33,329 bases of DNA. Source: a bacterium (GTDB taxonomy: Bacteria; Eisenbacteria; RBG-16-71-46). The notes under the pieces are model-generated. The model was not told the origin of the DNA. It did not search any database and saw only the letters and a list, made by a program, of their open reading frames with translations. Made by a program: the position numbers and the translations under genes. The stretch covers positions 1 through 33,329 of the forward strand of contig JAYWEM010000163.1 of the NCBI GenBank assembly GCA_043779265.1, given 5' to 3'. This document shows, piece by piece, positions 1 through 33,329 of the stretch; positions within the stretch are counted from its first letter, which is position 1, and the number at the start of each line of letters is the position of its first letter.

Positions 1-1
1 C

Positions 2-1030
2 GAGCGGCGGGTAACTGTCGTCGAACTCGATGCTCGCGCTCACACCCGGCCCTCCCGCCTGTGCGATCCTCTGCATCGTGGCGCGAACGCGAGACTGCTG
101 ATCGAGCGAGAGCGCGCGCAGATCCCCGACGACGATCGTGCTCTCGGCCACGACATTCGATTTGCCAAAGACGGTCCCGCGCGACTGCGATCGATCGAAC
201 CTCGCCTGCGTACCGCCGACGATGGCGCCCGGATTGAAGGTCAGCAGTTCCTCGTGCGCGAGCGAGTCGCGGAACGCGCGGAGGATGCGAGCGGCGCCGT
301 AGATGGCGCCCTCGCCGACCGCGGGCTGATCGATCTGCGAGGAGTGCGACGGATTGCCCCGCACATGAAGCGTCCAGCCTCCGGAACCTCGCCTCGAGAC
401 CACGGCATGACGCGGATCGCCATCCCCATCCTCGAACCCGAGCGCAAGGTCGGCGCGGCGCGCCGCCTCGAACAGATCCGCTCGGGCGAGCGACAACGGT
501 GAGCCCGCCTTCTCCTCATCTCCGATCAGCATCACGGTCACATCGAGGCGGTCGAGCATGCGTGCATCGTGAAGCGCTTCGAGCGCCATCGCCATGATGA
601 TGTTGCCGCCCTTCATGTCGGTGGAACCCGGCGCACGTGCCGCCGTGTCCCCGAGCGCCTCCCAGGTTTGGAACGGGCTGTCGAGTTCGAACACCGTGTC
701 GAGATGCCCGATCATCAGCACCCGCACCGCCCCCGGCCCGCCGCGACGCTCCGCGATCAGATGGCCGGCCCGATTCCAGCTCGCGCCATCCACCCAGCGC
801 GTTGCGAATCCGATGCGCTCGAACTCGGGCGCCATCATCGCGCCGACCGCCCGAACGCCAGCGAGATTCATAGTCCCGCTGTTCTGCTCGACGGCTCGGC
901 GCAGCAGCGCGAGCGCCGCAGGCGTGCGTACGTCGATCGTGTGCACAAGTGCCGATTCCCGGCGCGACAACTCGGCATGGACGGGCAAGACGAGAAATGA
1001 CGACAACAGGACCGCGAGGAGTGAGCGCAT
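2..1030 (-). CDS. Secreted M20/M25/M40 family metallopeptidase (glutamate carboxypeptidase-like), 3' end beyond window
   Basis: Translated by hand (absent from the ORF track because it runs off the edge). Signal peptide MRSLLAVLLSSFLVLPVHA; metal-binding motifs IGHLDTVF, STDMKGG, GDEEKAG, GFED; also HSS and KSNVVA. Confidence 0.9.
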   Translation of the reverse strand, partial: MRSLLAVLLSSFLVLPVHAELSRRESALVHTIDVRTPAALALLRRAVEQNSGTMNLAGVRAVGAMMAPEFERIGFATRWVDGASWNRAGHLIAERRGGPGAVRVLMIGHLDTVFELDSPFQTWEALGDTAARAPGSTDMKGGNIIMAMALEALHDARMLDRLDVTVMLIGDEEKAGSPLSLARADLFEAARRADLALGFEDGDGDPRHAVVSRRGSGGWTLHVRGNPSHSSQIDQPAVGEGAIYGAARILRAFRDSLAHEELLTFNPGAIVGGTQARFDRSQSRGTVFGKSNVVAESTIVVGDLRALSLDQQSRVRATMQRIAQAGGPGVSASIEFDDSYPPL

Positions 1031-1059
1031 GCATGTCAGCATGCACATGGCTCGCCCCG

Positions 1060-4000
1060 ATGGGAAGCAGCGACTCGACGCTGCAAGGGGACCCGCCCAT
1101 ACTCGATGCCTCCCCCTGGTCCCCGGAGTCCCTGATGGAGCAGCCCCTTCCCCGCATCGGTCATTACCAGCCGCTTCGCCGACTGGGCGAAGGGGGCATG
1201 GGAGCCGTGCTGCTCGCTCGTGACACCCGACTCGAGCGCGAGGTGGCGCTCAAGCTGTTGCCGCCCGAGTTCGCGGCGGACCAGGATCGCGTCGAGCGAT
1301 TCCGACGTGAGGCGCTCCACCTCGCATCGCTCAACCACCCGAACATCGCCACCCTCTACGGCATCGAAGCGGCCACGGGAGGCGGACTCGCGCTGGTGAT
1401 GGAGTTCGTGCCGGGCGGGACACTCGAGACGCGGCTCGAGCAGGGCGCGCTGCCGCTCGAGGAGGCGCTCGGCGTGATGGTCGCCATCGCGGACGCACTC
1501 GAAGTGGCTCACGCGCGCGGCGTCATCCATCGCGACCTCAAGCCGCCCAACATCGCGTTCTCCGATCGAGGCCACCCGAAAGTGCTCGACTTCGGGCTCG
1601 CGCATCGTGGCACGACGGAGTCGAGCGGCGAAGGAGTTCCCGAGGGGACGCCCGGCTACATGAGTCCGGAACAGGCGATCGGCGGCGAGCAGGATCATCG
1701 CACCGATCTCTTCGGCTTCGGCTGCCTGCTGTACGAGTGCCTGGCAGGCATGCCCGCATTCCCCGGAGCCGATCCATGGACGCGCATCGGCGCCGCGCTG
1801 CACGCCGAGCCGGATTTCTCCGTGCTCCCTTCAGCGACTCCCGAGAGCCTCCTGACTCTGCTCGCCTCGCTCCTGGCCAAGTCCGCCGATGACCGCCCCA
1901 CCGACATGCAGAGCGTGCGCATCGCGTTGCAGGCCTGCACGGGGGCCACGGCGCCGGATGCCGCTTCGGATGCCGAGATGCCGGCTCACCACCTGCCGAT
2001 CCCGCGTGGAGCGTTCGTGGGGCGCGACCGCGAGCGGCTGGCGGTGATCGAGGCCATGGGACGTGAGCGGATCGTGACGCTGACCGGCGTCGGGGGCTGC
2101 GGCAAGACGCGGCTGGCGCTGGCGGTCGCACAACAAAGACTCGCGGAGTTCCAAGGCGGCGCGTGGTTCGTCGATCTCGCGCCACTCTCCGACGGCGAGC
2201 GGATCCCCGGGGTCGTGGCGCGAGTGCTCGGCATCCGCGAGGAGGGGGATCGCCCGATCACCGAGACCGTCGCGGCATGGATCGGCTCACGCCACCTCCT
2301 CCTCCTGCTCGACAACTGCGAGCACCTGATCACGGCGTGTGCGGAGCTGGTCGAAGCGCTGACCGAGCGCTGCGCTCGATTGCAGATCCTGGTGACGAGC
2401 CGAGAGGGACTCGGAGTCCAGGGCGAGCAGTTGCTCGCGGTCCCGCCGCTGCGCGCACCGAGTGAACGCGACCCCACTGATCTCGAAACGCTCGCGCGAT
2501 TCGAGTCGGTCCTGATGTTCGTCGATCGGGCGCGTGCCGTTGCACCGAGCTTCGAGTTGGACGAACAGTGTGCCCCGGCGGTGGCCGAGATCTGTCGACG
2601 CCTCGACGGCATCCCACTGGCGATCGAGTTGGCAGCAGCGCGTGTGAAGGTGCTGGCGCCCGCGCAGATCGCGGAACGACTCGACGATCGATTCAAGTTG
2701 CTGACGGGTGGCAGCCGAACCGCGATGCCGAGACACCAGACCCTGCACGCGACGCTGCAATGGAGTCACGATCTCCTGCTGCCACCCGAGCGCGAACTCC
2801 TCAGGCGACTGGCGACATTCGCAGGCGGATGGACGCTCGATCACGCAGCACGCGTGTGCGACGAGAACCATGATGAGTTCGGCGTGCTCGACCTGCTTCA
2901 GCACCTGGTCGATAAGTCGCTCGTCATGACGCAGCGCACTCCCGGAGGGGACGTGCGCTACCGGATGCTCGAGAGCGTGCGGCAGTTCGCGGCCGAGCGA
3001 CTCGAGGAGAGCGGTGAGGCGCAGACGATCCGCGAACGCCACCTCGCCTGCATGCTCTCGCTCGCCGAGCGGACCGAGGAGGCGCTCTCGGGACCAAGAC
3101 AGGTGGAGCACTTCGGCGTCCTGGATGCCGAGCAGGCGAACCTCCTCGCCGCGCTCGCGTGGTGCGACCATGCGGCCGACGGCGACTCGCGAGGGCTCCG
3201 CCTCGCGGGATCGCTCTGGCGCTACTGGTCGGGTCGCCAGCACTATGAGCTCGGGCGGCGCGTGCTCGAGACCGCACTGAAACGAAGCGGTGCGGAGCGT
3301 GCCAGCCCCGAGCGAGCGCACGCGCTCGTTCGAGCCGGTGGCATGGCGCTGTATCAGGGTGACTACGCGGCGGCCCGCCCCCACATCGAACAGAGCCTCG
3401 CGCTCTATCGCTCCCTCGACGATGACCGGGGTGTGGCGCGCGCGCTGTCCGGCCTCGCGGTCGTGGCGATGTATCAGGGCGACTACGCCACGGCGCGAGT
3501 CTGCAATGAGGAGAGTCTCGCCGGCTATCGGGCGATCGGTGCCAAGCGAGGCGAGGCGATCGCGCTGCACAACATCGGGTATCTGGCCTGGTGCGAGGGC
3601 CGGGGCGAGGAGAGCGCGCAGCACTTCGAGGCAGCGCTCGTGCGCCTGTCCGAGGTCGGGGATCGGCAGCATCAGGCCCTCACGCTCGCCGGCGTCGGTG
3701 CGGCCCGGCTCCAGATGAACGAGATCGAGGCTGCGAGGCTCGCCCTCTCCAGCGCACTCGAACTGTCCATCGAACTCGGCACCGAGCGAGAAGGCGTCTA
3801 TGCCGTCGAGATGGCAGCCGAACTCGCGGCTCTCGAGAGCCGGCCCGAGGATGCTGCCCGGCTCGTGGGAGCGGCCAGGACGCTGCGGGAGGAGATCGGC
3901 TCGCCCTCGGTTCCGGCTGAGGAATCGGCTCGCCGGGCACTGCGGAAACGCCTTGGCGAGACGCTCGGCGAGGCCGAAACCGCCCGATTGGAGGCGGAAG

Positions 4001-4110
4001 GCACCTCATGGGACGGGCCAGCGACCATGGCGGCGGCCCTGCGAGCCCTGGGCCACGTCGCCTCCGGAGCCTCCGACGGAGCCGACCACCTCGGCGATGA
4101 TGAGAAATGA
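1060..4110 (+). CDS. Ser/Thr protein kinase fused to STAND/NB-ARC-like ATPase and TPR repeats
   Basis: Kinase motifs GEGGMG, VALK, HRDLKPPN, DFGLA, GTPGYMSPEQ; Walker A GVGGCGKT; LLLLDNCEH; GIPLAIELAAAR; C-terminal TPR-like repeats. Start uncertain (1060 or 1135). Confidence 0.92.
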   Translation: MGSSDSTLQGDPPILDASPWSPESLMEQPLPRIGHYQPLRRLGEGGMGAVLLARDTRLEREVALKLLPPEFAADQDRVERFRREALHLASLNHPNIATLYGIEAATGGGLALVMEFVPGGTLETRLEQGALPLEEALGVMVAIADALEVAHARGVIHRDLKPPNIAFSDRGHPKVLDFGLAHRGTTESSGEGVPEGTPGYMSPEQAIGGEQDHRTDLFGFGCLLYECLAGMPAFPGADPWTRIGAALHAEPDFSVLPSATPESLLTLLASLLAKSADDRPTDMQSVRIALQACTGATAPDAASDAEMPAHHLPIPRGAFVGRDRERLAVIEAMGRERIVTLTGVGGCGKTRLALAVAQQRLAEFQGGAWFVDLAPLSDGERIPGVVARVLGIREEGDRPITETVAAWIGSRHLLLLLDNCEHLITACAELVEALTERCARLQILVTSREGLGVQGEQLLAVPPLRAPSERDPTDLETLARFESVLMFVDRARAVAPSFELDEQCAPAVAEICRRLDGIPLAIELAAARVKVLAPAQIAERLDDRFKLLTGGSRTAMPRHQTLHATLQWSHDLLLPPERELLRRLATFAGGWTLDHAARVCDENHDEFGVLDLLQHLVDKSLVMTQRTPGGDVRYRMLESVRQFAAERLEESGEAQTIRERHLACMLSLAERTEEALSGPRQVEHFGVLDAEQANLLAALAWCDHAADGDSRGLRLAGSLWRYWSGRQHYELGRRVLETALKRSGAERASPERAHALVRAGGMALYQGDYAAARPHIEQSLALYRSLDDDRGVARALSGLAVVAMYQGDYATARVCNEESLAGYRAIGAKRGEAIALHNIGYLAWCEGRGEESAQHFEAALVRLSEVGDRQHQALTLAGVGAARLQMNEIEAARLALSSALELSIELGTEREGVYAVEMAAELAALESRPEDAARLVGAARTLREEIGSPSVPAEESARRALRKRLGETLGEAETARLEAEGTSWDGPATMAAALRALGHVASGASDGADHLGDDEK

Positions 4111-4123
4111 AGCTCGCAACTCA

Positions 4124-4157
4124 TAGTCATTGCATCGATTCCGGACGTAGACTACGT
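4124..4157 (+). promoter_or_regulatory. Putative sigma70 promoter overlapped by a palindrome
   Basis: TAGTCA (4124-4129)-N18-TAGACT (4148-4153); palindrome ACGTAG-A-CTACGT (4145-4157) covers the -10 box. Confidence 0.4.
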
Positions 4158-4309
4158 TTGTGCGGCATCTGCGGGAGACAATTCCCGAGATTCTCTTTCG
4201 TGTTCGGCCGCTCCATCTCGCATCGGGTGAACGGCCGCTCTCGCGATATCCCCCCGCTCCGTTCGCGACGAACGGGTGCGCCCCTCCACTCGATGCCCGC
4301 GAGGTGTCC

Positions 4310-4990
4310 ATGAAGCGATTGGTGACTCCGCTGCTTCTGCTCACGGCGCTGGTGCTGGCGATGTCGCCGGCTCCTGCTCGTGCACAGACGCTCATCTTCG
4401 ATTACGTCGGGTTCGACTACGAGTCGCCTGACCTCCTGCCGGGATTCGGCGAGGTCGGTGCGGGCTACGTCGGCCTCGGCGTGGTGCCGAGCCTCTTCGC
4501 GCCGTTGGTCTCCGACACGTCACTGAACCAGTACACCTACGTGATCTCGGGGATGCAGGTGAACAGCGTGCAGACGTTCGGCTCCTTCCAGCTCATCACG
4601 TACACGTCGGGCACGATCTCGCTGTACCAGGATGCCAAGAGCAGCGGCACGCCGGCGGTGTTCGCTCCGAACCCGCCCAACGCGCAGGCCCCCGGTTCCT
4701 TCACGGATGGCACGCTGTATCTGACGGGCACCCTCACGGGATTCCAGTTCGTCCGGAACACCGTGAACGGCAGCGGCAGCTACGAGGCCGCCTGCGTGTT
4801 CGATGGTGGATCGAACCTGTCCAACATCCCGCCGAGCGATCGCACGGGCTGGACGTTCGCTGGCTCGACGACCAACGCCCTCAACATCCCGCCTGGCTAT
4901 GCGCACCAGATCGATGGCCAGAATTTCATCACCATCCCGACGAGTGCCGCGGCCGGCTCTTGGGGTGCACTCAAGCGCCGCTACCGCTAG
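4310..4990 (+). CDS. Secreted hypothetical protein with C-terminal SWGALKRRYR motif (paralog A)
   Basis: RBS GAGGT before ATG 4310; Sec signal ending PARA; beta-rich body; clear homology to the next gene. Confidence 0.85.
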   Translation: MKRLVTPLLLLTALVLAMSPAPARAQTLIFDYVGFDYESPDLLPGFGEVGAGYVGLGVVPSLFAPLVSDTSLNQYTYVISGMQVNSVQTFGSFQLITYTSGTISLYQDAKSSGTPAVFAPNPPNAQAPGSFTDGTLYLTGTLTGFQFVRNTVNGSGSYEAACVFDGGSNLSNIPPSDRTGWTFAGSTTNALNIPPGYAHQIDGQNFITIPTSAAAGSWGALKRRYR

Positions 4991-5011
4991 ACGCGGACGA
5001 AGGAGGATTTC

Positions 5012-5713
5012 ATGAAGCTGCGTGATCTCATCCCGGCCGTGGCGCTTGCGCTCGCGGTCAGCACGTTCCCGGCACAGGCTGCCGGGCCGTCGATCGACTG
5101 GGACCCGGCTTACGGCTGGCAGGCGGGCGGCACGCCCAACAACCTGCCGCTCGGTGGCGAGTTCAAGATGGTCGGCATCATCAGTGGATTCGACATCCCG
5201 TTCGGTGACCTCAATGCTGCCGACCCCACTCGCGAGTACACGTTCTACGTGAGCGGGCTCATCTCGGGCGGAACGGTGCCGACGGGCTTCCCCGGGCTCC
5301 AGTTCTTCGAGACGAACTTCACCGGCGGAGTGATCTCGATCTACGAGGACCTGAGCCCCGAGGCCGCATTCGTCCCGAACCCGCCCAACGCGGCTGTTCC
5401 CTCGAACTTCATCGACGGGACGCTGCTGCTGTCGGGCAGCTTCACCCGCTTCGTGGTTCAGTCGAACGACTTCACCGCGTTCCAGGTGGGCAACATCGAA
5501 GGCGATATCAACTGGACCGGTGGATCACTGCTGGCGCGGACGTTCGCGACCGGTGGGCGCCCCTGCCCGGGCCTGTTCACGGGCGGCATGACGTGGCGGA
5601 CGTCGGTCGGAGTCCCCGGCTACCTCTATCGTCACGATGGCAAGATCGACCTGCAGTGCCCGACGGTCACCCAGTCGGGTACGTGGGGTCGGATCAAGTC
5701 GCTCTACCGCTAG
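5012..5713 (+). CDS. Secreted hypothetical protein with C-terminal TWGRIKSLYR motif (paralog B)
   Basis: RBS AAGGAGGA; signal ending PAQA; shares YT.. SG, G.IS.Y.D, F.PNPPNA..P..F.DGT, GGS.L and PGY....DG with paralog A. Confidence 0.88.
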   Translation: MKLRDLIPAVALALAVSTFPAQAAGPSIDWDPAYGWQAGGTPNNLPLGGEFKMVGIISGFDIPFGDLNAADPTREYTFYVSGLISGGTVPTGFPGLQFFETNFTGGVISIYEDLSPEAAFVPNPPNAAVPSNFIDGTLLLSGSFTRFVVQSNDFTAFQVGNIEGDINWTGGSLLARTFATGGRPCPGLFTGGMTWRTSVGVPGYLYRHDGKIDLQCPTVTQSGTWGRIKSLYR

Positions 5714-5725
5714 ACGCGACCCGTT

Positions 5726-5771
5726 ACGCAACGAGGGCCGTTCGGCAGTCGCCGAGCGGCCCTCATTGCGT
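5726..5771. terminator. Long hairpin between convergent genes (probable bidirectional terminator)
   Basis: ACGCAACGAGGGCCGTTCGGC-agtc-GCCGAGCGGCCCTCATTGCGT; 21-bp stem with two non-Watson-Crick positions. Confidence 0.75.
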
Positions 5772-5807
5772 TCGGCGCGCGCGGCGTCCCATGCGAATGC
5801 GTATGGA

Positions 5808-7010
5808 CTAGAGCGATGCCGGATCGGCGGGCTCGAAGATCCGGTCGAACCGGAAGGGGTTCGCCTCATGTGCGAGCACACCGCGGATCGCATCCACCGT
5901 GATCCTCGCGCAGGCGGCGCTCGACATGACGCCGTGCCCACTGTGCCCGGTGTTCACGAACAGACCCGCGCGCGAACTCGCCCCAAGCAGCGGGCGACGA
6001 TCGGGCGTGTCATCGTACTGCCCAGCACGAATCGACCAATGGAGCGACTGCCGCCGCCACACGCCCGCCCAGAATGGCGACAGGCGCGCGAGCGCCGCGG
6101 GGCTCGCCGGGTCGAGCAACGCGAAGGCGAACGCGTCGCTCGGCGGCACGTCATCGAGTGGCGCTTCGCTCGGCACATCGGGCCTCGTCCACATGCCGTG
6201 GGCTCCGCCGCGCCAAGGCCGCCAGTGAGCACCCGACTCCTCATCGATGGTCATCGGGGCATCCGCTGGCGCTTCTGGCACATCCGGCAGGATCAACCGA
6301 TATCGGCGTGTCGGGCTGATGGGAAGCGCCACTCCAGCCAATTGGGCGATCGTTCCCGAGAACGGTCCGGCCGCGAGCACGATCGCGCCGGCGCTCAAGT
6401 CGCCTCGCGATGTCCGTAGACCGGTGATCCGTTGGCCGCTCTCCAGGAAACCGTGCACCTCGGTTCCCATCACACATGGCTCACCGCTCGCGGCGGCGTA
6501 GCCGATCGCCAGCCGCTTGGGATCGAGCCAGCCATCGCCCGCACGATACGTGGCTGAGATCACGCGCTCGGAGAGCCAGGGCCAGCGCACCCGAACTTCC
6601 CTCGCGTCGAGCAGTTCGACATCGGTGACGCCCCACGCCCGTTGCGCCTCGACCCTTCGGCGCTGGCGAGCCTCGGTCGCAGCCTCGAACGCGCAGAGCA
6701 GATAGCCCTGTGGCATCCATCCGAGATCCCAGTCGGCGAGTCCCGTCTCGGACTCGAAGCGCTGGTAGAACTCGAGGCTCTCGCGAACCGTTGCGATCTC
6801 ATGCGGGTTGTCGAACTGGAGTCGGAAGCCGCCCGTGGCGGCCGATGTCGACAGCGACGCCAGCGCAGTCCGCCGTTCGATCACGACGGATGTGAGCCCG
6901 GCGCGATGGGCGAAGAAGGCCGTTGCGAGCCCCGCGATGCCGCCGCCCAGGATGGCGACGTCCACCGTGCGCGGCAGTTCGTGCGTGAGACGAGGTGAGC
7001 GAGGATCCAT
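5808..7010 (-). CDS. FAD-dependent oxidoreductase (DadA / sarcosine oxidase beta family)
   Basis: VAILGGGIAGLATA, STSAATGGFR, DGWLDP, TPDRRPLLG, GHSGHGVMSS. Confidence 0.9.
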   Translation of the reverse strand: MDPRSPRLTHELPRTVDVAILGGGIAGLATAFFAHRAGLTSVVIERRTALASLSTSAATGGFRLQFDNPHEIATVRESLEFYQRFESETGLADWDLGWMPQGYLLCAFEAATEARQRRRVEAQRAWGVTDVELLDAREVRVRWPWLSERVISATYRAGDGWLDPKRLAIGYAAASGEPCVMGTEVHGFLESGQRITGLRTSRGDLSAGAIVLAAGPFSGTIAQLAGVALPISPTRRYRLILPDVPEAPADAPMTIDEESGAHWRPWRGGAHGMWTRPDVPSEAPLDDVPPSDAFAFALLDPASPAALARLSPFWAGVWRRQSLHWSIRAGQYDDTPDRRPLLGASSRAGLFVNTGHSGHGVMSSAACARITVDAIRGVLAHEANPFRFDRIFEPADPASL

Positions 7011-7017
7011 GCGGCGC

Positions 7018-7059
7018 ACGCTAGCGCGGCTTGACAGCCCTCGTCCATCGTCCAACTCT
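7018..7059. promoter_or_regulatory. Divergent promoters for probable leaderless transcripts
   Basis: Minus strand: TAGCGT (7018-7023) 7 nt before ATG 7010. Plus strand: TTGACA (7031-7036)-N17-AACTCT (7054-7059) 7 nt before ATG 7067. No SD for either gene. Confidence 0.55.
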
Positions 7060-7066
7060 GCCGCTC

Positions 7067-7558
7067 ATGAGAGACCTTCCGACCTCCACTCGCGGCGGCT
7101 CCCCCCGTACGAGATGGCGAATCCTGACAGTGGCGATGATGGCGGCGCTGGTCGTCTACGGCGGCATGCTGCTGGTGTTCCGCTTCAGCGCGCTCATGTC
7201 GGCACCCGCGGCTCCCGAGCCGATGCTCCGCAGCATCCTGCTCGCGATGGGTGCCGCCCTCCTCGCCGGCTCGGTCGCATGGACGTTCACCATGCTCCCG
7301 TCGGCTCCAGCCGAGGCGCACGACGCGACCTCGCTCGAGGCCGAGGGCAGGCGCTTCCTCGGCCGCTCGCTGGTCGCATCCGGGCTAGCGGAAGCTGGCG
7401 GCCTCGCGGGCTGCACGCTCGCCCTCCTCGGTGGAACCCTGGTCGAGTCGATGGGCCTGCTCGGGGCCTCGCTGATCGTGCAGGCGTCGATCCTGCTGCC
7501 TCGGGGCGAGGGATTCTGGCGCGCCTGGGAGGAGCGGCAGCCTCCTGGCCGAGTCTGA
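7067..7558 (+). CDS. Hypothetical membrane protein (about 4 TM)
   Basis: Four hydrophobic stretches; fills the gap between flanking genes. Confidence 0.7.
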   Translation: MRDLPTSTRGGSPRTRWRILTVAMMAALVVYGGMLLVFRFSALMSAPAAPEPMLRSILLAMGAALLAGSVAWTFTMLPSAPAEAHDATSLEAEGRRFLGRSLVASGLAEAGGLAGCTLALLGGTLVESMGLLGASLIVQASILLPRGEGFWRAWEERQPPGRV

Positions 7559-7609
7559 CTCCGGCGCCTGAACCGGCCGACAAGTTGCGCCGAACGCCCG
7601 AGTTCGGAC

Positions 7610-9652
7610 TCAGACTCCGTATTCAGGCGCTGGCTTGTCGTGCAACCAGTGATCGAACCAGCGCCGGATGTGCTGCTGATTCTGCACCCGCCGCGACGGC
7701 ATGCCGCTGCGCGACAGCTCGTGATTCTCGCCCGGGAACCGCACCATCACCACCGGCTTCCTGCGATAGAGCAGGCCGCGGAACATGGCCTCCCCCTGGG
7801 CGATCGGCGTGCGCCAGTCGTCTTCGCTGTGGATCACCATCAGCGGCGTCTCGATCTTCTCGATCCAGGTCACCGGCGAGCGCTGTGCGAAATCCTCGGC
7901 ATGTTCCCAAGGCGCGCCGCGGAACCAGAACGGACTGAACATCGCGAAGTCGCAACTCGACCACATGTTGCCCCAGTCGGCGACGCAGCGCTGCGTGAGT
8001 GCCGCCTTGAAGCGGTGCGAGTGCGCGATGATCCAGTTGGTCAGCAGCCCGCCGTAACTGCCTCCGGTCACTCCCATGCGCGATTCGTCCACCCAGCCGC
8101 GCGCGATCAGCAGATCGACGCCGGCCAGCACGTCCTCATGCTCCGTGCTCGGCATGTGGTACTGGAGTCGATTGCCGAACTCGTGCCCATAGCTCGTGCT
8201 GCCGTGTGGGTTCGTGTAGAGGACGAGATTCCCGGCCTCGGCGAGCACGCGGAACTCATGGAAGAAGCCCACACCGTACGCCGTGTGCGGTCCGCCGTGG
8301 ATCTCGACGACGAGCGGTAGACGCTTGCTTCCGTCCCACCCTTTCGGCTTGACCACCCAACCCTGGATCGCGACGCCATCGGGCATCGTCCACTCGAGCG
8401 CCTCGACCTCGCCGAGCACGCCATCGCCCAGGAGCGCGGCGTTCGGATCGAACAACTTCGTCAGCGTGCGGCTCTCGAGGTCGTAAAGGCAAATCTCACC
8501 CGGTGTCCCCAGCGAACCGAGCGTCAGCGCGACGCGGCGGCCGTCGGCCGAGACGCTGCCGGCTGCCACCTCATGATCGGCGTCGGTGAGCACGTCGATG
8601 GTGCCCTTGGCCAGATCGTAGCGAGCCAGCGGCGCCGATCCCTTCCAGATGTACGAGAAGATCACACCGCCATCGGCGGTGAAGCCCAGCGGCGGCTCGC
8701 CGCCGCCTCGCGGCGCGTGCTGATCGGAGTTGATGCTCTGGCCGACGTCCAGGTCGGAGCCCTGCGTGAGCACACGAGGCGACCTCATCGGCCACGTGCC
8801 CTCGAACAGCAGGAGGTCAGCGAGGTCGTAGCTGTTGGGTTGCTCGGGGCGCACGCCGCCGATTGCGACGATGTGACCGCCCTCGCCCTCGACGTACTGG
8901 CCGATGGGCCCGGCGATGTCGGCGACGACCAGCGCGTCCCCACCGTCGGTCGGGCTCGCGAGATCAGCCGGGATCGCTCGCAGGTCATTGTCCTCGGAGG
9001 GTTTCCCGAACCAAGGCTGTTCGCGCCGATCCGTCGCATAGAACACGAAGCGCCCATCGCGCGAGAAGCGCGGCGCCGATTCGCGGAACCGATCGCCGCA
9101 GGTCAACGCGCGCGTGGCACCGCTCGCCACGTCGACGACCCACACATGATCGAGGTGATCCCAATCATGGAAGCCCTCATTGTTCCACCGCCACTCCGGC
9201 CGCTTCACGATGCGCGAGGGCTCGTGCTTGGGCTTCTTGGCCTCCGCGGTGTCGAGCTTCGGGTTGTGCCCGGACGTGAACACGATCCTGGTCCCGTCGG
9301 GGGACCATGCGGGTGAACCTGCGCCCTTCTTGAGGGTCGTCAGTCGGCGCGGCTCGCCACCATCCAATGGCAGCAGATGAATCTGCGCATCGCCCTCCGC
9401 ATCCGCTTTGCGGACGAAGGCGAGCGTCCGCCCATCGGGGGACCAGCGCGGCTGACTGTCGCGTCCGCCGAACGTGAGTTGCCGCGGGACCGCTGACTGC
9501 CCGGACGGCGGCACCTCCACCAGCCACAGATGAGTGCGGTACTCGTCCGCCTCGATGTCCACCGAGACCAGCGTGAACGCGATGCGCAAACCATCGGGCG
9601 AGATCCTCGGGTCGGCGACCCAGCGGAACCTGAGCAGATCCTCTTCGAGCAT
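7610..9652 (-). CDS. S9 family peptidase (acylaminoacyl/dipeptidyl peptidase) with PD40 beta-propeller
   Basis: PRWSPDG and PAWSPDG repeats; IHGGPH; nucleophile GGSYGG; catalytic D (EDDWR) and H (ENHEL). Confidence 0.95.
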   Translation of the reverse strand: MLEEDLLRFRWVADPRISPDGLRIAFTLVSVDIEADEYRTHLWLVEVPPSGQSAVPRQLTFGGRDSQPRWSPDGRTLAFVRKADAEGDAQIHLLPLDGGEPRRLTTLKKGAGSPAWSPDGTRIVFTSGHNPKLDTAEAKKPKHEPSRIVKRPEWRWNNEGFHDWDHLDHVWVVDVASGATRALTCGDRFRESAPRFSRDGRFVFYATDRREQPWFGKPSEDNDLRAIPADLASPTDGGDALVVADIAGPIGQYVEGEGGHIVAIGGVRPEQPNSYDLADLLLFEGTWPMRSPRVLTQGSDLDVGQSINSDQHAPRGGGEPPLGFTADGGVIFSYIWKGSAPLARYDLAKGTIDVLTDADHEVAAGSVSADGRRVALTLGSLGTPGEICLYDLESRTLTKLFDPNAALLGDGVLGEVEALEWTMPDGVAIQGWVVKPKGWDGSKRLPLVVEIHGGPHTAYGVGFFHEFRVLAEAGNLVLYTNPHGSTSYGHEFGNRLQYHMPSTEHEDVLAGVDLLIARGWVDESRMGVTGGSYGGLLTNWIIAHSHRFKAALTQRCVADWGNMWSSCDFAMFSPFWFRGAPWEHAEDFAQRSPVTWIEKIETPLMVIHSEDDWRTPIAQGEAMFRGLLYRRKPVVMVRFPGENHELSRSGMPSRRVQNQQHIRRWFDHWLHDKPAPEYGV

Positions 9653-9765
9653 GGCGCGACCCTCGTCGGATGAGTTCGGAGTATGCGAGTGGGCAGGCTA
9701 GGCGTCGCCGAGTGTGCGGGTCAATCGTCGGCACGACCAGCGCGGCGTGCTAGTCTCCCGCCGCC

Positions 9766-10071
9766 ATGGACCGCTCCCTCCTGCCTCGCGAACTCCGCCC
9801 CTTCATCGACGACACCGGTCGACTGACGCAGTGGCCCAGTCGGCAGAAGGTGCAGCGCATGGCGATCACGCTGCTCGCGCGCCGATTCGAACCCGGGCGG
9901 ACCTACACCGAGCGCGAGGTGAACTTCCTGCTGATCGAGGGGCACACGTTCGGGGACTGGGCGATCCTGCGGCGCTCGATGATCGACTGGCGCTACATGG
10001 ACCGCGATGATTCGGGCCGCGACTATCGCCTGAGGCCGGACGCTCCCACTGCCCTCGAGGGCGCCGGATGA
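9766..10071 (+). CDS. DUF2087 domain protein
   Basis: GRLTQWPSRQK, FEPGRTYTEREVN, DWAILRRSMID, R..SG.DY pattern; extended -10 TGCTAGTCT (9748-9756) just upstream. Confidence 0.85.
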   Translation: MDRSLLPRELRPFIDDTGRLTQWPSRQKVQRMAITLLARRFEPGRTYTEREVNFLLIEGHTFGDWAILRRSMIDWRYMDRDDSGRDYRLRPDAPTALEGAG

Positions 10072-10955
10072 AGTCGCCCGAGTCAGGAGCGGGTCCGTGG
10101 CTCGCCTTCCTCACGTGCTGCCTCATCTGGGGCAGCACGTTCCTCTTCATCCGCATCGGCAACGACAGCATGCCGCCAGTCTGGGCCGCTACGATCCGGC
10201 TCGCGTTGGCCAGCGTCCTGCTCGGCGCGATCGCCCGCGCACTCGGGCGCCGATTCCCGAGGGGAGCCGAGTTGCGCGCCGCGCTGTGGTTCGGATTCGT
10301 CAACTTCGGCATCAGCCTCCCACTGCTCTACTGGGGCGAGCTCACGGTCCCGTCGGGCATCGCGAGCGTTCTGTACGCCACGATCCCGCTGACCACCGCA
10401 CTGTTCGCCTGGGGATTCCGGCTCGAGTCGCTGCGGCCGGGAACGCTGATCGCCTCGGTGATCGCGCTCGCCGGCGTCGCGATGATCGGGGCCGCGCCGC
10501 TAGGGCCGGGCGTCTCCGCGCTCGCGGTTGCAGCGGTCGTGATGGGGGCCGTGATGGCCAGCCTCTCGGGCGTGCTGCTCAAGCGCGCGCCGGACGGGGA
10601 TCCATTCGCGGTCAACTGCATCGCGAATGGCATCGGTGCGATCGTCTGCCTCGTGATCAGCGGCTTCGTCGGGGAGCCATGGGAGATGCCACGCGGCGCC
10701 TCGTGGATCCCGCTGATCTACCTGACCGTCATCGGCTCGATCGGCGCGTTCGTGACCTTCGCCTGGCTCGTCCAGCGCTGGCCGGTCTCGCGGATCAGCT
10801 TCATCTCGGTCGTCACGCCGATCGTCGGCACCGTGCTCGGGGCGCTCGTGCTGAGCGAGCGCCTGACACCCACGTCCGTCGTGGGCTCGATCATCGTGAT
10901 CTCGGCCGTGGTGCTTGGCATCTGGACCGACTTGGCGAGTCGCCAGCGTGCCTGA
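10068..10955 (+). CDS. EamA/DMT family transporter
   Basis: LIWGSTF..IR motif, about 10 TM segments, duplicated EamA pattern; ATGA overlap with the upstream gene. Confidence 0.93.
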   Translation: MKSPESGAGPWLAFLTCCLIWGSTFLFIRIGNDSMPPVWAATIRLALASVLLGAIARALGRRFPRGAELRAALWFGFVNFGISLPLLYWGELTVPSGIASVLYATIPLTTALFAWGFRLESLRPGTLIASVIALAGVAMIGAAPLGPGVSALAVAAVVMGAVMASLSGVLLKRAPDGDPFAVNCIANGIGAIVCLVISGFVGEPWEMPRGASWIPLIYLTVIGSIGAFVTFAWLVQRWPVSRISFISVVTPIVGTVLGALVLSERLTPTSVVGSIIVISAVVLGIWTDLASRQRA

Positions 10956-10979
10956 GTCCCGGCGAACCGGCGCCGTCGG

Positions 10980-11846
10980 CTAGACCACGCCCCAAGCCGC
11001 TCTCACCGTGGGCAGCACGCGCGGCTCATTCTCGCGCCGCTCGAGATCGGCCAGCCGTGACGCGATCCGTGCGCCGTACTCCACCGCACTCCACTCGCCC
11101 ACTACTTCGATCTCCGCTTCGTCGCCATTCATGTGGGCCGGGAAGGGTCGCTTCAGATCGAGCACGCGGCCTCCTCCGTCGACGGGAAGACGCGCCAGCA
11201 TCGCCGCCGCGACGCCGAAGCCCTCTTCGTCCGCGTCCTCAAGCCAATCGAGCAGGAACTCGACCGTGCTCGCACAGGCGAACGGAAGTGCCTGGCGCGT
11301 GAGCGACTCGCGACCCGCGGGCTCCAGATGCCGCCACAGTCCACGCGCCACGGGCAACACGCGACGGTCGCCGAGCGCCAACAGTCCTGCGATCAAGCCG
11401 ACGCGGACCGCATCGTCATCGGCGTGCGGCACGAGTGCCGCGATCGTCTTCGGCCCGGTCATGGGATCGCCCTCGGCCAGCGGCATGTGCGCCGCGAAGG
11501 CGAGCGCCGCCGACTGGACGATCGCCGCGTCGGGCTCATGCTGCAGGAACGGCATCAGGGCGAGCACGCTGGTGGAACTCGACTCGACTGCCTCGATCAC
11601 ACGCTCGAGCAGCTCCATCCGCTCCGCGCCGGTCACACGCGCCACCAACTCGGCGTAGAGGCCGGCGAGACCGGTGCCGGCCTCGGACTCACCCGAGCCG
11701 AGGTAGAGCGCCTGCTGAAAGGCGATCAGCAGCAGTTCGTCGGCATCGAGCCGCTTCCACGCATCGGGGTCGCGTCCCCACTCGACCAACTGACGCAAGT
11801 AGTCGCTTGAGGGTGTGCTCGGCTTGGATCGACGGGGTCGGCTCAT
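10980..11846 (-). CDS. Hypothetical alpha-helical (HEAT-like) protein
   Basis: Long ORF with HEAT-like segments (DDAVRVGLIAGLLALGD). Start chosen from promoter TGGACG-N17-CAGTCT (11884-11856) 9 nt upstream. Confidence 0.7.
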   Translation of the reverse strand: MSRPRRSKPSTPSSDYLRQLVEWGRDPDAWKRLDADELLLIAFQQALYLGSGESEAGTGLAGLYAELVARVTGAERMELLERVIEAVESSSTSVLALMPFLQHEPDAAIVQSAALAFAAHMPLAEGDPMTGPKTIAALVPHADDDAVRVGLIAGLLALGDRRVLPVARGLWRHLEPAGRESLTRQALPFACASTVEFLLDWLEDADEEGFGVAAAMLARLPVDGGGRVLDLKRPFPAHMNGDEAEIEVVGEWSAVEYGARIASRLADLERRENEPRVLPTVRAAWGVV

Positions 11847-11956
11847 GGACCGATGAGACTGCCAGTCGAACCGGTTCGCGTCCATCTGGACGTTGGCTCC
11901 AGACAGCCGCGTGCGGCAGAGTGAGCGGACCGACGTCCTACGACGAGGGAGGCCCC

Positions 11957-14278
11957 ATGCTCGCTGCACTGCGCCGCTATGCCGACTGGCTCCACCTGCG
12001 CTGGCCCGCGGGGACCGTCGAAGCGCTGCCCGAGGTGCAAGAGGACGGCACGACCGCCGTACCCGGCCTCTTCATCGCCGGCGATCTCGGGGGCACCCCG
12101 CTCCTCAAGTTCGCACTCGACTCCGGGGCGAAGCTCGCGCAGCGAGTCGCGTGCGAGTCGGCGGGCCGAGCGACCATAGCGGGCCGGCTCGATCTCGTGA
12201 TCGTCGGCGGCGGCGTCGCGGGAATGGCGGCAGCGCTCGAAGTCAAGCGCGCGGGACTGCGCTTCGAAGTGCTCGAGGCGGCACAACCGTTCTTCACCAT
12301 CGTCAACTTCCCCAAGGCCAAACCGATCTTCACCTACCCTCTCGCCATGACCCCGTCGGGCTCGCTGCAGGTCCGGGCCGAGGTGAAGGAGGAACTGGTC
12401 GAGGAACTCGATCGACAGGTCCGCTCCGCAGGCATCGAAGTGCGATCCGGCCGCGCGGAGCGCGTCGAGCGCCGCGGCACCGATCATCTCGTGGTGCACC
12501 TGAGCGACGGCGAGCCGATCGAAGCCCACGCCGTCATCGTCGCCATCGGCCGCAGCGGCGACTTCCGTCTGCTGCGCGTGCCCGGTGAGGAGTTGCCCAA
12601 GGTCTACAACCGCCTGCACGACCCCATGGAGTACGCCGGCCGCAAGGCGATGGTGGTCGGAGGCGGCGACTCCGCGCTCGAGGTGGCGATCGCACTGGCG
12701 CAGGGTGGCGCCGACGTGACGCTCTCCTATCGCCGCGCCGAGTTCGCGAGGCCGAAGCCCGAGAACCACGCGAGGCTGCAGAAGCTCCTCTCCGACCCCA
12801 ACGCCGCGATCGGCATCGAGCACCCGAGCAGCGAGCGCGTCGCCACGGCGATGACAGCCGCGATGCGCGCAGGAAGACCCGCGGGGCGCATCACGCTCCG
12901 CATGGGCACCGAGGTCGCGCGCATCGAGGCCGACCACGTCGTGCTCCGAGGCGGCGAGGCGGCTGAGGAGCGCGTGCCCAACGACGTCGTGTTCCCGATG
13001 CTCGGCCGCGAGGCGCCGCTCGCCTTCTTCCGTCGCTCGGGCGTGCCCATCGCGGGCGAGATGACGCCCGCGCGCTGGGCGGCGATGACCGCCTTCCTTC
13101 TCTTTTGCACGTGGCTCTACGACTGGAAATCGGGCGGCTTCTTCACCGCTCTCTGGTATCGCCAGAAGTGGTTCCCGGTGAACCTGCCGGATCTGCTGGC
13201 GGCCACGGGCGGCGCGCTGGCGGTGGCATCCGCCGATCCCTCGACCCTGCTCGGCACACTGGCGATCAGCGCCTCGGGCCCATCGTTCTATGTGACGCTC
13301 GCCTACTCGCTCATCGTGTGCAGCTTCGGCATCGCACGCATCCGACGCCGCCGCACGCCCTACATCACCGTGCAGACCTGGACGCTGATGCTGGTGCAGG
13401 TCATTCCGCTCTTCTTGTTGCCCGAGCTGATCCTGCCGCTCATGGATCAGCACCATGGGATCTCGAAGGGCGTCGCCGATGCGCTGTTCCCGGCGGTCGA
13501 CTACGGCCACGGCCGCGAGTTCTGGCGCGCGTATGGGTTCATCCTCGCGTGGCCCCTGAACGTGTACAACATCTTCACGCAGGAGCCGCTGTGGGCATGG
13601 ATCGGCATCGGGTTCGTTCAGACGTGCGTGATCATCCCGCTCGGGATCTGGCGATTCGGCAAGGGCTTCTACTGCGGCTGGATCTGCTCGTGCGGCGCGC
13701 TCGCCGAGACGCTCGGCGACACGCACCGTCACAAGATGCCGCACGGTCCCGGCTGGAACCGCCTCAACCTGGCCGGGCAGGGGGTCCTGGGGATCGCCGT
13801 GATCATGTTGATCCTGCGCGTCGTGAGCTGGGCATGGCCCGGCGCCGATCCGATCGACGCCGTGTTCGACCCGTGGTTGAAGACGCCCTACAAGTGGATC
13901 GTCGATGTGTTCCTGGCTGGCGTGGTCGGCTACGGCGTCTACTTCTGGTACTCGGGGCGCGCGTGGTGCCGATTCTTCTGTCCATTGGCCGCGCTCATGC
14001 ACATCTACGCGCGGTTCTCGCGCTTCGCGATCGTGCCCGAGAAGAAGAAGTGCATCTCGTGCACTCAGTGCACGACCGTCTGCCACATGGGCATCGACGT
14101 GATGAGCTTCGCCAACAAGGGAGTGCCCATGCAGGACCCCGAGTGCGTGCGGTGCTCGGCCTGCGTGCACGTCTGTCCGACCGGCGTGCTGCAGTTCGGT
14201 CAGGTGCGCGGCGACGGCTCGCTCATCTCGGTGGACTCGCTGATGGCTTCGCCGGTGATCATGCGCGAGGGGGGCTGA
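11957..14278 (+). CDS. NAD(P)/FAD oxidoreductase (TrxB/YpdA-like) fused to NapH/MauN-like membrane 4Fe-4S domain
   Basis: RBS GGGAGG; VPGLFIAGD, IVGGGVAG, AIGRSG, VVGGGDSALE; multiple TMs; CGWICSCG, CRFFCP, CISCTQCTTVC, CVRCSACVHVCP. Confidence 0.9.
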   Translation: MLAALRRYADWLHLRWPAGTVEALPEVQEDGTTAVPGLFIAGDLGGTPLLKFALDSGAKLAQRVACESAGRATIAGRLDLVIVGGGVAGMAAALEVKRAGLRFEVLEAAQPFFTIVNFPKAKPIFTYPLAMTPSGSLQVRAEVKEELVEELDRQVRSAGIEVRSGRAERVERRGTDHLVVHLSDGEPIEAHAVIVAIGRSGDFRLLRVPGEELPKVYNRLHDPMEYAGRKAMVVGGGDSALEVAIALAQGGADVTLSYRRAEFARPKPENHARLQKLLSDPNAAIGIEHPSSERVATAMTAAMRAGRPAGRITLRMGTEVARIEADHVVLRGGEAAEERVPNDVVFPMLGREAPLAFFRRSGVPIAGEMTPARWAAMTAFLLFCTWLYDWKSGGFFTALWYRQKWFPVNLPDLLAATGGALAVASADPSTLLGTLAISASGPSFYVTLAYSLIVCSFGIARIRRRRTPYITVQTWTLMLVQVIPLFLLPELILPLMDQHHGISKGVADALFPAVDYGHGREFWRAYGFILAWPLNVYNIFTQEPLWAWIGIGFVQTCVIIPLGIWRFGKGFYCGWICSCGALAETLGDTHRHKMPHGPGWNRLNLAGQGVLGIAVIMLILRVVSWAWPGADPIDAVFDPWLKTPYKWIVDVFLAGVVGYGVYFWYSGRAWCRFFCPLAALMHIYARFSRFAIVPEKKKCISCTQCTTVCHMGIDVMSFANKGVPMQDPECVRCSACVHVCPTGVLQFGQVRGDGSLISVDSLMASPVIMREGG

Positions 14279-14289
14279 GCGCCCCCCTC
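14267..14289. terminator. Hairpin at a convergent gene junction
   Basis: GAGGGGGGC-tgagc-GCCCCCCTC, perfect 9-bp stem; no clear U tract. Confidence 0.4.
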
Positions 14290-14297
14290 CCCTTCGC

Positions 14298-17000
14298 CTA
14301 CTCCCCCATCTCCTTCGTCACCGCCTTCACCTCGACCCACTGCTCGCGCGAGGCCTTGCCCGCCGTCAGCACGACCTTGTAGCGGCCGGGCGCCACGTGC
14401 CGCGTCTGGCCACCGTCGGCGTTGAACGCGAGCCGTTGCGCAGGTTCGCCAGCCACGAGGTCCCACGTCACGCGGTGGAAACCGGGACGGCCCGATCCAC
14501 CGGTGAGGTTGCGGACCAGCTTGCCGCTCGCGTCCTCGATCTTGAACGAGACGCCGTCCTCCATCTCCTGCGGCAGGAAGTAGTCGAACCACGCGCCGAA
14601 TGCCGGGTTCTTGGCGGCGAATTGCCGTTGCCCCCACTTGTGTCCGAGCGCACGGGCATGCCACGTCCACGCGGTCTTCGGCGTGAAGAACGAGATGCTG
14701 TCGGCGAGCGCACGGGGTGACCATTCCTCGAACGCCTGGATGCCGTCGAGCACGTAGAGGCTGCGTCCGTGCGTGCCCACGATGAGGTCGAGGTCCCGCG
14801 GATGGATGAGCAGGTCGTCCACCGGCACGGTCGGCAGCCCCGGCATCTTCATCCAGCGCTTGCCCGCATCGAGGCTCATCCACACTCCGGTCTCGGTGCC
14901 GACGAACAGCAGGTCCTTGTTGCGCCGGCCCGCGCGAACGACCTTGACCGGCACATCGGCCGGCAGCCCGGCGCTGATCGACGTCCACGATCGACCGCGG
15001 TCGCGCGTCACCAGGAGGTACGGGCGGTCATCGTCGGTGCGATGCCCATCGAACGCGGCGTACGCGACGTTGGCGTCCTGGTGCGAGGCCTCGATGCGGC
15101 TCACGTAGGTGCCCTTGGGGACGCCGCGCAGATTCGCCGTCAGGTCGCTCCACTTGGCCCCGGCATCGGAACTCACCCACAGCTTGCCGTCGTCGGTTCC
15201 CGCCCAGAGCAGTCCGGCCTGCACCGGCGACTCGGTGAGCGAGACGATGGTGCAGTGCTGCTCGGCGTCCGAGCCGCCGCTCATCATGCGATCGGCATCG
15301 CGTGTCGTCAGGTCCGGGCTCACCTTCTGCCAGCGGTCGCCTCGCTCGGTCAGCTTGAACACGAACTGTCCTCCCATCCACAGCGCACTGGGATCGTGCG
15401 GCGAGATCAGGAAGGGCGTGTTCCAGTTGAAGCGGAACACGGGCTCGCCCTCGTTGTGAGATGGCCGCAGCAGGCGCTCGCGCCCAGTGGCCAGGTCCTG
15501 CCGCATCAGGTGGCCACCCTGGGACTCGTAGTAGACCGTGTTCGCGTCGGTCGGATCGACGGCGACATGGAATCCATCCCCGCCACCGAGCACGTACCAG
15601 TGGTCGTTCATGATGCCGTGCCCGGCGCGCGTGGCATCGAGCCAGCTCTCGACTTCGAAACGCGTGCGGGACGGACCGCCCCAGCTCTGGTTGTCCTGCA
15701 GCCCGCCGTAGATGCGGTAATAGGGCTCGCGCAGGTCGGCAGCGACATTGTAGAACTGGCCGAGGGCGAGGTTGTCGAGATAGCTCCAAGTCTCGCCGCG
15801 ATCCCAACTCTGCTTGATTCCGCCGTCGGTGCCGAGCAGCAGATGCTTGCCGTTGCCGGGATCGATCCACATGGCGTGCATGTCGGGGTGCAGGTTCTTC
15901 GAACCGCCGCCTCGGAACGTGCGGCCGCCATCATCCGACACCGTCACCTGGAAACCATGCAGGTAGACGCGCGAGCTGTCATCCGGCTGCACGCGGATCT
16001 GGCTGAAGTAGAAGCCCCGCGGCGACCACGGCGACAGACGCTCCCAGCGCTCCCCTCCATCGGTGGTGCGGAAGACGCCGCCGGTGGGACTGTCGTCCTG
16101 GAACGCGGCGGTGCGGCCTCCGTCGTCGCTCTCGATCACCGCCAGCACGACGTTCGGCGCCTTGGCGTAGATCGAGAGGCCGATGCGTCCGGTCCGCGCC
16201 GGTAGCCCGTTCGTCAGTCGCTTCCAGGTCGAGCCGCCATCGCGGGTCCGCCAGATTCCGGCCCTGTCCGAGACACCGCTGAACGACCACGGCGTGCGCT
16301 TGCGGGCCCACAGCGCGGCGTAGACGGTGCGCGGGTCGTTGGGGTCGATGGCGATATCGACGGCTCCGGTCTGCGCATCGACCTTGAGCGAGTGCTGCCA
16401 CGTGCGGCCGCCATCCGATGTCTTGAACACGCCGCGCTCGGGATTCTCGCCCCACAATCGGCCGAGCGCGGCGACGTAGACGACGTTGCTGTCGCTCGGA
16501 TGCGTGACGATGCGCCCGATGTTCGACGTCCGCTCGAGCCCGACCCGCTTCCAGGTCGCGCCGGCATCCTCGGACTTGTACACGCCCTTGCCCCACGACG
16601 AGGAGTTGCGGCTGTTGGACTCCCCCGTCCCGACCCAGACCAGTTTGGGATTGCGCTGCCACAATGCCACCGAGCCGATCGAGGAGACGTCTTCCTTGTC
16701 GAACAGGGCGCTCCAGGTCGTGCCGTGGTTCGTGGTCTTGAACAAGCCGCCGGTTCCGGTGCCGACATACCACGTCGCCGGGTCGGACTCGACGGCGACG
16801 ATGTCACTGATGCGGCCGCCCATGTTGGCGGGCCCGATGGAGCGGAAGGCGAGCTCCTTGAAGAGCTTCATCTCGAGCGCGGGCGATCTCGCGCCCATAG
16901 CGGCCGGCGGCGCTGCGGAGGAGACTGCCGGGCTCAGCGCTGCGAGGAACGCCAAGCCTAAGCCGATCGCGTGGCGGGAGAACGGAACCGGAGCGGCCAT
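14298..17000 (-). CDS. Secreted BNR/Asp-box (VPS10/sortilin-like) beta-propeller protein
   Basis: RBS AGGAG before ATG 17000; signal peptide; RSIGPANMGGRI; many S/T.D.G.TW repeats; GGLQDN; GTHGRS; extended -10 TGCTAGCGT near 17080. Confidence 0.9.
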   Translation of the reverse strand: MAAPVPFSRHAIGLGLAFLAALSPAVSSAAPPAAMGARSPALEMKLFKELAFRSIGPANMGGRISDIVAVESDPATWYVGTGTGGLFKTTNHGTTWSALFDKEDVSSIGSVALWQRNPKLVWVGTGESNSRNSSSWGKGVYKSEDAGATWKRVGLERTSNIGRIVTHPSDSNVVYVAALGRLWGENPERGVFKTSDGGRTWQHSLKVDAQTGAVDIAIDPNDPRTVYAALWARKRTPWSFSGVSDRAGIWRTRDGGSTWKRLTNGLPARTGRIGLSIYAKAPNVVLAVIESDDGGRTAAFQDDSPTGGVFRTTDGGERWERLSPWSPRGFYFSQIRVQPDDSSRVYLHGFQVTVSDDGGRTFRGGGSKNLHPDMHAMWIDPGNGKHLLLGTDGGIKQSWDRGETWSYLDNLALGQFYNVAADLREPYYRIYGGLQDNQSWGGPSRTRFEVESWLDATRAGHGIMNDHWYVLGGGDGFHVAVDPTDANTVYYESQGGHLMRQDLATGRERLLRPSHNEGEPVFRFNWNTPFLISPHDPSALWMGGQFVFKLTERGDRWQKVSPDLTTRDADRMMSGGSDAEQHCTIVSLTESPVQAGLLWAGTDDGKLWVSSDAGAKWSDLTANLRGVPKGTYVSRIEASHQDANVAYAAFDGHRTDDDRPYLLVTRDRGRSWTSISAGLPADVPVKVVRAGRRNKDLLFVGTETGVWMSLDAGKRWMKMPGLPTVPVDDLLIHPRDLDLIVGTHGRSLYVLDGIQAFEEWSPRALADSISFFTPKTAWTWHARALGHKWGQRQFAAKNPAFGAWFDYFLPQEMEDGVSFKIEDASGKLVRNLTGGSGRPGFHRVTWDLVAGEPAQRLAFNADGGQTRHVAPGRYKVVLTAGKASREQWVEVKAVTKEMGE

Positions 17001-17134
17001 CGGGAGATCTCCTGCGAGGCCGGACGAGGCGCCTGCGGATCGTCCGGCGTGAATTCCTGATCCATCGGGACGGGCGCGGACGCTAGCACAGCTCCCGTGC
17101 CGATTCGGCGGCCACTCCCGACCAGCGCGGTGGT

Positions 17135-18154
17135 TCAGGCGCCCGGAGTCGTCCGCAACTGGGAGACGCGCGCCAGGAAACCGCGCATCCACCTCGCCCG
17201 GGCGGCGCTCTGCCACATCAGGCGCTCGATCAGGCCCTCCTGCATCACCAGAGCCGGGAGGAACGTGGCATGCACCAGACCCGCATCCGGGTGCACGCAC
17301 CAGCCGCCCAGCTGATCGAGTCCGGTCCACTCGCGGGCCTCGGCCTCGTTCAGAAGCGCTGCCGTCGCCGCGAATCGCGCGCTCACGGGTTCGGCATCGA
17401 CCGGCGCAGAGAGCAGCACGAGAAGTCCCGATCCGAAACGCGGATGCGCTTGCGCCGTCTGCACACGAAGGAGTGCCGAGCCCGCGCCGGGTGCCGACCC
17501 GGGCCGCGGGTCACCGGGCGCGGCGGCGGGGAGTTCGGCGTGGAAGCCGCCGGGCGCAGGTTCGATCCGCGACCACGGAGCAGGCTGCGCCGACCGCACG
17601 GTCGCGAGTGCGCTCTCGCTGAGGGCGGCCCCGAGGGAGCCTCGCTCGGCATACGTGTGCCCGATCTCCGAGAGTGCCGATGGCGCCTCTCTCACGCCGC
17701 CTCCGGGCACGCAGTCCGCAGGAGGCTCGCCTCCCAGTTCCTGCGTCAGAACCGATGCGGCCAGCGACTCGGTGATCTGGAGCAGAGCCGCGTGCGCCAG
17801 GCGCTGCGCCGCCCATGCAGCATCGGAGGCTCCGGCGGTGACACAAGCGTGCAAGGAGACAAGCCCCGTCTCGGCGTCCCATCTCGCCGAGGACAGCCCG
17901 TGACGCGCCGCGTTCCACTGCGCGAGCCGACCGAACACGGCGCCGGTCCCCTCGACGCGCAGGGCGAGTGCGAGATCGACATGGACACGAACGAGGCGTG
18001 TGCCCGACTGGGAGCGGACCTCCTCGGCGTGCACCTGCTGCGGCGCACGCCAAGGCCACCAAGCGAAGCCGCGCGGCAGTTCGGTGGAGTACTCGGGCTC
18101 CGGATCGAGTGCGGAACGGACCTGCTCGACGATGAGGATCCCGGGATCACTCAC
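17135..18154 (-). CDS. Hypothetical protein
   Basis: 339-aa ORF starting 7 nt after the FKBP stop; no recognised catalytic motif. Confidence 0.7.
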   Translation of the reverse strand: MSDPGILIVEQVRSALDPEPEYSTELPRGFAWWPWRAPQQVHAEEVRSQSGTRLVRVHVDLALALRVEGTGAVFGRLAQWNAARHGLSSARWDAETGLVSLHACVTAGASDAAWAAQRLAHAALLQITESLAASVLTQELGGEPPADCVPGGGVREAPSALSEIGHTYAERGSLGAALSESALATVRSAQPAPWSRIEPAPGGFHAELPAAAPGDPRPGSAPGAGSALLRVQTAQAHPRFGSGLLVLLSAPVDAEPVSARFAATAALLNEAEAREWTGLDQLGGWCVHPDAGLVHATFLPALVMQEGLIERLMWQSAARARWMRGFLARVSQLRTTPGA

Positions 18155-18161
18155 GCACTGG

Positions 18162-18626
18162 CTACTTCACATCCACGAGTTCGATGTCGAAATCGAGCGT
18201 CGCGTTGGGAGGGATCACGCCGCCCCCGAAGCCGCGCGCGCCGTAGCCGAGGTCCGGCGGAACCGTGAGCCGGCGCTTGCCGCCGATCCGCATGCCGCGG
18301 ATCCCCTGCTCCCAGCCCTGGATGACCGAGCCGGCGCCAAGCTGGAACGTGTAGGGGACTCCGCGCTTGCTCGAGCCGTCGAACTCGGTTCCATCCATCA
18401 GGCGACCAGTGTAGTTCACGGAGACCATGGTCCCCGGCTCGGCCATCTTGCCGACGCCCATCTGGACATCCACATAGACGAGTCCGCTGGCGAGTCGATG
18501 CGCTTTCGTCTCCTGCGCGGGCGGGGTCGCGGCAGCTGGAGCCGACTTCGACGGACTGCCTGATGAGGCGCCGCAACCGGCGGCGACGAGTGCGACGAGA
18601 CAGAGGGGAATCAACAGACGGCGCAT
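18162..18626 (-). CDS. FKBP-type peptidyl-prolyl isomerase, lipoprotein
   Basis: RBS GGAGGT; lipobox VAAGC; VNYTGRL, VIQGWEQG, GGKRRLTVPPDLGYG, IPPNATLDFDIEL. Confidence 0.95.
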   Translation of the reverse strand: MRRLLIPLCLVALVAAGCGASSGSPSKSAPAAATPPAQETKAHRLASGLVYVDVQMGVGKMAEPGTMVSVNYTGRLMDGTEFDGSSKRGVPYTFQLGAGSVIQGWEQGIRGMRIGGKRRLTVPPDLGYGARGFGGGVIPPNATLDFDIELVDVK

Positions 18627-18716
18627 GGCAGGACCTCCGCTGGCAGCCCATGGGATTCGGTCCGGGACCGTCCCACAGGCTCCGCGCGGGCGGCAAGTGG
18701 GACCCGGGGACGCGCG

Positions 18717-18744
18717 TGAAGTCCGGGTTCGAACCCGCCGATAC
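18717..18744 (+). promoter_or_regulatory. sigma28 (FliA/WhiG)-like promoter
   Basis: TGAAG-N15-GCCGATAC upstream of the gene at 18816. Confidence 0.55.
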
Positions 18745-18815
18745 CCCCACGGACAGCCGGCTGCCCGAAACCCGGGCGCTTCCCTCCCCCCATCCCCTGA
18801 CCGGTGCGAGGCCAC

Positions 18816-19415
18816 GTGGATATCTCGAATCTCGTCGTCGCACGTTACAACGATGGTCGCGTCCTCAAGGGGACCACGCGCGATTTCTCGGCCAACCGCA
18901 CCATGTTCCACATCGAGGTGCAGGGCACGGGCGAGGTCATCGAACTTCGCTGCCGCCAGTTGAAGGCGCTCTTCTTCGTGAGGTCGCTCGAAGGCGACTC
19001 GCAGCGTCAGGACCTGCGCGGATTCGTCGATGGCCCGCAGGAGACGTCGCATGGTCGCAAGATCGCGGTGCGCTTCCGCGACAGCGAATTCCTGTGCGGC
19101 TACACGCTGTCATGGTCGCCCGATCGTGAGGGCTTCTTCCTGTTCCCCGCGGACACCGGTGCGAACAACCAGCGGATCTGGGTCGTCAGTGCCGCGACGC
19201 AGGAGATCAAGGCAGGGCCCGCCGCCGAGGCGCTCGCCGAGCGCGTGCTGGGCGAGGATGCCAAGCGCTCCCCCGATGAGCATGCTGCCCCGCCCCTGCC
19301 CGCCTCGACTTCGATGCCGAGGCCCGCTTCGAGTGCTCGCCCCTCGGCCGCGTTCCTCCGACCGTCAAACGCCATGGCGCGTCCGAAACCCGAGGATCGC
19401 ACCGACGCCGCCTGA
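18816..19415 (+). CDS. DUF6982-like protein with disordered C-terminal tail
   Basis: GTG start with GAGG RBS; VVARY.DG..LKG.T.DF, LKALFFV, GRKI.V.F.D.E...G, GFFLFPAD...NN.RI.V; ends DAA. Confidence 0.8.
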   Translation: MDISNLVVARYNDGRVLKGTTRDFSANRTMFHIEVQGTGEVIELRCRQLKALFFVRSLEGDSQRQDLRGFVDGPQETSHGRKIAVRFRDSEFLCGYTLSWSPDREGFFLFPADTGANNQRIWVVSAATQEIKAGPAAEALAERVLGEDAKRSPDEHAAPPLPASTSMPRPASSARPSAAFLRPSNAMARPKPEDRTDAA

Positions 19416-19439
19416 AGCCGGTCGGCGCGACAAAGGGAA

Positions 19440-19481
19440 AAGTCAAGACGCCCGCCGGAGAACCGGCGGGCGTCTTGACTT
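19440..19481 (-). terminator. Intrinsic terminator
   Basis: Perfect 19-bp stem AAGTCAAGACGCCCGCCGG-agaa-CCGGCGGGCGTCTTGACTT, running into TTTTCCCTTT on the minus strand; lies between convergent genes. Confidence 0.88.
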
Positions 19482-19504
19482 GTGCGTCGGGGAGCAGCCC
19501 GGAA

Positions 19505-19603
19505 CTACTTGCGGGCCTTCTTCTGGACGCGGGCCTTCTCGGCCTTCTTGCGAGCACCCGCCTTGGCGCGCTTGCGGCGCAGGCGCCACTTGTATGCGGT
19601 CAT
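19505..19603 (-). CDS. 32-aa Lys/Arg-rich protein, bS22/mS38/eL41-like candidate ribosomal protein
   Basis: MTAYKWRLRRKRAKAGARKKAEKARVQKKARK*; RBS GGAG 6 nt upstream; codons AAG/CGC/GCC; own promoter and terminator. Below the ORF-track length cutoff. Confidence 0.8.
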   Translation of the reverse strand: MTAYKWRLRRKRAKAGARKKAEKARVQKKARK

Positions 19604-19669
19604 TCTTGTCTCCGGCGCCAGGGCGCTTGGTGGTTGCTGCGAGCGCCCTTGCGGCGCACGCGGTTCGGC

Positions 19670-19699
19670 AGTCTACAGGCTGGAAGGCCCGCGCCTCAA
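19670..19699 (-). promoter_or_regulatory. sigma70 promoter for the small basic ORF
   Basis: TTGAGG (19699-19694)-N18-TAGACT (19675-19670). Confidence 0.65.
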
Positions 19700-19709
19700 G
19701 CCAAGTGGT

Positions 19710-20438
19710 CTATTGGAGCTCGAGGTACTTGAGGTCGACCGGGCCGTAGAGTCCTCCGCCCTGCCCCCCGAACCACTCCGAACCCTTGCGCAGGGCGTCG
19801 CTCGGCACATCCAGCACAGGCTGCCCGAGGTCCTCGACCGCGGCGATTCGCGGGGTCGTGGGCAGCGCATAGCGCTCACTGGCGAGGTAGTCCTCGAACT
19901 CGTCCAGCGTCCACGCGAACAGCGCGTCGACATCCCAGATCAACTGGACCTCACGGCCCCGGAGCAGATCGGGCGGGTCGTCCGGACCGGCAGCCTCGAG
20001 CCTACCGACCGCGCAGCAGTCACAGCCGAACCAGAAGTCGAGCGGACCCACGACCTTGAGGTTCTCGGAGATGCGCGCCTCGGTTGGCGCATCGCGCCAG
20101 ACGTTGCCGAGCAGCTCGGAGATCGTGAACAGATAGCGAAGCAGCGCCCGCGGATCGTCCGATGCGGCGCCACGAAGCCCCGTCGCCAGCACACGGATGT
20201 TGCGGATGGCCTCGAGCCGGACCCAGGGCGAGCGCCGATTGGTGAGCGCCGTCAGGTTGTGCAGCGAACCATCGAGTCGCTCGCGCGCGAGCGCGAGCAG
20301 ATCGTCGAATGTGCTGCCGCCCTTGTCGAGGAACTCGACGGTGCGTCGCATGGCCTGATTGAGCGGCAGATAGGACGCGCGCAGCGTCGCCCAGTCCTCC
20401 GTCAGGCGCTGTTTCGCGATCACATCCCAATCGGCCAT
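19710..20438 (-). CDS. Hypothetical protein with WFGCDCC motif
   Basis: RBS AAGGGAG before ATG 20438; perfect TATAAT at 20499-20494. Confidence 0.8.
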   Translation of the reverse strand: MADWDVIAKQRLTEDWATLRASYLPLNQAMRRTVEFLDKGGSTFDDLLALARERLDGSLHNLTALTNRRSPWVRLEAIRNIRVLATGLRGAASDDPRALLRYLFTISELLGNVWRDAPTEARISENLKVVGPLDFWFGCDCCAVGRLEAAGPDDPPDLLRGREVQLIWDVDALFAWTLDEFEDYLASERYALPTTPRIAAVEDLGQPVLDVPSDALRKGSEWFGGQGGGLYGPVDLKYLELQ

Positions 20439-20603
20439 GGGTTCTCCCTTCAGTCGTCGCGGGTGCGCTCCGGTCGCATTCCGAGGCTCGCCCATTATAT
20501 CCACGGTGCAATCGCCCGGCCACCGGACTCCGGGATGCCGTAGCCGGGCCGGGACTCTGACGTCGGCTGGACATCTCGGCGTGACGCCCGCGCTTCGCCC
20601 GCC

Positions 20604-21695
20604 TCAGCGACGGACGAGTTCCGGAGCGCGGGCCACCCGGACGACCGCGCCCGCCGCACTCGAGGCCCGCACCGCATCGAGCGCCGCTTGCACCGGTACC
20701 GCATCCGCCGCGAACGAAGGGGACAGCGGCTCCCCGTTCGTGATGGCGCGATGCAACCGATCGACGAGCACGCCGAAGGGTGCGATCAACGCCGGCTCGC
20801 CCTCGATCGGGTCGAGCGCCAGTTCAGTGGGGATCGCGATCTCCTCGGGGGCCTCGCCCGGCGTGATGCGCCACAGTCGGTAGCCGGTCTCGTCCCACCT
20901 CAGAGTCGCGTCCTCGCCATGAACCTCGAAGCGCTCGAATCGATAGGGCGCGGTGGCGTCGAGATCGACCAGCGCCGTCTCGCCCCCGCCGAACGTGTAC
21001 TGGAACGTGCACGCGTCGTCCGCTGTCGCGACGCCCTCCGGTGCGCCGTCGGCCGGCGAGCCCCGCCTCGGCTGCTGCACGCGCAAACTCCCCCACGCCG
21101 AGACGGGCTCGCCGAAGATCATGCGCAGACAGTCCGAGTGGTGCGACCCGAGCGCGCCGGTGATGCCTCCCCCACGCGCGCGATCGGCCAACCAGTTCAT
21201 AGCGCGCCCCTTGGCCGAGTGCCAGATCGGGTAGCGGCCGAGGATCTCCGCTCGCCTGGGCCGTCCGATCGCACCCTCGTGGATCATCGCAAGGGCGTGC
21301 GCACGCGCTGGGAAGAAGCGGAACTCGTGATTGATCCCGGTGACTCGCCCGGCCGCCTCGGCGGCGTCGCGCATCTCGACGGCCTGCCACAGGTGCATCG
21401 CCGTCGGCTTCTCACAGAGCACGTGAGCGCCGGCACCGATCGCACTCAGCATCATGGGATGATGCAGGTCGACCGGGGTGGCGATGCTGACGAGGTCCGG
21501 CGACTCGCGCTCGAGCAACTCCCGCCAGTCACAGTAGCTCGAGGGGATACCGAGCTCACCCGCGATGCGCCGCGTCTTCTCGGGGTCGGAACCGGCGATC
21601 GCGACCACTTCGTAACCGGCATGGCGCTGGAACCCGGGCGCCTGAACCAGACGGGCGAACGACGTTCCGAACAGGGCGACGCGTAGGCGTTTCAT
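20604..21695 (-). CDS. Gfo/Idh/MocA family oxidoreductase
   Basis: Rossmann N-terminus; DLVSIATP..LH; HVLCEKP; NHEFRF; GGG...ALGSH..D. Confidence 0.93.
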   Translation of the reverse strand: MKRLRVALFGTSFARLVQAPGFQRHAGYEVVAIAGSDPEKTRRIAGELGIPSSYCDWRELLERESPDLVSIATPVDLHHPMMLSAIGAGAHVLCEKPTAMHLWQAVEMRDAAEAAGRVTGINHEFRFFPARAHALAMIHEGAIGRPRRAEILGRYPIWHSAKGRAMNWLADRARGGGITGALGSHHSDCLRMIFGEPVSAWGSLRVQQPRRGSPADGAPEGVATADDACTFQYTFGGGETALVDLDATAPYRFERFEVHGEDATLRWDETGYRLWRITPGEAPEEIAIPTELALDPIEGEPALIAPFGVLVDRLHRAITNGEPLSPSFAADAVPVQAALDAVRASSAAGAVVRVARAPELVRR

Positions 21696-21830
21696 GGCGG
21701 TGATTCCCCCAAGGGGTTCGGCCAGCGTGGTCGGGCATCGTGCGGGGCGATCGTGGAGACGTCAACGACGTGTGCTAGCCTGCGCCGATTCCACGTTGAG
21801 CTCGTCATCCCCGTGACCGGAGGCTCTCCC

Positions 21831-22952
21831 ATGCGCGACTCGCGCACTCGCCAACTGGCGAAGCTGCTCGTCCACCACTCGACCCGGCTGAAGGCCGGCG
21901 AGGCGGTGCTCATCGAGGCTTTCGACCTGCAGAAATCGCTCGTGCACGACCTCGTCGAGGAGGTCCAGGCGGTCTCGGCGATCCCGATCGTCTCACTACG
22001 GGACCAGTCGGTGATCCGCGCGCAGCTGAGGGGTGCGACCGAGGCCCAGTTGAAGCTCCAAGGGGAGCTCGAACTGCAACAGATGAAGGCGGTGCAAGCC
22101 TACATCGGGATCCGAGGCGCCGAGAATGTCAGTGAGCTCTCGGATGTCCCGGGCGACCGCATGGCGATGTACCAGCGCCTGGTCGCCCAGCCCGTGCACC
22201 TCACCTACCGCGTCAACCACACGCGCTGGGTCGTGCTGCGCTATCCCAACGCCGCTATGGCGCAGTTGGCGAACATGAGCACCGAGGCGTTCGAGGACTT
22301 CTACTTCCGCGTCTGCAACGTCGACTACTCGCGCATGCGGGATGCCATGCAGCCGCTGGCCGAGCGCATGCGCCGCACCGACCGCGTGCACATCAAGGGG
22401 CCCGGCACTGACCTCCGATTCTCGATCAAGGACATCGGCGTGGTGCCCTGCTTCGGCGAGCGCAACATCCCGGATGGCGAGTGCTTCACCGCTCCGGTGC
22501 GCGACTCGGTCAAGGGCACGATCACCTACAACACGCCGTCCGTATATCTCGGGACGACGTACAACCAGATCGCCTTCACGTTCGAGGCCGGACGGATCGT
22601 CCGCGCGACCGCGACGCCGCAGGACAAGCTCGACCAGCTGCTCGACACCGACGAAGGAGCGCGCTTCATCGGCGAGTTCTCGCTGGGCTTCAATCCGTTC
22701 GTCCAGCACCCGATGAAGGACACGCTGTTCGATGAGAAGATCGCGGGCTCACTGCATTTCACGCCCGGCCAGTGCTACGAGACGACGGAGAACGGCAACC
22801 GCTCCAAAGTCCACTGGGATCTCGTGCTCATCCAGCGCGCGGAATACGGTGGCGGCGAGATCTGGTTCGACGACGAACTGATCCGCAAGGACGGTCTCTT
22901 CACCGTTCCGGAGTTGCAGGGGCTCGATCCCGAACGACTGGGGCGCGACTGA
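21831..22952 (+). CDS. M29 aminopeptidase (AmpS/AmpT family)
   Basis: RBS GGAGG; NIPDGECFTAP, GARFIGEFSLG, LFDEKIAGSLHFTPG, NRSKVHWDLV; extended -10 TGCTAGCCT at 21773-21781. Confidence 0.95.
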   Translation: MRDSRTRQLAKLLVHHSTRLKAGEAVLIEAFDLQKSLVHDLVEEVQAVSAIPIVSLRDQSVIRAQLRGATEAQLKLQGELELQQMKAVQAYIGIRGAENVSELSDVPGDRMAMYQRLVAQPVHLTYRVNHTRWVVLRYPNAAMAQLANMSTEAFEDFYFRVCNVDYSRMRDAMQPLAERMRRTDRVHIKGPGTDLRFSIKDIGVVPCFGERNIPDGECFTAPVRDSVKGTITYNTPSVYLGTTYNQIAFTFEAGRIVRATATPQDKLDQLLDTDEGARFIGEFSLGFNPFVQHPMKDTLFDEKIAGSLHFTPGQCYETTENGNRSKVHWDLVLIQRAEYGGGEIWFDDELIRKDGLFTVPELQGLDPERLGRD

Positions 22953-22965
22953 TCGCGCCGCCGGC

Positions 22966-24717
22966 TCAATCGAGCTGGACGATCCGCGTCGTGAACGTGC
23001 GCACGCCGATGTCGGCCCGCACGAAGTAGACGCCGCGCGACAGACGCACGCCATCCGCATCCCGCCCATCCCAGGGCAGGATGCTGACCCCCTTGGGGAA
23101 CGTGCGGGACGCCAGCATCCGGACGCGCCGACCCTGCAGGTCGAGCACGTCGACACGCGCCTGCCTCGGCGCATCCAGCTCCAGAACAATGGCGGGCCCG
23201 ACACCCGGAGGTGTCCGCTCCGCCCACCAGAAACGTCCGTCGCGGAACGGGCGATCCTCGAGATCATCCACGACGGGTGGGTCCTCGGGCGGCGGCGGCG
23301 GCGGCGGTGGAAGCGGTCGCGGAGGCCCGACGACGATCACGCCCGAGGCAACGGTCTGATCCGTGGTGCGCACGCGGATCCGGCTCACCGACGTGGTGTC
23401 CGGCGTCGCTGGATAGCGGCGAGCCACCCATTGATAGTCGGTCGAGTCGCCGGAGAGCGGGATCGAGGCCGGGATGCCCAGGCTATCGAGCGGGAAGGGT
23501 GTCTCCTGCCCCTGCGCATCCACGAGGAAGGCCGCGAGCTTGGGCTGCCCGCTCAGGAAGTTCACCGAGGCGATCCGGAGCGAAACCGTGTCCGCCTCGG
23601 CGACCGTGGTATCCGCCCAAGTGAGCGACTTGCAGTGGAAGAAGGGCGGCTGAACCAGGAAGAACTGCCAGCCCGAGCCCCAGAAGATCTCCCGCACCTC
23701 GATCCGGTCCCCGCTCACGAAGCTGAAGTAATAGCGGGTGCCATCGCGCAGCAGTTCGCTTGCGAACCAGTTGTGCGTGCTGTAGCCGAGCATCGTCGAG
23801 AGCCGCCCGCGATAGATCCATGCTGCGGGATCCCCCGTCGGATTGTTCGTCGTGAAGTAGCTGAGCGGCTGACCCGAACTCGTGGTCATGAACAGATACC
23901 AGAGGCCGTTGCGCTCGAAGAGATGCGGGGACTCGGTGAGCGGGTTGTACGACATCGTGTGCCCGGTGATGAGCAGCGGCTTCAGGTCCGTCCACTCCTC
24001 GAGCGCTCCAGTGGACCGGGCCACGCCGACGATCGTAGCGCTGGTATCGCTGGCGAGGTTGCCCGTGTAGTACATCAGGAAGCCGTTCGGATTCGCGGGA
24101 TCGGTCATCACGAACGGATCGCGGAACGCGGGCTGCGCGCTGAGATCCTTGCGCCAGCCCCAGGGCACGTTCTTCGCCGAGAAGACGGGCTCATCCCCGA
24201 CTCGATTCCAGGTCTCCAGATCCGACGAGACCGCGAGCCCCGTTCGCTGCGTCTGGTTGTACTCGCCCGGCTGATCCGACACACCGGTGTAATACATCCA
24301 ATAGAGGCCGCCGGACTCGATGATATGAGGAGCCCAGACGTGGCGATTGTCCCAGCCGAGGGGGTCGACCTGCATCACCGGCGGCCGCTGTTGCCAGATC
24401 CACAGGTCGTTCGAGACCGCGTGGCCGAAGTCGATCTCCGTCGATCCCAACGGCAGCGAGACGTTGTGCCGGATGTAGAACAGGTGGAAGACGCCGTCCT
24501 TCTTGATGACCGCGAAATCCTTGGGCCGGTAGGGGGCCCCGGGGATCATCCAGGAGGCTTGCGCGGGAGCCACGGCAAAGCACGCGGCGAGGAGAGCGAT
24601 GCTCGCCAGCAGGAGTCGCGCGGGATGTGAGAGCAGGACGCGCAAGCGCTTCACCTTGTGGGACGGGGGCCGAGGACCCCGGAACCCGGGGCCGCGTGGC
24701 CAGAGCCTGTGGACCAT
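22966..24717 (-). CDS. Secreted GH43/GH32-like five-bladed beta-propeller glycoside hydrolase with Pro-rich linker and FlgD-like C-terminal domain
   Basis: Signal ending PAQA; KDF...FHLFY, WAPH, FRDPFV, ESPHLF; poly-Pro linker; DLQGRRVR..WDGRDADG....GVYFVR. Start may be GTG 24654. Confidence 0.85.
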   Translation of the reverse strand: MVHRLWPRGPGFRGPRPPSHKVKRLRVLLSHPARLLLASIALLAACFAVAPAQASWMIPGAPYRPKDFAVIKKDGVFHLFYIRHNVSLPLGSTEIDFGHAVSNDLWIWQQRPPVMQVDPLGWDNRHVWAPHIIESGGLYWMYYTGVSDQPGEYNQTQRTGLAVSSDLETWNRVGDEPVFSAKNVPWGWRKDLSAQPAFRDPFVMTDPANPNGFLMYYTGNLASDTSATIVGVARSTGALEEWTDLKPLLITGHTMSYNPLTESPHLFERNGLWYLFMTTSSGQPLSYFTTNNPTGDPAAWIYRGRLSTMLGYSTHNWFASELLRDGTRYYFSFVSGDRIEVREIFWGSGWQFFLVQPPFFHCKSLTWADTTVAEADTVSLRIASVNFLSGQPKLAAFLVDAQGQETPFPLDSLGIPASIPLSGDSTDYQWVARRYPATPDTTSVSRIRVRTTDQTVASGVIVVGPPRPLPPPPPPPPEDPPVVDDLEDRPFRDGRFWWAERTPPGVGPAIVLELDAPRQARVDVLDLQGRRVRMLASRTFPKGVSILPWDGRDADGVRLSRGVYFVRADIGVRTFTTRIVQLD

Positions 24718-24797
24718 GCGATTATCCGCGGCTGCCGCCCCTGGCGCAACAGTCGTCTCAGGGCCACGCCACACGCCATCTTCCCGGAGTCCGAGCC

Positions 24798-26750
24798 GTG
24801 ATCCAGCTGAGTTCCATCCGCTACAGCATCGGTCAACGCATCCTGTTCGAGGATGTCGACTGGGTCGTGGGTCCGGGCGACCGCGTGGCGCTGGTGGGCC
24901 CCAACGGGGCGGGCAAGACGACGCTGCTCAAGGTGATCCTGGGAGAGCTCACCCCGGAGGCTGGAACCCGGGTGCTGTCTCGGGGCACCCGACTGGGCTA
25001 CCTGCCCCAGGAGGCGGCGGAGCGATTCGAGGGGACGGTCCTCGATCGGGCGATGGAGGCGCATCACGAGATCCGCTCCAAGCGCGCTGAACTCGACACG
25101 CTCCTGGCCGAACTCTCGGACGTGAATCCCGAGGACCCGAGGCTCGACGAGATGCTCGAGCGGCTCGGGACGCTGCAGCACGAACTCGAGCACCATGGCG
25201 AACACGCACTCGAGCCCAAGGCGAGGCAGGTGCTCGCGGGACTCGGCTTCAGTGACGCCGACCAGAACCGTCCCCTCGCGGAGTTCTCGGGAGGCTGGCG
25301 GATGCGCGCGGCGCTCGCGGCGCTCCTGCTGAGCGAGCCCACGGTGCTCTTCATGGATGAGCCGACCAACCACCTCGACCTCCCGGCGATGGAGTGGCTC
25401 GAGGATCATCTCGAGGACTTCCCGGGCGGGCTCGTCGTCGTCTCGCATGATCGCGTCTTCCTCGACCGTGTTGCCACCGAGGTGCGCGAACTGGATCACG
25501 GGACGATGACGCCCTACTCGGTGCGGTTCTCGCTTTACCTCGAGGAGAAGGAGATCCGCCGCGAGCAGATGCAGGCGCAGAACGCCCAGCTCGGATCGCG
25601 CATCGCCGAGTTGCAGCGCTTCGTCGAGCGCTTCGGCGCCAAGAACACCAAGGCGGCCCAGGCTCAGAGCAAACGCAAGATGATCGATCGGCTCAAGGAG
25701 CAGCGCATCGTGATCCCGCACCGGCCCAAGTCGGTTCGCTTCTCCTTCCCCGATCCCCCGCACTCGGGCCGCTCCATGGTCCGACTGCGCGATGTCTCGT
25801 TCGGGTACGATGCGGGCCCCGACATCCTCTCGGTCGTCAATGCCGAGATCGCGAAGGGCGACAAGATCGCCATCGTCGGTGCGAATGGCGCCGGCAAGAC
25901 CACCCTGCTGCGCGTGCTGGCCGGGCAACTGGCCCAGAGATCGGGCGAGCGCGAGCAACCCCCGCAGACGAAGGCGGCCTACTTCGCGCAGCACGCCGCC
26001 GAGACTCTGGATCCCTCGTTGACGGTGCTCGGTGCCCTCGAGGAGATCGCGAGCGACTCATGGCGTCCTAAGCTCCGCAGCCTGCTCGGCAACTTCCTCT
26101 TCGCCGGGGACGATGTCTTCAAGTTGTGCCGGATCCTCTCGGGAGGCGAGCGTCAGCGCGTTGCGATCGCACGCATGCTGCTGCAGCCGAGCAACCTGCT
26201 CCTGCTCGACGAGCCGACGCACCACCTCGACATCGCCGGCAAGGAGGTCCTCGAGGAGGGCCTGACCCAGTACCCGGGCGCCGTGGTCGTGGTGACGCAC
26301 GATCGCTCACTCATGGCGCGTGTCGCGACTCGTGTGCTCGCCGTCGACGCGGGCCGCGTGATCGTGTATCCGGGCGGCTATGACGACTACGAGGAGGCGC
26401 GCATCACCAAGGTCGCCGCATCGATTCCGGATGACGAGCCGCCGGCCCGTGCATCGACTGCTTCCTCGGGCCCCAAGGCGAAGTCGGCGCCGCCTCCCGC
26501 TCCCGACGCACGGCAGCAGCGCGAGCGCTCGCGCGATGACCGACGTTCGCGCGACAAGCGCTCACGCGAGTCCGAACGGATCGAGAAGGAGATCGAGACG
26601 CGCGAGAAGCGGATCGCCGAACTCGAGATCGCGCTCGCCGATCCGGACGTCTATCAGGATGGCGAGCGCAGCCGGAGTCTCGTCAGCGAGTACGAGCGAA
26701 TCCGCAGCGAACTCGAGGCACTCTGGCAGGGCCTCGAGAGCCTCGGATGA
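24798..26750 (+). CDS. ABC-F family ATPase (YheS/Uup-like)
   Basis: Two ABC domains (GPNGAGKTT/FSGGW/DEPTNHLD and GANGAGKTT/LSGGE/DEPTHHLD); no TM; C-terminal coiled coil. Confidence 0.95.
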   Translation: MIQLSSIRYSIGQRILFEDVDWVVGPGDRVALVGPNGAGKTTLLKVILGELTPEAGTRVLSRGTRLGYLPQEAAERFEGTVLDRAMEAHHEIRSKRAELDTLLAELSDVNPEDPRLDEMLERLGTLQHELEHHGEHALEPKARQVLAGLGFSDADQNRPLAEFSGGWRMRAALAALLLSEPTVLFMDEPTNHLDLPAMEWLEDHLEDFPGGLVVVSHDRVFLDRVATEVRELDHGTMTPYSVRFSLYLEEKEIRREQMQAQNAQLGSRIAELQRFVERFGAKNTKAAQAQSKRKMIDRLKEQRIVIPHRPKSVRFSFPDPPHSGRSMVRLRDVSFGYDAGPDILSVVNAEIAKGDKIAIVGANGAGKTTLLRVLAGQLAQRSGEREQPPQTKAAYFAQHAAETLDPSLTVLGALEEIASDSWRPKLRSLLGNFLFAGDDVFKLCRILSGGERQRVAIARMLLQPSNLLLLDEPTHHLDIAGKEVLEEGLTQYPGAVVVVTHDRSLMARVATRVLAVDAGRVIVYPGGYDDYEEARITKVAASIPDDEPPARASTASSGPKAKSAPPPAPDARQQRERSRDDRRSRDKRSRESERIEKEIETREKRIAELEIALADPDVYQDGERSRSLVSEYERIRSELEALWQGLESLG

Positions 26751-26763
26751 GTCGGTCCGCGGG

Positions 26764-26792
26764 TTGACCCGACGTGCGGGCCCACCTACCGT
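26764..26792 (+). promoter_or_regulatory. sigma70 promoter of the BMC-T gene (leaderless)
   Basis: TTGACC-N17-TACCGT, 8 nt before ATG 26801; no SD. Confidence 0.7.
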
Positions 26793-26800
26793 GGGCGGCC

Positions 26801-27436
26801 ATGTCCGACGTGACGCTTCGCACCTACGTCTTCCTGGATTCGCTCCAGCCGCAGCTGGCCTCGTTCATCGGCACCACTGCGCGCGGATTCCTGCCGGTCA
26901 CCGGTGACGCTTCGATGTTCATCGAGACCGCTCCCGGGTTGGCGATCAATCGACTCACCGACGTTGCGCTCAAGGCCACCCAGGCGACCCCCGCGATCAT
27001 GGTCGTGGAGCGGGCCTTCGGGCTCCTCGAGATCCACCACCGCGACAAGGGTCAGGTGCTCGACGCCGGCCAGGCCATATTGGATCACCTCGGCATCCGG
27101 GAGAACGACCGCCTGCAGCCGCGCGTCGTCTCGGACCAGATCATCCGTGGCGTCGAGTCCTATCACGCCCAGGTGATCAACAAGATGCGCTTCGGCGACA
27201 TGCTGATCCCCGGCGAGTCTCTGTTCATCGTCGAGAGCGAGCCCGCCGGTTACATCGCTTACGCGGCGAATGAGGCGCTCAAGGCCGCGCACGTGAAGCT
27301 CATCGACGCATCCCTGTTCGGTGCGTTCGGCCGGCTCTACCTCTCCGGTAGCGAGGCGCAGATCGATGCCGCTCGTGACGCCGCACTACGCTCATTGACG
27401 AGCCTCAAGGGACGACCGATGAGCGGCGGGGCCTGA
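26801..27436 (+). CDS. Bacterial microcompartment shell protein, tandem BMC-T (CsoS1D/CcmP-like)
   Basis: [67 protein letters not shown]. Confidence 0.92.
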
Positions 27437-27450
27437 TCCGAATCGCCCGG

Positions 27451-28758
27451 TCAGGCGGCGCGGTCCTGCTCGTCCGCCGCATCCTCGCCTGAAGCCAGCC
27501 AGTTCGGTGTCTCCCGCGTGGCCCAGCCCTGCTCGAGTCCGCGCATGAGGATGTAGGGCTGCAGCGTGGGATTGTTGAAACGGAATCGAGCCTCGCGCCC
27601 GGCGCCGGACTTGGAGAGCACGAAGCCTCGCCCTGCCTCGGTGAGCGCACTCACCTGATTCGTCAGCCCGCGCACCTCCCGTCCGACGATCGACTCGAGC
27701 GTCGTCTTCACGTCGTCGACGCAGAAGCGTCCACGTTCATCGCGCGGCGTCAGCGCACACGCCAACAGGATCTCCGGGAAGATGCCCCGTCGAGCGCGCA
27801 CGATCGCCTGCTCATAGGCCTCGCGAACGCCCTCGGTGGACCGGCGCAGCGCAACACCCACCGCCTCGTCGAGATGGTCGAGCGTCAGATGCGTTCCGCC
27901 CTGTGCGACCGCGGCGCGCGCCGCCCCGAGTCCCAGTTGATGGATGACGTGCGGGAGTCCTTGCGACAGCGTGGCCATGCGCTCCACCACCGAGTCGTCC
28001 GCCGTGAGCCCAGTGGCTCCCAGCATCCGCGTGCTGGCTTCGATCAACTCGGACTCCGACATGCGCGGCAGATGGATGCCGATCAGCGCTCGCTCGATCG
28101 ACGGATGCGCGTGCACGAGTGCACTGGCGTCCTCTCCCACGCCGACGATCACGAGCGTCACCGGAAGTGCCGCATCGGAGAGCGCCTTGATCGTGTCGGA
28201 GAACTGCATGCGCGCGCGCTCATCCGCGACACGGTCGAACTCATCGAACACGACCACGACCTGGTCCTGCATCGCGAACTGACGGAGCAGTTCCACCACG
28301 TGCGACGGCGACAGGTCATCCGCGTCGGAGGCCGAGGGTGGCGGCAGCAGGGACTCGCCAGTGAAGGGCGAGATCTCGGCCCCGGCGACGAAACCGGTGG
28401 TCGACTTGTGCTGCGAGAAGCGGAATCCACGGGCGGCCTTCCGCCACAGCGACGTGAACGTGTCGCCCGGGTCCCCGGCGACTCGCACGAGGATCAGTGG
28501 CCCCTGGGCGAACTCGGCGAGCATGGTCACGAGCGAGGTCTTGCCGACGCCGCGCTCGCCACAGACCACCGCGTGCTGTCCGCGCTGGAGCACGGTCTGG
28601 AGCAGGTCCTGCACCTGGGCGTGCCGGCCGGTGAACAGGTCACGGCGCGTGAGTGGCGACGACGGCGAGAACACCTCGTCCATTCGCGCCTGGATGGACA
28701 TGGGCGGCTCGCCGGAAGCGGCGGCGCCATGGACCGTGGAGAGCGTGTGATCGCTCAT
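27451..28758 (-). CDS. AAA+ ATPase (ORC1/Cdc6- or STAND-like) with probable C-terminal winged helix
   Basis: FSPSSP...LFTGR; Walker A GERGVGKT; Walker B VVVFDEFD; SQGLPH; RFRFNNP; RBS GAGGGG; ends DRAA. Confidence 0.85.
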   Translation of the reverse strand: MSDHTLSTVHGAAASGEPPMSIQARMDEVFSPSSPLTRRDLFTGRHAQVQDLLQTVLQRGQHAVVCGERGVGKTSLVTMLAEFAQGPLILVRVAGDPGDTFTSLWRKAARGFRFSQHKSTTGFVAGAEISPFTGESLLPPPSASDADDLSPSHVVELLRQFAMQDQVVVVFDEFDRVADERARMQFSDTIKALSDAALPVTLVIVGVGEDASALVHAHPSIERALIGIHLPRMSESELIEASTRMLGATGLTADDSVVERMATLSQGLPHVIHQLGLGAARAAVAQGGTHLTLDHLDEAVGVALRRSTEGVREAYEQAIVRARRGIFPEILLACALTPRDERGRFCVDDVKTTLESIVGREVRGLTNQVSALTEAGRGFVLSKSGAGREARFRFNNPTLQPYILMRGLEQGWATRETPNWLASGEDAADEQDRAA

Positions 28759-28792
28759 CGACCCCTCGTTTCGGACAGCGTGCGACCTGACA

Positions 28793-28847
28793 GGTCCACG
28801 GTCCGGGAGGGGTCCGGTCGGTGGGATTCGGGTCCGCGGAAAGGTCC
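28793..28847 (-). repeat. Five GGACC direct repeats in the 5' leader of the AAA ATPase
   Basis: GGTCC on the plus strand at 28793, 28800, 28811, 28831 and 28843. Confidence 0.6.
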
Positions 28848-28860
28848 GCGGGCAGGGAGG

Positions 28861-28889
28861 TTATCGGCCGGGGTGGGTGACCGACTTGA
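28861..28889 (-). promoter_or_regulatory. sigma28 (FliA/WhiG)-like promoter
   Basis: TCAAG-N16-GCCGATAA on the minus strand, about 100 nt before the AAA ATPase start. Confidence 0.6.
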
Positions 28890-28910
28890 GCCCGTTCGAA
28901 CCGTGCGCGG

Positions 28911-29708
28911 TCAGAACAGTTCGCGCTGGGGCCAGTGGTCCGAGGGCTCGATGGCCTTCAGTCCCAGCCGGCGCTTCATCTCGTTGACGCTCGACGGGGA
29001 GTGTCCGGCCCAGTGGTTGTTGAAGTAGCCGAAGATCTCCTTCACGTCGCCGAACACGCGCTTCAGTGCGCCCTCCCAGTCTGCGAAACTGTCCTCCCGA
29101 TCGATCTGCACACGGTCGTAGCAATCGATCTCCTCACGGTCGCCGAGCCAGCGCAGGTAGAGGAAGTCGGCGGTGACCTCGGAGGATCGCTTCAGGTCGC
29201 GCCACTCGGTCCACGCCATCGCCGCACCATGCGAGCGCATCAGGTCCGCCACTTCCGGCGTCTGCCAGGAGTCGTGCCGGAACTCGACCGCGAGCCGCAG
29301 CGAGCCGGGCGCGCCGGCGAGGAAGCCGCCGAGGTCGCGGAGTGTCGACGGCTCATGGCGGAACTCGGCCGGCATCTGCACAAGAAGCGGCCCGAGCTTC
29401 TCCCCCAACGGCTCCATGGCGCGGGCGAACCGTCCCATCGGCTCGGTGGCATCACGCAGCTTGGCATCGTGCGTCACGGCTCGCGGGACCTTGGCGGCGA
29501 AGCGGAAGTGCTCGGGCGTGTGTCTCGCCCAGGACCTCGCGATGGTTCCCTTGGGCGCGTGATAGAACGTCGAGTCGATCTCCACGGTGTCGAACACGGC
29601 CGCGTAGAACGGCAGGCGATCCTCCTGCTTGGAACCGGGCGGATAGAACGAGCCTCGCCAGTCGTCGTAGCTCCACCCCTGTGTCCCGAGCCGGATGATG
29701 GCACTCAT
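28911..29708 (-). CDS. DUF72 (YecE-like) protein
   Basis: IRLGTQGWSY..W...FYP, FDTVEIDSTFY, FRFAAKVP, AVEFRH.SW, YLRWLG, FNNHWAG; ends QRELF. Confidence 0.95.
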   Translation of the reverse strand: MSAIIRLGTQGWSYDDWRGSFYPPGSKQEDRLPFYAAVFDTVEIDSTFYHAPKGTIARSWARHTPEHFRFAAKVPRAVTHDAKLRDATEPMGRFARAMEPLGEKLGPLLVQMPAEFRHEPSTLRDLGGFLAGAPGSLRLAVEFRHDSWQTPEVADLMRSHGAAMAWTEWRDLKRSSEVTADFLYLRWLGDREEIDCYDRVQIDREDSFADWEGALKRVFGDVKEIFGYFNNHWAGHSPSSVNEMKRRLGLKAIEPSDHWPQRELF

Positions 29709-30616
29709 GGTGTCCTCCCTCGCGCAGCGTCGCGCTCGATTAGGTAAAGCGGCTGGCCTGTCAGCGAGGTGCTCAGGAAAACCCGCACTCGCCGCTCGTA
29801 GTTCTCGCGATCCGTCTCCCAGGAGGCGGCATGCCCGGCGCCGGCAACCGTCCAACTCTCGGCCACGGGGCCCGCAGCGGCCTCGAGCGAGCGAGCATGA
29901 CGGTGCCGCAGATGGTCCTCGAGCCCGCCGTGGATGAGGAGCACCGGACGGTCGGTGATCCCCGCGAGGGCGGCGCTCACGTCGAGGCCGCCCGGATCAA
30001 GGCCGGTGACACGGCGTCCGATTGCGCGAGCGAGCGGCGTGAGTGGCCACGCCGGAAGGTGGTACTCGAGCTTCAGCCGATCCTCGATCGCCCAATCGGA
30101 GCGCGCGAAGGCATCATCCGCGACGACCGAGCTCACCTCGGGATGCGAGGCGGCCGCGACGATCGCCACGCTGGCGCCGAGCGACTCGCCGAACAGAGCG
30201 ATCGGACGACCCGTCCATTCGCTTTGGCGTCCGATCCATTCGAGGACGGCGCGGACATCCGCGAGTTCGTGCGCCCCGAGCGTCGTCGGTCGACGGCCCC
30301 ATCCACCCGACGAGCGGAATCTCACCGAGACGACCGCGTAGCCATCACGCACCAGATAGCGTGCATGACGGCGCAGTCGCCGCTCGTCGCGGCCGTAGCC
30401 ATGCAGGAGGACGACCACCGCGCGGGCGCGACCGGGTTCGACGGTCACGTGCACCGACTCGCGCGAGCCCACGGCAATCGACACCGAACGCGGCGCGGGC
30501 CGCACCGCTTCGATGCCGCCCGTGTCCGAGAGGATCGGGGGGTAGAGTGCGAGCCAGATGCTGCCCGTGGCGAAGAGCAGCAGCGCGCCGAGCGCCAACG
30601 TCAGGAATCGGAACAT
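29705..30616 (-). CDS. Alpha/beta hydrolase with N-terminal membrane anchor
   Basis: LLHGYG; nucleophile GESLG; IHGGLED; GAGH; ATGA overlap with DUF72. Confidence 0.9.
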   Translation of the reverse strand: MFRFLTLALGALLLFATGSIWLALYPPILSDTGGIEAVRPAPRSVSIAVGSRESVHVTVEPGRARAVVVLLHGYGRDERRLRRHARYLVRDGYAVVSVRFRSSGGWGRRPTTLGAHELADVRAVLEWIGRQSEWTGRPIALFGESLGASVAIVAAASHPEVSSVVADDAFARSDWAIEDRLKLEYHLPAWPLTPLARAIGRRVTGLDPGGLDVSAALAGITDRPVLLIHGGLEDHLRHRHARSLEAAAGPVAESWTVAGAGHAASWETDRENYERRVRVFLSTSLTGQPLYLIERDAARGRTP

Positions 30617-30668
30617 GTGCGGGCAGTCTCGCACACGCTGCGCGCTCCGCCGAATCGCCGATGGATCC

Positions 30669-32664
30669 TCAGTCGAGCTTGACCGTTCGCTGCGTCTCCG
30701 AGACTGAGCCGGCGCGGACGCGGTAGTAGTAGACACCCGCGGGCGCCTGGCGGCCGTTCGAGTCCAGGCCATCCCAGCGGACCTCATGCATCCCCGCCAG
30801 TTGGTAGGAATCCTCGACGAGCCGACGGACGACGCGGCCCGCCGCATCGTGGATCACCAACTGGACCGCGGCCGGCGCGAAGAGTTCGTAGCGCAGCCAC
30901 GTGCCCGGACGGAAGGGATTCGGTTGCGCCCCGAACAGGAGCAACGCGCGCGGCAGCGTCGGAGGCGACACGCCCCCACCCGCCGAGAGCACGCCCGCCC
31001 CACGAGCCCCGAACACGCGGAACTGCACCAAGGGGGTGATCGCCAGCCCGCCGCTCGCCGCTCGCCGCAGGATCGCTGACGAACCAGCGCGCGAAGAACG
31101 AGTGCCCCTCGAGCGTCGGATCCGCGGGGATCGCGAAACTGATGGAACCCGAACCCGCGCCGGCACCGCTCGCCGCGAGTGTCGTCGTGCGATGCGCGAG
31201 GGCCCCCGATGCCGGGATGCCGCCACCGACCGCCGGGTCCGCATCGTCCACGACCAGCACGGCGCTCGCACCGCTTCGGCCGCGCGTGATCCCCAACGTG
31301 AAGTCGGGGTTGGAGGAGATCGGCGGCTCGTACGCGATCGGCTGGGGTACGATGCCGCCGGTGCCCACGACGCCCGTCCCGAGGACCTGTGGCACGAGTT
31401 CCGATTCCGAGTAGAGCGACGGGCGGTGGAAAGGCGCCTGCTCCGCAGCCACGCGGGGATCGGTCAGAGGACGGCGCGTGAACGCGACCAACTGCGCCTT
31501 CTGGATCGGCGTCGACACGAATGGCGCGATGAGCGGGCTCTTGCTGGGCGCATTGAAGTCGCCCCCTCGCTCGTAGAAGTTCACGACCTCCTCGAGCGTC
31601 GAGAACCGGCCGTCATGCATGAACGCCGTGCGCAGCGCGACATTGCGCAGACTCGGTGTGCGCATCGATCCACGGTCGGCCGGTGCCCCGGTCACGATCG
31701 CACGCCCCGAATCCTCGGCCACCGGCCGCACTCCGATGTAATGGAACTGCTGGTCCGTGAGGAGGGGCCCGCCGTGACAGACTCCGCACGGCAACGTGGT
31801 GAACAGGACGCGGCCAGCCGCTTCCTGCGGATTCAGCGCGGGGGGGTTCGCCTTGGGCGAATCGATGGGCGCACGGTTCGAGGCCAGCGTGCGTTCGTAT
31901 GTGGCGATGGCCAGCGCGATGCGGCGCGCGGTGATGCCGGGCGTGCCGAACGCCTCGGCGAACAGCGCGGGGTAGTTCCGCCCCCCCCATCCAACTCGAG
32001 AGATCGGCGGGCACCGAAGCCGCCAGCGCCAGCGGCTGTGCGCTCGCCAACCTCGACTCGACATCACTCCACGACCTCGCCTGATGCGCCATCTCCGTGG
32101 CGGAGAGCGGAGGGCCGAGCGCTTGGTTCTCCAAGGCGCCGCCGATCGCGATCACCGTGTCCGATGTGACCGGATCGAGGAACGCCCGGCCGGCACGACC
32201 ATCCCAGAACAGGACCGGAGCGTAGGCGGCATTGATGTGTGACGGTGAGAATCTCGGCGTCACTTGCTCGGTCATGCCGAAGAACGCGGCGTGCTCGTAG
32301 TCGCCGGAGGAACTGGCGAGCGGAACTCCCGGCGAACCCGTGACGTCGTCAGGAGTCCCCAGAACCCCGTCGAGTCCGGGGTGAGTGGCCCTCGAGGAAC
32401 CGCGGACCGAACGTGGATCGCCCCCGCCGCTCGCTCCCTGGTGACAGCTGCCGCACGCGACGGTGCGCGTGCTCGAGAGCTGCTCGTCCCAGAAGAGCGC
32501 CATGCCGAGCATCGTCTTGGAGAGCGTGATGGGATTGGCCGGTGTACGGGCGGCGGTCCGAGCGGAGGAGCGGGCGGTGGTGGGCCGCCTTGTGCCAGTG
32601 CGAATGTGACCGGGAGCAGGTACAGGATCGGTCGGAGCCAGCGAAGCGGCGAGCGCGGCGTCAT
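30669..32664 (-). pseudogene. Frameshifted di-heme cytochrome c peroxidase (CcpA/MauG family) with FlgD-like C-terminal domain
   Basis: Four frame segments: signal + Pro-rich; LFWDEQLS..CGSCH..FWDGRA; YERTL..CGVCH..RTPSLRNV..FMHDG; PNPF..WDGLD..GVYYYR. Shifts near 32544, 31981-31988 and 31051-31064. Confidence 0.85.
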
Positions 32665-32722
32665 CGGTAGGATCTCTCCAGAGTGGTGGACGGCCAACGG
32701 CCGAGACGCCCGGTCGCATCTC

Positions 32723-32748
32723 GACGAATGGGCCCTGCTTCAGGTTCC
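32723..32748 (-). promoter_or_regulatory. ECF sigma-type promoter upstream of the peroxidase
   Basis: GGAAC-N17-CGTC on the minus strand, about 60 nt before ATG 32664. Confidence 0.45.
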
Positions 32749-32929
32749 CGGGCCGCCCCCTGCAAGTCGGATCCCATGAAACGTCGGCTCCGCGTGCGAA
32801 GCACAACCCGTTGTCCTGCAAATGGCTCGTTCGGACACCTCGGGTTCTTTCGAGTCTGGAGGCACAAGGCGGTGCACCCGAGGGGACAGTCCTCGCACCA
32901 CGCACCGGACGCAGCGGGCCACCTTGGGA

Positions 32930-33329
32930 ATCGGGATAGGGGAGCGCGGGTTATCCCCGCGCTTCCCCTCCCACACCACCGGACATGCGGGTCCGCATCC
33001 GGCGGTTCGGAAGGTTGACGGCGTGCCACAACAGCCCGCCTGTGCTCGTGATTCGTGCAGCGTCGTCGGAGTTTCCTCACTGCACCGTACGTTCGGGTTT
33101 CACCCTATCCTCCGGTGCGAGCTCCACCCCTGTTGGCGTGGACTTCTGAGGCACGACCCCTTCGTTCCGCACGGGCTCGCACTCCCCTCCGTTCGGCCCT
33201 TCGCGGTCGCCCGCTACTACGGCCTTGGCTGACTTCTCGCTCCGGTCGGGGCCGATTGCTCATTGCCGACCGTCGCCCTTTCAGGCATGAGGCGAGATCT
33301 CCCCAGATAAGAACGCTGACCGTCCCGCC
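32930..33329 (-). mobile_element. Group II intron, class IIC, ORF-less; 5' part beyond window
   Basis: D5 ACCGCCGGATGCGGACCCGCATGTCCGGTGGT (33006-32975); D6 ending CCCCTATCCCGAT (3' end 32930); D3 AAGTCAGCCAAGGCCGTAGTA...GAAGGGCCGAAC; end of D1 CTTATCTGGGGAGATCT; D4 only about 180 nt. Confidence 0.92.

Follow-up and report, generated by a model that had tools for sequence, protein, structure and literature searches.

Several groups of very small basic proteins resemble the peptide described here. bS22 of Bacteroidota and Borrelia (PDB 7jil_5, 9i5v_10, 8fmw_V) and its ortholog in Candidatus Eisenbacteria are, like this peptide, helical proteins of about 30 aa in which more than half of the residues are Lys or Arg. 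In Borrelia, the genes of bS22 and bL38 carried no annotation until cryo-EM (PMC10618245). Lys16 of mycobacterial bS22 contacts h44, and bS22 can be dispensed with in culture (PMC10081302; PMC12123416). eL41, a short straight basic helix, has a second, large-subunit site in Chaetomium (PMC10618245). bL37, bL38, bTHX and the microsporidian msL1 and msL2 are small, basic, clade-restricted and missed by annotation, and their binding to the ribosome has been demonstrated (PMC10618245; bioRxiv 10.1101/2022.09.21.508910). The latter report also links msL1 and msL2 with rRNA loss and indicates that rRNA can capture small basic proteins in a single lineage.

The window, that is the whole stretch of 33,329 nucleotides that was analysed, belongs to a genome (G000) of Candidatus Eisenbacteria. 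Its family is called f1 below, and f2 and f3 are families of the same order. The window carries a gene for a basic peptide that the first-pass annotation had read as 32 residues long with 16 Lys or Arg. This reading is confirmed, with nine Lys and seven Arg (Table 1). As is the case for the Eisenbacteria bS22 gene, this small gene stands alone and lacks annotation. The ESM Atlas contains the peptide letter for letter, which means that gene callers have called it elsewhere, and its relatives are labelled 'hypothetical protein' where any name is given.

Table 1. Coordinates of the peptide gene, its signals and neighbours, and the bS22 gene of the same genome (window positions unless a contig is named).
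Feature	Position	Strand	Basis or remark
Peptide ORF (32 aa, ATG to TAG)	19505..19603	-	ORF scan, homologs, dN/dS, helix model
Shine-Dalgarno core GGAG	19610..19613	-	6 nt 5' of ATG
Possible leader hairpin, 8-bp stem	19620..19649	-	z -1.5
-10 element TAGACT	19670..19675	-	Comparison with homologs
-35 element TTGAGG	19694..19699	-	18-nt spacer to -10
Intrinsic-terminator-like hairpin, perfect 19-bp stem (19481-19440) and T-rich tail	19430..19481	-	Junction with convergent DUF6982 gene
DUF6982 protein gene, convergent neighbour, outside the unit	18804..19415	+	PF22478, E 4.9e-25
p264 gene, upstream neighbour, outside the unit	19710..20438	-	Orphan; ORF open to 20504, likely start 20438
Canonical unannotated bS22 gene of the window genome	G000:C195:14993-15088 (= L145:2494-2589)	+	Alignment of the phylum's bS22

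A search with this single peptide at a loose threshold gave matches in 33 of 41 genomes. All 30 loci listed from it hold an in-register ORF with a start codon, which stops at 31–35 codons in 29 of them and runs off the contig in the other. Using a family profile built from 28 of these loci, the peptide was found in 81 of 86 f1 genomes and in all nine f3 genomes (a set that includes the unpublished genome G026), but in none of the 105 genomes of 16 other Eisenbacteria families; in five non-carrier genomes, a cut-off of E 10 let through one chance match only. One weak match of the profile is out of frame in the first codons. The gene is nearly always single-copy, two matches being found in only two of 91 positive genomes (in one, 58% complete, a copy looks different; in the other, a copy is repeated at a contig end). 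Its frequency in f1 is close to those of bS22 and bS21 (78/86 and 77/86, respectively). Among 139 loci examined, 126 contain the peptide, which amounts to 82 unique homologs, all 31–35 aa long; of the 13 loci without it, two have the full 3 kb, and in 11 the sequence breaks off no more than 2.1 kb from the neighbour gene. A separate metagenome sample added 109 peptides among the 120 loci listed; 103 of the 107 complete ones have 31–35 aa, and 102 of the 109 lie beside the same neighbour genes as in the genomes. An HMM search of 1.84 billion representative proteins gave 27 matches, all of them members of the peptide family. Phage carriage was not found, one degenerate pattern giving no match in viral contigs.

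The sense frame shows dN/dS values of 0.19 for close pairs and 0.47–0.55 for distant pairs (82 homologs, the pairs being non-independent), compared with 0.9–3.0 in the three other frames tested, which contain stops in 7 to 82 of the 82 sequences. Conservation in two families and this substitution pattern, both of which the first-pass annotation had proposed to check, identify the ORF as a real gene under selection. It is extremely improbable that conservation here reflects something other than a protein, whether a DNA or RNA element or a shadow cast by an overlapping frame. Two long ORFs on the opposite strand do overlap the peptide ORF in the window (19482-20543 and 19030-19749), but the contrast between frames argues against this explanation, and the start codon, Shine-Dalgarno (SD) core, promoter and length are kept across two families with different neighbours.

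The promoter and the ribosome-binding site proposed from the window alone both withstand comparison with homologs. An SD-like core occurs in 78 of the 82 homologs (8.1 in dinucleotide shuffles), and TAnnnT at -85 to -30 in 80 of them (8.4 in shuffles, maximum 18). The full pattern of TTG, a 17- or 18-nt spacer and TAnnnT is found in 75 homologs, where shuffles give 0.47 and at most 4; among the metagenome loci listed, 88 of 103 have it. This sigma-70-type promoter looks like a housekeeping one; a consensus promoter scan of 18800-20400 gave no site, the TTGAGG/TAGACT pair scoring 8 of 12 with a threshold of 9. The leader hairpin claimed together with them did not survive: the stem can be drawn, but it is not significant in the window, and no leader structure is conserved (mean z -0.09 over 79 homolog leaders). 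As for the perfect terminator, it is present in the window and is typical only of the arrangement in which the peptide gene faces the DUF6982 gene. A downstream hairpin of -25 kcal/mol or lower is found in 26 of the 29 loci where the two genes converge, whereas strong hairpins occur in 11 of 42 and two of seven loci in the other arrangements and are no stronger than in shuffles. Codon use, which has no power as an expression proxy here, does not separate the peptide gene from ordinary genes (p 0.14).

The DUF6982 gene adjoins the peptide gene in most f1 loci, and no ribosomal or translation gene lies near it in f1. In f3, the peptide gene is found among unrelated neighbours. The gene and its promoter occur both ways round between the same flanking genes (27 versus 40 loci). 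A phase-variable inversion was considered and rejected, since orientation requires only one change on a 66-row tree of the neighbouring protein p264, the two clades differing in orientation, which points to a single old inversion. Because the promoter and the SD are kept through this inversion and in the unrelated context of f3, the role of the peptide is independent of its neighbours. The gene, with its own promoter and different neighbours in f3, is a self-contained unit, and the earlier claim of a stand-alone transcription unit is upheld to the extent that a separately transcribed gene is supported, the promoter and the SD travelling with it.

The p264 gene encodes a protein of 242 aa that is 68–93% identical among its copies and is found in 83 of 86 f1 genomes and in none of 114 others (f3: 0/9). 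It has no match in Pfam, NCBIfam, PDB or the Atlas and is, by its distribution, an f1 signature protein. It contains an invariant Cys-x-Cys-Cys and many Trp, and its model (pLDDT 81) shows a four-helix bundle and a beta domain, with generic bundle matches only (best Z 9.5). In many f1 genomes (L004, L005, L156 and others), and in both orientations, a gene labelled cytochrome c-like from its CxxCH motifs lies between the p264 and peptide genes; it is absent from the window. Four assemblies whose titles name other phyla (L173, L178, L180 and L189) fall inside the Eisenbacteria p264 tree with 75–84% identity and carry the peptide; judging from this placement, they are probably mislabelled.

The proximity of p264, whose gene lies within 3 kb of the peptide gene in 67 of 80 loci, and its presence in nearly all f1 genomes count for one alternative explanation. 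In this alternative, the peptide would regulate through an arginine-rich motif, its target being an RNA hairpin outside the ribosome (in an mRNA leader, tRNA, tmRNA, SRP RNA or RNase P RNA) or else an acidic protein, p264 for instance. A resemblance to the RNA-binding motifs of phage antiterminators, given by the short helix rich in Arg and its single aromatic residue, also counts for this explanation. However, the leader of the peptide gene itself contains no conserved RNA structure, two clades differ in how the gene is oriented towards p264, and all nine f3 genomes have the peptide and none has p264, so that p264 is not a required partner. A regulator of this kind is thus improbable.

Lys and Arg make up 51% of the residues of the peptide family, and the net charge ranges from +13 to +19. 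The AlphaFold model is a single alpha-helix comprising residues 3–31 (pLDDT 90.8). On this modelled helix, basic residues lie on all faces (angle table), as would be expected of a helix buried in a polyanion; small residues line one face, and Tyr/Phe4 and Leu8 line another. Residues 2–14 form a conserved N-terminal half with Thr, one aromatic residue, Leu and Ala amid fixed Lys and Arg, although the invariance at positions 1–5, 7 and 10 arises partly by construction, the homologs having been pulled out by their N-terminal motif. The second half is Lys/Ala-rich and more variable. Over six carrier genomes, identity reaches 68% for residues 2–14, compared with 59–92% for ribosomal proteins of the same genomes, which puts this segment at a middle rank among them, and 44% for residues 15–30, which is below every one of 26 ribosomal proteins.

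This composition would also suit a nucleoid-associated polycation, H1-like or protamine-like, that binds and compacts DNA (or polyphosphate) without sequence preference. Half of the residues are Lys or Arg, the Lys/Ala-rich second half is shared with H1-like Lys/Ala proteins of the Hc1/Hc2 and AlgP type, and the gene stands alone, away from translation genes. In addition, the highest composition-controlled score among ten basic comparators was obtained with a Lys/Ala peptide that G000 also encodes (p 0.044; 0.17 with another null). H1-like proteins typically contain Pro-bearing repeats and vary in length, and Hc2 varies in size. The peptide family, in contrast, has a fixed length of 31–35 aa without repeats or repeat expansion, no Pro in 2378 positions, and an Arg-rich first half whose position-specific motif argues for a defined site. 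Moreover, Lys/Ala-repeat peptides are encoded separately in G000, which also has an HU-like gene. This polycation is rather unlikely, but it is the main rival of the reading favoured below.

The Lys/Ala-rich basic stretches seen elsewhere in G000 lie at C159:47504-47572 (+), C24:499-663 (-) and C106:18897-19064 (+). Of these, the first contains 13 Lys in an ORF of 22 aa, has a good SD and is possibly a minimal H1-like peptide. The gene directly before the bS22 gene of G000 is the one that we take, by recognition, to be HU-like. Upstream of this pair, apparent microcompartment shell genes were noticed by eye (L145:653-1942), and the window itself contains a BMC-domain gene (PF00936) at 26774-27436 (+).

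The first-pass annotation had considered a divergent bS22/mS38 possible, on the strength of seven identities to mycobacterial bS22, and had raised the question of a canonical bS22 elsewhere in the genome. Such a gene exists. An alignment of the phylum's bS22 finds this protein in 185 of 201 Eisenbacteria genomes, including 78 of 86 in f1 and seven of nine in f3 (85 of 95 together), and it finds a single locus in G000, different from that of the peptide, which is thus not the bS22 of its genome. The phylum's bS22 is nearly invariant. Its alignment was built from weak PF08213 matches in other families, which proved to be true bS22, and it matches the bS22 chains solved for Flavobacterium, Porphyromonas and Borrelia (E 5e-11 to 1.5e-7). 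Two types occur in Eisenbacteria, one Bacteroidota-like and found in most families, the other passing PF08213 and found in families f7 and f8. The peptide, in contrast with this bS22, is confined to two families and more variable. PF08213 and NF047430 both miss the true bS22 of G000, so that the alignment of the phylum's bS22 is the only informative test for the peptide. A caution follows for other searches: PF08213 misses most Eisenbacteria bS22, which made the peptide seem to be its replacement. This idea, suggested by a complementary pattern in which PF08213 has no full-length match in f1 or f3, was rejected as an artefact, since bS22 is present in most genomes of both.

Profile comparisons place the peptide family outside bS22. 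At E up to 10, neither PF08213 nor NF047430 matched a single one of 28 members, which includes the AURKAIP1/COX24 comparison that the first-pass annotation had suggested, and the comparison of the peptide family with the bS22 profile (hhalign) gave a probability of 1.2%. Columns that are invariant in the phylum's bS22 are nearly or completely lost (His15 in 1/82 homologs, Lys/Arg16 in 3/82, Arg25-His26 in 0/82). The window peptide resembles Actinomycetota bS22/mS38/Cox24 in size and charge, and the seven identities are present when it is compared with the PDB chain, but they concern this peptide alone. The cited R25-V26-Q27 occurs in one of 82 homologs and is private to it, not a feature of the family.

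A faint likeness to bS22 is nevertheless seen when the sequences are aligned start to start. With Bacteroidota-type bS22, the family shares 8.5 expected identities, compared with 5.2 by chance (p 0.012 uncorrected; p 0.039 by BLOSUM), in both cases as the best of 11 comparisons, and p falls to 0.0016 for residues 2–14, a segment chosen after looking. These p values are generous, as column shuffles ignore the neutral-residue starts that such peptides share. The G000 peptide and the G000 bS22 have 10 identities after Met (p 0.11). The likeness disappears with a composition-controlled gapless score and a free offset (p 0.44), a score by which type A and type B bS22 match each other in the control comparison (z 8.6). 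That the peptide is a paralog of bS22 is accordingly possible. A more specific proposal is that a diverged paralog competes with bS22 for the h27/h44/h45 pocket and gives a second ribosome class under some conditions. The length and start register, which are those of the lineage's bS22, agree with it, as do the start-to-start scores. Against it, the invariant columns of bS22 are lost, among them Lys16, the h44 contact of the mycobacterial protein (PMC10081302); canonical bS22 is retained and nearly invariant, and the promoter of the peptide gene is housekeeping-like. Such a competitor is quite improbable.

The likeness to eL41, which had been based on a KWR start, fails in the same way. At position 6, the 82 homologs have His (63), Phe (8), Ala (4), Ile (3), Met (3) and Trp (1), and PF05162 (eL41/eS32) has no match at the peptide locus at E up to 10 and none among 28 members, the one chance match (E 5.5) lying on another contig. 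The peptide is also longer than eL41/eS32 (32 versus about 25 aa). On the evidence of the profiles and conserved columns, the peptide is not bS22 or eL41. The bTHX (PF17070) and DUF6800 (PF20607) profiles have no match at the peptide locus, profile scores against bS21, bL34, bL35 and bL36 are not significant, and nothing matching the family was found in Pfam, NCBIfam or PDB sequence searches. Foldseek with the modelled helix gave nothing either. The 30 nearest Atlas clusters have no Pfam family in common; among those with a name, DUF6800 (0.87) and COX24_C (0.84) come nearest and serve as leads only. Literature searches on small and ribosomal proteins of Eisenbacteria, supplements excepted, found no publication on the family. 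Sequence comparison thus makes it a new family, to which none of the libraries searched gives a name, of a known kind of small basic protein. It shares size, charge, clade restriction and lack of annotation with bL37, bL38, bTHX and msL1/msL2; their ribosome binding is demonstrated, whereas that of the peptide, which has no PDB chain or PF17070 match, is only predicted.

The ribosome of the carriers offers no obvious vacancy. Among 26 main-cluster ribosomal proteins compared between seven carriers and 11 non-carriers, none is missing or consistently shortened (lengths from automatic start picks; uS2, uS15, bS1, bS16, bL19 and bL25 are outside this comparison). bS21 is present in all nine f3 genomes as well, and bS20 and bL32 in five of five. 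A fragment of bS21, bS20, uL30 or uL23 was considered as the source of the peptide and rejected: these parents are present with normal length, uL30 has lost no extension and uL23 is of equal length. A short conserved tail of uL29 that ends in Gly-Ile/Val-Arg/Gly/His was observed in eight of 11 non-carriers and none of seven carriers (L415, L437-L453), and may be a clade trait only.

The 16S rRNA is uniform in length (1547–1559), with three columns separating nine f1 genomes from 11 non-carriers. In the 23S rRNA of f1, two helices of domain I are shortened by about 15 and 11 nt (about 25 nt in total, e.g. L257, L463-L481), and a helix further on is also about 10 nt shorter than in the other families of the phylum; the counterpart of a 710-nt stretch measures 681–686 nt in 19 f1 genomes and 704–707 nt in two f2 genomes. 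Only one f3 23S sequence was found among 10, and this carrier retains the domain I helices. An rRNA deletion tracking the peptide was rejected on these grounds, as the shortening is restricted to f1, and the 19 columns of 23S that separate carriers are not exceptional (45, 33 and 11 for other clades). A link to rRNA loss of the msL1/msL2 type is thus not borne out in the available f1 and f3 23S sequences, and the peptide, if it is ribosomal, would predate the loss in f1.

Taken together, these data favour a lineage-specific accessory helix that is bound to the ribosome at a site other than that of bS22, a reading that we hold tentatively and judge to fall just short of an even call. The points in favour of this ribosome-bound helix are a near-universal single-copy gene with a frequency like those of bS22 and bS21, a conservation of residues 2–14 within the range of ribosomal proteins, a fixed length and the start-to-start likeness to bS22. 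With its constitutive promoter and its presence in about 95% of the clade, such a gene is best fitted by lineage-specific ribosomal proteins. The points against it are the lack of translation-gene neighbours in f1 and of a missing or shortened ribosomal protein, the variability of residues 15–30, higher than in any of the 26 ribosomal proteins, the ordinary codon use, the 23S loss not common to f3, and the likeness to bS22, the best of 11, that is lost with a free offset and in hhalign.

The following model can be proposed for this accessory helix. The stand-alone gene would be constitutively transcribed and would give a highly charged helix of 32 residues that binds a structured RNA, most likely rRNA, in two Eisenbacteria families. 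Residues 2–14 would anchor it in one defined RNA pocket, while the variable Lys/Ala-rich half would neutralise the nearby phosphate backbone; the difference in identity between the halves and the pattern of the helix faces suggest this division. The binding mode may be like that of bS22, eL41 or bL37, but at a different site, the site of bS22 being presumably occupied by the canonical bS22 that is still present. The gene possibly arose by duplication of the lineage's bS22 gene. We infer here, for the peptide, its expression level, RNA binding, ribosome target and origin from bS22. What stands of the first-pass inference is that a very basic helical miniprotein is encoded by a genuine gene, conserved and transcribed on its own; the assignment to a divergent bS22/mS38 or to eL41 does not stand. 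The best class for the product is that of a candidate lineage-specific ribosomal or other nucleic-acid-binding miniprotein. A bolder version of this model, in which a bS22 duplicate in the ancestor of the two families became a new ribosomal protein, moved to a second rRNA site and later allowed the loss of about 25 nt from 23S domain I in f1, is unlikely. If true, the ribosome would contain two bS22-like helices and would provide a traceable case of protein gain.

The list of bacterial ribosomal proteins continues to lengthen as genes missed by annotation are recognised, those of bS22, bL37 and bL38 among them. In its genomic traits, the peptide family looks like one more such protein, here from a phylum without cultures and sharply delimited, with two families that have it and sixteen that do not. 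This boundary and the co-existence with bS22 lead to a clear prediction for cryo-EM or proteomics; if the peptide belongs to the nucleoid instead, it would be a new minimal nucleoid peptide.
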